Assembly (NCBI GenBank): GCA_977018835.1 | Contig: OZ361260.1 | Span: 3,782,001 to 3,846,000, forward strand | DNA length: 64,000 nt | Source: Minutocellus sp. GHC0000111 | Lineage: Eukaryota | Direction of reading: 5' to 3' | Shown: one piece after another, positions 1-64,000 of the stretch | How the letters are laid out: every line of letters starts with the position of its first letter | How positions within the stretch are numbered: position 1 is the first letter of the stretch | Notes under the pieces: generated by a model | Seen by the model: the letters and a program-made list of their open reading frames with translations, nothing else | Told to the model about the DNA's origin: nothing | Database searches by the model: none | Translations under genes and position numbers: made by a program

Positions 1-342
1 TTTGTGTCGGTTCTGGCGCAAGACACGCTTTTCGATGAGAGCCTTACAAAAAGAACCCCAAATGAGGGAGACGTGCAAAAATACCCCAAACAAATATCCC
101 CTTATGTCCGCATCAAGATGCGGACAAGCTCATCAACAGTGTAGTAAGTACATCTGACGTCGTCTGGGAATGAGAGCAAGAGTGAGAGGATTGCCTCCTT
201 GGCGTTAGCACGTGATGTTTCCATGGTTGTTTTTTTGTTTTGTGTCGGTTCTGGCGCAAGACACGCTTTTCGATGAGAGCCTTACAAAAAGAACCCCAAA
301 TGAGGGAGACGTGCAAAAATACCCCAAACAAATATCCCCTTA
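1..342. repeat. Internal tandem duplication (period 238 bp) inside the element copy
   Basis: Bases 1-104 are repeated at 239-342. Confidence 0.9.
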
Positions 343-702
343 CCTCCCAACAGCAAAACTTCAAGATATCTTCCCACCAGCACCACCAATGCTGGTTGTG
401 CGTCGGCCGAGACTAATTTCGGTCGATCCGACGATGGAGCGCTCGATGATGTGCACGTCGACCACTGTGTTTCTGAGGGAGAGTTTATTCATCGAAGTTC
501 CTCTGAACCAAGTGTTCCTGGAGGGATTTCCGACTTAATGCTGAAAGGAACGTCGATGACTCTTCGCCACTGTGGAGAGCGGCGGCCTTCGATGAGGAGC
601 CCATTGTCACGTTGGAGTGCTAACTTTGGCGACGGTGCGAAGAAAAAACGGCACAAAACACGCTTTTTGGGGGGCTTCCTAAAAGTTATGGACAGCGCCC
701 TC
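1..702 (-). mobile_element. Terminal part of a second copy of the Kolobok-type element at 46188-50407 (runs off window start)
   Basis: About 109-702 aligns by eye with ~49844-50407, with a few substitutions and indels. It ends in the same TIR, TTATGGACAGCGCCCTC (686-702), followed by TAAA. Confidence 0.9.
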
Positions 703-704
703 TA

Positions 705-1853
705 AACCGCCCTCTTCAGAAAATGATCGACAGCCTGAAGATCAAATGTGAGCATAACGATTCAAAGGAGGGCGATGGCGACCAGCACCGGCCTCCCTCG
801 TCACGCCGCCGGACAACTGAAAGCGGCGAAGCCGTGGACGGCGAGGCGAAGGAGCCCGAGGCATGTGCGTGGGAGGGCCCTGTTTCGGAGTACCGCCAGC
901 ATGTCAAATCCTGTCCGTTCCGAGTAGTCCAATGCCCATTGAAATGTCGCGCTAGGTTTCAGCATCGATTCCTACAACACCATAAAGAGAACGAATGTCC
1001 TCGTCGCACTGTCACGTGCGAACAATGCGGCAAAAACAACATTCGGTTGGGGGGGATGGACCACCACAAGAACCATCAGTGCCCCGAGGCTGATGAGCAG
1101 TGCGAATACTGTGAACTTCAGATGAAGCGCAAGGAACTTGGCACTCTGCCGTATCTTGCTCAGGATGCGCTCACGACCAAGTGCCAAAAGTCTTTCTCTG
1201 GACACTACAAAGTATGCCCAAAAGTCCCAGTTCAATGCGAGTTTTATGGCGTTGGTTGTAGACATGAAGGAGCGCGGGAAGATATGCGTGATCACCACGC
1301 CGACAATGCTCGGTTCCATGCGAAGCTGGTAAGCGATGCCATCAATTGGCAGTCTACAACGGCGCATTGGGATGTATCCCCGAGGCTCATCGCGGGCATA
1401 GAAAATCGTGTCATTGACAGTCCACCAATCCCTGTCTTCGGTCTGCCTTACCAGTTCTTTGCTCGTCTCCATTTGGATGGAGAAAAGGTTGAGATTGAGC
1501 TACGCCTCCAAGAGGCACAGCAGCCGAATGGCGTCGAACGTCCAACCGTTTTGTTGCGAGATATCTCAATTTCCATCGACGCAGGCTATACCCTATGCTT
1601 TGCAAAAGGTCTACAGGATGGTGAGATCAAAGCAGTAGGCCCTGACACAGACAGCGTCGGAATATCTGCATTCTTTTGCAAAAGAAGGGAAAACGAAGTG
1701 AATTCATCACATGATGGCGAGGAAATTCAAAGAGTAAGAACAACCGTTGTCGAAGTCACAAGAGCAATGATCCAAGAAGAATCCGACGATGCCCAATTCA
1801 CTATCACCTTTGATGTGAAGAAGAATGTTGAGCATTTTTTAGCATCTCGGTAA
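705..1853 (+). CDS. TRAF-type zinc-finger protein, probably 5'-disrupted by the transposon
   Basis: Repeated TRAF Zn-finger motifs (CAWEG...HVKSCPFRVVQCPLKC...HKENECPRRTVTCEQC...HKNHQCP; CPKVPVQCEFYGVGC). The frame is open from 705 (NRPLQKMIDSLKIKC), which resembles the linker that normally follows an N-terminal RING. Confidence 0.75.
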   Translation, partial: NRPLQKMIDSLKIKCEHNDSKEGDGDQHRPPSSRRRTTESGEAVDGEAKEPEACAWEGPVSEYRQHVKSCPFRVVQCPLKCRARFQHRFLQHHKENECPRRTVTCEQCGKNNIRLGGMDHHKNHQCPEADEQCEYCELQMKRKELGTLPYLAQDALTTKCQKSFSGHYKVCPKVPVQCEFYGVGCRHEGAREDMRDHHADNARFHAKLVSDAINWQSTTAHWDVSPRLIAGIENRVIDSPPIPVFGLPYQFFARLHLDGEKVEIELRLQEAQQPNGVERPTVLLRDISISIDAGYTLCFAKGLQDGEIKAVGPDTDSVGISAFFCKRRENEVNSSHDGEEIQRVRTTVVEVTRAMIQEESDDAQFTITFDVKKNVEHFLASR

Positions 1854-2073
1854 AAAGGACTTCAATAAAAAATCTCTCTCGATCTTGGACTGGTCCTCCA
1901 GCTAGATCCATCTTGTGTGCACATCAAATTTGCATCTGTCCTTTGAAATATACTACGTAGCTAAATTGAGCTAGTCCACTAGCTAGAGTCCGCGAAACAA
2001 AATTTAGCCGGAGCATCCTAATTACACTGACAGATAACGTTTCTCTTAACTACGATATATCTATTTGAACCCA

Positions 2074-2766
2074 CTATCTCTCCATAGAACGCTTCCTCTC
2101 CAACAATATCCTTCCAACCTCCCTCTCCGCCAGGGCGGCAGCCTTTTGGCCCAGCGATCCACCAAATCCCGTCGGTGCCTCGCTCTCCATCATTCCTGCA
2201 CCGACCATACCCATACCACCTTCACCAGCTGACGGAGCCGGGGTGGAATGAATTGAGCAGCAAACATAGATGGGCATGCCCACCTTTTGCGCCAGCCGTG
2301 CCGACATTTGATGTCCGACGACCATGTCCTCCTCGGACTCTCCCCCCATGAGCTGCGTGGTGGCTGGTTCCCCGCCAGAAGCTGTGCTGGGATACGAGAG
2401 AAGGATCGGCCCCATGGCCGGTGGGACGCCACTTCCCACTAACTTGGATGTGGATGTATCATTACTGTCTGCTTTGGCACCCGCGGCATCACCACCCTCA
2501 CCCGAAGATGGCACGAGGTCACCCCAGCCGAACCAGACCATGGCCGACTTGCCGCCGGCGAGGAGGGTGATGGTCCCGACCACCCCCTTTTTGCTTCCGG
2601 TGCCTCCTGACGACATTGCGCCCATCTCTTCCCCATCCGACACGGCCGACGGGTCGACGCAAAAGGTGAGGACGTCGAGGTTGCTCGAGGAAGCGGGAAG
2701 GGCCTCGTACTCGGCCGGCTCCACTTGGGAGGCCGGCGTCGGCGTCTCGCTGTCGGAAGCAAACAT
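2074..2766 (-). CDS. Proteasome assembly chaperone 4 (PAC4/PSMG4)-like protein
   Basis: 230-aa ORF. SAMVWFG, TTQLMGG and QMSARLAQKVGMPIYVCCSI resemble the PAC4 family pattern. Confidence 0.55.
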   Translation of the reverse strand: MFASDSETPTPASQVEPAEYEALPASSSNLDVLTFCVDPSAVSDGEEMGAMSSGGTGSKKGVVGTITLLAGGKSAMVWFGWGDLVPSSGEGGDAAGAKADSNDTSTSKLVGSGVPPAMGPILLSYPSTASGGEPATTQLMGGESEEDMVVGHQMSARLAQKVGMPIYVCCSIHSTPAPSAGEGGMGMVGAGMMESEAPTGFGGSLGQKAAALAEREVGRILLERKRSMER

Positions 2767-2895
2767 GATGGGATGGTGTGGCTGGCGAGAGATACTGGTG
2801 CAAACCTGAATAATGGATTTACTGGATATATATGAACGGAGAGGGTGGAGGGTAGTCGATTACTGTGCAGCAGCTTCTCGTCCGTGCTGGGCCGG

Positions 2896-3132
2896 CACGT
2901 TGGCGTTGTATCGGGCACGATCGAGGCCCGAAACGGACGGACAGACAGACCAACATTTCAAGGCAAAACCGGACGGACGGACAGACCGTTTCGGCGATCG
3001 CCGGCGGCCGTTCTCAGTCGAGCGAGTCATCCCCCAAAAAGGTCTGACCCTCCGTCCGGTTTTGCCTTGAAATGTTGGTCTGTCTGTCCGTCCGTTTCGG
3101 GCCTCGATCGTGCACGATACAACGCCAACGTG
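2896..3132. mobile_element. Foldback/MITE-like inverted repeat (237 bp, CAC...GTG ends)
   Basis: Arms of about 85 bp starting CACGTTGGCGTTGTATCG are near-perfect reverse complements and extend imperfectly to about 100 bp around a short spacer. No TSD found. Confidence 0.7.
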
Positions 3133-3483
3133 GAAAAAATGAAGCAATTTTTTGCAGAGCGAGTCTGGCCGTCGTGGCGTTTGAAAGCGACGGACAGATC
3201 AGATAAAATGAACCATCCTGCCTGCTGAAAATCCGGCTCATATCTTCCGTCGGAGAAGTTGCATTTGCTATTCATTAGCGCGATTCCAATCCACTGAGCA
3301 GCCCAACCTAGTCTTCAGCTGCTTCTTAACCATTGGCTTGATCTGGTTTTGGCGTTTCAGCTGGCACGGAGCTTGGCACACCGGCGCAGCTGATAGACCG
3401 ACATCAAACATAGACTTCAACTTCCAGTTTTCTGCTTCCCTCACGGAGTATTAGCGTGGAACATTGTCGTTCCGGCGTTACCG

Positions 3484-6187
3484 TTGCCGTTGCCGTTGCC
3501 GGACTACCCACGGTCGTATCGCAAGGCCATCACCAAGGGCAAGTATGCTGGGAGCAGCAGGATCGAGTGCACCCTCTGCAACAGGGCAATCGAGCCCAAG
3601 CATATTGATCGGCACGAAAGCGGAGAGTCCAAAAGGCACAACCACAAACTCGCGAAAAGATATGCCGAGGAGCAGCAGCGCAAACGGGAGCGAGAACTAG
3701 AGCGAACGCGAAAGTTGGAGCAGGAAGAGCAGGAGCGGAGGGAAAGGGAGCAGAAGCGGCAACGTGAGGAGGAACTGGAACGAGAACGAGAACGTCAACG
3801 GTAACGCCGGAACGACAATGTTCCACGCTAATACTCCGTGAGCAACGGCAACGGCAGATCGAAGCAAAACGAAAACGCGATGTCGAAGCGCTGGACAGAG
3901 AGCTGGAGGAGCAAAATAGCAGCGATGAGGCGATTGAAATATCTTCGACTAGTTCATCGTCGTCATCATCTTCTGATGGTGGATCTGATGCGAAGATCTC
4001 GTCCGACGATGATTCTGATGTGCAGCTTGTGCTCCCTCCTTCCAAAGCATTGGCGAACCCGCCAACATCGAGTGAGAAACCTGAAAAGCTAAAGGGAATA
4101 ACCCAGCGTCGTAAAGACGGTATGTGGCAATCGCAATTAAGTGTGATTGGCAGGAATCGGCACATTGGAATTTTCAGGACTCCTGAGGCTGCTGCCGCGG
4201 CCTATCAAGCTGTTCGAAAGGCACTTGATGAATCAGGATTGCCTCCCACGGATAGTGGTCGCCTTGCCTTGTTCGAATCTGTAAGGGCGAAGGTAAAAGG
4301 TGAAGCTGCGAAGACCACGAACGCTTCCGGTGCGTAATTTGTGCTTTGATTTGACGATATCTTCATCTGCATCATTTCTTGCAAAACGCCTATTTCCAAT
4401 CTTACAGTCAATTGTCATATTCCATCACTACAGCCACAAGTGCACCGCTTTCTCCTACCACTCCAGTTCGCACCGCCGGGGGTACGAACATCCCGTCCAA
4501 AAATACTCCCAAAGGAACTATAGTTCCATCTGATAGACACTACACAGGTGCTTCTGGTACCGTGAGATGCATGGAAACGACCGTGAGGGGCAGACCGTGT
4601 CAATTTTGCGCGGTACCGGACTCAAGATTTTGCAATTTGCATAGCAGTGATTCTACAGGTTGTAAGGGCAAACGGAAGCGAAGACCTGCTATTGACGACT
4701 GGGCGAATAACAATTCGCCCGGGTCAAGCTTTGACACTGAATCTCCTCGTCAACAAAAGAAGGCAAGGCGAACTGAGCCAAAGTCCGATCTTCAGGAAGT
4801 GGCAGCCAGCAATCTTGGTTTGACGTTGCCGAAGAAACCAAAAGGTGCTATTGGCAGCTTCATATTTTATCGGATGGAGAAAGCAGCCGAAATTGCAGCA
4901 TCGAATACATCAGCTTCCTCGACGGAAGTGTCTAGAATAATTGGAGAAAAATGGCATAGCCTATCGTCGGAGGAGAAGGCTGGCTACGACACTATGGCCA
5001 ACAAGTCGAAAAAGGAGTATGAACAGGCATACAAAAGATACAGAGTTGACCTTGATTCATTCAAGAAAGCTCACCCAGAATGGCAGGTCGAGTGCGACCG
5101 AATTGTAAAGGAACATACTGCTGAAGCATTGAAGGAATTGGACGATCACATTGCCACCCAAACTGTGTCGTCCAGTGGTCGCTCACTTTGGGGGTCAGCA
5201 CCGATTGCTCCGATTCCCAAAATCTCGGCTACCTCATCTTCATGTTCCAACGAGTTGATCTTAGGCGGCCTGAAAAATGGTTCCATTAGACTCGAGCCGA
5301 AATACGAAATCATTTTGGAAAACATTGAGCTTGTCATGGCAACCCGGGAGGACGAAGAACGCAAGAAATCAACCTCTATGTATCGCAGGGGTAATATCGG
5401 TCTCCGTTGCGTTCACTGCAAACACCTGCCGCGGTCGCAGCAGAAGAAACAGGCCCTCGTCTTTCCCGGGGATGCATCGTGTTTCGGTAGCAATTTCTCT
5501 AACTTTCGGAATCACTTTACGCTTTGCCAAAATGTTGGCAGCGAATTGAAGGCGCAGATAGAAAGTCCACCGGATTATTCACCACCTCCTAATCAGTACG
5601 TGTCTGTTCTTCCCTACTGCAAAGCAGTAGGAGAAACATTTGGGATCGAAGATGATCCCAATGGTACAGTTCGTTTCTCGATTGATGTGCCGCGAGGTGA
5701 AGAGCCGACATCTTTTCTGATCAAGTCTGATCGCATTTCTACCAATCCGTGTGTTCCAGCTCATAGGAGTATCCCACTGCATACACAAGACAATTGGCAA
5801 CGGCACCATACCCCGGAACGAGTACCTACGCTGAAATGCAACTACTGCAAGAAATCTTTTACTACTTCAAAAGGTCTCAAGTTCCATCTCGACCATGCAG
5901 TGTGTCAGGAAAGCATTGAAGGTACTGCCAATACAAATGACTCGATTCTTGATTCAGGAGAAGCCATACAAGGTCCAGTTGATACTGATGCCGCCACTTC
6001 AGATGCTTCATTGGCATGTAAGCACTGCAAGACATCGTTCACTACACTAAACGGTCTTAAGTATCATCTCGATCACGCAGTTTGCCAGAAAAGCAGTCAA
6101 TGTGCTGCCAATGCAGATGCCGAGATTTTGCCTATGGAGAGAGCACTTCCGATCTCCGATGGGAGCGAAGTACATGACTGGAGGTGA
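3484..6187 (+). CDS. Multi-domain DNA-binding protein: AP2-like domain, HMG box, diatom-type Cys/His domain and two C2HC Zn fingers; 5' part frameshifted or uncertain
   Basis: AP2-like KGITQRRKDGMWQSQ...HIGIFRTPEAAAAAYQ (~4090-4220). HMG box PKKPKGAIGSFIFY...IIGEKWHSLSSEEKAGY (~4830-5040). CNYCKKSF..HLDHAVC occurs twice. A predicted GT-AG intron at 4330-4433 joins the AP2 and HMG frames in phase. The ORF at 3484-3804 is in a different frame. Confidence 0.7.
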
Positions 6188-6460
6188 CCGAAAAGCCTGT
6201 CGTTGAATCGATATGAAAAATCCTTTGCAGTTGAAAAATAAAACGCTTTGGAACAAAACTTGCACTCGAGCCCGGCTAGGCCGATTGGCAAATGGCTCCT
6301 AGCTCCTGTATTTTGCTCGGCTCGAGTCAAATTGCAAATGGCGAAGTGGTTTACGACCAGATAAACAAAGTCTGTAGTATCGCGCTGCCTTTCAGTTGGG
6401 AAAACTAAAGGGCTTGGGTCCGCGTCAGCTATGCGTATCGCTCGTTCCAGTGCGCCCACT
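6130..6460 (-). pseudogene. Inverted fragment of a diatom-type Cys/His domain
   Basis: The minus frame reads SPLVFPTERQRDTTDFVYLVVNHFAIC...GLAGLECKFC...GHLQSCTSLPSEI. This is the same domain type as in the plus-strand gene next to it, with no credible start of its own. Confidence 0.55.
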
Positions 6461-6464
6461 CCTG

Positions 6465-8886
6465 TGGTGCCCTGGCAGTACACTTCAATCGTCTATATCC
6501 TCTGGTGATAATTCTCTCACCGTCGAGTCAAGCGAGAATATTGTCAAGGGCCCCGCTCTTCTTGTAGAACAGAAGTCCAACGGCGAGAAGATTTGGGATC
6601 GATTCGAGTACGTTTTGATCACCAAGGTCGACGGCAACAAGCTCACCATCAAGCGCCAGTTCAATGGCAGTCCCGTGGCCAGAGAATTCCCTTCCGGCAC
6701 CTACATTGCACCGATGCCCTGGGATGACCGTAGCAAAACGCCGTACATTAACTATTATTTCAATTTGAGTGAGGATTGCCCTCTTGATGATCAGGGTCGA
6801 TCGGCCATGGAGGTCATGTTCGAGGACATGCTCTACCCCCTCGCCTACGGTGGAGAATTGAGCAATCTTGGCGGTCTTGACCTTGCCTCTGGGCCTCTAA
6901 CTGCCACGCCTTACAACGCAGACTATAATGTCGACGGCGTTGCCGATCCAGAATCTGTCTATCTCGCTGGTGTAAGAACATTTTACGAGAAAGTACGGGT
7001 AAGTTCAGCGACAGATGCAAGAGAGATCTATGAATTATTTCTACGGCAGACATGCCCAAATGAAATGGACTTGACCTCCGTGGTTTAGGTTCAACGAAAG
7101 AGTCATCTCACTTATTCGAAATATCTACGTCCTTCCTCTATCCTTCTCTCCGCCACATACACAGGACGTCCTCGGCCCCAATCGAGTCATTACTACGAGC
7201 CCAGATTGGGCCAACATTGATATGATCAACGGAGTCAATCAGGAGGGGTTGGCCAATCCCGATGATCCATGGGAGGAGGTTAGCCGCACAGTCAACGACA
7301 TGCTCTCCTGGAATCGCCTTGCAGAATTACCTCTAGCCAGCATTATTTTCTCCCAGTACTACGACAAGGAGGATGAACCGCTTCGTATCCAGCTTCAACG
7401 CATGCTAAATGGATACGCCACTTGCCTTGGTATGGCGGCTGACATCGAGCAAGCCGATGCTGGCGAGGCTGTAGACGCTATCCAGCGTGTCGAACTATTC
7501 AAGGGAGGGGAGCAAGAGGCCCACTGGCTCGGGCGCCCCCTTGGCCTCAAACGTCCAGCAGAGTATACACCTAACCTTCTTGGTGGAGCTTCGAGCTCCA
7601 GTGACTGGGACAACATTATGCCAGCTCTGCGAATCCTTCGTGGTGATCTTTCCATCGAAGGCGATGAGATGGTTTTAACGCCGTGGGACACCTACCCTGG
7701 CTACCTGACTTTATATCTCGATTTTGAGCTGGATGAGAAGGCCGACTTTACTGTTATCTTGGAGGCAATGTCGGAAGATGATCAATTCATGAGGAAGATT
7801 GTAAGTTCACGAGCGTGTGTGTGTGTTCTTACTTTGTCTTTGATGCTGCACATGATTGCTAATATTTGTCTTCCCATCTACTGCACGTGATTGCTAATAT
7901 TTGTCTTCCCATCGTTCAATATCTACCTGCAGTACCTGCCTCGAGTTTCTGTGCCTGTTGAGACTGGTCCTGTCCGTGGCCGCATCAGCAATCGAGACTA
8001 TCTGCCACTCTCGTTCTACGTCCGTGGCGCTGCCGCCGGCCAGGTTACCTTTGATTTCCGATTTGACAAGGGTGGTCCCATCCGATTCAAGAAGCTTGCA
8101 GTGCACAAAAGCCCTGATACCTTGGCTTGCGAGTTCGAGAAAGGCGTCGTCCTGGTCAATCCAAGTCTTGAGCAGAGCACATTTGACTTGACCGAGCTCT
8201 TCCCTGACCGTCAAGATTACCGCCGACTAAAGGCTGCCACTCCTTCGGGCGATGTACCTGACAAGTACCTAACAAATTTCGAGCAAGCACTTGAGATCAA
8301 CAATGGCAAGGATATCTCCAGACCTGAAATTGTCCGTGTTGGGGAACGCAATGCCCTCTTCCTCATCGCGAACGACGTCAGTAGTCCTCGTCCTCCCACT
8401 GTCGATCCGTTCCGAGGCGTTGACCCTGGCACAATGGTACCCACCATCGCCCCCGCTGGTACAGACGCTCCAGTTGCGATCTCCGAGACTCCAACAGATG
8501 CACCGGCCACCACACCTACGGCCTATGCCTTTAACTTTGAGATCACGGAAGGCGTTTTCGTCGGATGCAATTGGGTCAAGAAGAAGCCTGACCTGACGGA
8601 GGCCCGCTGTCATAGAACCACTTTCGATGGAGACCTTGTTTTGGACCTCTGTTCAACCGAGTGTGCCGAATATTCCAGTGATCATCGGGGAGCTAGCCCT
8701 ACCAGCTCACCGGTCCAATCTCCTACGGAAGCGACCAATGAGGAGGAACGGTTCGAGCTCAAGGGAGGCGTCTTCATTACTTGCAACTGGCCGACCAAAA
8801 AGAAACCAGCACGCCGATGCAACAAGGTCACCATCGACGGCTTCGTCATCAAGGACCTCTGTCCCGAAGTCTGTCAGGGATACTAG
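6465..8886 (+). CDS. Bacterial-like putative glycoside hydrolase-type protein with Pro/Thr linker and two C-terminal ShK-like Cys repeats; 5'-truncated
   Basis: Exons join in frame through GT-AG introns at 6999-7164 and 7801-7932. Contains EFEKGVVLVNPS and WLGRPLG motifs, a PT-rich linker and two CNW..K...RC....LC...C repeats. No signal peptide or natural start is present. Confidence 0.55.
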
Positions 8887-9108
8887 AGAGTCTAGTATTA
8901 GCAAGACAACAATTGCGCGAGGATCTTGCCCTTGTATTAGAGTATCGTGTCGTTAGAAAAGAAGCATCATTTATATAGAGGAGAGCACACCCTTCAGGAT
9001 CATCTACCTCTTTCTCTCTCCTTTTGTTCGAATGGTAATAATTTATTAGAGTAAAGTCATACTAAAAGTAGGTTCCCAATGTTACGTAGTAATTTTTGCT
9101 TTGGTCCA

Positions 9109-12100
9109 TCATAAACTAAGAGACCTCAAGAGTCTCCCTCTGAATGGACTCATTCGCTGCTTCTTTGCACTTCCGCCCCATCCCCCGTACATACCACCTG
9201 AATTCTCTTCGTGCTGCTTGAGGAAGGCTTCATCATCTCGTCGTCCCGACGAAAGGCCTTCCTGTAGCTCTGCAACTACTGCGTTCCAGACATCTGCATC
9301 GATGACTGTCCTGAGCCCCATGGATGGCTGCTCGCCTGAATAAAGGGATGCTACGTCGAGCCTTCGAATCACATCTTCATCAAATAGCTCGAGAAGTTGA
9401 GCGTTGACTCGTCGCACTGCATCATGATCGGTGGAAGCAACTGTTCCAAGCTCGTAGTGCAAGGAAACTTCCAGTCCTAGGAGTGACGCAGCTCGCTCGG
9501 CGAGGCACCGGACAAGCGCATTCGATGAAAATGGAGATCCCTCGGACTTGCTATTGGCGTGCTGGCGGCACCAACGAAGGGCGAGGATCAAGTGGCCAAT
9601 GGAAAGATTTTCGAGTGCTAGATTTCGTTCGTCGGCGATGAGCTTCTGTGCTGGTGCGTATTGTAATAGACATTTCCTATTGGCAACGTCCTCCATACCA
9701 GCGAGAAGCGAGGAGGGGACTCTCCTCTTGGTATCGATCCCACCGTTGGGGTAAGATTCAACATCCCAGGTTTGGCGTAGATAATCTGCGTCAACCACTC
9801 GAGCAAAATCAAGAGTGCTCGAAGAATCGTTGGTCGTACCATCACTGGTCTTTCGTAGAGCAATGACCATGCCCAATTGTACCAAAGACATTGCATCGAG
9901 CTTTGAAGCTTCCGTGGAGGTGAAACAAACAAACGAATCAGAGGCTGGATGAGCTTTGCTCAGTACATTGAGCGAACTGAACATGCATTCCGCGGCAATC
10001 CTCTCCATTCGGACCAGGAAGAGATTGTCGACGTGGATCTGGAAGCTCTGCTCCACTTTTTCGTCATCCTTTGGAGTTGTTGTCGGTGCGATGTTGGTGT
10101 TGATCGCTGCTGGTGCTTCATTGGGTTTGGTCGTTGGACACAGTGAGACAGCGTACTCCTCAGCGGTCATCTTGACGCAGCAAGTACTGGCAAAGTGAGC
10201 ATACCGTACCGCATCGTGTCGCGCTGTAGGCACGCCTTCCGATACCAGAGGATGGATCTCGGAACCCGAATATAAGGCCATGGTCGATTCGTTGATACTG
10301 CCATCAGCATTGGCGGCGGCAATTCCCTCCGCTTCCTCCATTGCCTTGTCGATAATGGTCAAGCAAGAGAAAGTTTCCCTGGCGGTAGCTGTTGCTCCGA
10401 GAAAGCACGATAAGGCCTTGCTCACATTCATCACCGAGGAGACCAATGCCTGATATAGATTGAGAGATGTACTTTCAAGATACTTTCTGTGTTCGCCCGT
10501 GAACAACTCTGATATCAAGGCCAAAGTGTCGGCGGCTTCGGTCAGGCTGCACATCGTCAAGTGAATGAGACCCAAGGATGATGGCGAGCGCCTCCCGCAC
10601 CCTAACGGATTCGACGACGACCTCGATGAAACCGAAAGTGAACAGCTCTGAAGACCTGATACAATCAACGCATCAAAGACAGAGAGAAATTGCACCACAC
10701 CTCGTAAGCATTCCTTGTGTCGTGAGTGAAGGCCCTGTCCAGGTTGCATTGACGAGCGGCCATTGATACGGAACGAATTGAGAAGTCCTGTGAGCGTTCT
10801 GAGGACGGCCCTCCATATATCGTGAGCTGGATCCTCGCGATGAACTGGTTGATCTTGTCCATAGGCTCCACCTCCAGAGACGGTTACATACCCGCGCAAA
10901 AGCTTTTCGTCTTCAGACTCGGAAAGGCTCTTTGCGTGCCACTGCTGACATGCAATCCGAAGCAATGGATTCTCTGCAAGAACTCGCGCAGTGTGCTGTT
11001 CCACGAGGAGGGTTGGTAAAGATATGCCACTGGCGCACGAGGAAGCGTGTTCAAGGAAAGCAACGACGCGCTGAATGATATCAAGGGCATTCTCTTCAGC
11101 CAAACGATTAACCTTGTACGATGGATTGCTAAATTTGTTGGAGTACGATGTCGCGGCAACACGAGATGCAGCTTCGAGGTGACGGAACATAGATGCAATG
11201 GCACCGCCATCGTGGAGCGCCGATGCAATCCTCTGGGTGTGCTGGGTAGCCTGGAAAGAGAAAGAGTCCGACGAGTTGGATGCGGTGCTACTCATAATCG
11301 AAACGAGGGTTGCAATGGAGGTCTTGAGGAGGGATAGTGCCAACGAGCCATCGAGACTGACAGCCTCAACATCCGATGCTGAGTCTACCACCCGCTTAGA
11401 TCCTTGGCCGTTCACCAGGAAGGAGTAGCCAAAGTGAGCAGTAGCGGGGAAAGGTATGGATCCAGCAAGAGCATGCAGATCGGAGCCGAGCACAGACGCT
11501 TCCTCTGGAGACGGAGCATACCGGAGCTCTGCGAGAGCCTCTGAGGCAAGAACTACAAAAGTCTTGCAGGCGCCATTGAATAATCTCACATTTGGACTCG
11601 ATGGCGCATCGGCACCACTTGATGAGGCTAGGCCACAATCGATCATGCTCAGCAGACTCAAAGAACACGTGAGGATCCTTAGGCGTAGCAGACACCCGAC
11701 TCTGTAGGCGCGACTTTGGGCCCAGATCATGAAGGCCGAGTTGCCTTGTCCCTGCATTCCTCCTTCGCCAGACGCGGAGGCAGCAAGCTGAATAGGTATG
11801 GTAATCCTGAAGAGCGTCGTAGCTACCTTGCCCAGTCGACTCAGCATGTCGAGCAATGTCTCTACCTGAGGGCTTTCGCCAGACTTAACCAGCTCTGAGC
11901 AGTCACCAAGAATGTTTGCAAGCAACGATGTAAGGTGACATCCCATTTTCCCGGTAAGATAAGAAGTCGAGGCGACATTGGATGAAGTTGATGAAGCGGA
12001 ACTAGCCGTTGACGTATTCTGTTCGAGCGACGAAAGGATACTTTCCGCTGAACTCAAGAGCTTGTCTAGTTTCTCCCTTGCGGAGGCGGCAGTACGACCG

Positions 12101-15100
12101 TCAGTAGTTGAGGCATAGACCTCGGCGAACTTTGTCCATGTTTTGAGAAGTAAAAGCTGACTGTGCGATAGTTTTTCGGCGTAGTAGTAGTTGGTGAGGC
12201 GCTCTGCAAGCCCGATGTTCGACCCTCCATCGCAAGGAGTAGACTTGCAGTTGCCTACCTTTCTCAACGTAGACATGGCTCTTCGGATCACGAGGGATAC
12301 CCGGTCGTCGAGCTTTCCAGGGCTCGAATGCAACGAAACAAAACGCGACGCATCGATGCTGCTACCTTGATTGCTGTATTGTAGAAGTTCTGTAAGACTC
12401 TCAGCGGATTCTGCTGCACCACCCAAGGATGTGAGAGACGACGCCCAACCAGTGACTGTAGACTCTGAGATCTGACTGCGAATGGTGGCAATGGCTGTGT
12501 TCGAGGGACCACTGCCATCTGAGCGAAGACTTGCGAAGATCTCGTTTACAAGTACCTCCAGAGCTGAGGAACAAATATCGAGCTTAAGGGATGCCGCCTT
12601 TCTCCCGCCGTGAGCCGACGTTGCACCGAGAAGTACCCGGTGATTTGTCAACAACGCCAAGCAATCGTCGACAATAGTCGTTTTGTCAGTAATTTCATCG
12701 ATGATATCATCACAAGGATGAAGAAGAGGAGCCTCACTGTTTTTATTGGCATTGCCACCGACCTTTTGCACACCACTGCCACGCGTACGAGATGTCCTCC
12801 AGAGTGCCGCTAGCGCATCGAGACAAGAGGATGCTACGATGAAGGCATCAAACGATAGTTCAGATGCATTGCCAGAAGCAGCGGCATCAGCCACCGTTTT
12901 AATCGCCAAGGACATTGACTTGATAACCCCCTTACCGTTGGTTCCATCGCCTCCATCCACTTCTGCTCCCATGAAAAATGCCCGGGCCAGGGCTGGCTGT
13001 GTGTCAACCGCCAGAGTAACGATCTCCATCATCTTTGACGCACGGACCATGAGACGGCCGTCGCGATGGGTAGCCGCATCATCAACGGCAATCTTCAGGA
13101 GCGCTTCCAGTGACCGATGCATTTGTTGGCCACCGCCAAGAGCCTTGGTGACACTGACATCTCCGGGTCGCGATTGTTGCCCCGCCGTTGACAGTGCCGC
13201 GATTGCATCAGCGTGTCGCAAGGACATCATGACAATCCGGGAGGTTGTGTTGGAAACGCTGGAGTCGGTATAATCTCCCAGATATCGAGAGAGAAGGTTC
13301 AAATTCGATATGAGCGCTCCATTGACATTGCTCTCTGTTGATAATGACAGCAGACCGCCAATGGACGACGACGGGCGGAACGGATTAGGAGCAAAGCTCA
13401 GCAGGAGCTGAAGCGGACTTGATGACCGGAGACCTGAAGCCATGGCTTTACCTGTTGCGACAGAGACAACGCCGGCAGCATCTTCTATTGCAAGACCATT
13501 TCCATAAGATGATGCGTATCCGTGTCGCTCCAGAGTCATCGCCTCAACATGCTCTCCCCATTGAAGAATTAGAGCGAGGGCGGACCTGGTAATGGCGTAC
13601 ACCTTCGACGAAGTCTGGCCCGCTGGCGACGCAACTAATGGGAGGGAGTGTATGTTACGAACAATTGTCTCGGAAAAGGACTGGAGGGTATGTGGCATCG
13701 ACTCGGCACCAGAGCTCTTGTCGACATCTCGTGCCAACTTCGCCCAGGCACCATATTTACGCGCTGAGTCGTCTTCGTCTTCGTTTGCTTCGCCTGAACC
13801 ACTGGAAAACATTGACTGGCCTTGAGCGATCCTCTCTTGGTCCATCACGAGACTGACAGACACTGGAAGGGCAGCATAGTATGCGATCGCATTGCCAACA
13901 TGCGTCGAGGTGGAAATGTAGTTAATGATTCCATCTCGAACTGCCTTGGCGGTATCCCGGACGGTGGCCGATGAGTGTGCTGCAATGATTTCGCCAATCG
14001 AGCGAAGCGATTGGTGCAGAGAGGTGATTACAGCGTAAATAATGTCGTGGTGAATGGAGACAGAGGACTCTGCTGTTGCCAGAGGGGTAGAGGTCAGAAC
14101 GTCGCAGGCTATTAGCAGGCCATTGCCGATGGTGCTGATGACCTCCGATGCGACGTTTTCACTTGAAGGCGACGATGTAGTAGCGAAGGCTAGTTGGTCC
14201 ATCTGGCGCGCAAAGGCGGAGAGCAACATCTGCGACGATGCCAGGATGCATAGATTCTCGGTGGAGCTCTTGGCAGCAGCTGATTGAAATACGGCAAATC
14301 CTCCGACACCTGCCCGGGACTGGCTGTATCTCTGACAGCAAGCCGCCACCCAATCCACCTCGTTAGAAGACGACTGAACGAGATCGGTTGTGATATCAAT
14401 GGCAGCCGAGGATAGCTTGGCAGCATCTCCAGACCACGCATGCCCTCCTCCTGCGATAGTAGCAGCTCTCGAGGCAATGATATGGAGCAATCTGGGCCCA
14501 ACAAAGATGCCAACTTGACTGGAAGGATTTGCTTCGAGTGATAGACGGAGGGCGGGGCCACAATCCTCGTCGCGTCGAGCGCTGATGCGAATAAGGTGTG
14601 AAAGCGCCGTAATGGCCTCGACAGCCCCTTGCCGTGTCTTGTCATCAACCGCAGGGACGACACCCATATCATCGCCGCACAATCCAACACAGCCCACCAA
14701 AACAGTGTGGACAATGCGCTCGGGCAGGAACGATGCAAATATATCTCTTGAAGAGGGCGTCGTGCTTGCACCACCAACAGCAGGGACGAGAGAGGAAAGA
14801 AGGCGGAGGAAGGGAGCCACCGATGGCAAAGCTTGAGCACAGACTTGGCCCTCGTTGACAACAATCCCTGCCCTGGTAGGAGGCGACCATGCTCTTCCCA
14901 GTGCACTCGACGCCATGATGAAGGCAGCATCGAGCAGGTGGCAGATCGGATCGGCGGTAGGTGCTGCCACGGCCGCGGCCCGTTCCTGGCAGTACACCTC
15001 CCATTCCGACCAAAAGGCATCGCACAGCGCCGTGGAGTTGCGATAGACTGCTGCTGCCAGATTGCAGAGCATCTCGAGATTGTCCGGGGAAGCCGATGGG

Positions 15101-17211
15101 GAAAGCAAGATGGTTCGGAAGGCGGCGACGGTTCCAGCCAGAACCTCCCGTCCAATACTTGCATACGCCACGAGGGTTGCATTCTCATCTCCGGCGGCAG
15201 CGGAAGAAGCGGCCACGGGATCACCACCATCCGTCAGGAGCATGGTCTCTTCCCCCGGCAAGTTGGGGAACTCATCGTCCTCGTCATCAGGGGCGGTCGT
15301 GGTCTTGTTGATCAACTCCGCCGTAAAGGTCGGAAGCGGCGCCTTGAGGACATCGTACAGATAGTCGAACGCGGCACATTCGTCCATGGCAGCCGTAACG
15401 TACTGCGTTCCACTATCGACCAGAGTTTGGGCCACCTCGGTCACCTCGGATGGACTATTCTGTGCGCAGGCACTGCCTGCCAGGCGCAGGAGGAGGCCGT
15501 AGGTAAGCAGACCAATGGCCTCGGGTGCTTCAGCAGCAGCGGTGCTGGGGCTGGACGAGGCCGTCCCTGCAGCCGCTGCCGCCGTCGCAACGCGCGAATG
15601 AACAGTGGAGGCATACCCTCGAACGATTTTCCCCAGCGCCGTGAGTTCCGCCACGGCCGTCTTGGACGCATCGGCATTGGACGATGCCAACCCCTCCAGC
15701 AGTGGATGGTCGGCCACCCAGCTGGGGTAGGCATAGCCAGGCGACATCGCCGAGGACGAGCCTTCACCTCCCGACGTTGCCCTCCACAGGGCCGCAACCT
15801 CGGCCACCACGAGCGCCGCCTGCTTGGTCCATCGCGATGCAGATGCTGCTGCCGTGGATGATCCGTCAGAACTCTGCTGCCGCTGCTGCTGTCCAACCTC
15901 CACCACGGCCCGGTTGCCCAACGCCAGCACGAGGATGCCATAGTCGTATCGGTTCACTCCCCCGTCCATCCGATCGTACAGCAATACGAGGAGGGCCTCC
16001 ATGGCCTCGGACCGTTCCGTGGCCGACTGGTCGGCAAAGGCGGCAATCTCTTGGTTGGCGTAGGTACGAAAGTCGGATGACGAGGATGAGGATGATGACG
16101 ACGAGGAGGAGGCGGGACCAAGGGAAAACACCGATGCGGCATTGGCAGTGGCGGCATCTTCCTTGCTACCACGCAGCTTCATGGCCAATATCAGCTCCTC
16201 ACGGGTGGGAATTCGACCACCACCACCACTACTTGCAGATGCCGATGTCGACGAGGACGAAGAGGAGGTGGCCGCCCCCAACAGCAGCTGGAACAGCCCC
16301 CTCTTCCGTCCCACACTCTTGCCCTCGGGCCCAGATGGCGAGCTGTGGACCAACGTCCGGTCCAGCTCGTCCAACAACGATCGGGCCGCGCCCTGGATGA
16401 TGGCATCGGCATCACCGGCATCGGCATCACCATCATCGGCGGAGGAATCCAACCGCAGACATTCGGCCAACAGACGGAGCCGAGCCAGCTTTTGGTCAAA
16501 GTGGTACGAACGGACCGACGTGAGGAGGGACCGGGTCCCCAGCAGCGTGCGTAGGGTCGGCCGACCGCTGTCCCGAGATGATGAAGCAGCAGCAGCGGCA
16601 TTGTCGTCGTCGTCCTTCTTCTCCTCTCCTCCGGATTCATCTCCACTACCAGCGCCATTGGTATTGTTGCCGTTATTGGTGCTGGTAGCGTCAGCATCAC
16701 GGTCGTGCCGGTCGGCCAGCATCCGGAGCGTGGCCAGCGTCAGACCGACGGCTCGTGCTTCGTCCACGTCCAGCAATCCACAGACCGCCGCCAGATGGGC
16801 CCGGCCTGCCTCGGTCTGGAAGGCCGCCGGCTGCTGGTCCTCGTTGGCGTTGTTGCTACCGCTGCTCGCCGAAGAGCCACCGGAGGACGACGATGGAGGC
16901 GGGGCGCTGACCAGCGTCGGAGGGGACAGCCCCAAACTTTCAACGCTTGCGGTCAGACCATCCCACCACTTGGTGCTGCTGGCGTTGCTCCCGCCCTGAT
17001 TGGAGGAGGCAGAGGCAAAGTCGGACAGGATCCGCCCCGCCAGACCACCGCCGCCGTTATTATTGTTGCTGGCATCTCCGCCGCCGCCGCTCAGTCGTTC
17101 CGCAATTTCGGACGTCACGTCCCCACCACTACTGCCACCACCATCGGACGAAGACAGGAGGAGGGAGAGGAGCTGGGCGTCGTCGGGCTCAAAGCTGGAC
17201 ATGGCTGCCAT
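9109..17211 (-). CDS. Very large intronless alpha-helical protein, Nup188/Nup205-like nucleoporin candidate
   Basis: 2700-aa ORF, Leu/Ala-rich and helical. The N-terminal LLDVDEARAVGL...VRSYHFDQKLARLRLL resembles the Nup188 N-terminal pattern (recognised by eye). Confidence 0.5.
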   Translation of the reverse strand: MAAMSSFEPDDAQLLSLLLSSSDGGGSSGGDVTSEIAERLSGGGGDASNNNNGGGGLAGRILSDFASASSNQGGSNASSTKWWDGLTASVESLGLSPPTLVSAPPPSSSSGGSSASSGSNNANEDQQPAAFQTEAGRAHLAAVCGLLDVDEARAVGLTLATLRMLADRHDRDADATSTNNGNNTNGAGSGDESGGEEKKDDDDNAAAAASSSRDSGRPTLRTLLGTRSLLTSVRSYHFDQKLARLRLLAECLRLDSSADDGDADAGDADAIIQGAARSLLDELDRTLVHSSPSGPEGKSVGRKRGLFQLLLGAATSSSSSSTSASASSGGGGRIPTREELILAMKLRGSKEDAATANAASVFSLGPASSSSSSSSSSSSDFRTYANQEIAAFADQSATERSEAMEALLVLLYDRMDGGVNRYDYGILVLALGNRAVVEVGQQQRQQSSDGSSTAAASASRWTKQAALVVAEVAALWRATSGGEGSSSAMSPGYAYPSWVADHPLLEGLASSNADASKTAVAELTALGKIVRGYASTVHSRVATAAAAAGTASSSPSTAAAEAPEAIGLLTYGLLLRLAGSACAQNSPSEVTEVAQTLVDSGTQYVTAAMDECAAFDYLYDVLKAPLPTFTAELINKTTTAPDDEDDEFPNLPGEETMLLTDGGDPVAASSAAAGDENATLVAYASIGREVLAGTVAAFRTILLSPSASPDNLEMLCNLAAAVYRNSTALCDAFWSEWEVYCQERAAAVAAPTADPICHLLDAAFIMASSALGRAWSPPTRAGIVVNEGQVCAQALPSVAPFLRLLSSLVPAVGGASTTPSSRDIFASFLPERIVHTVLVGCVGLCGDDMGVVPAVDDKTRQGAVEAITALSHLIRISARRDEDCGPALRLSLEANPSSQVGIFVGPRLLHIIASRAATIAGGGHAWSGDAAKLSSAAIDITTDLVQSSSNEVDWVAACCQRYSQSRAGVGGFAVFQSAAAKSSTENLCILASSQMLLSAFARQMDQLAFATTSSPSSENVASEVISTIGNGLLIACDVLTSTPLATAESSVSIHHDIIYAVITSLHQSLRSIGEIIAAHSSATVRDTAKAVRDGIINYISTSTHVGNAIAYYAALPVSVSLVMDQERIAQGQSMFSSGSGEANEDEDDSARKYGAWAKLARDVDKSSGAESMPHTLQSFSETIVRNIHSLPLVASPAGQTSSKVYAITRSALALILQWGEHVEAMTLERHGYASSYGNGLAIEDAAGVVSVATGKAMASGLRSSSPLQLLLSFAPNPFRPSSSIGGLLSLSTESNVNGALISNLNLLSRYLGDYTDSSVSNTTSRIVMMSLRHADAIAALSTAGQQSRPGDVSVTKALGGGQQMHRSLEALLKIAVDDAATHRDGRLMVRASKMMEIVTLAVDTQPALARAFFMGAEVDGGDGTNGKGVIKSMSLAIKTVADAAASGNASELSFDAFIVASSCLDALAALWRTSRTRGSGVQKVGGNANKNSEAPLLHPCDDIIDEITDKTTIVDDCLALLTNHRVLLGATSAHGGRKAASLKLDICSSALEVLVNEIFASLRSDGSGPSNTAIATIRSQISESTVTGWASSLTSLGGAAESAESLTELLQYSNQGSSIDASRFVSLHSSPGKLDDRVSLVIRRAMSTLRKVGNCKSTPCDGGSNIGLAERLTNYYYAEKLSHSQLLLLKTWTKFAEVYASTTDGRTAASAREKLDKLLSSAESILSSLEQNTSTASSASSTSSNVASTSYLTGKMGCHLTSLLANILGDCSELVKSGESPQVETLLDMLSRLGKVATTLFRITIPIQLAASASGEGGMQGQGNSAFMIWAQSRAYRVGCLLRLRILTCSLSLLSMIDCGLASSSGADAPSSPNVRLFNGACKTFVVLASEALAELRYAPSPEEASVLGSDLHALAGSIPFPATAHFGYSFLVNGQGSKRVVDSASDVEAVSLDGSLALSLLKTSIATLVSIMSSTASNSSDSFSFQATQHTQRIASALHDGGAIASMFRHLEAASRVAATSYSNKFSNPSYKVNRLAEENALDIIQRVVAFLEHASSCASGISLPTLLVEQHTARVLAENPLLRIACQQWHAKSLSESEDEKLLRGYVTVSGGGAYGQDQPVHREDPAHDIWRAVLRTLTGLLNSFRINGRSSMQPGQGLHSRHKECLRGVVQFLSVFDALIVSGLQSCSLSVSSRSSSNPLGCGRRSPSSLGLIHLTMCSLTEAADTLALISELFTGEHRKYLESTSLNLYQALVSSVMNVSKALSCFLGATATARETFSCLTIIDKAMEEAEGIAAANADGSINESTMALYSGSEIHPLVSEGVPTARHDAVRYAHFASTCCVKMTAEEYAVSLCPTTKPNEAPAAINTNIAPTTTPKDDEKVEQSFQIHVDNLFLVRMERIAAECMFSSLNVLSKAHPASDSFVCFTSTEASKLDAMSLVQLGMVIALRKTSDGTTNDSSSTLDFARVVDADYLRQTWDVESYPNGGIDTKRRVPSSLLAGMEDVANRKCLLQYAPAQKLIADERNLALENLSIGHLILALRWCRQHANSKSEGSPFSSNALVRCLAERAASLLGLEVSLHYELGTVASTDHDAVRRVNAQLLELFDEDVIRRLDVASLYSGEQPSMGLRTVIDADVWNAVVAELQEGLSSGRRDDEAFLKQHEENSGGMYGGWGGSAKKQRMSPFRGRLLRSLSL

Positions 17212-17900
17212 TTACAGCAATGTGCGGATGGCGGCGAGGAAATGAGTGACGGTTTGCTCTGGCGATTGACCTCTTGATGGGGGGCCGTTCGCAAAATATT
17301 CTCTCGCTTTGGTTCCTGCCACAGCAACGTATCTAGCTACGCACGTTGCTACCAACAGACCAAGGGAGCAAGCAAAGGTGGGTACTATCGGTGTTCTGCG
17401 CACACCTGCCTAACCTTTCATCGGCAGGTTGGGTTACTAGTATGGCCGTCATGGTCGTCGGTCGTCGGCCGGCCGGGCCGGGCCCCGCCCGGGACGGCGA
17501 CGATTTTGGTCCGTCCTTCGACGGTATCCAACCACGGAGCGGAGAGATTCATCCAACAGCATCACAAACCTGCCCTTGCCCCTTGCCCCTTGCCTCTCAC
17601 CAGCAAGCAAGTCAAAGCGCAGGAAACGCCGTGGAGTGCTGGGCTGCGCTAGCTACGCTCGATTTGCATCCCATTGAGGGCCGGGGACCGCCTCCTAATC
17701 CTCCTGCCTGGCTGTGGCGGCCGAGCAGAATCGAATCATACATGATGAGGCAATGAGCTGACGGAGCTGGACGACGACGACGACGACGACGCTCAATGTT
17801 GCGTGGTGCATCGCATGCATATCGGATGCGGCCGGGTAGGAATTCCTAGATCGCACTATACTGCATCAGGCTGCATACGGACCTCGCAGTGGATGCCGAT

Positions 17901-17946
17901 GTCGAGTCGAGTCGAGTCCGTCGAGTCGAGTCCGTCGAGTCGAGTC
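17901..17946. repeat. GTCGA-based microsatellite
   Basis: gtcgagtcgagtcgagtccgtcgagtcgagtccgtcgagtcgagtc. Confidence 0.85.
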
Positions 17947-18495
17947 AGTTTTAGGAACACGATATCGAGTACATGTAGCATCAGCCACACGTACGAGTAT
18001 CGTCATGACGGTTCATGTCGGATCGCTCGTCCACGGACGGACTCGCCATCGCCACACTGTTGCCTCATCACGATGGATCCCCCCTTCAATCTAGCTACGT
18101 AGCTACGCAGTGCGTATATATGTCAATTTTCTTCTCCAGGCAAATGTCAAGAATAGCTCAGGAACAATGTGTAATGGGAGGTTGCACAGACAACCACGCC
18201 TTGTCTAACTAGCTAGTTGTAATGCACGGAAATGCGAAATGCGTTACATCATTCGATCCACGTTGAGCATTGTCGATGAGTACCAACGGGTATATTGCCA
18301 TTGAAGGAGGGTTGTGGTGACACCAAGACACCGATCGATAGGCCAGATTCTTTCCAGTAGTACGTGTTTACTATCAACCGATAATCATTTTATAATCTAA
18401 ACGGAGGCCATTGCCTTTTGTTACGTGTATGTGAAATTTTAATCCCTTACAATTATTATCTACACATATCGTTGGCTGCTGCGCTCGTATCGTTC

Positions 18496-19308
18496 TCACA
18501 CTCTACGCTGTACTACTCGTCGTCGACACGCATGATTCTTTCTAGCGCCATTCGGCCCAGCGAGAACTTTGACCGATCCATCGGCCTGTCTGTGGAAGGC
18601 AATCAGTGGAGAGCCGTCCCACTTAGGGAGGATCTTATTCTCAAGAAGTTGCTTGCGAGAGCGAGCCGTCTTTGCCATATTTTGTGCATCACAGCGACGA
18701 AGGCCCTGGCGGCGGTCAAACTCCTCGAGATTCTTCATGCTATCATTGGACTTGGCCATGAGCTCACGTAGCTTGTCCATTGAAAAGTTTGGAAGGACGG
18801 GCGGTGCTTCCTCGATGTGTTGCTGCTCCTGTGGCTGTTTTAAAGAAGACGAATCCGTGCTGCTGGGTGTGCCCATGGACCGTTTAGCAGTGGGAGCATG
18901 GGCGGTGTGAAAGGAAGGGGAAGAAACACTATTATCATTAAGAACTGTGTGGTGTGCTCTGTTGTTGGCTTGAGTGTTGGCATTCGCATTGAGATGCATT
19001 GCTGCGTGAAGTTGTCTCAGTGGAGTAAATATTGGATGGGCACCAGCATATCTAATGCCAGCAGTACTGGGAATGTTTGGTAGGCTCAACCGCCGAGTGG
19101 TGATCACGACACATCCACTTTCGAGAGCATTATTGCCCACCACACCGGGCCATCCGCCTAAATGGGCGTAATTCTGAGCTTGATTATGGGCGCTGATCAT
19201 AGCCGCATTTGCGGAGTGGCGACGGTAGATCGTTCGTTGGACGACATGGTGATGGGATGGTGTCGGCACCGGCGGCAGGAAATGGCTGGTGGGACGATTC
19301 ACAATCAT
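18496..19308 (-). CDS. Hypothetical protein with a diatom-type conserved C-terminal domain
   Basis: 270-aa ORF with a low-complexity N-terminus followed by LRELMAKSNDSMKNLEEFDRRQGLRRCDAQNMAKTARSRKQLL. Confidence 0.6.
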   Translation of the reverse strand: MIVNRPTSHFLPPVPTPSHHHVVQRTIYRRHSANAAMISAHNQAQNYAHLGGWPGVVGNNALESGCVVITTRRLSLPNIPSTAGIRYAGAHPIFTPLRQLHAAMHLNANANTQANNRAHHTVLNDNSVSSPSFHTAHAPTAKRSMGTPSSTDSSSLKQPQEQQHIEEAPPVLPNFSMDKLRELMAKSNDSMKNLEEFDRRQGLRRCDAQNMAKTARSRKQLLENKILPKWDGSPLIAFHRQADGSVKVLAGPNGARKNHACRRRVVQRRV

Positions 19309-19563
19309 CAGTTCGCATTTTTACTTTGTCGATGGGCAATGGCTACTTGCACTTGCGGATGTGAGAATGAGTAACGGTATCGCAGTCCAGTGGTGAATGC
19401 AAGCCATTGCACGAAATGCCGTACCTTTCCAAGGTATATGTACTGGAATGAGGCCCTACATTGCCTCCTGAACACGGGCGCTTATAGCACGCACTCATAA
19501 TTTCATTCACACAAAACTAACGCAGCAAGACGCATGATCTGAAATCGAATCGATTCATTCGGC

Positions 19564-19933
19564 GCGGCAGGTCATTGGCAAACGCCACACAGAAAGATAA
19601 TCCATGTGATTTCATGCAGACCCCGCATGTTCTCAAGTGGACGTGGCCAATCCCAATCCGACCCACAATCGACGTGTTGCATCATGAAGCTGAGGTGGTA
19701 CCCTCCGCGGCAGGTCATCTAGGCTTGTGTTGGGGGTCCATTGGCGACGACTTTCTGAGATGCGCTAAATCCCGGGCTACACTTTCGCTGTGGCCGCCAT
19801 GCCACACAACAAAGCGGCAGGTCATTCTGAGGTGGACAGCATTTCGTCCAATTTTTTCCGCAATGACCTGCCAAAAGATTTTTTTGACGTGTATCAGAAA
19901 TAGAGCCCATCCATGACCATCGCGGCAGGTCAT
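19564..19933. promoter_or_regulatory. Cluster of a repeated 12-mer, GCGGCAGGTCAT
   Basis: Exact copies at 19564, 19707, 19814 and 19922, plus an inverted 10-mer ATGACCTGCC at 19863, between divergent genes. Confidence 0.5.
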
Positions 19934-20471
19934 CGATTTTGGCGGTATCGGCGGATCGGGAGGAACAGGCTTGTGTTGGGGTGCGCTGCTGATTCAACCC
20001 CATCGCCTGTGCTGGGGTAGAATCTCCCGTCAGTATGCTGCCTCAACAACCTCTCACAACTCGAAGAAGTGGCTCTTTGTGAAGCCAGTTCGAGTGGTGA
20101 GTGCGTTTGATTTGTTCGATGTGATCCGACTTTTGCTTTCTTTGCTTGCTACTTTTTGGCTGCTCTTGTTTCGGCGGCGATCTGCCTTGATATTTCTTCG
20201 GTGTCTGCTCTTAGGCTGGAGGTGGCGAAAAAGAGGCCGAGGAACATGATTTTGTGCATTCCTGTTCTTCGACCACGTACTTTCTCCTCGTCAGCTGAAT
20301 AAAGATTCATGTTCAACAACAATCTCAATCGATATTCAATTTAACGTCTTTCCGTCATCCGTCTCATCGTCGTTTTTCCCTCGCCTCGTACAATCATCTT
20401 ACCTTCGCCTTCGCCTTTCCTACGTCCAACGCAATGATTTCCTTCCGATTGTTCTGCCGCTAATTCGATAG

Positions 20472-23400
20472 TCCGGCGGGCATGCTGCCAGCCGAGGTCT
20501 TCGCTCGGCGGGCGTCTCTACCAAGGCCGCCTTCTTCAACGATGTCGTCTCCAAGGCTCATCAAGAGCAGCGTGCTCTGGCGGGCACGTGCGACTTTGAG
20601 CAGACCCTGACCAAGCTCCAGCCCACCGACGACCCCTATTTTTCGTCCCGCCCGCTCGAATTTGGAGCAGGTCTTGTCATCGACGGTGATTGGATGGTGG
20701 CCGGCACTCAACAGAACTCTACCGGTCCCTACCAGGCCATCTTCATCTACAAGTGGGACGGGTCGCAGTGGGCCATGCATCAAAAGATCGAGTATCCCGC
20801 CAACAACCAGTCTGCGGGATATGGCATTCACTCCGACATCAGTGGCGACACGATCGTCGTAAGTGCCTACTGCGACAACGGCTCCGGAACTGGGGCCGGT
20901 GGCGCTGGTTCCGTCTTTGTCTATCGCCTCGATGCCACCGACAACGACACCTGGAAGCAGGAGCAGATCATTGCCAATGCTGGCAGTTTCAGCTGGTACG
21001 GCGAAAATTTGCGCGTTGATGGCGACACCCTCGTTATTCCAGCCCGCACCGAGGGTGGCAACACAGGAGCAGCTTACATTTACGACAGAGACTGCTCCTC
21101 GGGTACTTGCTTGTGGAGTCGGACTCAAAAGTTTACTGGGGAGAACTCTGTAGATGTATTCGGAGCTGGCGTTTTCTTGTCTGGAGACACCCTCTTCATC
21201 GGAGCACCACATGCAGATGGCAACGGCCTTACGGATTCCGGGAAAGTGTACTACTATACAAGAGCCCAGGCCGGAGGTCAGTGGACTCTCCAGCAGTCGT
21301 TCACTCCCTCCAGTGCAATGGCAGATGACAGGGCCGGACAAATTCTTGCTTTCGATGGAGAGACCCTTTTCGTTCCGAGTTGGAGTCGTACAGTTGATGG
21401 AGTTTGGGGGGTCGGTTATGGCTGGATCTACGAGCAAAACTCCAGCGGGGAGTGGGAGGTGACACAAGAACTTGAAAATCCCTCAGGAGCGGGTGGCATC
21501 TATTATGGCGCCTGGAGACCGTCCATTCGTGGCGATACCCTTGTGATTCCGTCCAGAGCCGGAATTGACGTATGGAAGAAGATCGATGGTAGCTGGGCTC
21601 TGCAAAAGGTAATCCCCAAAAGCGGTGAGGACTGTGAAGCCACAGCATTCCACGATGACTCCCTTGTCTTCTCTTGCGAGGCTACCGACGGAAGGAAGGG
21701 TTCCGTCTACTACCTCACTTGTCCCGATGCGTTCACGGCAGCTGCAGCTGATAGTACATCTGATGGTATGTTGTATTCATTTCCTTTCAATTCCATTATT
21801 CCTCTCATGTTTCTTTGGCATTCTTCTTACCCATAGTCTACCTCTCCCTTTTTGCCGCCATCACTCATCTCGTCTATTTATGACAGGCGATGGTAGTGCC
21901 AGTGCAGGCCCCATCTCGAACTACATCCCCTACCCTCAGCCCGATACTTGCGTTGAGGGCACCGACTATCGCGTCTTTACTGTCACCTCCACGTCGTCCG
22001 ACCACTTCGTCGAGGGATCATTGCCCTACTATATCTTCCTCGCCGGCACCCCTAGTAACCTGGGCGGTATTGCTCTCACCAGTGGATGTAAGCACGTCAT
22101 CAAGTTCAACATTCCCGAAAGCGAGCTCGATGCCAACGGCGTTGCCGAGATAAACCTTTATCGGTCAGCAAATCCAACTCAGAACTGGGTTCACAACGAC
22201 GCTGACCACGGTACCAACATCAACCTGAATACAGGCAATCAAGATTGGCTCTACGGTACTTGGGATGTTCGACTTGCGAACTCGATGGTCCTCAATGGAA
22301 CTTCCCAGCCCGGCTACGAATATCTTTCGCCCAAGGTTGTTCTTCGTGGAAAGGAAAACCTATATATAACCCCTACCGGTGAATGGGACAACACGGCCGT
22401 TTCTGTCATTCGAGGATTTTCTATCGTCGGTTTCCACGGTATTAAGAATTGGGTCACAGGTTCCGCCATCATTCAGGCCAATGTTTTTGGACTTCTTCCG
22501 GATGGAACTGAAGAACAAATTCTTGGGTACGGAGTAAACCTTCATAACACCAACGCCAATGAATTCACCATCATTGGCTCTGACGAGGACGGCATCAACG
22601 ACGACAAGGAGGGTAATGTATTTGCCAACACAAAGTACCATGGAATTTGGTGTGACAACGGCGATAACACCAAGGTTGTGGGCAATACTTTTGGCGTAAA
22701 CCCTGATTTGACCAAGTCGGCTCTCGCGGATTCTATGATGGGTTACCAGTTCATTGGTGGTGGATGGGGAAGCGAAAACAACGACTTCCGTGGCAATCTT
22801 TTCTATGGTACTTTCCCCGTCATCAATTTGAGTGGCCCACAAATGCTGTGGACCGAGGCAGATAGTACTGCCAACTACCTCATTACCGACACCGATGGCC
22901 CTGATCCGTGTTTTGGTGCCTGCGTGGGCGACTGCTTCGAGAGTGGGGCCACCTGTACCAGCGATGGTAGCACGGCCACTTGCTCCAGCCAAAAGGCTCT
23001 TGATTCAACGTGTGTTGCTGGCACCACTGAGGCCGGCGATCTCGCCGAAGGCAAATGTACTGCCGAGGGATCCTGCGTTGCCACCGGTGAAGTTCTTGTC
23101 GATCAGTGCGAAGGAGACAACAATGGCTGCTCCCAGACATGCAACAGTCCCGTCGGTACCTGCTCTTGTAATGCTGATTTCCTTTTAGAATCTGATGGCA
23201 AAACATGCTCCCCTACTGACAAGTGTTTGGTAGACCAAAACGGTTGCTCTCAGGTGTGCAACAGCCCCGACGGCACATGCTCTTGTAACGAGGGTTACTC
23301 TCTCGCCTCGGACGGCAAGAATTGCGTCGACGTTGATGAGTGCAGCACTGGCGCTGACAACTGTGATGCCAATGCTTCTTGCCAGAACACCGTAGGCGGC

Positions 23401-26400
23401 TTCACCTGCACATGCAATCCTGGATATGCTGGCCCCGGCACATCTTGCACGGTACGTTTCAATCATATTTCATTTTGGAGGGCTCCTTATCCAGCTCGTT
23501 GGTGCTTCATCCATACAAATACAACCTGCCCAAAACCTCACACCTATTTTTTACCTTTTCTAAACAACTCCCACCCAACGCCAGGACATTAACGAGTGCA
23601 CCGAAGGTACCCACAGCTGCGATACCAACGCTTCGTGCCAAAATGCACCTGCCGGTAGTCATTCGTGCACTTGTAATGAAGGCTACGAGGGTGACGGCAA
23701 CACTTGCGCCAACATCGATGAATGTGCCACAAACAACGGAGGTTGCGCTCATATCTGTACTGATACAGATGGTAGCTTTGAGTGCTCATGCCGAGCTGGT
23801 TACGCCCTCGACGACGATAACGCCAGTTGCTCTACCATTTATATTGGGGCAGAACAATCTCTCCCTGCGGCCGAGGCTGCAGCAGCCGAGGCCGCCGATA
23901 CCGTCACTACCTTCTTTTCGAGTAGATCGGCATACGAAGTTGCCTCCCACGACCTCGACGTTGCCACCACTCAGCTCGAAGACGCAACTACCGCCCATAC
24001 CGAGGCTCAGGCCAAGACCGCTGCCCTCACCAAGAAGTATGAGCAGGCCGTTGACTACGAGGCTACCATGAAGAAGGCGTTCGATGATGCTACGGCCCGT
24101 GCCAACGCCGACGATGCCACTGCTGCCGAGAGGTACCGCCTTCCCATCGAGGCTGAGATTGCCTACAACGAGGCCACTGCCGTCATGCTCGTGGCCAAGA
24201 AGGCCAAGGAAGCTGCCAAGTCCGAGGAGGAAGTTGCTGCTGAGATTTTGGCCGAAGCTACCGCCGCCAAGGCAGATGCCTCCACTGCCGAGGCTACGGC
24301 CAAGACAGCTCTTGATGCTGAGCTCACCAATGTCAACGCCAACCTTCTCATTCCCAAGATCAACCCTACCACTCTCGATTTCCCCTATGTTGATACGGAC
24401 GGTGATCTAATTCCCAACGACTTCGATGCCTGTCCTACTCAGATGGGTCTTCGTCGCAACACTGACGATCGCACCAGCTCCGACAATCCCGGCCCTCAAG
24501 ATTTTTGCCCCTCCGGTTGTCCCGAGACGGGTGCAGACGGCACTACCATCTTGTATTCGGACGGCGACGGCATTCCCGATTGCGAGGATCGCTGCCCTTT
24601 CGAGGCCGGTATCAAGTATAACCACCTCTGGACTTGGGATAAGTTCAATGCAAATGAGATTGACACGCTCGACGCCAACATGGCGTACCACGGCTGTCCC
24701 GACCGCGACGGTGACGGTATCCCCGACAAGTTCGATGCCTGTCCCACCCAGGCCGGTGGCAAGTGCTACTCCGGATGTCCCGACAAGGGCATTGATCCTG
24801 TCACCGACAAGGCCTACGACGGAGACATGGACGGTGTGTCGGATTGCGATGATCGTTGCCCTGGCTTCTACGGTCCTGGAAATAGCGGCGGCTGTCCCGA
24901 TGGTGACTTTGACGGCACCCCCGATTACCGTGATTACTGGTGAGTGCTGTTAGGATGTGGTGTCCTTGGTATCATTGTGTTCTTGTGTGGTATCTTGCTT
25001 ATCTACAAATTACGCAGCAAGGTATTCGCTCACAAATAAATTATTTTCTCGTCCTCGTCCTCTGCCATCTACTTCTCGCAGCCCCTCCAACCCTGGAGCC
25101 GCCTTCTTTGCCTATCAGCGCAAGCTCGAGGGCAATGCCCAGAAGTACATGAATATCCTCGGCTGTCCCGATACGGACAAGGATTTGGTCCCCGATCAGG
25201 CCGATCTCTGCGATGCCCCCACCTACCCCAACCAGGATGATTCTATCTACACCGGACTCACCCGTGTTGCTGTCGTCAATAACAAGGGGTGCCCACTCGA
25301 CAGCGACCAGGATGGTGTCTATGATGGAATCGACAACTGTGACGGCACCGTCCACAGTGTCAACCCTGTTCATGATCCTCGTGCCATTGTCTTTTCTCCT
25401 ACCGACGGATTCTCTGCCGCCAACGACGAGTCCAAGCTCGGCTGTCCCAAGGATACGGATAACGATGGCGTCGCCGATGGTATTGACCAATGCCCAACCG
25501 AAGGCGGTTACATTGGTCGTGATGGTTGTCCCATTGATTCCGACAATATGGTGTGAAGGATTGCGTTTCTACTCAGGCTCCTACTACCTATACCTGGCCC
25601 TTCCAGCCCACTGCCTGCCATTCCACTGAAGCCAAGCCCGACGCTGCCTGCTGTACCGTCGAGCAGGATATGTGTGCTGATACCGTCCGTGGTGCTACGG
25701 TGTATGCCGTAGAGTACACCCATCCCAAGCTTGATGCTCCAGTTGATCCAGGTTGCTCCTTTGACATCGACAAGGACGGCGTTGATCTTTGTCCTTACAC
25801 GACGGAGACGGAGATTGCTTTGGCCGAGTCCAATCCCAACAAGGTTTCCATCGACGACAAGGGATGTGCCACCATGTCGGCTCCGATGTGGGAGTCGACC
25901 TTCGTGGATGTTACCACCGGTTCGGAGGGTGCCAACCCCAAAGTCGAGTTGCTCTTCACCGTCGATGCTCTCCTCCCCCAGCTTGCTACCACCCGTGGTT
26001 ACAATGTCGCCAACGAGTTGGTTGCCGTCAAGGTAATGGATGCCTCGTGTACCAATACTTTTGATGACGAGACCGATGCCGGCGACAAGCTCCTTCCTGC
26101 TACCGTCGCTGTCAACGACAAGGGTCTGTTCACCGGCGAGACTCCCACTGGTTCCATTCCCATCACCATCGACGTCAATCTCAACCCTGACAATGTCGTC
26201 GGATCGGAAGTTTGGACTACCGAGCCTCCTTTCGACGTTGGTAGCGTTGATTTCTGCCTCGGATTTGCCGTTCTTTCCGATACGAAGAGTGAGTTTGCTT
26301 TCTTTAATATGTTTGCGTATTATCCTTACTGCAACCTTGTTCGTTCTACTGACCCCGGTTTGACCCCTTGTCTTTATTCCTCTCGTCTATCAATCATCGC

Positions 26401-27337
26401 CACAGAATCTGTCACTTACAAGGAGCTCAAGACGACCATCCTCATCGACATGACTCAGGATTTCGCCGTCACTGACATCAGTGTCGAGCGTAACGAGGCC
26501 GAGGAGACCACCAAACTCATCGACATCGAATACCCTCTCGCCGCTTGTCAGTGCACCACCGACAATACGTGCGTGGAGGATTCCGACCTCGATGATTCCT
26601 TCCTTTCCCAGAGTGACTCCCTCAAGCTTTGCGTTCGCTTTGCTCCCGATGCCGACAACAACGACGTTCTCCCCCCTGACTACGTCCAGATGACCGACGT
26701 CAAGTCCTTCACCTGCAACCAGGGTGGTCTTTCCATCTCGCCCATCGTCAACTTTGAGCGTCAGGGCGATGGAGGTCAGCTTACCTCGGTCGAGACGGTC
26801 AACAAGGAGCTCGGCAACGGCAAGAGCTACACCGAGGACGACCGTATGCTCATTGTCAACACCCGCCTTCCTGCTACCTTCTTCGGTGCCGAGGAGCGTC
26901 CTGTAGACTGCGTCGGCACCATCGTGTACGAGTTTGCTGCTGGAAGTGTCATCGATCCTGACCTCGTTGGTACCGGCCGCCAGCGTCTTTTGTCCGAGAC
27001 TTCGGCGCCCCTCACCTCTGGTCAGTCCAACCGCCGTGATGCCGAGGCGGCTCCCGAGGCGGAGGCCGAGTCGGAGTTCTCCGTCGAGGTCATGCTCGCC
27101 AAGGCCGCCGGAGGACGTAGCCTTGGCGTCATTGTCGGCGCTGCCGTCGCCTCGGCCCTTGTGGTTGTATCGGGCGCTGCCGTTACTACCATGGCCATTC
27201 GTCGTGGTGGCTCCAGTGGTGTGCCCAAGATGAGCAGCCGTCAGGGTTCAGCAGCCCAAGAGGCGTGGGCCGAGACTGCAGCCAGCACTCAGGAGGAGGG
27301 CCGTGCCTTCACCATTGCCAATGGTGCAGTGGCCTAA
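20472..27337 (+). CDS. Large mosaic cell-surface protein: FG-GAP beta-propeller, beta-helix-like region, EGF/EGF-Ca repeats, Ala-rich coiled coil, TSP3-like DxDxDGxxDxxDxCP repeats, C-terminal TM
   Basis: Predicted introns at 21766-21886, 23452-23584, 24940-25081 and 26289-26405. Motifs include YGIHSDISGDTIVVSAY, DVDECSTGADNCDANASCQNTVGGFTCTC and DRDGDGIPDKFDACP; TM is LGVIVGAAVASALVVV. One-base frameshift at ~25547. First exon not identified; a probable acceptor ends at 20471. Confidence 0.75.
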
Positions 27338-27975
27338 GTTCAGGTCAAGTCAGCCACCTGACCTTCCTCTACGTAGAAATAGTTCAGAATTGAACATCAT
27401 ATATATGTTTGACGATAAGACAAGTAAAGCAAAGTAAATGTTCATTTCTATCTTTGTACATGCATACTCCTAGCTAGTTTTTTTAGTACGCTTCATCTTG
27501 CATGGTGTCTGTGGCATACAATCATGTCTACCGTTTCATGAGTCGAGTCAATTCTTCGAAGCCCCACATCTACTCACCGCACGAATGATTCTTATGTATG
27601 TGGATCACTACCGTAACAATTACTGTGACAATTCTGTCCCGCAGCGTGGAAGAAAGAATGGTACAGAACGGTCTCTTTCTGCCGCTCTGTCAGTTCAAAT
27701 CACAGCCCACGCTCGATACTTTGTCCATGAGACTGATAGAACCGAAATATTAAACAGAGTGCGGTGCACGGCCGTTGGTCACAGCGCCCTTACTCATTAC
27801 TTAGAGGCACGGTCGTTGTAGCAACTGCATCGAATTCCACGGTTTGAGATGCTTGTTGGTGCAGAGAAGGTCAACCACACTTGCATCGTTGAAGTTCATC
27901 TCATCACTTTACAATACAACTGTTCATTCACCACGGCAGTGGAATACTGATCATTCTCTAACCGTCTCATCAAAC

Positions 27976-28708
27976 ATGAAGCAGGCATCCATCCTCGTTC
28001 TTGCCCTCGTGGTCGTCAGCTCCAGAGCTGTGGAGCGCAAGCGCGTCCTCCGTGCTCCAATTCACAGCCCGGCTGATTCCAACCTCGATGAGTTCAAATC
28101 CATGTTCGATGCAGAAGGTGCCGCGGCTGAGGCCATGGAGGCCTTTGGTCGGTACGTTGTTGTATGTTTGCAGGAATTGAGAAAAGCAAAAGGGACGATA
28201 CTTCGAATAAAACTTAATGTACACTATTCCGAATGGGCTACAACTATATAATCTCACTCCATCTGATGCCATTGTTCTGGTACATTCCTTTTTATGCAGC
28301 TTTCTTCAGTCCTCGGCCAGCGGCGCTTCACTGCCCCCTGCCGTCACTGAGCCCCCCACGGTCGTGCCGAAGACGGCCAATACCATTACGGCTGCCCCTA
28401 CCGCAACCCCTATTACTGCCATGCCGACGGGATTTCCCACGCCAGCTCCCCAAGCTCCCACAGACGCTCCCACGGAGTCCTCTGCGAACGTGGCCCCTCT
28501 CACCGAGCCCGACGGTGGAACGAATGAGCCGGACAATGTGGTCGTGGAGACCACCGCCAGCGGAGGCGGCGTTGCCATTCCTCTTCTGTCCGTCCTTGGA
28601 GTCGTTGGTATCGCCTCGTTGGTTGTCGCGAGACGATCGTACCTTGCGAACGCCAATTCTGATGCGGACTCTGAATCATCGGACAGCCAGGAGTCATCGC
28701 AGACTTGA
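27976..28708 (+). CDS. Small secreted or membrane-anchored Pro/Thr-rich protein
   Basis: Signal peptide MKQASILVLALVVVSS, a predicted intron at ~28151-28299, a PT-rich stalk and a C-terminal TM, VAIPLLSVLGVVGIASLVVA. Confidence 0.65.
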
Positions 28709-29023
28709 GATTGTTTATTTCTATAAAGTCGATGAAGGAATACGTTCCAACGTTATCAAAGATTGAAGTTGGAAGGTCGTGCACGGTCTATACTACTGGC
28801 TGTTGCATCGCCTTCCGAATTTTCACTTTACCAAATAAAAGTAAGAGAAATGATTCAGATTACCGTAGACGAAAGTAGATCTGCCAAGGGCCGACTTTGA
28901 TCTGCATTAGGCAACGACTATCGCAATAGCTCGTCGCACAGACGGTGCCATTTCACTCACAATAATAACCCCAAGCTACGCAGCTACGTAGGCCTAGCTA
29001 GAGCTCGCACGGAAGAGGATTGT

Positions 29024-32000
29024 TCACTGGTAGCTCATGGCACTTTGGATCGCTCCCATTGTTAGCCGACTAACAGGTTTCGTAGACGCAGGCGATGTCA
29101 TAATGGAGTGGAGAGTAGCAAGCTGCTCTATCGTCATTTCTTGCCTCCGGCTCATAATATGGCTCATCATCTTGAACAATCTAAGCACCAGCAAAGGATT
29201 TGTTCGCTCAAGCTCCTGGACAGATGAGAAGGGCAAATGATGAAGCCGACAGTCTGTAACGGCGACATGTACTCCAGGATTCCTAAGTCCACTTGCACCC
29301 TCAATCGCTCCGATAATCCAACCCGGCCCTATTCGAGCCAAACGGAAGGTGTGAGAAGTTCTTGAGCGAAAACCAGTGGTTGCCTTGAGTATAGCTGCCT
29401 CTCTACCAATTGTCGCTGATCGGGCATTGAGATGACTGATAGATCCGCCCTCGCCTGCCACGCGTTGGCAGGCAATTCCAGGACCAATCTTTCGGCGGAG
29501 GGAGGATTTGCTACCGCGAGTCATGGTGTAAGTTGGGTCTCGCTCTACCTTCATGTATCCACTTTCAATGAAGAACACCCCGCGGTCCTCCTCCTCGTCA
29601 AATTCACTGTCATCCCCAAAGAGTGTTTCACCGGGCTCTAGCTCGATCGGCTTGGTGAATTTCTGAAGAGCCTCAAGATCTTCAGCGAAGGCCACGCCGT
29701 GTTGCTCATCAATCTGACGAAGGGCAAAGCGGAATCCATCATCGTCAACACTCATTAAGCGCTGCCTTGTTCGCTCTCCGACCTGCATCTTACTCTTTTC
29801 CTCCTTCTTGAAGGTGTGACGCACCAAGGCATCTTCTGCCTTGCCGAGAGCAGCCTCAATATCGGGAAGAAATCTCAAGCCTCGTGTAGGTTTGACCCCG
29901 GCCGCTGCGAATGTTGCCCTGAGATTACTCGACAGGCCGGTCATTAAAATATCACAACCATTAGACTTGCAAAGTGAAATAATATCTGAGAAGACATCGA
30001 CAGCACTTGTGTCAATGCCAGTGACAATGGTAAAGTCGATAAGAAGATACTTGGGTATTGGTGGGAGATCAAATTCAACATTCTCATCACGTACATCCTC
30101 GAACATGGTCTGCACATACTGATCGACCGAAGTCGCATTGCCAAAGAAGAGATAGTTTTGAAGCACAAGTATCTGTATCAAGTCGCCATTCTGATCCAAG
30201 AAATCAGCAACATCCTCACCGCGTTCTATTGTTGATCGAACTGTGAGAGAATTTGCTAGGAATTTGACTACTCCTGATTGATTCATGCGTCCCACGAAGA
30301 TGAACGTTGAAAGAGCAACACCGACGGCCACGGCCATGAGCTGGCCAAGTAAAAATGAGAACACAACAATTACTGGGCACACGACCCATTCCCACACGCT
30401 TCTTGTTTTCTTGAAACTGTCGATAAACCAATCGATTATCATGTCAAGGGAACACATTATAAGCAGGCAGGTAAAGGCTGGTTTCGGAATGTATCGCAAA
30501 AGAGCAAAATTGCTAATGTAAAAACCAAAGAGAAGGAGGGAGCCGCCATGTTGCGGTGCGATCCCCCCTGCTCCAAGTTTGAACAGCATTGCCCCAACGG
30601 CGACTCCAGGCAGGACACCAGCACCACCGATAACCCCACCGATTGCAAGGCAAATCCCATACCAAAGAAGGATGACCGTCATCCCCGTCGGCGGCTTCAC
30701 ATTGCTTTCATTCGACTTGTCATCATTGAGAGGCTCAAAAGCCGCATCAGAGACACTTCGCTCTCTCCTCTGTATTGCCGATGGCGGTGCCGGAAGTGTA
30801 GGGGGCTCACTACTCTTTGCCCGAATCATTGATGTGGTGCTCTTCCTCAACGCCGCCGCGTGCAGCGAACAGCGGAGTAAGTAGATGGCAGCCATCCCCA
30901 ACGCATGCGGTAATGCCGAGACCAAAGCTTGAAAATTAATTGTCCCACAAAAGAGCGCCGGTAGAATCCCAAAGGGAGCGGGAGGAGCCCACGAAACAAA
31001 GCCTACTTGCGCATTTTGCTTCTCGTAGATGAAATCATCCCGCGAATAAAACCAACCTTCCGCAACCGCCTCCTCAAAGGTAGTTCCTGTTGAATACATG
31101 ATCACATATCCTGCACCTATTGTAAATTGCACCGCCAGGGGCGTCAATGGTGGGAAAATCTGTCCAAAGAAGCGCATGCATACTCCAACCACAACGCCAG
31201 GGATGTGATGGACAAGCGCCTTCTTGAAAAGAGCCCCGTCTCCACTGAAGAGCACTACATCCCAGGTATGTCCGGTATCTACCGCAATGGCAAGCATCCA
31301 AAGTGTTAGTCCAACATAACTGAAGAAGCCGCATATGACGGAATAGGGGAGAAACGAGCCAAGGTTGGCTAGCTTGAACTTGCTGGCGGCGACGTTGGCC
31401 AGGGCCGTGGTCAGTAGTCCGACGGCATTCAACACAAAAAAAGTAGCTAGGAACGTTTCAATGTCATCCCCCAGACCTTGCTGCCGAAGGGATGTATGGA
31501 CCGAGTTGGATATCTGCGTCATGAACGGTGCCAAGAACAAATCGACGCAGGGATACAGCGACGGTAGGTCGGTGCTGAGAAAGTACACAAAGATGGGAAC
31601 CTGACAGATGGCACCGAGGGCACAAGCCTTCATCATGGGTCCAAGCACCGATGCCTTGGCGCCATACCTGGCCCCGGCCACGGCGGACGATTCCGCCAAA
31701 CAAAAGACAATCTGAAACAACACGAACGTGAAGGATCCGATTACGAACGACGACACATCTCTGGCGCTGCAGCTGCACAATCGATCGGACCACGATTTGG
31801 TCTGCCGTTGCCATTTGGTCACCACGGAACTGCTGGCGTGTCTCAGATATCGTGCCGCGGCGCCCGCTCTCATGTTGTCCATCATCGATCTCGATCGTTG
31901 ATAGGCGGAAGACCGGTCGGTGGCGGACACTTGAACTTTCTTGGTGGGGAGAGTCCGATGCGAACTGGTGGAATCGTCCAGCTGCTGCCGCGAGGTGGCA

Positions 32001-32887
32001 GTATTGGTGGAATGAACGGATGGCGACGGCGACGGCGGCGGACGGAACATATCGTGCAACGTCCTCATGTCGGTGGAGGGGGACATGAGATCACCGTATC
32101 GTTGTTGTGCCCATTCATTGCTATTATTTGTGTTGCTTTGTGTGTTGTGGGGAAGCAGAGCTTGTCTCTCGTGTGCAGCAGGTCGATCGTCGTCCACATT
32201 CGTACTGCTGGTACTGCTGGTGTTGCACGATTTTTCGGTCCTCTGTCGCTGCAGCTGACCAGATGCAGATGGCAACGCGACTCTTTCCTCATTGGTACCA
32301 AAGTTGGGCTTGCCACCTCCATCAATTGCTGGCGCTGCTGCTGCTGGCGGTGGAGCGAACATGCCGACCAGACCTGCCGCTCCGGGCGGTACTTCCATCG
32401 GCGGTGCATGCGCCTGCTGGTCTGACGATGGATCCACCCTCCTCCTCCTTGACGGCTTTGGCGGCAATCTTATTGGAGCTGCCGCCGCTGCTGCGTCACC
32501 ACTATCTCGCTCGTCAGCGTTGTCCCCATCTGCTGCTGCACCCGCCAGAGGAGGGGAGAACAGCCCCAGTAGATTCTCGGCACCGGCCGGAACCGTCACC
32601 TTGGGCCTGCCATCATTAATGGCACCATCACCCGCAGCATGATGAATGTTTCGATGCTTGGGCGTCTTGGTGATGGAATCGCTCCGCCGATGTTGATGTT
32701 GGGCCGGTCGCGATGATTGCTGACGAGACGCCGCTGCTGCTGCCGCCGCCGAGGAGGAGGATGACGATGGCCGATCGGGCGACGACGATGCCGATGCGCT
32801 GGAGTTGGTCTGCTCCTGGCGTTCGTCCTCATGGCTCATGGTGCCTTGCCGTTTGCGTAACTGAACTTCATCAGCAAACTTCCTCAT
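29024..32887 (-). CDS. SulP/SLC26-family transporter with STAS and cNMP-binding domains
   Basis: 1287-aa ORF with many TM segments (LGSFLPYSVICGFF). STAS motifs LQNYLFFGNA and LIDFTIVTGIDTSA. cNMP-like VFFIESGYMKV...IGPGWIIG. Confidence 0.85.
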   Translation of the reverse strand: MRKFADEVQLRKRQGTMSHEDERQEQTNSSASASSSPDRPSSSSSSAAAAAAASRQQSSRPAQHQHRRSDSITKTPKHRNIHHAAGDGAINDGRPKVTVPAGAENLLGLFSPPLAGAAADGDNADERDSGDAAAAAAPIRLPPKPSRRRRVDPSSDQQAHAPPMEVPPGAAGLVGMFAPPPAAAAPAIDGGGKPNFGTNEERVALPSASGQLQRQRTEKSCNTSSTSSTNVDDDRPAAHERQALLPHNTQSNTNNSNEWAQQRYGDLMSPSTDMRTLHDMFRPPPSPSPSVHSTNTATSRQQLDDSTSSHRTLPTKKVQVSATDRSSAYQRSRSMMDNMRAGAAARYLRHASSSVVTKWQRQTKSWSDRLCSCSARDVSSFVIGSFTFVLFQIVFCLAESSAVAGARYGAKASVLGPMMKACALGAICQVPIFVYFLSTDLPSLYPCVDLFLAPFMTQISNSVHTSLRQQGLGDDIETFLATFFVLNAVGLLTTALANVAASKFKLANLGSFLPYSVICGFFSYVGLTLWMLAIAVDTGHTWDVVLFSGDGALFKKALVHHIPGVVVGVCMRFFGQIFPPLTPLAVQFTIGAGYVIMYSTGTTFEEAVAEGWFYSRDDFIYEKQNAQVGFVSWAPPAPFGILPALFCGTINFQALVSALPHALGMAAIYLLRCSLHAAALRKSTTSMIRAKSSEPPTLPAPPSAIQRRERSVSDAAFEPLNDDKSNESNVKPPTGMTVILLWYGICLAIGGVIGGAGVLPGVAVGAMLFKLGAGGIAPQHGGSLLLFGFYISNFALLRYIPKPAFTCLLIMCSLDMIIDWFIDSFKKTRSVWEWVVCPVIVVFSFLLGQLMAVAVGVALSTFIFVGRMNQSGVVKFLANSLTVRSTIERGEDVADFLDQNGDLIQILVLQNYLFFGNATSVDQYVQTMFEDVRDENVEFDLPPIPKYLLIDFTIVTGIDTSAVDVFSDIISLCKSNGCDILMTGLSSNLRATFAAAGVKPTRGLRFLPDIEAALGKAEDALVRHTFKKEEKSKMQVGERTRQRLMSVDDDGFRFALRQIDEQHGVAFAEDLEALQKFTKPIELEPGETLFGDDSEFDEEEDRGVFFIESGYMKVERDPTYTMTRGSKSSLRRKIGPGIACQRVAGEGGSISHLNARSATIGREAAILKATTGFRSRTSHTFRLARIGPGWIIGAIEGASGLRNPGVHVAVTDCRLHHLPFSSVQELERTNPLLVLRLFKMMSHIMSRRQEMTIEQLATLHSIMTSPASTKPVSRLTMGAIQSAMSYQ

Positions 32888-33070
32888 TCGCCCTCATCTT
32901 TCGATTGACTTGACTTCTTTCGATCGATTTTCGTTTGCGCAGTCATCATGACGTCATTCAGAAGTATTTTCCAACGGGGTACTTCGGCTGGGCCGAGAAG
33001 ACCGATGCCGAGGCGTGATGAAGAGCCACAATGACGACGCGACCGGCCCCGACTGACTTGCAACGCAACC

Positions 33071-34681
33071 ATGAGCAACGATAACGCCACCACCACCGAA
33101 AACGAAGGGGACCTTCCAATCCTCCTCCACCAGACGTCCAACCCGTCGGCACCCCGCATCACCGTCACTCTTCCCACCGATACCACCCCCCCCTCGTCGG
33201 CCAACACGTTGCGCCGCCTGGCATCCGACGCCACGGCCATCCCCTTCGATTCCCTCCGGTTGATCTACCGGGGCAAGATCATCGCCGCCGGGGACGACGG
33301 CAACGTCGTCGAGGAGTACAAGCTGGAGGAGGGGTGCGTGGTGCACTGCCTGGGCAAGGCGACCGGCACCCCTGCGGCGTCGGCGTCGTCGTCGGCGTCG
33401 GCTGTTGGAACTACCGCCGCCAGCACGACCGGTGCAGCTACTACTGCCAACAATACCGGCGGGAGCAGGCCGGTCGGTTCCTCGGTCATTCCTCCTCCTG
33501 CCGCCGCTGCCACTTCAGCTCCAGCCGCCGCATCTTCAACCACCACGAGCACCAGCAGCACCCCCCTCCAAACCGCCCTGACCACCCTGCAAACCTCCTC
33601 CCCCAACCCCGACGCCTACGCCACGGCCCTGACCACCCTGTCCAAGCTGCTGGGCAACATCACCTCCAATCCCACCGTCGAAAAGTATCGCAAGGTGAAA
33701 AGGTCCAACCCGGCCTTTCAGAAGCGATTGGGGGGACTGGGAGGCGGACACGACGTCATGCTGGCGGTTGGCTTTGGGGTGGAGATGGTCGAGGGTGTGG
33801 AGCACTATGTGTTGGTGGCCAATGCCGAGGCGTGGACCAAGTTGGTGGACAGCCAAAAGGTGGTGGAGGGTGCGTTGGTCGAGGCCAAGAGGACTACTGC
33901 AGGTAGTGGTGGTGGTGTGAGTGGTGCTGGTATGGCTGGTGCTGGTGCATCTCCATTTGGCACCGGTATGCCTCCTGCCGGTGGTATGGGCATGGGCGCC
34001 GGCATGGGCGGCATGCCCGGCATGCCTGGAATGCCCGGCATGGGCGGCGGGGACATGTCGGCCATGATGAACTCCCCTCAAATGCAGGCCGCGGCGGCCG
34101 AGATGATGAGCAACCCGCAGGCCATCCAGTCGATGCTGCAGAATCCCATGGTGAGGCAGATGATGGAGAACGATCCGCGCTTCGCCAACAATCCCATGGC
34201 ACGGATGGCGCTCGAGAGGATGACGAACGATCCGCAGGCCTTGCAGCAGATGAGTCGGATGATGAGCGATCCCAATACGCGGCAGATGATGATGAACATG
34301 CAGAATGCGGCCATGAACAACAACGGCGGCGGTGGTGGTGGTATGGGCGCCGGTATGGGTGGCGCTGGTGGTATGGGTGGTGCAGGAACTGGAACTGGAA
34401 CTGGAACTGGTGCAACTCCACCCAATCCAGCCCAGCTCGCCGAGCAGATGCGGCTGATGCAGCAGATGATGGGGGCCATGGGCGGTGCCGGTGGTACAGG
34501 CATGCCTCCGCATCCATCATCGGCAGGTGCCAACAATACCACCAGCGACAGTACTGGTCAGCAGCAGCAGCAGAACAATAGTAACAATACCAACAGCAAC
34601 AGTGGTGGCGGCAACGACGACGAGATGACCGAAGAGGAGATGATCCAGGAGGCCATCCGGCGGTCGTTGAACGAGAACTAG
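33071..34681 (+). CDS. Ubiquilin-like adaptor: UBL, PUB, STI1 repeats and C-terminal UIM
   Basis: UBL LRLIYRGKII...YKLEEGCVVHCL; PUB NITSNPTVEKYRKVKRSNPAFQKRL; STI1 MMSNPQ..QSMLQNPMVRQMM; UIM TEEEMIQEAIRRSL. Confidence 0.8.
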   Translation: MSNDNATTTENEGDLPILLHQTSNPSAPRITVTLPTDTTPPSSANTLRRLASDATAIPFDSLRLIYRGKIIAAGDDGNVVEEYKLEEGCVVHCLGKATGTPAASASSSASAVGTTAASTTGAATTANNTGGSRPVGSSVIPPPAAAATSAPAAASSTTTSTSSTPLQTALTTLQTSSPNPDAYATALTTLSKLLGNITSNPTVEKYRKVKRSNPAFQKRLGGLGGGHDVMLAVGFGVEMVEGVEHYVLVANAEAWTKLVDSQKVVEGALVEAKRTTAGSGGGVSGAGMAGAGASPFGTGMPPAGGMGMGAGMGGMPGMPGMPGMGGGDMSAMMNSPQMQAAAAEMMSNPQAIQSMLQNPMVRQMMENDPRFANNPMARMALERMTNDPQALQQMSRMMSDPNTRQMMMNMQNAAMNNNGGGGGGMGAGMGGAGGMGGAGTGTGTGTGATPPNPAQLAEQMRLMQQMMGAMGGAGGTGMPPHPSSAGANNTTSDSTGQQQQQNNSNNTNSNSGGGNDDEMTEEEMIQEAIRRSLNEN

Positions 34682-34699
34682 CTAGAGTAATACTAGTAT

Positions 34700-34785
34700 T
34701 GCTGTACAGTAATATATATATATATTGTTATTATGGAAAGAAATGCTGTACAGTAATATATATATTGTTATTATGGAAAGAAATG
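34700..34785. repeat. Short tandem duplication between convergent genes
   Basis: GCTGTACAGTAA(TA)nTTGTTATTATGGAAAGAAATG occurs twice. Confidence 0.8.
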
Positions 34786-34840
34786 AATACTTTGCATTTG
34801 CACAACTGCGCAATGCAAATACAAATAACATCAACCCATT

Positions 34841-36094
34841 TTATCTCAGACTCGTAGCCGGACTCACGCTGGCACAAACACTGCAACGAACGAGGGAGGC
34901 CATCTTATGAACGCGTATCCCTCTCGTGCAGTTGAGACATCTTACGAGATGCTCGTCATCTCCCACATCCATTGCCCTCTCCACTAAAACGGATGCTGGC
35001 AGGTCCAAATCATCGTTCTTATCCACAGGTGCATTGCCATCGGAATTCTCTTGTCTGCTAGAACGCAATTTCACCACCTGTCCCGTGCACAGATCGGGAA
35101 CGTCTCGCCACGCGGCCGTGTACTTGTCATCGATGCTGGCCGTGCCTTTTCGGGGTAGGGGCATCGGCGGCTCAATCGGTCCCGGTGGCGGAGGTGGCCG
35201 TCCCCTCCTTGGCTTGGGCGGTGGAGGACGCGTGTGCGGCGTCCTTCGCGGTATCCTCCCCACTCCCGCCGAATCATCGAAATCCTCATCGACAAAATCC
35301 GTCGTTTCCACCGCTTGCTGCTGTTGTTGCTGCTCCTGTATCCTGACAGCCTCCCTCCTCGCGTCGTTCAGCGCCATGATCCGATACTGCTCTCGTATCT
35401 GCTGCTCGTCTGTATCTGGTCTCATCACGGCCTCGGAATATCCCTCGCCGATATTACTCCTGCCAGTACCAGTGCCACCACCGCCGCCACCACTGGTATT
35501 CCCACCGCGGCCACCCGTCCTCACAGCATCTGGATGAGGTGGCGGCGGGGCGATGCCCCCAAGTGGACCGGCATCAGATGCAGCGGCGGCGGCAGCATCG
35601 AGCCCATTATTGCCACTGCTGCCCGTGCCCGGTCCCCATAAATCATCGACTCGCGCCAGCAGCTCACCCGTTGCAGTGGAAGCGGTCGCTGCGCTGTCCA
35701 TGTGCATGGGTATTTCCCGGGCTTGAGTCGCACCACCGCCAGCACCGCGTGCACCATTCGCGTTGGCATTCTCAGCGGCGGCAATTTGAGCCAATAAATC
35801 GTTGGTCGTTGTGCTGCGCCTACGAGAAGCGTCGGTGCCGCCGACATCGTAATCGGTCGCCGTCTCGTCCTCATCGTCGTCATGAGTGACGCGATCTCGA
35901 CTGAGGCTGTCCAATACTTCAAGAGCTGCCTCGGCACCGACGTGATGAGCACCGGAACTGCCAAGTCCGCCAGCGGTGCCGCCTCGACGTCGGTCTGCCT
36001 GGGCGGCCTCCAATGTCGCCTGGGCCTCCATCAGACTTCGGACGAAGGAGGATCGGCCTTCGGAATCTCGCTGATGTTCGTGGTCGTCCGCCAT
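34841..36094 (-). CDS. Hypothetical low-complexity protein with a C-terminal LSD1-like Zn ribbon
   Basis: 417-aa ORF ending RCLNCTRGIRVHKMASLVRCSVCASVSP. Confidence 0.65.
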   Translation of the reverse strand: MADDHEHQRDSEGRSSFVRSLMEAQATLEAAQADRRRGGTAGGLGSSGAHHVGAEAALEVLDSLSRDRVTHDDDEDETATDYDVGGTDASRRRSTTTNDLLAQIAAAENANANGARGAGGGATQAREIPMHMDSAATASTATGELLARVDDLWGPGTGSSGNNGLDAAAAAASDAGPLGGIAPPPPHPDAVRTGGRGGNTSGGGGGGTGTGRSNIGEGYSEAVMRPDTDEQQIREQYRIMALNDARREAVRIQEQQQQQQAVETTDFVDEDFDDSAGVGRIPRRTPHTRPPPPKPRRGRPPPPPGPIEPPMPLPRKGTASIDDKYTAAWRDVPDLCTGQVVKLRSSRQENSDGNAPVDKNDDLDLPASVLVERAMDVGDDEHLVRCLNCTRGIRVHKMASLVRCSVCASVSPATSLR

Positions 36095-36368
36095 GCTATG
36101 TAAGTACTAGCTAGTCTAGGAAAGCAGGCCGATAGATAGGCAGGGTGCTAAATTCACTGTCGCCTTTTGAGAGCATCAAAAGGCAAGGCACCAAGGGTAG
36201 CAAGATACCGCCTCAACGACGAAAGAGAACACAAGATGTTGTAATAATGACCGTTGTGATGTTGTGATGTTGTGATGCGCGATGATTTGGAAAAATCGTA
36301 GGTCCATCCGTCGTCGGTCATTCTGGTGCAAGCTCGCTCATTCTTCCACGAGGATACGAGGAACGAAC

Positions 36369-38473
36369 ATGGCCGGGCACCGCCGCCGTTTCCTTGACGG
36401 GATCCTCCCGCCATTCCTCACACCACCGGTCTGCTCCATACTCATCACGGAGGTGGCTGAGAGGTTCTCCTACTTTGGTTTTCGGGCCATCCTCGTGCTA
36501 TACTTTCACCAGGCATTGGGATACGACGAGAGCCAGGCGGTGGCATACTTTGCATTTGTCTTTTGTACCGCCTACTTCACTCCCGTGTTCGGTGCAATCG
36601 TTGCCGATTCCTACATCGGACGGTATCGCACCATCCTTTGGTTTGGTCTGGCGTACTTTGTGGGGTTGGCGGTGTTGACTGCGGGTGCTTACTTGCCTGA
36701 ATCTGGGGAGAGTAGTGAAGAGAACGAGGGTGGCAATACCAATATCGACAACAATGCCGGTACTGACCCCAGATCTAATTCGTTGCTTCTGAAGGAACTG
36801 CTGACGCTCGCAGGGTTGGCATTCGCTTGCATCGGTACTGGCGGGATCAAGCCATGCGTTTCAGCTTTTGGCGCCGACCAGGTAGCCGAAGATGACGGTC
36901 CTTCGACTGCAATACAAAAGTCAAAAGCACATGGGATGGATTGCGACGATCGTGGGGAGGCGATCCATGTGGAACTGCGACACAATTCATCTGTTTGCAG
37001 CGAGTCTTCTGGGCAGGAGCATCATGTCCGATCATTTTTCTCCTTCTTCTACTTTGGGATAAACGTCGGTGCCGTGCTCTCAATCGCTCTCGTGCCGATA
37101 ATTCGGGGACACTATGGGTTCGGGGCAGCATTTCTCGCGCCAACAATATTTTTGGCTCTGGCAATGACAGTATTTGTTTCGGAACGCAAGGCATACAAAC
37201 ACTTGAGAGGTGACGATAACTCTTTCGCTACGGCATTCAAGGTGTTCTTCCTCCTGCTGAAGGAACAAATAATTGCAAAGTGGCTTGTCATTTGGGCATA
37301 TTGTTCCAGCTGTCGGAGGAGAAGGCATCACAAGTTGAGCAAATCTGAGCTCGTTGGAGAGCAATTGGTTTACGTTGACAAGAGAGCCAATGGGCTGAAT
37401 GGCAGCCTATCGAACGGCAGGCAAATAGTTGATACAAATGGAGGGATAGTGGAGCAACCCTCGGTAAAACAATCAAATCTTGAGGATCGATATCCAAAGA
37501 AAATCATCGAAGATGCCCGGACTGTGTTGAGACTTGCTCCGGTCCTCTCTATGCTTCCAGTTTTCTGGATGCTGTATGATCAACAGGTGAGTATACACAA
37601 TTCTTTACTGGCTCAAATTATTTTGGCTCCAAGTCTTCACAATCGATTTACCTGTGATCATGCTCACATAAACACAGGGAAGCGTTTGGACACTGCAAGC
37701 CACCAGGATGAAGCTACATGGGTATCAACCTGAGCAGTTGAATGTAGTGAATCCTATCGAGATTCTAGTTCTAGTTCCTTTATTTGAAAAGATAATCTAT
37801 CCTTATCTTGAGTCTCGCAACTTTCGGATAACCCATGTGAGACGAATGGCGGTAGGAATGTTTTTCACGTCAATATCATTTGTTGTCAGTGGGATACTTG
37901 AGTCGGCAATCGAAGCACGAGAGGAAGCCGGCGAAGAGAAAATCAGCGTCTTTTGGCAACTACCACGTAAGTTACTTCACATGACAATGCACTGTGTGAG
38001 GGTATGGAGGTTTTGGTCAGAGGCTCATATCACGGTATCTTTTGACATTTCTTTTCCGTCAAAGTTTCTCCTCTCTTTCAACTGCTTTCGCAGAAATAAC
38101 AATATTGGCATGTGCCGAGATCTTAGTGAGTGTGACGGGGCTTGAGTATTCCTATTCCAGCTCTCCGGAAAGTATGAAGGCGTTTGTGCTGGCCCTCTAC
38201 TTACTCACAACATCCATCGGCGACCTGCTGGGTGGTGTTCTGTATTCCAGTGTTTTTGCCACCCTCAACCGAGCGATTACATTGCACCTTTGTGCTTTCA
38301 TAATGCTTCTCAATTTGTTCTGTTTTATTGGGGTCGCTCGTTGGTACGAGAATTCGATTGTTCAAAAAGATGAAAACGAAGGCAATGCAGATGGGTCTGC
38401 TGCAGGTGAATGGGCTGATCGAGATAAATTTGGCTCACCAGGAGCCAAAATTGAATTGACCCCGAGCACATAG
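36369..38473 (+). CDS. Proton-dependent oligopeptide transporter (PTR/POT/NPF family)
   Basis: EVAERFSYFG (ExxER), GAIVADSYIGRYRTI, GTGGIKPCVSAFGADQ and FYFGINVG. Introns at 37587-37677 and 37967-38093 join the frames. Confidence 0.9.
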
Positions 38474-38921
38474 ACTAGCTAAAAATGAATTTAACCGGCC
38501 TTTTTCTTTTATCTCTGTAAATTTAGGCATTCCTACTGGCTTCTATGGTGCCGTATGCTAGCCTACATTCTCCGTACAGGCCCATTGGTCTATGGATTCG
38601 GCCTGCCCCCACACAAAAGAAAGGTGGTCTCCCTCCCAAGCGCGAGTTCAGTTTTGTGGTGCTGTGCCAAGGCGTTGGCGGTTGCTACATACGGCAACGT
38701 ACTGTACGTAGAAGTCTTACATGTACGTGCCGCGTACCTAGGTACGTACCAGCGACGACGTGTCGGCGTTGCGGCAAAGGCGAAAAAGCGTTCGGCGCTC
38801 GTCATCTCGTCGTTCATCGCACTGAACTGCCTACGAGTACGACAGTAGCAGTACTAGTAGTATGTTGGCGCGCTGTACTCAGTCAGGCCAAGCAGACAGT
38901 AACGAATAAGTAGTAAACAGC

Positions 38922-41900
38922 ATGGCATCCGAGCTTCGACGTCGGCCCAACGCGGCGGATGGGGTCGACGCCAACGCCAGCAAACCAGGCAGTAGCCCGT
39001 ATCATTTTCTCATCTCTGATGATGATAACAATACGAGTGAGAAGAACGAGGATTCCGATACTTATTGTGACGATGATAACGAAAGCAAAAACACAGGCAC
39101 ATCGCCGCCAACAAATGACAATGGAGGTGGTGGATTCAATTTCTTCGGCCTCTTCACTCCTCCCAAGAAGAAGGAGCCGACGACCGGTCCGCCAGCCAAG
39201 AACACGCGAATCCTCATTGAGGTTGTAGCCTGCCAGAATATCACGCCGGTCACCGACCTGTTGGGCAACAAGGCGAATGACCTCCTCCTCACCGATGGTG
39301 CAGGAAATCCCCATGCAACGATCCGTATGCCAACTTCCCAAAGCCGTATCAGTGGTAGTGCCGCTCCGACTATTCACAAAACGCGGCCTTCCCCCGAAGC
39401 AAGACGCTGTCTCCCATCTGGACTGTGAGGACTTCGTCTTTGTATTTGCTTTTGGTCAACGATAAGGAGTTCGAGCTAAGTGCAGGGTTGACTTTTGAGG
39501 TGTTGACTGGACGAGGGGCTCTCTTGCCCTTTAGCCATGGGGAGGTTACCGTCCCTCCTGAGACCATCCTGGAAGGGAAAGGGGAGAGGTTGGAATTTCA
39601 TCTGAAGAGCAAGGAGAAGGAGGGTGCGGATGACACTCCCAGCAAAGATGCCGACGAACATGAAAAGGTTCAGAATGTTTTGGCCCTCCGGTTTCGACGT
39701 GCTACTGAGGAGGATATGCAATTTATGCTTGCTGTGCAGAAGGGCCAAGACTTGCAAAAGTCGATGAATCAGATGACCTCGCCCACTGCTAATGGCAAGA
39801 AAAATTCTCAGACGAATGAGAGCGAAGAGATGGATGCCTTTGACAAGAAGCCCTTTGTCGGTGGTGCGTCTGACTTTCAATTCAAACAAGAACGGCCACC
39901 ACGCGGCCATCGGCAGAAAAAAACGGCTAAGCAGCTCAATCTTGTTGAGATTCGTGGTGGTGCCAAGGGTGATGCATCGGCGGAAAAGGAAGAGCTTGTG
40001 CGAGTGCAGCCATATCCCGATCCGAGTCGGGAGGCAGAGACGACTTGGCTATCGCCCAAGGAAATTGAGAAGGAGGCAATGTCGGCAAGTAGGAAGTGGA
40101 TCAAGGCGGGGAAGGGTGCCTTTGGAATATGTTATGGTGAGCTTGCTTATAGTATCATGTTTGTATCTTGAATATTTGATTTTCAATGATATCACCTCGA
40201 GGCCCTCACCCAATCTCTTTCCTATTACACTTGACCGTAGTGGAGATATTGAGCTGCGATGGACTTCCCAATTTGGACGAAACTCCTGCGGGAGTCCCTG
40301 CTACAGGGGATAAAACTGACGCGTTCGTGGCCATGCTATTTGAAGATACTCTTGTTCGGACCGATGTTATCTTCGATCGACTGAATCCCCGCTGGATGCC
40401 GTGGTCGATGCGTGCATTTGCATTTCCTATTCAGCATCCAGGATCTCCATTGATTCTGGCCGTCTTTGATTACGATCAGGGTCCCATGAACGCCCACGAC
40501 CCCATTGGGCGTGTTGTCATCAACATGACGAATTTCGAAGCTGAGACTGTTTACAACTTATCGTACAAGCTGCACAACAGTATCATGAAGGACGACGATC
40601 AAGGGGTCTTGAAGATGCGCCTCCGGATTGAGTATAATGACGAAAAGAAGGCATATCTTGAATCCTTTGGAAAAGCCCCGCGCTTTCACGTGAATGTTTC
40701 TAACCCCAAAGCATTCGAGGTGTTGAAGTACATGATTAAAGGTGATGTGAACATGGATAAAGCAACAACGCAGACAGTGAAACTCTTTGCCTATGAGCTG
40801 TTGTCTTATTTCGAGTATCACTTTTATGTCATTGACTTCATGATTGGAATTCTAATTGTGGCGAGGAGAGATGAAAATCGGAAGTCAAGGTCGCCACGTC
40901 TGGTTCCCACTGCATTCGGCAGTCCTATTTTTGAGCACCGTAACAGTCATTGAACACCCTTCGTTGATTCCTGCCTCGTTTTTTCTTGCGATAGCATATG
41001 TAATGGGGACAATTGGATTTATGAGGAGCCATTACCCGAATCCATGGGACCGATGCAAGGTAAGTCTATTTTTGGCAGGATTTTGGTTTCTATCAAGATC
41101 CTCCATCGCCTCTCACCCTAACCTCTGCATTGCCCCATTCATGAATCTTGTTCTCTACACATTCAGTCGATAATTGAAGTCTCCTCGGTTCTTGCAACCG
41201 GTAAGAATATAAAACGACCAATTGTCATCGACGCCAACGATGGAGCCAAAGAGGCCGAGCTTCTTGATGCAGTCAATAAGGCAAAGACGGACCGAGTGCT
41301 TACGTTCCTGAAGGCAGTCAAGACTGCAGGACTCAAGTTCAATAGAGAATATAACAAGACAGATTTTGAGGCGCTCGCGATCGAGACCGAAGATGTCGAC
41401 AATTCTTATCTCGGGCAATATCTCTAATACCTTCATCTTCCTTTGTCATGTGAGTATTCTTGATGCTAGGGTGAAATGGAATCATCCCACTGCTTATTAT
41501 CTTTGGAAATGATGGCTAACTCTTTTTGCTGCCTCTGTTTCTTGAACCATGTAATTCATCAATATGGTACCTACCGTACATACCGTTCGCAGACATTTGT
41601 CTGGCCTCAAGAGCGCTCCGAAGCCTCCTTACATGGCGTTCACCAAAGTCGTACTTCATCACTGTTTACAGTTTCTTTGCTGGCGTAACACTCCTCGTTA
41701 TTCCCTGGGGGTTCCTGCTCACATGGACGTCGAGGCTTTTAGCGTGGACCTTGCTTGGGCCCTGGTGAGTGACAATTGGCCAGATTGCTAAGCGCTGATC
41801 ATGGTCGGTCCGTTATTCTTTGATTTATAATATTCACTGAAGGGCTTATTATTAACCTTGCTATGCTATTGCTTTCTTTCCTTGCAAATGCTTCTCTACT

Positions 41901-42312
41901 ACATGTACTGCGCAGGATGAAGTTGTTCGATATTTTCTTCGTTAAGGGCTACTATCGTACGAGGGCTGAGCTCGCGGCAGACCCAACAATTGAAGAACCC
42001 GATATTGATTCCATATTTGCAGATGCAAAATATAGTGCGCTGGCAAAGAAGGTTCGTGTAGCTGCAGAGGATGCCATCAAGCTGAAAGAAATGCGAGAGC
42101 ATCGCTTTGGAACATACAGCTGCCGGGTACCAGCTTCTGACGAGTCTCGTTTCCCAAGTATTCCCATGCCTCAGTCCACGGCCCGGCCCTATGATGCCTC
42201 TGGATCTCATGACATGGAGTACCATTATCTCGGTCCTGACGAATGTAGTTTTGTGAAGCTTCCCGGTCAAAAGCTCCATGGCACAATGGTTCATCGTAGG
42301 GAAGAGGACTAG
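38922..42312 (+). pseudogene. Multiple C2-domain/TM (MCTP-like) protein, multi-exon, with two frameshifts in this assembly
   Basis: C2 motifs VEILSCDGLPNLD...DKTDAFV...NPRWMPW...AVFDYD...HDPIGRVVI and a C-terminal hydrophobic region. Frame breaks at ~39385-39407 (23-bp insertion) and ~40854 (one extra A). Confidence 0.7.
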
Positions 42313-42681
42313 CGCAAGGAATCCCTATCTCTCGGACAACGGAGAACATTTTATTTTTCTATTCATTCATTTTTCATTTCACTTCGTACAGTAGAATTAC
42401 TAAAGATAGATTTTCATTATTTTTGGATGGGATACAACGCAACGTACCGGTACATTGGGAGCTTTTCATGGATCATTACATGTGTCCTGATCGTCCAGTC
42501 AATGATGGCATGGGCAAAAAGCTTCCAAATGACCAAGTCGTGACATCATTTATTTTTCTCCGTCGCGTCGCGTCGCGTCGCTCGGCAATCGTTTTTCAAG
42601 CGAAGATACCGCCACTATCGCCACTTCATTGACTCGACTCACGTGACTGTACCGGCCTGCCTCCTTTGAGTATCCGATAGC

Positions 42682-44260
42682 ATGGAAGCACCAGCCCACA
42701 AAAAGCAGAAGAAGGCACATCTGCCAGTCGCCGATGGCGGCAATGCCACCCAGAAGGCCTCGGCCTCTGGTTGGGCGTCGCTGACCCCGGAGCTGGTCGG
42801 GACCCTGAGCAAATATCTTGACCTGCCGATGCCACCATCCGCCTCGAAGAAGCGAAATGGTGATGATGGAATTTCTTCAGATGGACCCAGCGCCGCTAGT
42901 AATGGCAACAACAAGCTCGGGGAGCTCATGAATCTATGCCTCGTCGCTGGACCGAAGACGGCGGCATCAATTCGGCATGCGTATCTGCGGAACAACGAGA
43001 CGTTCCTGCTGTACTCAACGCTATTGTCATCCGAGCAGGAATGCTCAGAAGATGAGGTTAAAGCGTTGACCAAAGGACGTGCTAACATCCGACAGTGGAT
43101 GCAGGTGAATCAGGACTGGAAGTCTCGGTGCTCGGACCCTAAGCGCTTCCAGAAGTACCAAGAAGAGGCTACTCTCAGGCTCCTCTTCCCGCATCACATT
43201 GCCGGAGAAGGTTTGAAGTTTGATATCGTGGCCGGGAGGTTTCTCAAGCTCAAAAGTGTTGATGAACGCTTTTATGACACTGCTTCAGATGAACACAAGA
43301 TGCGAATTGCTGATCTAATTGGTCACTATCTTATTAGTATCGGAAATTCTCGTGGCGTGATGCGTTTTGCCATGCATGGCGACTCGTTCGAGGATTTGCT
43401 TGAAGAGCTCAAGGTGGAACCCAGTGCGACCGAAGAGCTGGATGATGAAGGCTTTACGGAATCGTCTTATCTCAAGTTGAAGTCCCTTCGACACCCAGAT
43501 GCTATTTTTGGCAATCCAGTCTTTGCGACCGAGCTAGGACTGGCCGAGGTGGTCCAATTCCTCATCGAGGAGAAGGGGTTGGATGTAAACGGGTCTTGGA
43601 ACGGCCTCTACGTGTGGAATCAGCCACACTCGCTTCCGTTGACTGCGTGTGGTCTTTCTCCTGATATCTAAGTTTCTGAATTACCTCTTGAATGTGCCGG
43701 GCGCAAACTTTGGGTTCAGACTGGCCAGCTGGCCAGGAAGTACCCATCTGGATGGAGGCACGCTTGTTCACTGGCTCATCACGCAATCCGACACTGAGAG
43801 GCACCAGATGGAACGCATTGAGGCAGTGCTAGGACACAGAACCGTAGACATCAACGCGCAGCTACCCTCCAATAATATCACAACACTCCACCTTCTTTGC
43901 ATGGGCAATCACACCATTGGGGATATTGACAAGATGCACCTTCTGTTGAACCACGGCGCCGATATTTACTCGGCAACAAGTGAGGAGTCTGGAGGCATTA
44001 CCCCTCTGGAATTTCTCTATATGTTCAAAGTAGAGAACAATGAATGTTGGGTGCAGAAAGTTGCCCTTCTGATGCAAGCCTCAGGCGCGTCGAACGAGGC
44101 TGAGGTTATTGAAAACTTTCCATTCCTTTCGCGCAGAATAGATATGTGGTACTGTTTCCTTGCTCGAACACAAATCAATGAGTGCTGGTGTGCTGGTACG
44201 CTGGTTCGTAGTTTGTACTGGTGTTGTACCCTACTAGATCTAGTACGCAGTAGCTCCTAA
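42682..44260 (+). CDS. Ankyrin-repeat protein with a frameshift at ~43669
   Basis: ATELGLAEVVQFLIEEKGLDVN and TTLHLLC...LLLNHGADIYS...ITPLEFL. Two ORFs overlap in different frames. Confidence 0.65.
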
Positions 44261-44500
44261 GTAGTAGTAGATGGCGCTTTGTTGTCTGTGATTGATTACC
44301 CCTTAAATAAATACTCTCTAACTCTACTGTGTTGCAGCAATGCTGGTACTTCCAAGCGAGTCGAGTCAGCAAAGCGCTGCCGTCTCTTGAAACCAGATTT
44401 TTGAGCTCGCAGATTCTAGCTACTAGACTAGCTGGACGAGCGATATAATTCAACAATTGGCTATCCAAACTGAGCAAGCTGAGAGTATGTTCTCAAGTAC

Positions 44501-46019
44501 TTACTGGAACAGCCCCTTCTTGATGACCCGCCCAATGTTGCCGTGAAGCTTCTCGGTGGCGAGCTCTACAACGGCCTGGCTGGCCTTGCCAAGCTCACCT
44601 TCGTCATCCGCAGCCGAAGCGGCTGTAGCCGAAGCGGACGCAGCCGCGGCGGTACCCTGCCCACCACCAACTAAAGCAGGCGGGTTGCCACCCTCCGCGG
44701 ACGAAGCGCCGGCACCAGAAGGCGAGGCAGCACCACCGGCCGATCCGGCAGCAGCGGGAGGGGCAGCCATACCTCTGGCAGCCTGAGCACCGAGTCCACG
44801 GGTGCTGCGTCCACGTCCACCGCCAAGGCCAAGGCTCTGACCAAAGGCGTCGGCGAATGGATCGGCCATGCCACCCCACCCGCTGGCTCCCATACCACCA
44901 CCGGCCCCGCCGCCGGCCCCACCATGCTTGACGAGGTCCAAATCCCGAACCTTGTCGGCAGCCGAAGCGACCCGATCGGGGAAGCGATCGCGGTTCTCCG
45001 TCTCGAGCATGGGGGCCGAACCCAGCGTCCGCATCCACAGAAAGTTGTTGGTCAGGATGCCCATGACGTTCCGGGCGCTGCCGCTCATGTAGGTCTCGAC
45101 GTCGAGCTCGTAGTACCGGCTCCGGCACGATCCCCACCGCTCGAGGCGGGCCTGCTCGTCGGCGATGACGGTGCCGTCGGGACATTCGTTGGGGACGGGA
45201 GAGTTGTACTCCGGCGGGTAGGCACGGAAGGCCTTCATTTCGGGCACGTTCTTGGCCAGCGAGCGGAGTGGATCGATGACGACGGCCAGGAAGGGGTTGC
45301 CGTGCGGATCCTCGGCACGCTGCCATTGGAGCTGGGTGGTCAGATCGGTCTGGGAAAGGAAGCAGTGCGAGTTGATGCCGACGTCGAAGGGGTGGGAGTG
45401 ATACCATCCCATGAACTTCTCCTTCCGGGTGCGCTGATGATGCATGAAATGAATTGGATGACAAGAGGTGAAAGGGTGGATAGATGATATATCATCATGT
45501 GGTGAGACCTTGAGAAGATGCAAAGATATATTGTATCCATCCAAATGCTTTGCCCTGCATGAAGTCTCATCACTTGGCATAACTCGACACACAGGCAGAA
45601 CAAACTCACCTCCAGAGATTCTCCGAGCTCAATCATGTAATTGACCACGTCCTGATCGTCGGCAATGACCCGCGTCTCAAATCCCTCAATGGGCAGAGGA
45701 AAGACGTCGGTCACCACCAAGGTCTTGGGCGTGTCGGGATCGGGACGGCCCAGCATCAGCCCCATGACCTCGATGGGATTGCCCCCCTTCTTCAGTCCCT
45801 TCTCGACGCCGGAATGGCAGTGCATCAGCATCTTCATCACCGCCGAGGGACTGAAGGCGGCCGATTGGAAGTACTTGGGGTCGTTCTGCCACGGGGCCGA
45901 CGAGCGGAGGGAGGAGAGGCGGGCTTCGTCGAAGGTGTACCTAGGTAGCGCGCGTCGGACTTGTCGAGGGGAGCGGCGGTGGTTGCAGTAGAGGTGGTGG
46001 ATACTGGTTCGACCTCCAT
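44501..46019 (-). CDS. CSN5: COP9 signalosome subunit 5 (JAMM/MPN+), with an 8-bp frameshifting insertion near the N-terminus
   Basis: PW..DPKYF, MKMLMHC.SG, EVMGLMLG, FPLPIEGFETRV, GWYHSHPF, FLSQTD, AVVIDPLRS and AFRAYP. Intron at 45434-45609. Confidence 0.9.
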
Positions 46020-46311
46020 GTTTCGTAGAGTTTATTTTAGATGGCTGGGAGAGAGATGGGGGCTTTTCGTGGCCTTGCAGCTTGGCGCGTTGCCTTGCTC
46101 GGTGCTACCTCGGCGGAGCGGCGGCGGATTTGTGACCACCGCCATGGTTGTCTCGCTTCGGCTGAGTGCTTCTGAGCCAGCTTTTAAGAGGGCGCTGTCC
46201 ATAATTTTCCCCGTTTTTAATCCCCCTTATTCTTATTTCTTATGACGAGCGAAGCATGACAAAAACTCGACCCCACCATGAGAATCGCCGCTCTGCCCCC
46301 TCTTCATTACG

Positions 46312-47541
46312 ATGAAGCGCAGCGCTGATAATAGTGCCGGCCCGGCCCACAACGCAGATACGCGGTTGCGGAAACTCAAGACAGATAACTCCGGTCGCCC
46401 GATTTTGCCTGTTGACAAGAAGAAAGAGAAGGCGGAGGACAAAGCGAAAGACGCCGTTACCGAGATACTGGAGGGCCTCGCCGTCACGTTGGAGAACGAC
46501 CCGAACGGACAAGGACGAGAATTATGGAACAATCCCGGCGTCGGCCATGCACTTCAACATCTTGTCAAAGCAGTCGAGGCTCGCGCTGATAAGTATCATG
46601 TTCGGGATGATATTGATGTCGCTGCTGAGCGGCCCGGCCTCGTAGTTACCAACCTGTCCGTGGCTGATGTGAAGTTGAGGCTGACGGTCGGCATCGTCGA
46701 TCAATTGCAAGATCCCATGTTTGACGCCGGACCTGAATTCTTCCCTATATTTCAACTTCATGGGAAACGGATCGATATTGGATCGGCTCTTGCTGCGCAC
46801 GGCCGACCTTTCAACACCACATCGCTTACTTTGCTTGATGGAAGCGGAAAGCTTATCGTCGCTCGTGTTGCCCTGACAACTACCGAAAAGGCCCGAAGTC
46901 TACAACAGGGCCATGTGATCAAATTGACAAAGTTCCACCGATGGCATGTGGCTCCATATGATGACATACACTCTACTGCTGGGATTGGACTAGTTGATTT
47001 TGATATTGTTGGAATGGGCCAACTTCTGCAGGTAGATGGTGGGCCATCAGCAGCGATCAGATCGGACACGGATGCTCTTGTTGCGGCCGTTTGTGAGGAA
47101 GCCGACGATGATCCGACGGCAGCGCCGGAGGCAGACACATTCGGTAATTGGGACGAGACCAGAGAGAGGCCGCCAATACCCCCTGCTTGCTGCACTGCCG
47201 CCAACCGAAGCTGCTCAATGTACGGCACACTCTTCTTTCAGAAATGCGTCTGCGAAGAAATGCTGGTGCCGACGGAGGAGGACCTGGAGGATATCGCTGA
47301 CAAATACTACGCAACCACCATGCCAGTCGAAGCCATGGCAAATAATTTGAAGAGGAACATGCTGTATTGGTACTATGCAACTGAGGTGTATCATGTGAGA
47401 GGTTGGCTTGATCGGAAGCCCTTGCCAACCTGTCTAGTCTTTTGCATTAGGTTCATTTATCCAAATGATAAAGGTGAACGATATGTTGGATTCATCCCTG
47501 GTCATCAAGATGAAGAGGAAGAAGAAGAGGAAAATGCATAA
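46312..47541 (+). CDS. Transposon accessory protein: putative OB fold plus KolX/P2X7-intracellular-like C-terminal domain
   Basis: The C-terminus NNLKRNMLYWYYA...RKPLPTCLVFCIRFIYPNDKGERYVGF matches the KolX/P2X7 tail pattern (R..Y...R..LP.C....IR..FP...G.Y.GF). A Cys cluster lies upstream. Confidence 0.7.
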   Translation: MKRSADNSAGPAHNADTRLRKLKTDNSGRPILPVDKKKEKAEDKAKDAVTEILEGLAVTLENDPNGQGRELWNNPGVGHALQHLVKAVEARADKYHVRDDIDVAAERPGLVVTNLSVADVKLRLTVGIVDQLQDPMFDAGPEFFPIFQLHGKRIDIGSALAAHGRPFNTTSLTLLDGSGKLIVARVALTTTEKARSLQQGHVIKLTKFHRWHVAPYDDIHSTAGIGLVDFDIVGMGQLLQVDGGPSAAIRSDTDALVAAVCEEADDDPTAAPEADTFGNWDETRERPPIPPACCTAANRSCSMYGTLFFQKCVCEEMLVPTEEDLEDIADKYYATTMPVEAMANNLKRNMLYWYYATEVYHVRGWLDRKPLPTCLVFCIRFIYPNDKGERYVGFIPGHQDEEEEEEENA

Positions 47542-47645
47542 TCATTACCTCAACACATGTAGATAACAAGAATGTGCGTAGCACGTGAGTAACAGCACAC
47601 AATAAATCCATTTTTTTTTACAGTGATAAAATATTTTACACGTGT

Positions 47646-50079
47646 TTACAAGCTGCCATTTTCTCTCAGTATCGCCGGCATCCAAGAGCTAACATCATTT
47701 GCCGATACACCGAAGTTTGTCTTAGCTTTCTTATTATTTCTTGCAGATTTCTTGTTGCTGCCTGGGCTTCTGCGCTTCTTTCCGGCGTAAACGACAACGT
47801 CGTCAGCATCGTCGCATTGACATTCAGCCCGAGTGTGGCCAAGCTGCTTGCATTTCTGACACTGCTGGTCAATCTTCTTCTTGCGGCCAGGCTTTGCTGG
47901 TTTCGCCTTACCAGCAGCTAGGGCCCTGTTCTTCTTGTACACATAGTCCTTGTCGTCTTTCTCGCTTCTGTTTCGCAAGGCTGCTCGAAGGCGCTTGCTG
48001 TCGCTCTTGCTCTTTTTGTACTCATCGGTGCGCTTACGCGCAAGGTCGCCCTCGAGCTTCCGGTCAATTGCATCGAATCCATCTTTTCGGGTAGGAGAAT
48101 CCCTCGATCCCAACTTTTCAAGAACTCGCTCATTGAATTCCGTACCCAGTGACTTGTGGCCAGCGGCTCTACTTGTTGCATTTGGGTAGGCGTCTGAAGC
48201 AGTCAAATTCGGCCTTTTCCCCATCGTGAACTTCGTCACCATCCCGTTGAGCTGTTCGACGCCGGTGGTAGATTCCTTCTTGCAGTTGGAGTCGGCAGTA
48301 TTCTTGTTGATTCTCTTGGTTATTTCAAGCGTCATCTTGCGAATCGTGTCGTCACTAATCTCCAACATGTCGCCATCGAATTGATTCCCCGAGCTCCATT
48401 CCTCATCGAGCTTGCCATCACTCCAATCAGGATGAGCAATGCTGAGGCGAATCCAATCACACGTGTTGGTGGTGCAAAAAGTGTGAATGCCACATTGGTG
48501 ACGAACGACGGACTGGAGTTCTTTCTGAAGGAGGGCCAGATGACTTTGTTTTTCCTCCTCGGACACAGCACCATCGGGCTGATCGAGAACGCTGTGCTTG
48601 TACCGATCAGTAATCTTCGAAATGTCCTGTTTCATCCGATTGATGCGTGGTCGGGGGATGGCATTAAAATTTTCAACTCCCAACATTCTCGGCCAGATGC
48701 TCCTCTGCCACACCGGGGGAGCAGGAAGAGTTGCGATAGCAGAAGCCATCATGGTCGTACAGGGCCAGCATCTCATCCTTGCTCATGTTTTTGAGCTCAC
48801 TCGGCGTCATTGGATTGCCGGCTTCCCGCCTCTCCCTCAATCTTGCATTGCAGGCTCTCACGCAATAGTGGCAGCTTGCCTGAGAGATTCCCTTGTCAAC
48901 AACAAGGCCAGTTTCCTTGTCTACGGCAAATACCGCTGCAGCAGAGCCAGTGTAGCAATGGCCGTAGTCGCGTTTGAGGGCGCTGCCGTCTTGGGCCACC
49001 GTAACCACCGCCGCCGTGTGCATCTCGCCGCCTTGTTCAAACTCAACAGTCTTGCTGCTAGCGGCACATGCTTTTGCCCTATTCTCGTCAATGATTTCAT
49101 CAGCTGCTTCAATAGCCGCTGCTCTGCATTTCTTTTCCACCTGTCGGGCATTCTTTTCGGTCGGATGGACGATGTCGGCCTTCGTGCAGAAATTCATGAA
49201 GCGACTTGCGCACATGGCCTCATCTTCCGCTGCCTCCATCAGCTCCAAGTTCATTCCAGCCTGACTTCTAGAATGCTTTCTGCCGGGGCACACAACTTCT
49301 GACCTCTGGCCGATCCAAGTGCAAAAAGAAAAAGGTTGGTTGCATCTATCGCATCGCCATTCAAATGTAACGCCGAATCCACGCCGAACTGGCTCGGCCG
49401 AGAGATGCAGATTGCCGCACGATCGGTGGAGATTCTGTGCGAAATCATGCAGCTGCTTCATCTCAACCACAATTCTTTTGCCGTTGAGCTGCACGCCGGT
49501 GATGTTGGGACGATCGGCAGCGTTGGCGGTGGGAGTAGATGACCGACCGCCCGAAGAGTTCTTGTCGGAATAACATTTCAGCATCGCGTTGAGATGGGGC
49601 CCATGCTTTTCATCGTCCTGGAAGCAATTTTCAGGCATGGTCGGCAGTGATCGCTTGCCATTGCGTTGAGAGCGTGGGCTGGCGTTATCGGCTATTCTGG
49701 AGAAGCGGTAGAAGGGCTTTGCAACGTCAAGGCCTGATATTTTCTCTGGACGTCGTCGTTGGATGTTGACCTCGTGTCGTGTTGGGACGTGTTGAAGAGA
49801 TGATCGAACAAGAGAGATCTCTAAGCTCGGCGACACGCCACCGCGCATCAAGATACGAACAAGCTCATCAATAGTGTAGTAAGTACATCTGACGTCGTCT
49901 GGGAATGAGAGCAAGAGTGAGAGGATTGCCTCCTTGGCGTTAGCACGTGACGTTTTGTGTCGGCTCTGGCGCAAGACACGCTTTTCGATGAGAACCTTAC
50001 AAAAAGAACCCCAAATGAGGGAGACGTGCAAAAATACCCCAAACAAATATCCCCTTGCCTCCCAACAGCAAAACTTCAA
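47646..50079 (-). pseudogene. Kolobok/'Mutator-like' DDE transposase, split by an apparent internal deletion at ~48675
   Basis: QDGSALKRDYGH...TGLVVD...SCHYC...CYRNSSCSPGVAE (first catalytic D region), then in another frame HQCGIHTFC...TTGVEQLNG (catalytic E) and a CCHC knuckle CQKCKQLGHTRAEC. Confidence 0.75.
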
Positions 50080-50411
50080 GATATCTTCCCACCAGCACCA
50101 CCAATGCTGGTCATGCGTCGGCCGAGACTAATTTCGGTCGATCCGACGATGATGATGTGCACGTCGACTATTGTGTTTCTGAGGGAGAGTTGATTCATCG
50201 AAGTTCCTCTGAACCAAGTGTTCCTGGAGGGATTTCCGACTTAATGCTGAAAGGAACGTCGATGACTCTTCGCCACTGTGGAGAGCGGCGGCCTTCGATG
50301 AGGAGCCCATTGTCACGTTGGAGTGCTAACTTTGGCGACGGTGCGAAGAAAAAACGGCACAAAACACGCATTTTGGGGGCTTCCTAAAAGTTATGGACAG
50401 CGCCCTCTTAA

Positions 50412-52595
50412 CTCTTTGTTCCCGAAAGTTGCTCCCGGAAAGCGACGTCATTTTTTTTCAACGAAGAACAATGGCGGCACGCACTATTCGCTGTCTCCGT
50501 ACTCAGCGATCGCATCACGAATAACTTTCATATTGTAGTATCATTTGCCTCTCTACTTGGTCCACATATATATCTGGTTCGATAATACGCGACGCGCTTC
50601 CTCGTCGCGTATCTTGACACATCATCGCAGCACCGCATTTTCGTCAAACGACGACGAATTCCACCCAATTGCCTCCTCTCTCGGCCTTTGCGCAAAACGT
50701 CCGAATAGGGCCCAGCACCCTATTATTTCCAGCCCAGTCCCATCAATAACATCGCCCTCCATCATCTGAGAGGCTTGGTGAGTTCGCCGATCGAGTCGGT
50801 ATCTTTGTTCTCCTGCCGCCTGACGAACAATTCTCATTTATGCCCATTGTTCCTTCGTATTGCACTGTTCCACCCATTACAGCCCACCATGTCGGCAGAG
50901 GATATGGATATCGATACCGACGATGGCTCTGATGAAGATATGGTTGGTGTGGAGGGTGCTGGTCCTGACGACGATCTCCTCCACGATATTGAGAGTGGCA
51001 ACTTGCGGCCCCTCCAACAGCCACAAAACGTTGCCGCCGCATCAGATCTTGTGGCAGCTACTACCACCTCTACCACCGCCGTTCAACGCCGAAGGCAAAA
51101 CGAATCCATCGCCCATGATGATATTGTCGCCGGAAATATCATCATGGTCAGTCTTGGGTCAGTCTTGACTGCGAGACTACCGGTGTGGAAGGCATCCTGC
51201 TCCAACTATCGGCCGAATTCATCGACATGGCCACCAAGGAGACCATCGTTACGTTCAATTCCTTCGTCCGCCCTCCCGACGACGCCGAATGGAACATGAG
51301 GGCATGTCGGGAGTCCCATAACTATAGCAAGAATGATGAGCGTATCAGGAATGCCAGTGGTATTGAGGCAGTATGGACGGCATTTCATGACAAGTGCAAG
51401 GTTATTCTCGCCGCCAAGAAGGGCTTGCTTGTCGCTTGGCACGGAACGTCAGATTGCCAGCACATCTTCAAGATCGTCGAGGACACCCACAAGGGCAAGT
51501 TGTTCTTCCCGGGGGAGATTGAATATTTCTGTGATCCTTGTGCTGTTGTTGAGCACTACAAGTCGTGCCAGTTGCATGAGGTCCGCCGGGCTTCGGGCGT
51601 GGTGGGCTATGGTCTGGGGACGGTGTACGAGGAGGCGTTCGGCGAAAAAATTGTTGGAGCCCATGACTCTCTTGTCGATGCGAAAGCACAGACTAAGATA
51701 GTTTTGGACTCAAGGGTATTCAAATTTATTGATAGAAAGGCTTCTATCATGTCCCTGAAAGATGTTTGGTCGGCAAAGCGGAAGAAGCAGCAAGAGCATC
51801 GCATTCCTCCCATGCCGATGCAAGAGCTGCTTCTTCTGCAAGAACAATCTGACCGGCCCCGATGGCCCACCTCCGTCGCCCCGAAAACATCGCCGTCTAC
51901 CGCAACCTCCACCTGGTCCTCCCCCCGCCCACCGCCATGCAACAAAATATAGAGTCACTTTATTTGAGAATCCAAAGAGCTGTGGATTGTGCATGCAAGA
52001 GCAGAGGAAGCCACCGGTAGACAAGAGAGTTGAGGGTGAGAAATACATCAATAGAACTCGAGTTGGCTGTCCCCATCCTAATTGCCGGGCCCATCCAATT
52101 TGCAATGACCACTGGCCTAATTACAATCATGCAAAGTAAAATAAATATCATGCATGGTTGTTCTCACCTTTTATTCGGCGTCGTGGGCACAAAATGTAAA
52201 ATCCCGGTCGGACGACAATTCGCCAAATCGAGCAAAGCCAACCACCACCCCTCATCACAAATACCACAGCCGACCTTATGAGGGGTATGGGGCATGCTGG
52301 TATCGCAGCTGGAACAATGCGCTTGTATTCGAAGCAATAAGTGGTCGTGAAATCGGCCGCATCGAGGCACTCTGACGAATGAGAAGCGCTCGCGATGTTG
52401 AGAAAAGATACCGGTAGATACGGTGTACATAATGAAAGTAGAGATGACGGCCATTAATATGATGTGTTATGGGTGCAAGAAAGCGGCGGGAAGGTTGCCG
52501 TCGCTACCCGTGAAGTTCCACCATGGTGGCGTGCATATGTGGTTTTGCGAGTGGCCGTTTTTTTTGTGCATTTTGGTGCGCCGGGGAACAAAGAG
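50412..52595 (+). mobile_element. piggyBac-like non-autonomous element (2184 bp) carrying a DEDDh exonuclease
   Basis: 12-bp TIRs CTCTTTGTTCCC (50412-50423) and GGGAACAAAGAG (52584-52595), TTAA at 50408-50411 and 52596-52599, and a Cys-rich tail resembling the piggyBac CRD. Confidence 0.75.
50889..52139 (+). pseudogene. DEDDh 3'-5' exonuclease domain joined to a piggyBac-type Cys-rich C-terminus (disrupted)
   Basis: Removing the 11-bp tandem duplication GGTCAGTCTTG (51146-51167) gives VSLDCETTG...FNSFVRP...LVAWHGTSD...AHDSLVDAKA. After a frame switch at ~51795 it reads PCRCKSCFFC...CGLC...RTRVGCPHPNCRAHPICNDHW. Confidence 0.75.
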
Positions 52596-52639
52596 TTAAA
52601 AGTACAAAACCTGAGACTGCAACGGCGGGTTGCGCCACA

Positions 52640-55600
52640 GCACAAGAAGGAACCTCGTTGGATCATGCGTGTGGAGACTCCGGATGCAAATTCTTGGACC
52701 TGGCGACGGATGTGCTTGAGGAAGGCGTCACTGGACCACCGCCCTACCAGCATGATTGTGTACGTGGGAACATCATTTAGACACATTGCCATTGCTGCTC
52801 CGCTGCGAATGGAGTGTGATCCGAATTCAGAGGGGGATGGCAGCCAGCCCAGGACGTCCTCTCTCCAATCACTGTGGCCGACGCTCTCGGATCTTGTCAA
52901 CTATTCGGGTGGCAGGAATGTATTTTAATGCGCCGTTGACCACGAAGGCATTTACCGGCGTGTCGCTGTTGGCACTAGGGTGCCCTAGGACTCGTTTCAC
53001 CAGGGCAGCCCAAGCTCGAACTGGCTGGGCAGAGGGTGGCGTCGTGGGTGCAGTGTTGCGCAATCGTGACGTCACGCTCGTCGTTCTTCTGGAACTCAAA
53101 GGTGACGGAGACAGAGTCTGCTGAGAGGAGGGACCGGTCGTTGTGACACATGCGCCGTCGGCCGCGGCAGAACTGGATGTTGCGGAGGCGGAGCAGCTTG
53201 GTCCTGCGCTCACCGCTGACTCTCTGGAGTGTTCGCAAGACCTCATCGCGAAGAAGGCGCCGACGACGGCTAGTTGCCCGACTGCACGGTCCTCTTCCGT
53301 TTCCCTGACGGAGGCGATCTCTCGGAGGAGCCGGCAGGTGATCGCCTTCTCCGGCCGCTCGGCCGGGTCGGACTGGCTGTGTCCTCGGAACTGCCGCTGC
53401 AGAAGGAATGAAGGCTGGCCGATGTCGTCTTTCCCTGGGTCCCTGCGCTGCTGGTTGGTGCCGGAAGGACGAGCGTGCATGTGAGACGGTGTCTCGGACT
53501 GTCGACGCAGCCAGTCGCGAAAACTTTGGCCCCGAAAAGCTGGCCTGTCGGACGGCGTGGGCAAAGGCGCCGAGAATGACTGTTCGGTCTCGGGGTGATG
53601 CCTTGTCGAGGAAGACGTCGTCCCCGGTCCCGATGAGCTGCAGGAGCTCAGTCCAGCGGCTCCACGCGAGAGCGTGTTTCTCGGCAGTGGCCGTTGCAAC
53701 TGCTTCCTGACGGGCAGCGTCCGCGCCTGCGAGACAATCCAGGAAGCAATCTCGTTGGGCAGTGGCGCAATCCTGAAATTTGAGGGAAGCTGACATTCGG
53801 GAGATGACAGAAGCAATTTCGTGAGGTCAGCATCAGAGAGAGATCGGCATCACGAGAAAGAGAGTCGGCCTCCGGATTGCGCTTCCCCTGGAGCCACTGT
53901 GAGTGCAGCATGGTGTTGGTCTCGATGAGCATGTCGGCTAGTTTCCGCGCCGTGGCCAGCTTGACCGCTGCGTCGGCATCCTTCTCTCGCCGTGAGACAC
54001 GAAGTTCGACTTCCTGAGCCATCCCTCGGCCGTGGTGCTGTCGGTCCCCGACAGTGCGCAGGAGAGGGTTGGCAGGTTGCCCTCGATGTGGTCGATCCAT
54101 GGGCCGATGACGGCGGCGAGGAATTCCAGGCAATTGAGGGTGAACCGGCCCCACAGCTCCTCGGGGAGGGCAAATCTCCACGCTCTGCCGGATGAGGACC
54201 ATCCGCCGATGCCGTGCTCGCAGGCGTCACTTGTGTGCTCGTGGGTGGGGCAACGGCACGTGAGGAGGTTCATGCTCATGCCATCGGCGGCCCTTCGGAG
54301 GAAGCGGAGCCACAGGTTGAGGTCTTCTGCATCCTCAGAGTCGAACCGTTGGCGGCCGTGGCGGCGGGCCTTCCAGAGCCGATCCCGAAGGCGGCTGAGG
54401 AAGTGTCGTGCGGCTGGAGTGATGTGTCCGACGTGGTTTAGCCTTCCGACCAAGGTGTCCAGCTCTGATCTGGTGGCGCCGCGGGCTCTGAGGAGCCGAA
54501 GCATGTCATCGCGCCAGGCCAGGTGCTTGCTCCAAGGGAGCCTCAGCGGGAGCCGCCGGGTGTCAGCATCCCACCCCAAGAGACACAGTGCTTCGGAAGG
54601 CGTCCCCTCGGCGAGCAGCTTCTTGATGGAGGCAAGGTCATCTCTGGGCAGTGGCTCGCTATCGGATGCCGGTCGGCCAAGCGCGTGGATGGCGAGGAGG
54701 GTGGCAGCGGACATCCGATCCTTGTTGTCGCCCAGGTCAGGGGCTGCGGCGATGAGGTCATCGACGTGCGGCTCGACGATGCCATCCTTGTTGTCGGGAA
54801 GGGTTGCGATCATGTCCAGGGCCGGCGCGAACGGCACATCGTCGCCCTCCACCTTGGGGCGACCCACGTGCTTCTGCTGGGGGCTGTGGAGCTCTGACGG
54901 GTCCCAGTCCGAGCATTGCAGGAGAGGGCCCTGGCCAGGTCGGCCGCCGATTCGGACACATTGCACCACTCGCTCGGGCAAGGGCGGCCGCCGAAAGTCA
55001 GCCGGAGGGACATGAGGGCAATGCCATCCAGGGTGGTGATCGTTTTGACGGCCGTGCTGGGAGCCAAGTGGGCCCGGCGACACGCAGCCTTGAAGTCGAC
55101 CTTCTGCAGGAGGATGGGAGTGCGGGGATGCTTGTGACGGGCGTCTGCGATGCAGTGGATCACTCGCCGGAGGGCATGGCCGAACACCACTGGCTGGTGG
55201 TCCTCCATGCGTGCTCTGTTGTTGACGGACCGTGCGGTGCCGATCTCGAAGGATTGGTCGTGAGTCAGGCGGTCCTTGGGCGTGATCTCGCCAGCCTCGC
55301 TGATCGTGTTCTGTGCTACCAAACCCATCGGAGCCACCTCCGCTCCAGGAATGAGGGGCGCGACCTTTGCTGGCAGAGGGAGGGCGAAGCCGCGGGTCAC
55401 GTCGTCGAGAACTTGGTCCTTGAGTGCCTCCGGCCTGTCCCTGGCCGATTTGTGGTTGCCTCGGCCGATGTTCTTTGTCACGCTGTCCAGTCTGCTTTCG
55501 TCGCTCACCGGATCGAGGGCCCAGTCGGATCCACTGTCGAGAATGGAGCGGAAGCGGGGCCACAGCGGGTGCCGGCCAAGAATCGGCTCCAGAAGACTCA

Positions 55601-55830
55601 GGTCTCTGAACTCCGATCCCGGTTGGAGTGGCGACCCGCCCTGCGCCTCGAGTGCCCTGCTCAGAGAACGATCGTGTTTCTTGAGGACCGACCAATTGTG
55701 AGCGGCGGCCTCCGTCAAGAGCTCAAATCTGAACTCCGTGGGCTTCGGTGTGGCCGACGGGGACTCGACTGCTCGTCGGACGTGCTGTGCCAAGGTGGAA
55801 ACATCGAAGATGGGCTCTAGTTCCCACGTG
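52640..55830 (-). mobile_element. Degenerate tyrosine-recombinase retrotransposon (DIRS/Ngaro-like): RT, RNase H and YR; 5'-truncated, several frameshifts
   Basis: RT: RLTHDQSF, KVDFKAACRR, RLTFGGRPCP, HVDD, LLGW. RNase H: SDAC..GIGG, NCLEFLA, TDSTTA, NPEADSLSR. YR: FFAMRSCE, FQKND, LCP, HSIRSGAA, GRWSSDAFLKHIR. Confidence 0.9.
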
Positions 55831-56931
55831 GAATTGCACAAGGCGAGAAAGGTGAGACATGCACATGCTGCACGTTCACGAGCATGCGGGTCTGTCCGAC
55901 CGTGGTGGGCCCATTGTGGGCGCTGGGCTGCCCCGTTTGTTGTAGGTGTTTCTTCACCTGTTGGTCTCACTTGCCAATCCAACTTTTACAAACAGCGTCG
56001 CGATTGAGCAAAAAAGTAAACAGTGCACCCAAACAAACACATCACGTCCTTCTTAACTCACCCATTTATCTCCCAGACCAAAAAGTCCCTTTGTCGGGTT
56101 GATTGTTGCATAAACTTATCCCAATGCTGTCTGTCTCTCCTCGGGCGCAAAACTGTTGTCGGAATTCCGGGAGGTCGAGTGGGGATGCGATCGGTCGGGA
56201 TCAGCGAGAGTCGGTCATGCGGGGGGTGCGGCGCAATCCCGGCAGTTTATCATCAACAACAACGTGGGAAAGTGCCAGAGGGTCTGGGGCATCACAACGG
56301 GAGCACGACGAGCACAAAGACGGAGCAATGGTGCCACCCCAGAGAAACGAACGGCCGACAGATGGAGGAAAAGCAGGCCGATGGTTCGTGGCGTTGATGC
56401 GCAGCGGAGGCCAATCTGAGGATGCAGTGAGCTTCAACTACATCCAAACATGATAATGAATGCGTATTTGGTACGAAAATATAGTTGTACGCCGGCGCAA
56501 CGCCGACGGACCACCATGGTGTTGGACGGTCAAAGAATGGGTGACGAACGAGATTGGGTTTTGGTGGGTTTCTTCGTGACGTGTTCGTCTTCTGCCGAAA
56601 AACGCTTCATCCGACCGGCGAAACAAGACGAGATGGGGCTGTGTGCCCTTGCTTGCCTTCGCTTCCGCAGGCCGCGGAGATGTACTGCAAAGGCATAGAG
56701 GCGCCTTGATGTCTGTGGCCCCTGCCTGACTAGGGGTACTTTCTTGGTCATGAAGGAGGTTGTGGCTTCATTCTCAGCAGCAGGCAGATTTTGCAGATTC
56801 AGATTCGCGTGGCAGGCCGCATGAAAATAATGAGATGCGACCAAGACATGCATGGTGGAGAATGAGCAAATCTTGCCTCGAAGCAAAGTTCAAAGTTCAA
56901 CTCTCTCCTCTGCTGCCTGCTACGCTCTACG

Positions 56932-57030
56932 GACAAATTCAACTCAACTCGGCCGCTTGCTCACCCACCTCTCATTCTCTACGTACAAATTCAATTAAAC
57001 TCGGCCGCTTGCTCAGCTATCTCTCATTTT
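56932..57030. repeat. Short imperfect tandem repeat upstream of the dehydrogenase
   Basis: CAAATTCAA..AACTCGGCCGCTTGCTCA....CTCTCATT occurs twice. Confidence 0.7.
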
Positions 57031-57135
57031 CGGCCAAAGCGAACATAACTACTTTGAGTGCGTAGTAGCTACGTAGGATCCAACTGCCTGTTCAGCTCTG
57101 CTTGCATACAAATCTCGCTATTCACGTGTAAGCAA

Positions 57136-58677
57136 ATGAGAACTGCAATTTGTAGGAGCTTGTCCCGCCGTGCGCTACTTTCACCGGAGACAGTGGCATC
57201 GATGCCACTACTCGCTACCGGCTCTGTGCGTGGCATCCAAACATCGAAGGCCGACCCTCTCTCCAAGGAATATAAATACTGGAATCGCGAAGAATCGAAA
57301 CATGGGGAGTATGCCTATCTGCTGGAAATGAGTCCCTGGAGTGTGAAACGAGAGGCAAGAATTGTATCACTCTCAGATCGAAATGACACTGCCAACGATG
57401 CCCTCCACAAGGGCAAGCTACCTTACTCGTCTCAACTACTGGGTGTCGGAGAGACCTTGGACGATGTGGAGCATCTGGCCGACCAAAAGCCCAATATTCT
57501 TTTTGTGTCGCCGTCATGCCCACGAGCCTGCAAGGTTCTTCCAAAAGTCCTGGAAGCATTCCCTGCGATTGAATGGGTGCATGTCAGATCAGCTGGCCTT
57601 GACTTCCTCAACCCCGAAGAGTTGCAGACGGATCTGTCTAAGAACATACCCTTTACCAATGCGAAAGGCCAATTCTCTTCGTCGTTGGCTGAGTACACAT
57701 TAATGTCGTGTTCGTATTTCGCGAAGGATTTACCTCGTCTGATGAGACAGAAGCAAGCACAAAACTGGGAGAAGTATGATGTAGAGGAGCTTCGTGGCAA
57801 GACGCTCGGGGTCGTCGGCTACGGAGACATCGGAAGAGCAACTGCAAAACTTGCCAATGCTTATGGGATGCGAGTGATCGCTCTTCGCCGTCATCCTGAG
57901 ATTTCCGCCAACGATCCTCTTTGCGATAAAGTTTTGGGGACTGGTAAAGCAGCACTAAATGAACTCATGGCCGAGAGCGATTATGTGGTTTGCTCTGCTC
58001 CATCCACAGTATCAACGCGTGGCATGGTAAATGAAGATGCGTTTGCTGCAGCAAAGGAGGGAATGGTGTTTATCAATTTGGGAAGAGGACCCGTCGTTGA
58101 TGAGAAAGCCATGATAAATGCGCTCAAATCTGGCCAGTTGAAGGGAGCTGCCCTCGATGTCTTCGCTGAGGAACCTCTCCCAAAAGGCCACGATCTCTGG
58201 GGCTTGGACAATGTTCTAATCAGCCCTCATAATATGGATCAGGTATGTGTGCATTTGAACGCAATATATGTATGTATGTATCGCTGGGATTTGACCGTTG
58301 GGATTCGTTCCAACGATCACCTAACTCGCCTACTAATGACATTCTTTGCTGATTTGTAGTATGTATGTATATGTAGGTATTTTTGATCTAAAAAATCTGT
58401 GTGCCTGCGCTGCGTACTATGAAAAGATTCCTAATTCTCATTTCCCTCTGTTTTCATCATTTGAATAATTTCATTCGATCGATGTAAAAACGTGACTGTG
58501 TGTTGTTGACTGCATCTGCATCTGTTCCTCTTTCCACGGCTCTTCCAAATTTGTGTGCACCTGTAGACGGAAACTTTTATGCACGAAGCAACATCATTCT
58601 TCCTGATGGAGAACCTTCCCCGATTCATTTGTGGAGAAGAATTGCTCAATCGAGTGGATGTGACGGCTGGCTATTAG
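57136..58677 (+). CDS. D-isomer-specific 2-hydroxyacid dehydrogenase
   Basis: GKTLGVVGYGDIG, FINLGRGPVVDE, GAALDVFAEEPLP and ISPHN. Intron at 58243-58566; last exon TETFMHEA...VDVTAGY*. Confidence 0.9.
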
Positions 58678-59629
58678 TTAGGATGGATTGCTGGATGGAA
58701 GATTTCTTTTTTGAACACCGTCGAGATCTCTAGATCTATTGTACTTTGAATGTTTAATTGAAATACTGGTACTGAAAAAGTCAACATTGTACCGGCAGTC
58801 TACACAGGCCTACAGCCCGTTCTCATCCACAAGCACAATGCAACACACAAAAGGATCGAAGCCGAGCTTATTGTCGTCAATAATTGAGGGTCTGAATTTT
58901 AAGCACGTATGCTTACTGGAACAAAAATGAATACCAGTTTGGAAACTGGCATTCTCGGCAAGTGTCAGAATGGTAACTGCCGGTGTTGGCTCATGCACAA
59001 TGATTATGTACTGGTAGATCTATCTACAATACAAGTTGCACTGTGCATCATATCTTGAATTTGCAAGCTACATGTACTGGTACAGTAGCAACATGATGCC
59101 GGCATAGCACAGATGCATGTACAGTTCATGACTTATATTTGCCAGAAGCAGCTAGCTAGATATTATTATTTATTCACTATATGTATTTAGTATCAGCTAA
59201 TGCCAATTTGTTGAGTATCAGCTCCGGCACTAATGTCGTCTGGACGTCTGGACCAGGTTTGGGCTGTGTTGCTTCACTATGTATATATATATTAGCGGGA
59301 CGACACCCACCACCACCATGCTTACCGGTACATGCTTAGGAGAAGGCAAAATCTAAAGTCCGCCCGCCTAAGCACCACATTGGATGTGCTCATAGGTGTC
59401 AGAGTGTCACGCACAATGTAGCTAGCTCTGTAGTAGCTATGTGAGCCCGGGTGCCCTCTGAAAAAATCGTCCACCGGTTGGCGAAAAGACGGGCGCCAAG
59501 GGCGTGTTTAGCAACCAAGTTCATGATGGGAAAAAGTAGTTTCAAATACATGCGGTTTGAATACGCTGTATGTAAGCCATGCAATTCATTTGTTGTTGTG
59601 TAGCAGCAGTGTAATTTCATTTTCTAATT

Positions 59630-61269
59630 TTATACATGCCCTGCTCCCATCTCTACATCCTCATCTCCATCGGTGGCCATCATGATCATTTGTTGGCGCT
59701 TGTCATCAGTTTCTGCTTTAACAGCTTCGGTCCTTGTCCTTTTCCTTGTTCTTGCCACCCGAGAGTTTCGCTCCCGCCTCTCCTCGACCTTTGGATTGGA
59801 TGCCCTCTCCTCAGCCTTGAACTGCGCCGTCTGTTGGGCCTCATGTCCCTTGACGCCCTGAGTCCGACGATCTTCCTTAACGCCCTCTTGGTGGGCTCGC
59901 TCTACAAACGATTCGTCGAGCCAACACAGATGCCGCCCCATCCATTCTTCACTAGCCAAATGTGTTGGTCCAAGATGTGATCTTCGAGTAAGTGCCACTT
60001 GGGCGTTATGCTAATGCCGATTGCCCGTGCTTGCTTGAGGGCACTTGCAATCAATGCTTCAAGCTCTCTCACAGCCTTCTTTGCCTCATCATCCCATTTC
60101 ATGTACCATTTCAGAAACCTGGAACATATTGCGTCAAAAGAGTGTGGAGCAAATTAGAGCAAGCTTTGCAGAGCTCTTTGATGTCGTCATCCGTCATGCC
60201 ATCTTCCTCGCGATTGTGCTCTAGGAGAGTTCCTTTGGTGGAGGTGTTATGGTGGATGAAATCTGTTGTCCTTGGTTTCTTCTTGTTGTTGCCATCAGAA
60301 ATATTAATAGATTAAGCTCTCCAGCATTCTGCCAGCACTGCCCTTATTTTACCTGAGTCGGCCGCCTCAATGCCGGCCTTTTTCAGGAAATGGAAGTGAG
60401 GGGCATCGTCATCCTCGGCATCATCGACAGCTCCCATCTCTGGCTCGCCATCACCGTGCTTCTTCTGACGATTCTTCTCAAAGTGCTGCTGCATGCATGC
60501 TTCATGTGTAGCGTCCTCTCTTGCAATATCAGCTTCGTCCTCATAACAGGGCACATAGTCCTCGTCTTCGTCGTCATCGTCCTCACTGATATCGCCGGCC
60601 TCCGTCGTGGTCAGGGTGCCCACCGTCCCAACATCGTCGTCATTGTCCCACCCATCGTCCTGGCCATTGTGCCCACCAGGGAACTTCTGGGCCTCGAGCA
60701 ACATCTGCCTGTTGATTTCGTAGTCCATCGCCGCACATCCCACCGACACATGTGGTGCGACCGACTTGAGGAATGCATTACATGCCTTCGTCAAATTGAG
60801 CCGCGGCGGCGGTGTTTCGAGGCGAAATTGTTGCTCGACCGTGACCATCCATGTCGAAAGCCATCCATCCATCATCATGGAGAGCGTCGGCTGCACGAGG
60901 ATTGATAGAACCGAGGCGAACAAACATGCTCTTTTTGTGTGGGGTTCGCTGAACGTCGTCGGCAAGGCAGTGTCTTGACACCATTTCATCCCATCCATTC
61001 TGGTTGTCTGTCCTCACAAAAAACACATGTGTGTCGCAGTCTTCGTGTTTCTTCTTCTTCAAACCCAAGATGCCCGCAGTGCACATGACGACGGCGCCGT
61101 ACATGATGGGACTGCATCCCAACACATTCATCAAGGAGTCGTTGTTGTTGCCGATGAAATTGTAGTAATGAAGTTCCTTTCTGCGAAGACGGACGAGCAG
61201 TTCAGCCTGCACCGCAATTCTGTCTGCGGTGTTGACCGCGGGATTGCGGCCGTTGTTTTTTTTGCTCAT
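59630..61269 (-). mobile_element. Degenerate DDE transposase relic with a Transib/RAG1/Chapaev-like C-terminal signature
   Basis: Frameshifted fragments include ITPKWHLLEDH...G.G...DESFVERAHQ. Termini not identified. Confidence 0.55.
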
Positions 61270-61641
61270 GGAGAATTATGGATCGAGACCAACGGGAATA
61301 TCACCAGGATGTCGGAAGTACCTGGTTGGTCTCGTGCCGTAATTCTCCCACACCAGCGCGAGATATCGCCTTCGTTCTGCACGTAGCGGCGGCAATTTGA
61401 ATTTTTGCCGCCATGGTGGCTCGCGTTGGGCGCGCCGGTCGGTTGCTTCGCGCGCCGGCCGGCCACCGAAAGTGCGACCAAAAGTATGCGAGTCATCCGG
61501 CTGGAAGATGGTCCTGTGGTTGTGAGACATTTTGCATTGGTCTGACCGTCAGCAACTTACACGGTGCGGTTTCATGTACTTCTGATGAAACAATTTCAGA
61601 CTTCAGACGAAGTACCGCAATGTATGTAGTAGAGTGGAACG

Positions 61642-62253
61642 ATGAAGCTCTCCCTTTCTCTGCTTGGACTCACCGTGGCAGCATTTGCTGAAGTGGGGGC
61701 ATTCTCCCTCATCACTTTCTCCCGCAGCCAGCACCATGCTCCCGCCGAAATCCAAAACCGGTTTGGCGGCAGCACAGCCCTTCAAATGTCCGACTTCGGA
61801 TCTGATTTTGGTTCTGCAATGCCAGAGAAGCCGGAACAGACATTGGAAGAAAAGCTGATGGAAAGTGCAACAACCTACATTGTTACGCTCGAAGGACAAC
61901 TTGCCGATGGTGTGGAGCCTCCAGAGGCCCTGGAGAAACTGCGGAGGGCGAGAGACGAGAAGGCGGATGCCAAAACATTGGCGGCGCGCACGTATGAGCT
62001 AATGATTGAGCAAGGTATGACGTACGACCAGGATCCAGAGACGGGCGTTCTGACACCGACAGAATGGGATATCACTGAAAACCTCGAAACTCCCGAGGTG
62101 AAAAAAGAATTTTCTTATTTGTATCAGTATGGCATTAATCTCATTGGACGCGGCTTATTGGACGAAGAGGACGGGAAAGAAATTGTGTTGGAGGGTTTAA
62201 TCAAAAGGACGGGAAAGACACCTGAAGAGTTTGATGCATGGCTTGGCTACTAG
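61642..62253 (+). CDS. Conserved hypothetical protein with a bipartite plastid-targeting presequence
   Basis: Signal peptide ending VGA-FS, a Ser/Thr-rich transit-like region ending STALQM, then an acidic mature domain. Confidence 0.65.
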   Translation: MKLSLSLLGLTVAAFAEVGAFSLITFSRSQHHAPAEIQNRFGGSTALQMSDFGSDFGSAMPEKPEQTLEEKLMESATTYIVTLEGQLADGVEPPEALEKLRRARDEKADAKTLAARTYELMIEQGMTYDQDPETGVLTPTEWDITENLETPEVKKEFSYLYQYGINLIGRGLLDEEDGKEIVLEGLIKRTGKTPEEFDAWLGY

Positions 62254-62362
62254 CTACGCAGCTACATCGCTAGATTACATGTCCGTGGCAAGGTACTAGC
62301 TAAGATTTGATCGTCATAAACTATAAATAAGTACAGTACATGTAGAGATAGGCATATCGTCG

Positions 62363-64000
62363 TTACCAGGTTGAGCTAACACCATCAATCAAATGCTCTT
62401 GTATATCAGCTTTTGCTTTCCATCTTGCCAAGATGTTTTCGCTTGGAATTGCTGTGCACGACGTTGAGATGTTTTCGGGGCCCAGATGGTCTACACTCAA
62501 TGCACGCAAGCCAAGTGTAGCGATTAAAGCCGCTCCACGAGAAGTTGCTTCGTCTGTCTCTTCATCAACGACCACCTCAATTTGGCTGCAGTCTGCCAAC
62601 ATTTGCATCCAACATCGATTGTGCACAAGGCCGTTACCACTTGCAACGATTCGAGGGGGGTCATTTGCTTCATTTCCCATCTTGAACAATTTTTGAGCAC
62701 CGACAAGAAGTTCGAGGATGGCATTGATGCGCAGCACAACTCCCTCCAACATTGAAACAATTATTTCTTCTCGTGTCGTTTCCCTAGTGATACCGCATAT
62801 TCCCCCAGTCGCAAGAGATCGATAGCCAGTGCTCCGCTCTCCACTCAAAAAGGGATTTGTAGACAAATGGTGCATTGCCACCTTGCCTTGTTGTTGTTGT
62901 TTGCAATACTCTCCTTCGACTCTTTCCATCACTTTGTCAAATTCAATGTCATCTTGAAGCTGAAATATGGATCTCAGCCACTCAACGACTGATCCCCCAT
63001 CGGTCAGTGCCCCGCCAAGGAGGACGTGATGAGCATCGATTCGATAGCAGAACAACCCCTGCGGTATTGGGATAGAAGGGGGTGGATGACCTTTGTGCGG
63101 CACTTTGGACTCCACATAAGATGCAGAAACTCCTCCACACCATGCCATAAAATTGATTGGCAGGTGCAATATTATTCTAACAGCAGCTGATGTGCCGATG
63201 GAAACTGCTATGCGATCCAGGGTGGTACATTTGCTACCAGCATTTGCACAGGCACCGTCTCCAATACCGAGGAAAAGACGACAGAAATCATCTCGACGGT
63301 CATTTATTGTTTCATTGTCATCACTTTCGTCACACTGTCCTCGTAGCTCAGGCCATCGATCCCAATAAGTGGAGCTTCTCAAAATTTGCATGCCACGATC
63401 CGTAGGTGGAGCTGTATCAAAATCCATCGGAAGCGGAAGGGCTGCGATGCATTCTTTTGGCAGTAAGCGTTTCGTTTCTTCGTCCCAGCGTCCTATGCGG
63501 AAATTGAGCATGCCGGTCCACGAAGCCTCGGAGTACGAGATGGAACAGTGCCACGTCGAAGCTGTCCATTGGTCCAACGGTCGAGACACAAGCTCGCCAG
63601 GGTTGTCCATTTCTCGACTCTGCTGGCAAGTTCGGGACTATTATTGTAAAATACTCTTAATTGCGGAAGGGCATAAGCAGAGTGCAGCGGAGCACCCGTT
63701 CGTTGATACATGTCATCAAGTGCTTCCTTTGTCCTTAGCTTTTCACGGATCGCCTCGCATTCTCTTGCCACCTCGGGGGTGTTGCACGCATACGACAAGG
63801 TGGCATCGTTGCCTACCGGCTTTCCATTACGGTCGATTCCCACGAGATTCATCACAAATGTACTGAACGCCACGGCCGATACAATGTAGGACGACTTCGA
63901 CGCGCCATATTTCTTTCTTATTTTGTCCAATGTCGCATCGACACAACTATCAATATCATCTAACATGCACTGTTCATCGCCGCCATCATACTTTCTGTAT
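62363..64000 (-). CDS. FGGY-family carbohydrate kinase (gluconokinase/xylulokinase-like); 5' end outside window, frameshift at ~63543
   Basis: FSTFVMNLVGID, YQRTGAPLHSAY, SYSEASWTG, GIGDGACANAGS, SIGTSAAVR, PFLSGERSTG and EATSRGAA. Confidence 0.85.

Follow-up and report, generated by a model that had tools for sequence, protein, structure and literature searches.

Kolobok elements use TTAA targets and have termini of the form 5′-RR...YY-3′, a rule that distinguishes them from piggyBac elements (PMC9587614, in the portion of the paper available). According to the same portion, several lineages of the superfamily encode their own exonuclease or RecQ helicase (PMC9587614). Elements of the Kol0 lineage (Kolobok-1_XT type) follow the same rule for target and ends and carry a second gene, KolX, which is related to the ballast domain of P2X7, has seven conserved cysteines for two zinc ions, and has been reported from animals (PMC9587614). 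KolX-like proteins of 110–180 residues are also found in the piggyBac elements piggyBac-2_GrCh and piggyBac-14_PI, for which that portion reports no OB fold and for which the present comparison was made by eye only (PMC9587614). Among diatoms, Kolobok-1_FraCyl of Fragilariopsis cylindrus has a transposase with a CCHC finger, and its _2p name suggests a second protein (PMC9587614). The P2X7 ballast domain, also termed ZCD and represented together with Nanor by PDB 6u9v and 9e3m, has been found, as far as the available part of the survey goes, in animals only and mostly without other domains (PMC7016195).

Two further systems are relevant to the protein described below. The N-terminal OB domain of RPA70 (RPA70N; Rfa1N in yeast; PF04057) has very weak affinity for single-stranded DNA (ssDNA) and mainly binds proteins, of which it docks more than 20 through a groove lined by R31, R41, R43, and R91; these four arginines give the domain its ability to bind acidic peptides (PMC10479964, as excerpted). 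Plant Helitrons likewise carry an RPA-derived gene within a transposon. Those elements transpose by rolling circle and encode an RPA homologue that binds ssDNA, whereas the diatom element encodes a DDE transposase and has the N-terminal OB type only, fused to a ballast part (PMC4683698, in the part consulted).

The window analyzed here is a stretch of 64,000 nucleotides from the diatom Minutocellus sp. GHC0000111 (contig OZ361260.1). It contains an element of 4,220 bp with the layout TTAA|GA...TC|TTAA. The left TTAA target-site copy lies at 46184–46187 and is followed by a 21-nt terminal inverted repeat that starts with GA (46188–46208, plus strand); the right repeat, which finishes with TC, lies at 50387–50407 on the minus strand, and the right TTAA at 50408–50411. 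With the TTAA included, the inverted repeats (46184–46208 and 50387–50411) are 25 nt long and 96% complementary by sequence comparison. In copies recovered from sequencing runs, the flanks of other insertions start at 46184 and 50411. The right end of the element recurs as a second, partial copy at 109–706 (plus strand, 92.6% identical). TTAA target-site duplications also flank two related loci from metagenomes, L008 and L013, and the termini are GG...CC in these and GA...TC in the window element. These ends, together with the transposase match described below, substantiate the earlier assignment of the element to Kolobok as a TTAA-targeting transposon.

The surroundings of the element hold several other features. 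Its left end is about 165 bp upstream of a gene for COP9 signalosome subunit 5 (44501–46019, minus strand; JAB and CSN5_C matches). On the other side, its right TTAA is also the left TTAA of an adjoining TTAA-flanked element (50408–52599; 2,184 bp with C...G ends), whose open reading frames (ORFs), judged by eye, resemble part of an exonuclease and a Cys-rich tail of the piggyBac type and have no Pfam match. Farther on, at 52869–55328, a strongly TA-depleted region seems by eye to hold pieces of a tyrosine-recombinase retrotransposon, with no Pfam match at E 0.01.

The transposase gene lies on the minus strand in two pieces. The 5′ piece (48681–49956) encodes the first catalytic Asp and a CCHC finger and matches PF20700 at E 6e-14, while the 3′ piece (47646–48680) encodes the last catalytic Glu and a zinc knuckle. 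The catalytic triad and the CxDxxH form of the C/DxxH motif are seen in the full-length relatives P0062–64 and P0216, which together with PF20700 identify the DDD/E transposase expected of a Kolobok element. Compared with three full-length relatives of 853–864 residues, the window transposase is without about 67 residues at 48680, a deletion that takes out the second catalytic Asp and the C/DxxH motif. A 19–20-nt piece with an ATG is also absent behind 49951, and is present in three RNA runs and in the partial copy at 109–706. No full-length transposase of the window's exact family was found among the three longer matches. A programmed frameshift or intron at 48680 was ruled out because the relatives hold the extra residues there and because loose contig ends in run X8 flank this position on either side and, by eye, continue both frames. 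In the more distant transposases (L002, L008, L013, L017, L018), an intron appears to interrupt the gene at a single conserved position that follows an HxQ motif, with the donor and acceptor sites visible in L008, L017, and L018; the window's close relatives are without such an intron.

The element belongs to a young, high-copy family. One cluster at 90% identity holds 71 near-identical accessory proteins, and further clusters of truncated ones have 21, 9, and 6 members. Dozens of sister copies share about 99% identity with the window copy, and 15 of 16 stored 409-residue sister proteins differ from the window protein at 1–5 positions. Read depth in run X5, which is not a measure of copy number, is about 12,000–15,000 in contigs inside the element and 120–190 at the flanks. 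Domestication of the window copy was rejected, as it sits between its inverted repeats and is 99% identical to many others. RNA runs contain the element (nine matches), but in contigs that also span its ends and other flanks and therefore do not demonstrate transcription of the family; a single RNA contig covering 46253–47596 gives a weak hint of transcription of the window's family.

The differences between copies have a pattern of their own. Among the differences listed, 5 fall in the left part (46184–48680) and 34 in the right part (48680–50407), so that the shift from sparse to dense lies near the deletion point at 48680; 20 of the 39 listed read differences in the element are of the TA class. 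In the sister copy P0020, each of the 27 amino-acid changes is consistent with A>G or T>C, and 25 lie in TA context, versus 3 of 30 changes in TA context in 15 other sister copies. The observed/expected ratio of TA is 0.11 at 52800–55900 compared to about 0.6 elsewhere. Across P0020, 52800–55900, and the element from 48680 to 50400, this is the pattern of TpA-to-TpG/CpA hypermutation of repeats, for which CpG decay was dropped as the source. A similar process has been reported in Bigelowiella natans (bioRxiv 10.64898/2026.01.13.699255, as far as the available part goes).

The accessory gene (46312–47541, plus strand; P0001) is an intact, stop-free ORF of 409 codons. Its stop lies 105 bp from the end of the transposase at 47646, so the two genes converge inside the inverted repeats, as the earlier note had stated. 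The same note pointed out that this ORF is intact beside a broken transposase. Both observations hold, yet they are no evidence of selection in a young copy that is about 99% identical to its sisters: the copy is recent, two small losses of sequence have broken its transposase, and this break is uninformative on selection on the accessory gene. The ORF is not a chance frame, because a full scan over 50%-identity representatives gives 204 homologues at E ≤ 0.001. Among these, the named ones all belong to diatoms, namely Minutocellus polymorphus (63% identical), Extubocellulus spinifer, and Seminavis robusta. MMETSP transcriptomes contribute two homologues, and relatives of the gene are therefore transcribed. 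As a single query, the window protein has no match in Pfam, the PDB (phmmer), or the ESM Atlas; the viral contigs and prokaryote genomes searched contain no relatives, and BFVD gives generic OB matches only. With a central homologue as the query, the ESM Atlas returns only leads below 0.9 (HROB, SPIDR-type, TPP1, and Rep-A_N OB clusters). No homology was found between the accessory protein and the transposase.

The AlphaFold2 model of the 409-residue chain has a mean pLDDT of 83 and a pTM of 0.73. From the N-terminus, the protein consists of a family-conserved helical part without a known match (residues 36–90; 46417–46581), a predicted RPA70N-type OB fold (residues ~119–251; 46666–47064), an acidic and variable linker (residues ~252–289; 47065–47178), and a KolX/P2X7-ballast-like domain (47179–47499), all on the plus strand. 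On the evidence of profiles and models, it is almost certain that the protein combines these two predicted folds, an RPA70N-type OB domain and a KolX/ballast domain. One homologue of 708 residues, P0130, has Rho_N/SAP-like repeats ahead of its OB and ballast parts, a hint that some family members may add DNA-binding modules.

The OB domain is predicted to be of the RPA70N type, which is more specific than a generic OB barrel. A family profile of 109 sequences matches residues 5–107 of human RPA70N at E 5e-5 to 1e-4; with a larger profile of 123 sequences one RPA70N chain is retained at E 4e-4, so this match is modest and moves with the alignment. Pfam Rep-A_N matches only 3 of the 123 family members at E ≤ 0.05. 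In the predicted structure, the domain forms a five-stranded barrel with an N-terminal helix like that of RPA70 1–120, and the central segment in which the earlier note saw a resemblance to RPA70N (residues 171–234) corresponds to strands 2–5. Foldseek returns nine matches under E 0.001, every one RPA70N or Rfa1N. VIA gives yeast Rfa1N at Z 13.0 (rmsd 2.8, 120 residues aligned) and human RPA70N at Z 12.3 (rmsd 2.7, 112 aligned), followed three units below by TPP1 (Z 9.3) and then MCM10 and RADX, while ssDNA-binding domains of RPA and SSB score 7.5–8.8. The whole domain aligns, including the N-terminal helix, and the RPA70N family is the best match by all three approaches. The resemblance proposed in the earlier note is thus borne out. 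In contrast to RPA70, identity is only 12–16% and no further RPA70 domains follow the OB fold; the 409-residue model contains one barrel and no additional ssDNA-binding OB domains.

The ballast part, when residues 278–401 are folded alone, is predicted with a pLDDT of 90. Among 48,161 chains compared with it by VIA, only rat P2X7 476–595 reaches Z ≥ 5 (Z 5.2, rmsd 3.6, 96 residues aligned, 23% identity), and the next match has Z 2.8. This Z is middling; Foldseek also puts P2X7 on top, but at E 1.2. Family profiles match P2X7 at E 3e-5, and PF20478 matches 44 of the 123 members at E ≤ 0.05 (best 1.3e-5). The checks by AlphaFold and Foldseek that the earlier note proposed therefore lead to RPA70N/Rfa1N for one domain and P2X7 for the other, and both likenesses, whose absence that note would have taken as evidence against its reading, appear in profile and structure searches.

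The cysteines of the ballast part set it apart from full KolX. Residues Cys294, Cys301, Cys312, and Cys374 are near-invariant, being conserved in 98–100% of 112 sequences de-replicated at 70%, and two more cysteines are conserved in 48% and 81%. Three of the four align with C499, C506, and C572 of P2X7. The upstream CxCxxC cluster is found in none of the 112 members, and the family thus has neither the seven conserved cysteines of KolX nor its PxWCxCxxC cluster. Arg348 and Arg380 correspond to R546 and R578 of the P2X7 GDP site and are basic in 97% and 94% of the family, and H547, R574, and K583 of that site are not retained; invertebrate ZCDs have the same partial pattern (PMC7016195, from the excerpt available, which is also the source of the P2X7 residue lists). 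The diatom domain shares with P2X7, in addition to the fold of residues 476–595, equivalents of Y550 and of the cysteines and arginines above, and a terminal PxC-x5-R-x3-P-x6-Y-x-G pattern. From its sequence, the domain appears to be a cysteine-reduced form with a probable single zinc site. The earlier identification as KolX therefore stands for the P2X7-ballast likeness, but not for a full seven-cysteine KolX. Unlike the KolX of Kol0, moreover, the diatom protein has a helical part and an OB fold fused ahead of its ballast part.

The element, the accessory gene, and its linkage to the transposase recur across a lineage. A metagenome scan using the ballast motif alone gave 26 loci, some of which are near-duplicates (L016/L017, L005/L007, L002/L013, L023/L025). 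The OB region is present in 22 of the 22 loci with at least 300 nt upstream, in frame with the ballast part in 16 and broken in 6. An opposite-strand, convergent transposase is found in 20 of the 23 loci with at least 500 nt downstream (four of these matches are weak, E 5e-6 to 2e-4), and shuffled ORFs used as a control for the linkage scan gave no match. L008 and L013 are complete TTAA|GG...CC|TTAA elements of 4.7–4.8 kb. A derivative with long inverted repeats (L009:425–3217) combines an intact accessory gene with a transposase reduced to a 5′ stub. Across the lineage the accessory gene has 21–35% identity with constant position and orientation. Distances between accessory proteins correlate with those between transposases over 14 loci (Spearman 0.64, reached in 1 of 5000 permutations), with part of the signal owed to near-identical pairs. 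The comparison of dN/dS among relatives that the earlier note suggested gives 0.09–0.48 between related families in the 14 measurable pairs of 17, with 13 below 0.3; the window's gene, which has no partner close enough, is outside these pairs. The accessory gene is thus under purifying selection among relatives, as seen between families only.

The CCHC finger after the first catalytic Asp, present in the window transposase and its relatives, occurs in KolobokP, E, D, Kolobok5, and solitary families but not in Kol0 (PMC9587614, in the part available). The window transposase therefore differs from those of Kol0, and the KolX-like gene sits on a non-Kol0 branch. By eye, none of the transposases in the paper's alignment, as given in its text, has the signature of this lineage; that of Kolobok-1_FraCyl differs in its first-Asp signature, and this element, compared by its transposase row, may still overlap with the present family (PMC9587614). 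The RepHel context of Helitrons is not found either, as the accessory gene's neighbor is a DDE transposase inside terminal inverted repeats. In the open full-text literature, no account joins Kolobok with a replication protein, no transposon OB-fold/RPA70 gene is described in diatoms, and ballast and transposon occur together only in the 2022 Kolobok paper and a review. No published description of the OB–ballast fusion was found in that literature.

What the protein may do is best considered from the groove of its OB fold. Groove positions were mapped from the family-profile alignment to RPA70N, and percentages are over de-replicated members. The positions of R31, R41, R43, and R91 are basic in just 17%, 32%, 33%, and 34% of the family, and that of R31 is acidic in 51%; the basic groove of RPA70N is thus not conserved, and the window protein retains the R31 equivalent alone. 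Other positions are commonly basic (M57 in 66%, P40 in 52%, Q78 in 64%) or aromatic (L87 in 60%; Val in the window protein). For these reasons the groove, as judged from the alignment, is remodelled and would be no faithful copy of RPA's docking site. The net charge of the OB domain is near neutral (median +1 over 64 sequences; −1 in the window protein).

We tentatively favor, at a little short of even confidence, that the accessory protein is a non-enzymatic adaptor of this diatom Kolobok lineage whose OB groove binds a partner peptide. This reading is preferred because OB domains that bind proteins are the closest structural matches and because other Kolobok lineages carry exonucleases or RecQ, so that recruiting such activities would fit the pattern of the superfamily. 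The fuller scheme, a possible one that we hold somewhat more loosely, is that the OB domain derives from a host RPA70-like gene whose 5′ part was captured; that the ballast part would hold one zinc and contact nucleotide or DNA phosphate through Arg348 and Arg380; that the groove would take a peptide from a host end-processing or recombination factor, or from the transposase; and that the protein would deliver this partner to the element ends or to the donor-site break. Against the adaptor, the conserved basic M57 and aromatic L87 positions would suit nucleic-acid binding equally well.

The close rival, which we consider somewhat unlikely, is that the OB domain may bind ssDNA directly and shield element ends, overhangs, or resected donor ends. 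The recurrent basic and aromatic groove positions are consistent with this, as are the matches to MCM10, RADX, RPA, and SSB folds at Z 7.5–9.2 and the plant Helitron RPA-like genes, which are thought to act in this way (PMC4683698, as excerpted). It is weakened by the presence of only a single OB domain, of the type with very weak ssDNA affinity in RPA, by a net charge near zero that is negative in the window protein, and by the Val at this protein's aromatic position.

Two other explanations are improbable, and equally so. The protein could act as a decoy, sequestering checkpoint or silencing factors for which RPA70N is the host docking site, and so dampen the response to transposition breaks instead of aiding the reaction. 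The RPA70N-type fold seen by Foldseek and VIA would suit this role, and a separate convergent gene could, from its arrangement, work in trans on the host; a decoy would be expected to preserve the surface that host factors bind, but conservation of the groove arginines is poor. Alternatively, the OB fold could be a mere scaffold for a working ballast domain, with its groove free of ligand. In the family alignment the ballast part is far more conserved than the OB part, and conservation within the OB part peaks at residues of the core or of turns (P145, D176, G177, G200); the whole-chain pTM suggests that the domains may be packed together, and OB-less ballast-like genes exist in Kol0 and piggyBac elements (PMC9587614, in the portion available). 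Weighing against the scaffold are an OB region in every testable locus and the recurrent basic and aromatic groove residues. That the gene is a captured passenger without a role in the element's life cycle would agree with the many Kolobok lineages that encode a transposase alone (PMC9587614, same portion), but this is largely refuted, and very improbable, given constant position and orientation at 21–35% identity together with purifying selection.

The adaptor reading can be extended to a bolder and unlikely proposal. An undescribed diatom Kolobok lineage would have taken over from host RPA70 the domain on which proteins dock, joining it to a primitive one-zinc ballast; the protein would dock resection and recombination factors of the host (DNA2, MRE11, or RecQ types) at the donor break and steer repair toward restoration of the element, with a net gain of copies.

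To our knowledge, KolX, the transposon protein ancestral to the P2X7 ballast domain, has no known function. If true, the proposal would be the first to assign a function to a KolX-like protein and would place the roots of the ballast fold outside animals. The fold now extends to diatoms, where an earlier survey, in its available part, had animals only (PMC7016195). The fusion with an RPA70N-type domain ties a KolX-like domain to DNA repair, and it provides surfaces open to experimental tests in a small, soluble protein whose family is young and abundant in copies. The OB–ballast gene is a sixth kind of accessory gene in the Kolobok superfamily.

Follow-up and report, generated by a model that had tools for sequence, protein, structure and literature searches.

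The 2,184-bp element at positions 50412–52595 of a 64,000-nucleotide stretch of Minutocellus sp. GHC0000111 DNA (hereafter, the window) is almost certainly a piggyBac copy damaged by a frameshift and an internal deletion. In its lineage a DEDDh 3′–5′ exonuclease, a DDD transposase core and a Cys-rich tail are fused. The copy contains no intact transposase ORF, the core being deleted and the frame shifted, and is a non-autonomous, dead derivative of this lineage. It matters only as a pointer to its family.

Element ends were searched for by pairing the window's 53 TTAA sites in every combination with a spacing of 0.2–20 kb. Pairs with at least 7 consecutive inverted matches, or with 13 of 20, were accepted, the control being internal, with no shuffling. 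Two pairs passed, one bounding the exonuclease element and the other a neighbouring element. As the preliminary description had it, inverted repeats and TTAA target-site copies enclose the exonuclease element: the repeat is perfect over 12 bp, and TTAA is present on both sides. The features of the copy are as follows.

50408–50411, no strand: left TTAA target-site copy, common to the right end of the adjacent Kolobok-type element
50412–50423, plus strand: left terminal inverted repeat, 12 bp, starting with CTC (YY-type end)
50778–50882, plus strand: 5′-leader intron of 105 nt with GT..AG borders, missing from an RNA contig that otherwise matches the window without differences
50889–51145, plus strand: start codon and acidic low-complexity N-terminus; the window frame stops at 51299 (136 aa)
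51146–51167, plus strand: 11-bp tandem duplication, a frameshift right before the first catalytic Asp
51167–51790, plus strand: DEDDh 3′–5′ exonuclease domain
51798–51803, plus strand: internal-deletion junction; its microhomology amounts to at most 6 nt, of which 3 nt are directly demonstrated
51798–52139, plus strand: Cys-rich C-terminal part of the transposase, in a different frame from the exonuclease
51980–52167, minus strand: 188-nt GT..AG intron of an antisense RNA from the right end, found in RNA runs X6 and X10 from two studies
52584–52595, minus strand: right terminal inverted repeat, 12 bp
52596–52599, no strand: right TTAA target-site copy

Different flanks were found before 50408 in contigs of sequencing run X4 and after 52599 in contigs of run X14, as expected of a mobile family. 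No flank-to-flank joint of an empty site was present among the matches listed for six sequencing runs, a comparison of contigs only that does not prove absence.

The left TTAA also bounds a second TTAA-flanked element (46184–50411) with 17-bp inverted ends of the RR..YY (Kolobok) type, a sharing that the preliminary description does not mention; one of the two elements is inserted in the other's target copy. The neighbour contains a PF20700 ORF (48673–50127, minus strand, E 1.2e-13), downstream of it an ORF with a weak zinc-knuckle match (47646–48782, minus strand) and, on the opposite strand, an ORF without a Pfam match (46282–47541, plus strand), the C-terminus of which may resemble KolX. 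Its summed depth across the sequencing runs compared is very high, and a second copy of its end, at 109–707, is 92.7% identical to 49844–50412. Near its left end starts a JAB/MPN-domain gene (PF01398, E 6.9e-8; 45340–46104, minus strand). A GC-rich repeat present in many copies (52644–55985) starts about 45 bp after the exonuclease element; long ORFs overlap one another on its minus strand. Its motifs presumably resemble those of a tyrosine-recombinase retroelement; a Pfam scan of the repeat gave no match supporting a retroelement. The window also contains a 237-bp imperfect palindrome (2896–3132) and a 58-bp inverted repeat (3440–3842). Kolobok identity was considered for the exonuclease element itself on account of the shared TTAA, since Kolobok elements target TTAA and have RR..YY ends according to the available part of PMC9587614; it was rejected because the ends are YY, not RR..YY, and the core is PF13843.

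The preliminary description mentioned one broken ORF with a junction at about 51795. The ORF is indeed broken, by two lesions, and the junction lies at 51798–51803. The frame opened by the ATG at 50889 has the acidic N-terminus ascribed to it (15 of the first 40 residues are D or E) and ends after 136 aa because the 11-bp duplication shifts it before the DCETTG motif. Around the duplication, the X4 and X5 contigs fall 11 nt short of the window. In the homologous protein P0008, which is 95% identical in the exonuclease, the same N-terminus is in frame with the exonuclease and reads through.

At the junction about 1.77 kb coding for the linker, the DNA-binding domain and the DDD core is missing. 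A 3,395-nt contig of run X14 (contig 11) follows the window as far as 51801, carries about 1.77 kb of additional sequence and resumes the match at 51801. A second contig, in runs X1 and X4, diverges from the window past 51803; translated by hand, the bases that follow there encode the linker motif of the family, ELTRAVP. Internal deletion, as proposed earlier, is thus supported both by an undeleted relative and by a second copy that runs into the transposase linker. The X14 contig differs from the window at 34 of 302 positions to the left of the junction and at only 3 of 140 on its right side; the tail of the window copy is, moreover, not shared by the second copy of X1 and X4. Given this uneven divergence and the unshared tail, recombination between two subfamilies, instead of a simple deletion, may have produced the window copy.

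To the right of the junction, the Cys-rich tail (third frame, ending at 52139) matched a profile of the C-terminal region of the fused transposases with E 1.5e-25 and aligned with P0006 residue for residue, which upholds both the tail and its kinship to piggyBac. A Pfam scan of the tail returned zero matches, zinc fingers included.

The window copy is transcribed. Contig 29 of RNA run X6 joins 50462–50776 to 50882–51643 with 0 differences from the window; moving the cut by +1 gives GT..AG borders. This spliced RNA keeps the 11-bp duplication. The spliced antisense RNA contains a 103-codon ORF, which had no match in the 80 metagenome loci described below, and is treated as non-coding.

The exonuclease domain has the full DEDDh motif set claimed for it: the Exo I D-x-E in DCETTG (51167–51184), the Exo II Asp in AWHGTSDC (51434–51457) and the Exo III H-x4-D in AHDSLVDA (51659–51682), with codons of the catalytic residues starting at 51167 (D), 51173 (E), 51452 (D), 51662 (H) and 51677 (D). 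Pfam RNase_T matched the exonuclease frame with E 1.9e-4 and 22.5 bits, slightly below the 24-bit cut-off. The structure of the domain was predicted with a pLDDT of 96.6, and the fold of this model is DEDDh, i.e. DnaQ-like (Z 18.5, rmsd 2.6 and 178 aligned residues against 1w0h). Several proteins tied in the fold comparison: 3′hExo/ERI1 (Z 18.5), TREX1 (18.4), Exuperantia (18.1) and Plex9.1 (17.9), with DnaQ close behind (range Z 18.5–17.2). ERI1/3′hExo was first in Foldseek and tied first in VIA. Since TREX, ERI1 and DnaQ tie within a Z of about 1, the fold cannot tell a DNA from an RNA substrate. A sequence-profile search gave CRN-4, ERI2 and ERI1 as the best solved structures, the profile matches being weak and split; phrog_192, 'DNA polymerase exonuclease subunit', was matched by 37 of 75 family members. 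The ESM Atlas returned phage RNase_T-like clusters only, all below 0.9. One homologue, P0009, has two tandem exonuclease domains in one protein. In the lineage's protein the exonuclease is conserved and probably active.

Exonuclease homologues were found in 303 clusters at E ≤0.001, of which the best 150 were examined and the 153 weaker ones left out. PF13843 was present in 4 of 5 longer homologues, one of them from Thalassiosira exigua, with E values down to 2.6e-53, and a second cluster holds a member from T. oceanica, which makes a diatom the probable host of the window. In relatives from T. exigua, T. oceanica and marine metagenomes, the exonuclease, the piggyBac DDD core and the Cys-rich domain occupy one ORF. 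When 154 homologous proteins were compared with linker and core profiles, themselves built from 9 of the same 154, 69 extended at least 60 aa past the domain and 57 of these 69 entered the piggyBac linker; 3 of the other 12 jump directly to the core or the tail, in a deletion-like manner. Homologues extending at least 250 aa reached the core in 16 of 18 cases.

The reverse test started from patterns of the core, derived from the family itself, and yielded 194 confirmed metagenome loci, 80 of which were kept. At least 1,300 nt of upstream sequence was available for 33 of the 80, and 26 of the 33 carry the exonuclease. The seven exceptions are five distant piggyBacs (29–30% identity, on a long separate branch) and two loci in which other DNA has taken the place of the 5′ half. 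Sixteen loci (12 distinct) are single uninterrupted ORFs, and complete TTAA-flanked elements with one intact ORF exist (e.g. L001, L017, L029 and L030). At least 12 relatives have TTAA at both ends and inverted repeats, mostly starting with CC; eleven of these 12 measure 3.4–4.5 kb, and the 2.2-kb L054 is internally deleted itself. Further internal deletions, seen as shortened spacing between exonuclease and core, affect 7 of 40 two-domain loci (L007, L028, L038, L045, L054, L055 and L071), and P0079, P0135 and P0140 are deleted members as well. Thus, longer copies of the kind that the preliminary description suggested looking for are numerous, and the transposase–exonuclease fusion that it proposed for a piggyBac lineage is supported by them; the refuting case that it named, in which no related copy would link the exonuclease to a piggyBac core, does not hold. 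The label 'Transposase IS4/Exonuclease' had already been given to one member by automatic annotation.

A model of full-length P0016 (pLDDT 84.5, pTM 0.73) aligned with piggyBac 6x67 over residues 369–883 (Z 32.0, rmsd 2.6, 408 aligned) and, in the same chain, with TREX2 over residues 107–326 (Z 20.2, rmsd 2.6, 194 aligned). The pTM, reached despite 100 disordered residues, suggests that in the model the exonuclease has a fixed placement relative to the transposase. The first 300 aa of the ORFs from the 16 intact loci contained no zinc knuckle. Viral contigs contained no relatives, by core patterns or by exonuclease; among 81 pattern matches in prokaryote genomes, one was a weak 29% core-only match. 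A full-length profile search returned 9 proteins. A word-limited profile search that looked for the exonuclease as a free-standing protein gave 35 proteins, all apparently of the family, and no cellular donor.

Catalytic residues are kept in both domains. In the 16 intact loci the DEDDh positions are D in 15/15, E in 15/15, D in 15/16 (with one E), H in 16/16 and D in 16/16; across all 154 proteins, fragments included, the corresponding counts are 75/80, 79/82, 119/139, 131/136 and 123/133. The five positions are among the most conserved columns. The DDD residues of the core are present in 25/25. The equivalent of Y283, aligned to 6x67, is Y in 21 and F in 4 of 25. The equivalent of Y439, a number that we assume for the hairpin-binding position, was located from its distance to the third Asp and from the alignment with piggyBat, and is Y in 25/25. 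The exonucleases of the window and of X14 were compared through 31 listed changes, out of 34 differences, and 19 of the 31 proved synonymous. The sites number 66 synonymous and 234 non-synonymous, which puts the ratio near 0.2.

The histories of the two domains largely agree. In 20 elements exonuclease and core distances are correlated (rho 0.80, 0 of 5000 permutations), and 7 of 9 supported splits of the exonuclease tree recur in the core tree, with 1 conflict. This favours one old acquisition, as far as a thin core-tree outgroup of 5 rows goes. Together with the kept catalytic residues, the largely congruent trees point to a lineage-wide fusion rather than to a host exonuclease gene caught once between piggyBac ends, the preliminary description having offered host-gene capture as its alternative. 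Such a one-off capture could be entertained from the window alone, where the DDD core is absent; it is contradicted by the undeleted relative, by sequencing runs that continue into the transposase linker, by the one-ORF fusions and by the congruent trees, and no stand-alone cellular gene was present among the close homologues examined. We consider it scarcely credible. One ancestor would have gained the exonuclease, and purifying selection would then have kept it.

The family shares with canonical piggyBac (Trichoplusia ni PB, 6x67/6x68; piggyBat, 9c0f; PF13843) the TTAA copies, short YY-type inverted ends, the DDD core, the hairpin-binding tyrosines and the C-terminal Cys-rich region. It differs in that the transposase ORF also encodes a DEDDh domain at its N-terminus, which makes proteins of 860–1230 aa compared to 578–594 aa of piggyBac PDB chains; canonical piggyBacs, as had been noted, transpose without an exonuclease. 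The window copy differs from canonical piggyBac in the loss of the core, and its ends start with CTC, those of most relatives with CC. TREX1/TREX2, ERI1/3′hExo and DnaQ epsilon (Z 17–20) as well as Cas2-DEDDh (PDB 8fyc, Z 13.7) have the same DEDDh fold and active-site residues at 13–20% identity, and none of them is known to be fused to a eukaryotic transposase.

DDE-type transposons with a DnaQ-like 3′–5′ exonuclease, and a proposed role of it in 3′-end processing, are described in the available parts of PMC9587614 (KolobokD) and PMC3706591 (Dada, from Laccaria and Ectocarpus). Judging by the same parts, both belong to superfamilies other than piggyBac; Dada targets small-RNA genes, and its exonuclease is DEDDy and lies inside the catalytic core, whereas that of the piggyBac lineage is DEDDh and N-terminal to the core. 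In the literature searched (main texts, outside Repbase and subscription papers) DEDDh and piggyBac were brought together only in PMC3627910, the available text of which pairs them in one sentence and gives no host, architecture, sequence or test. The main text of the meeting report that it cites (PMC3520738) contains neither 'DEDD' nor 'piggyBac', and the accessible portions of PMC6431247, PMC5718144 and PMC10719622 make no piggyBac–exonuclease link. The exonuclease-fused piggyBac lineage is real and widespread, and may be the one named, without description, in that sentence; it is less novel than the preliminary description implied, the association being already named, as far as the available text goes, in PMC3627910.

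A peculiarity of the closest relatives is a 19-residue N-terminal segment with a mean hydropathy of at least 1.8, found by hydropathy count only in 14 of 105 N-termini. All 14 belong to a single 17-row clade with support 0.75 (9 distinct clusters), which has higher identity to the window copy than any other clade. Carriers include P0003, P0004, P0005, P0009, P0010, P0015, P0037, P0123 and L001, and L006 has such a segment too. By the same count, no strongly hydrophobic N-terminal segment is present in the window copy or in P0008. The segment is predicted from sequence to be a membrane helix or a signal anchor, which is odd for a transposase.

As to the role of the exonuclease, the explanation that we consider best overall, and somewhat probable, is that a dead fused-piggyBac copy represents a family in which the exonuclease likely trims unpaired 3′ ends of its own transposition intermediates. 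According to the available part of PMC7351741, piggyBac forms hairpins that open to a 4-nt TTAA overhang, the donor is repaired seamlessly, and the hairpin-binding positions Y283 and Y439 have roles in this process. From the chemistry given there it can be deduced that all ends would be 5′ overhangs with a recessed 3′-OH. The intact protein would cut and paste via this ordinary hairpin/TTAA route, with the exonuclease domain acting in cis, on DNA. Since the ordinary route leaves 5′ TTAA overhangs only, the likely substrate would be an off-pathway end. A hairpin cut open at an incorrect bond, for instance, would leave the transferred strand with additional 3′ bases, and their removal down to the paired end would rescue integration, much as Cas2-DEDDh does on CRISPR integrase substrates. 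A role in 3′-end processing has likewise been proposed for the exonucleases of Dada and KolobokD. No obligatory substrate is evident, since transposition of canonical piggyBacs needs no exonuclease and the hairpin residues are conserved in the family. Trimming of overhangs is a habit of TREX2, RNase T and Cas2-DEDDh. By analogy with it, trimming of aberrant 3′ extensions in cis could account for the fusion, and it would suit the lean of phrog_192 matches toward the DnaQ type; we rank it first among the roles, tentatively and at a little short of an even chance. A 3′–5′ exonuclease beside the transposon 3′-OH could also do harm, and the predicted membrane helix of the closest subclade fits poorly with a nuclear role in cis.

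That helix would sit better with counter-defence, in which the exonuclease destroys silencing triggers, either small RNAs, as ERI1 would, or loose DNA by-products, as TREX1 would, possibly while tethered to a membrane. TREX1 has a membrane anchor. The lead of ERI1/3′hExo in Foldseek, its tie for first in VIA and the CRN-4, ERI2 and ERI1 profile matches point the same way, as do the sense and spliced antisense RNAs of the element, which could provide a double-stranded trigger. However, Pfam scans of the relatives revealed no RNA-binding partner domain such as SAP, library matches lean toward DnaQ-type DNA exonucleases, and a suppressor acting in trans needs no fusion, yet the fusion is kept across exonucleases of 23–62% identity. 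Counter-defence is accordingly a minority possibility, which we regard as unlikely. A bolder reading, which we find doubtful, would make the captured TREX-like exonuclease a working part of the transposase that in the nearest subclade is anchored in the membrane at the ER or nuclear envelope, clearing the element's own DNA or RNA signals from surveillance and reaching chromatin only if released or if spliced without the anchor, as in the subfamily of the window copy.

It is also conceivable, if improbable, that the exonuclease acts at the donor site, nibbling the recessed 3′ ends of the empty site, delaying TTAA re-joining and favouring copy-back from the sister chromatid or homologue, with a net gain of copies. 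Internal deletions are a usual product of aborted gap repair, as in Ac/Ds and P, and are frequent in the family (the 7 of 40 two-domain loci, P0079, P0135, P0140 and the window copy), although piggyBacs without an exonuclease yield deletion derivatives too. Seamless repair does depend on complementary 4-nt overhangs (PMC7351741, available part), but 3′ nibbling would leave the 5′ overhangs able to anneal and would make no 3′ tails for homologous repair. We give very little credit to the domain being a passenger or a non-catalytic DNA-binding module of the Exuperantia kind: Exuperantia ties in the fold comparison of the domain model (Z 18.1; 19.8 in a second comparison) and some catalytic positions vary in fragments and decayed copies, but all five stay among the most conserved columns and are kept in intact elements.

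Cis trimming of off-pathway ends remains our tentative first choice. PiggyBac is a main gene-delivery tool, and as its chemistry leaves no 3′ overhang, it is a pointed question why a lineage should keep a 3′–5′ exonuclease fused to the transposase. Kolobok, Dada, P and piggyBac have all been found with accessory exonucleases, the role of which is only proposed in the literature found. The complete one-ORF elements of this family make a comparison of active and dead exonuclease direct.

What the first reader, a model, noticed from the sequence alone, without database searches (positions are those of the whole stretch)
53041..55800. Candidate RIP-like TpA>CpA/TpG hypermutation that has erased tyrosines from a retrotransposon
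Seen: a manual scan finds only about 5 TA dinucleotides in these 2760 bp, whereas the GC-rich CSN5 exon nearby has several within a few hundred bases. The RT and RNase H frames and the N-terminal YR frame contain no Tyr. Established: these families have Y(I/V)DD, an AYR motif after the first RT Asp, and a catalytic Tyr in the recombinase. Here they read HVDD, ACRR, SCEHS and FLKHIR, i.e. TAY>CAY or TAY>TGY, which is A>G on either strand of TpA. TA and Tyr reappear at the element edge (LKYI, PTYT). Inference: a repeat-targeted mutator (e.g. adenine deamination or modified-base mispairing at TpA) inactivates TEs. It would be analogous to fungal RIP but raise GC and target TpA. CpG decay cannot explain it, because CpG is abundant here.
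Basis: partly seen in the sequence, partly recalled or inferred. Interest (0 to 1): 0.9.

Follow-up and report, generated by a model that had tools for sequence, protein, structure and literature searches.

The report
TpA-erasing hypermutation of diatom retrotransposon
In this diatom, copies of one jumping gene have lost most of their TA steps to TG or CA in a pattern that differs from copy to copy while CG steps are untouched, likely the mark of a host DNA-editing defence so far reported only in one unrelated alga.

Summary
In detail: 5 TpA in 53041-55800 (o/e 0.06), against at least 39 in any equal stretch elsewhere in the window and o/e 0.25-0.85 in 80 related elements. The stretch is a truncated copy (52644-55975, minus strand) of a multi-copy RT/RNase H/tyrosine-recombinase retrotransposon in a diatom. 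Seventeen sister copies polarise the changes: at 10 tyrosine codons conserved in relatives, 115 of 129 observations are His (66) or Cys (49), with no other residue. Both strands are hit equally, copies are unlinked, and CpG is stable. A followed by a pyrimidine is hit about 4.6 times faster. Short-read DNA and RNA contigs carry the same alleles, so this is no assembly artefact. The closest known case is the TpA hypermutation of integrated viruses in Bigelowiella natans (2026 preprint). I found no paper on it in diatoms, but this scan has noted it in other diatom genomes. Here it is uncoupled from CpG decay, spares a more abundant neighbouring repeat, and fades at the element's 3' end. The enzyme is unknown; a TadA/ADAT-type DNA adenine deaminase is my best guess. 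Verdict: real; new member of a recently described kind.

The parts
52644..55975 (-). Truncated copy of a multi-copy tyrosine-recombinase retrotransposon (pol followed by an overlapping recombinase ORF); both ends missing
   Evidence: Majority contigs at depth ~2100-2600 against 46-96 in unique flanks (run X1); other copies run on into different sequence at 52644 and 55976; those continuations are absent from the window
52991..55815 (.). TpA-erased core: 5 TA in 2825 bases, o/e 0.05; CpG o/e 0.94
53380..55835 (-). pol (RT-RNase H) reading frame, broken by small insertions near 54922, 53983, 53835 and 53451-57; limits approximate
   Evidence: the model of the 66%-identical intact relative P0003 matches retroviral and Ty3 RT structures, best E 4e-10
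55074..55103 (-). First RT aspartate motif KVDFKAACRR; Cys stands where relatives have Tyr
   Evidence: Relatives Y97/F18/C1 of 116; copies plus window C12/H2
54757..54768 (-). RT active-site motif HVDD (family YIDD)
   Evidence: Relatives Y64/F49/H1/gap 2 of 116; copies plus window H13/C2/Y1
52644..53826 (-). Tyrosine-recombinase ORF in several frames, with motifs RSCEH, HSIRSG and GRWSSDAFLKHIR; the presumed catalytic Tyr is His at 52712-52714 (assignment of catalytic residues recalled)
   Evidence: sister P0133 aligns over 973 columns at 40% to a Fragilaria protein whose C-terminus has a weak Phage_integrase hit, E 0.003, below Pfam's cut-off; P0125 and P0133 keep FLKYI
52644..52990 (.). 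3' part of the element with weak erosion: 9 TA in 347 bases, o/e 0.51
   Evidence: an RNA contig over 52644-52902 differs from the window by one letter, which restores a further TA
55976..56690 (.). Separate, far more abundant repeat abutting the element; not TpA-erased (o/e 0.39); right end approximate. Serves as the internal control

Best explanation
Copies of a diatom tyrosine-recombinase retrotransposon carry TpA-to-TpG/CpA changes at most ancestral TpA sites, equally on both strands and unlinked between copies, likely put there after insertion by a host mutator that likely deaminates the adenine of 5'-TAY-3' in silenced mobile DNA. SHOWN: the changes, their symmetry, the lack of linkage and of same-strand runs, the preference for A followed by a pyrimidine (RTAY fastest, YTAR spared), stable CpG, confinement to this element within the window, and loss of conserved RT tyrosines. 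INFERRED: the hits land on integrated DNA one at a time over many divisions; each TpA is lost once either strand is hit, so erosion saturates; the mutator is recruited by a regional mark (chromatin, methylation or RNA) rather than by copy number; and the outcome is permanent inactivation. GUESSED (about even odds): the enzyme is of the TadA/ADAT type (A to inosine, read as G). I put about 0.9 on a targeted post-insertion DNA mutator and about 0.6 on that together with adenine-side chemistry.
For: Depletion. Not a family trait: 80 related loci have o/e 0.25-0.85, median 0.52; restoring the inferred sites gives 45 TA in 2455 bases, o/e 0.50. Polarity with sites chosen from relatives only: 6 codons with Tyr in both closest relatives give H52, C38, Y1 of 91; 10 codons give H66, C49, Y14 of 129. 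Ile(ATA) sites show I/M/T, and one TATA site shows V/A/T/M. Symmetry: CA 100, TG 93, TA 34 at 18 resolved sites, p 0.67. Independence: r2 0.101 against 0.102 in permutations; adjacent same-strand 287 of 540 against 282±9. Spectrum: TA>TG class 318 of 829 opportunities, AA>AG 11 of 1399, CA>CG 20 of 3059, CG>CA 11 of 3392, transversions 21 of 47258. Context: 3' pyrimidine 4.6x, p 1e-18; -2 purine a further 2.8x, p 6e-11. Short reads: an 860-base RNA contig differs from the window by 9 letters and holds about 1 TA against about 14 expected. Precedent: B. natans, where the hypermutated sites all fall on TpA and an ADAT2 candidate is proposed. TadA/ADAT2 acts on 5'ACG and one TadA-derived editor prefers YAC, while ADARs are listed as 5'UAG, a spared context here.
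Against: No enzyme was identified: no genome is held. A>G after T and T>C before A are the same change on a palindrome, so sequence cannot say which base is attacked. The sister copies were seen only as predicted proteins, so silent changes are invisible; the TA>TG rate is partly circular because TA sites were defined from variation (the test is not). The context model treats observations as independent and misses sites that never vary visibly. Some sites show strong direction bias (13:2) that flanking bases may not explain. One review gives ADAR2 a 3' preference U=G>C=A, so context alone excludes ADAR-like enzymes less cleanly. Frequent 1-4 base duplications in the element fit an error-prone polymerase better than a deaminase. 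A defensive role is inferred; the element is still covered in RNA libraries.
Confidence: 0.6

Rival explanations
1. Same targeted DNA process, other chemistry: the T of 5'-RTA-3' is modified (for example oxidised to 5-hydroxymethyl- or 5-formyluracil) and mispairs with G, or an error-prone polymerase of the Pol eta/iota kind copies these regions during repair (enzyme properties recalled, not checked).
For: T>C before A is indistinguishable from A>G after T. A weak secondary A:T>G:C drift exists outside TpA (AA>AG 0.008, CA>CG 0.0065; 5 of 8 window-private changes are T>C or A>G). The window copy has about 11 small indels against the majority contigs, mostly short duplications, and low-depth contigs show their own gaps.
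Against: TpA is hit about 50 times more than the next class and transversions are about 1000 times rarer, cleaner than I recall for error-prone polymerases. The TAY preference resembles TadA-type enzymes.
Confidence: 0.28
2. RIP proper: pairing of repeated DNA is the trigger, and only the target base differs.
For: The hit sequence is a multi-copy family, and each copy is mutated independently.
Against: A more abundant repeat next door is not erased (o/e 0.39). There are no same-strand runs. The B. natans target is single-copy. Erosion fades over the 3' part although that part is equally repeated. The spared repeat could be too young, too short or too diverged; its ancestral TpA content is unknown.
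Confidence: 0.15
3. Editing of the RNA intermediate (ADAR-like), or an error-prone reverse transcriptase, before insertion.
For: ADARs favour a 5' U; the target is a retroelement.
Against: Editing of the sense RNA gives only TA>TG on the sense strand, yet every one of the 18 copies carries both CA and TG; no strand effect, p 0.42. DNA viruses show the same signature in B. natans.
Confidence: 0.03
4. Composition: a GC-rich, TpA-poor family, or GC-biased gene conversion among copies.
For: The family is GC-rich even after the sites are restored (0.616), and TpA is low in all this DNA.
Against: 80 of 80 relatives have o/e of at least 0.25. Conserved Tyr splits into His and Cys only. Other A:T sites barely move. 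Conversion would create linkage, and none is seen.
Confidence: 0.02
5. Long-read basecalling or assembly artefact at modified DNA.
For: The 17 sister proteins probably come from the same or similar assemblies; small indels cluster in the element.
Against: Contigs of runs from several studies, including Illumina RNA libraries, carry the TpA-poor sequence and both CA and TG alleles; unique flanks match with 0-1 differences in run X1.
Confidence: 0.02

Closest known systems
TpA hypermutation of integrated NCLDV and virophage DNA in Bigelowiella natans (Mettrop et al., bioRxiv 10.64898/2026.01.13.699255; parts 1-4 of 5 of the text read, supplements not seen)
   Same: TpA>TpG/CpA on both strands, GC-raising, confined to foreign or mobile DNA; TpA-poor coding sequences there are enriched for reverse transcriptase and DDE domains; an ADAT-type deaminase is proposed.
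   Different: That case is a rhizarian, measured as new mutations in largely single-copy viral inserts that are only partly eroded (Rho TpA 0.45). This one is a diatom, a multi-copy retrotransposon near saturation (0.05), polarised across 18 copies. A TAY/RTAY flank rule and stable CpG are shown here; the text I read reports no flank rule. No rate or enzyme is available here.
Fungal repeat-induced point mutation (RIP; abstract of PMC2621366 seen in the listing, details recalled)
   Same: Dense, context-specific transitions that inactivate transposon copies after insertion and spare neighbouring genes.
   Different: RIP makes C:G>T:A, mostly at CpA, creating TpA and lowering GC; this destroys TpA and raises GC. 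The duplication trigger is not supported here.
TadA/ADAT2 deaminases and TadA-derived adenine base editors (passages of PMC10661471 and PMC13109818)
   Same: A>G with a pyrimidine 3' of the target (5'ACG for TadA/ADAT2; YAC for one editor).
   Different: Natural substrates are tRNA; DNA activity is marked uncertain in the review's table. No such enzyme was found or tested here.
Tyrosine-recombinase retrotransposons (DIRS, Ngaro, Viper; passages of PMC4157794)
   Same: RT-RNase H followed by a tyrosine recombinase, no integrase seen.
   Different: Only 3.3 kb of the element is present, so terminal repeats and gag could not be examined. No methyltransferase-sized insert separates RNase H from the recombinase in the alignment, which points to the non-DIRS (Ngaro-like) group; no tree was built.

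Membership tests
Bigelowiella-type TpA hypermutation | Changes are TpA>TpG or TpA>CpA almost exclusively | tested here: met
   115 of 115 replacements at 10 conserved Tyr codons are His or Cys; TA class about 50x the next class
Bigelowiella-type TpA hypermutation | Both strands are hit | tested here: met
   CA 100, TG 93; strand term p 0.42
Bigelowiella-type TpA hypermutation | Confined to foreign or mobile DNA, host genes spared | tested here: met
   The only TpA-erased island in 64 kb; one window only, no genome-wide test
Bigelowiella-type TpA hypermutation | About 1000-fold raised de novo rate, active in only some lines | not testable with these tools
   Needs mutation-accumulation lines
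Bigelowiella-type TpA hypermutation | ADAT2-like candidate in the genome | not testable with these tools
   No genome held
Fungal RIP | C:G>T:A transitions, mainly at CpA | tested here: not met
   G>A classes 0.001-0.003 per opportunity against 0.38 for TA>TG
Fungal RIP | Triggered by sequence duplication as such | tested here: inconclusive
   The more abundant neighbouring repeat is not erased, but its age and ancestral TpA content are unknown
Fungal RIP | Acts in the sexual cycle through RID/DIM-2 methyltransferases (recalled) | not testable with these tools
   No genome and no life-cycle data
CpG decay of methylated transposons | CpG depleted, CG>TG/CA dominant | tested here: not met
   CpG o/e 0.94; 13 losses in 2682 site-copy observations
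Tyrosine-recombinase retrotransposon | Reverse transcriptase and RNase H | tested here: met
   Fold of relative P0003 (pLDDT 85) matches MMLV, foamy, CaMV and Ty3 RT, best E 4e-10, low TM 0.3-0.5; Pfam and PDB sequence searches found no RT; the RNase H label rests on motifs and these RT chains
Tyrosine-recombinase retrotransposon | Tyrosine recombinase downstream of pol | tested here: met
   R..HxxR..W..Y-type motifs (pattern recalled); weak Phage_integrase hit on relative P0017
Ngaro-like subgroup | No methyltransferase domain; split direct repeats | tested here: inconclusive
   No insert of that size seen; terminal repeats are missing from this truncated copy

The most novel reading that the evidence does not exclude
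Diatoms and chlorarachniophytes share an ancient SAR-wide genome defence in which a natural adenine deaminase edits genomic DNA at 5'-TAY-3' in marked mobile elements. It would be independent of copy number and of CpG decay, an A>G counterpart of RIP and APOBEC, and a natural DNA adenine base editor.
Probability: 0.4. Interest if true: 0.92.

Novelty: new member of a known kind. Interest (0 to 1): 0.72.

Why it matters
If this is the process seen in Bigelowiella, a targeted A:T>G:C mutator exists in two distant branches of SAR eukaryotes and acts on retrotransposons as well as viruses. It would be a third route of mutational genome defence beside RIP and APOBEC, invisible to RIP indices and opposite to the usual AT-ward mutation bias. 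It would also distort GC content, transposon dating and annotation in diatoms, since it removes tyrosines and creates no stop codons, leaving dead elements with long open frames. The TAY rule, stable CpG and the fading at the 3' end give a fingerprint for finding the enzyme and its targeting mark in genetically tractable diatoms. A natural deaminase acting on DNA adenines would interest the base-editing field.

Tried and rejected
No whole genome is held, so the genome-wide TpA map, the DNA alignment of copies and the deaminase search were not possible. Pfam found no RT or RNase H in the window frames or relatives, and a profile search of solved-structure sequences gave only chance hits; the fold search settled the RT label. 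The viral collection held no relative (0 of 26 candidate stretches); the metagenome scan returned relatives at 37-47% identity but no copy of this family. No terminal repeats were found for the element or for the 55976 repeat. The protein atlas did not answer. In one search the first set of 18 resolved sites included M/T and 15:1 H/C sites that may not be ancestral TpA; four doubtful sites (54836, 54525, 53931, 53910) were dropped. The Tyr-retention contrast (9 of 15 against 14 of 129) is biased because the recombinase sites were chosen for showing Tyr; I rely on TA density and majority contigs instead. In one search, 13 of 14 His and all 12 Gly at Arg codons come from one misaligned frameshift (53989-53992). 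Table 3 of read laying appears to omit variants near contig ends, so it was not used as a complete spectrum. RNA coverage of the element is not taken as proof of transcription. A TACG preference was not supported by inspection of the site table. PMC9399415 was irrelevant. Literature searches for a diatom case found none; the library lacks most subscription papers, and the preprint's supplements (which may hold flank contexts) were not seen.
Full report
Observation. The interval 53041-55800 holds 5 TA steps (o/e 0.06) at GC 0.637, with CpG o/e 0.95; the window as a whole has TpA o/e 0.58. No 2760-base stretch outside the element has fewer than 39 TA, and the ten most GC-rich have 44-55. The minus-strand frames hold no Tyr in the interval and carry the quoted motifs.

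Host and element. The named relatives of the neighbouring dehydrogenase (57058-58640) among the best 120 hits are diatoms where a species is legible, for example Seminavis, Nitzschia, Cyclotella and Thalassiosira, so the host is a diatom. No genome is held. Short-read contigs show a repeat from 52644 to 55975, with majority contigs at depth about 2100-2600 against 46-96 in unique flanks in run X1. Other copies continue beyond both ends, so this copy is truncated, and a different, more abundant repeat starts at 55976. Pfam and PDB sequence searches did not recognise the RT. A model of the intact relative P0003 (66% identical, pLDDT 85) matches MMLV, foamy-virus, CaMV and Ty3 reverse transcriptases (best E 4e-10, TM 0.3-0.5). 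A tyrosine-recombinase ORF follows pol: sister P0133 aligns at 40% over 973 columns to a Fragilaria protein with a weak Phage_integrase hit. This is a tyrosine-recombinase retrotransposon, probably of the non-DIRS kind (PMC4157794, passages); the subgroup is not settled.

Not a family trait. The search found 168 relatives and listed 120. In the 116 that are not near-identical copies or the first two of them, the AYRR position is Y97/F18/C1 and the YIDD position Y64/F49/H1 with 2 gaps; in 80 metagenome loci they are Y61/F19 and Y57/F21/C1 with 1 gap. The pol DNA of those 80 loci (the best 80 of 201, several of them near-duplicates) has TpA o/e 0.25-0.85, median 0.52, against 0.06 here.

Direction. 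Four proteins at 94-97% identity on megabase contigs, plus 13 cluster members, give 17 sister copies. Choosing codons from the relatives alone: 6 codons where both closest relatives have Tyr show H52, C38, Y1 in 91 observations, and 10 codons with Tyr in at least 2 of 5 relatives show H66, C49, Y14 in 129, with no Arg or other residue. His and Cys codons differ at two adjacent bases and each is one step from TAY. Ile(ATA) sites likewise split into I, M and T, and one TATA site gives V, A, T and M. Sites varying in at least two copies number 27 of 247 CA, 17 of 165 TG and 4 of 269 CG, three of the last being gains private to this copy. Setting the inferred sites back to TA gives 45 TA in 2455 bases, o/e 0.50, which matches the relatives. 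Per opportunity, the TA>TG class runs at 318 of 829, AA>AG 11 of 1399, CA>CG 20 of 3059, CG>CA 11 of 3392 and transversions 21 of 47258; the first figure is partly circular because sites were defined by variation. CpG losses are 13 in 2682 observations, so CpG decay plays no part.

Where and when. At 18 fully resolved sites the states are CA 100, TG 93, TA 34 (p 0.67 for symmetry), and every copy carries both CA and TG. Across 46 sites the copies show no linkage (r2 0.101 against 0.102 in 300 permutations), no same-strand runs (287 of 540 against 282±9) and no unusually close pair. I infer hits on integrated double-stranded DNA, copy by copy and site by site, not editing of the RNA intermediate and not amplification of one mutated master copy.

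Context. A likelihood model on 46 sites finds no strand effect (p 0.42), a 4.6-fold faster rate when the A is followed by C or T (p 1e-18), and a further 2.8-fold effect of a purine two bases upstream (p 6e-11). Of the five survivors, three are YTAR and none RTAY, whereas the rest of the window has 709 RTAY and 270 YTAR (p 0.019). Observations were treated as independent and invisible sites are missing, so the factors are approximate. This analysis preceded my look at earlier findings.

Artefact check. Contigs from several studies, DNA and Illumina RNA, carry the eroded sequence. Of the 26 listed differences inside the element, 7 restore a TA, 8 form four CA/TG flips, 1 removes a surviving TA, 6 are other transitions and 4 lie in one misaligned patch (only the best 40 of 198 rows were shown). 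An 860-base RNA contig differs from the window at 9 letters; with the 8 listed ones applied it holds 1 TA where about 14 are expected. Unique flanks match with 0-1 differences. The alleles private to this copy were not individually confirmed.

Limits of targeting. The 3' 347 bases keep 9 TA (o/e 0.51), and the majority contigs keep them too, so erosion fades within the recombinase gene family-wide. The adjacent high-copy repeat (0.39), a terminal-inverted-repeat element at 50405-52602 (0.64) and a Mutator-like region at 47646-50127 (0.40; Pfam E 1e-13) are not erased, and none shows the TAY deficit where tested. Being repeated is therefore not obviously enough, although the ages of these neighbours are unknown. 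Diatom transposons form CG-methylated islands (PMC9998398, passages), a plausible but untested guide.

What is known. A 2026 preprint on Bigelowiella natans (10.64898/2026.01.13.699255; parts 1-4 of 5 read; supplements not seen) reports a 1000-fold raised rate in two integrated viral regions, with A>G and T>C changes all at TpA, TpA-poor sequences enriched for RT and DDE domains, and an ADAT2 candidate. It does not contain the word diatom. Seven searches found no diatom report. This scan has noted the same pattern, and the TAY rule, in other diatom genomes. These are unchecked notes and are not used as support; two of them describe joint loss of TA and CG, which is not the case here. No note exists for this genome or sequence.

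Mechanism. Best reading: a host mutator, guided by a regional mark, converts the A of TAY, most simply by deamination to inosine. TadA/ADAT2 acts on 5'ACG and one TadA-derived editor prefers YAC, while ADARs are listed as 5'UAG (passages of PMC10661471 and PMC13109818); another review gives ADAR2 U=G>C=A at the 3' side (PMC11120146), which weakens the contrast. Sequence cannot separate this from damage to the T or from an error-prone polymerase, and the many short duplications in the element keep that rival alive.

Verdict. Real and strong; the same kind as the Bigelowiella signature, in a distant lineage and on a retrotransposon, with copy-level polarity, strand symmetry, a flank rule and independence from CpG decay shown here. 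The enzyme, the trigger and the defensive role are inferred. New member of a known kind; interest 0.72.

Noticed in passing
window 52835-55847: About 11 small indels against the family's majority contigs in 3.3 kb, nearly all duplications of 1-4 bases (CT, AG, GA, CTGG), while unique flanks show none; low-depth contigs of run X5 have their own gaps. Possibly a second, slippage-type signature in the targeted DNA.
   Followed up: partly
L032:1-2537: A related element (54% identity to its nearest relatives) from a metagenome contig has the lowest TpA o/e of 80 loci (0.25), the lowest TAY o/e (0.22), RTAY 5 against YTAR 16 (p 0.003, uncorrected for 80 loci) and 1 Tyr in 525 residues: a candidate second organism with partial erosion. 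Protein P0034 is a weaker candidate.
   Followed up: partly
window 55976-~56690: Unclassified repeat with about ten times the summed contig depth of the retrotransposon, no terminal inverted repeat found, TpA o/e 0.39; it abuts and may have truncated the element.
   Followed up: partly
window 50405-52602: Element bounded by 19-base inverted repeats that carries an RNase T-like (DEDDh) exonuclease frame, with an 11-base duplication near 51147-51167; a diverged paralogue exists in the reads.
   Followed up: partly
window 47646-50127: Mutator-like transposase and zinc-knuckle frames, TpA o/e 0.40, tyrosines present.
   Followed up: partly
window 51774-52673: Contig depth is about half that of other unique DNA in run X1 (46-49 against 76-96), suggesting the insertion region is on one haplotype only.
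   Followed up: no
window 58240-58565: A GT..AG intron spliced in RNA run X7 contains a short high-copy repeat near 58281-58365.
   Followed up: no
window 52644-55975: The eroded element is covered in RNA libraries at contig depth well above the neighbouring gene, and more than the high-copy repeat relative to DNA: a weak hint that dead copies are still transcribed.
   Followed up: no
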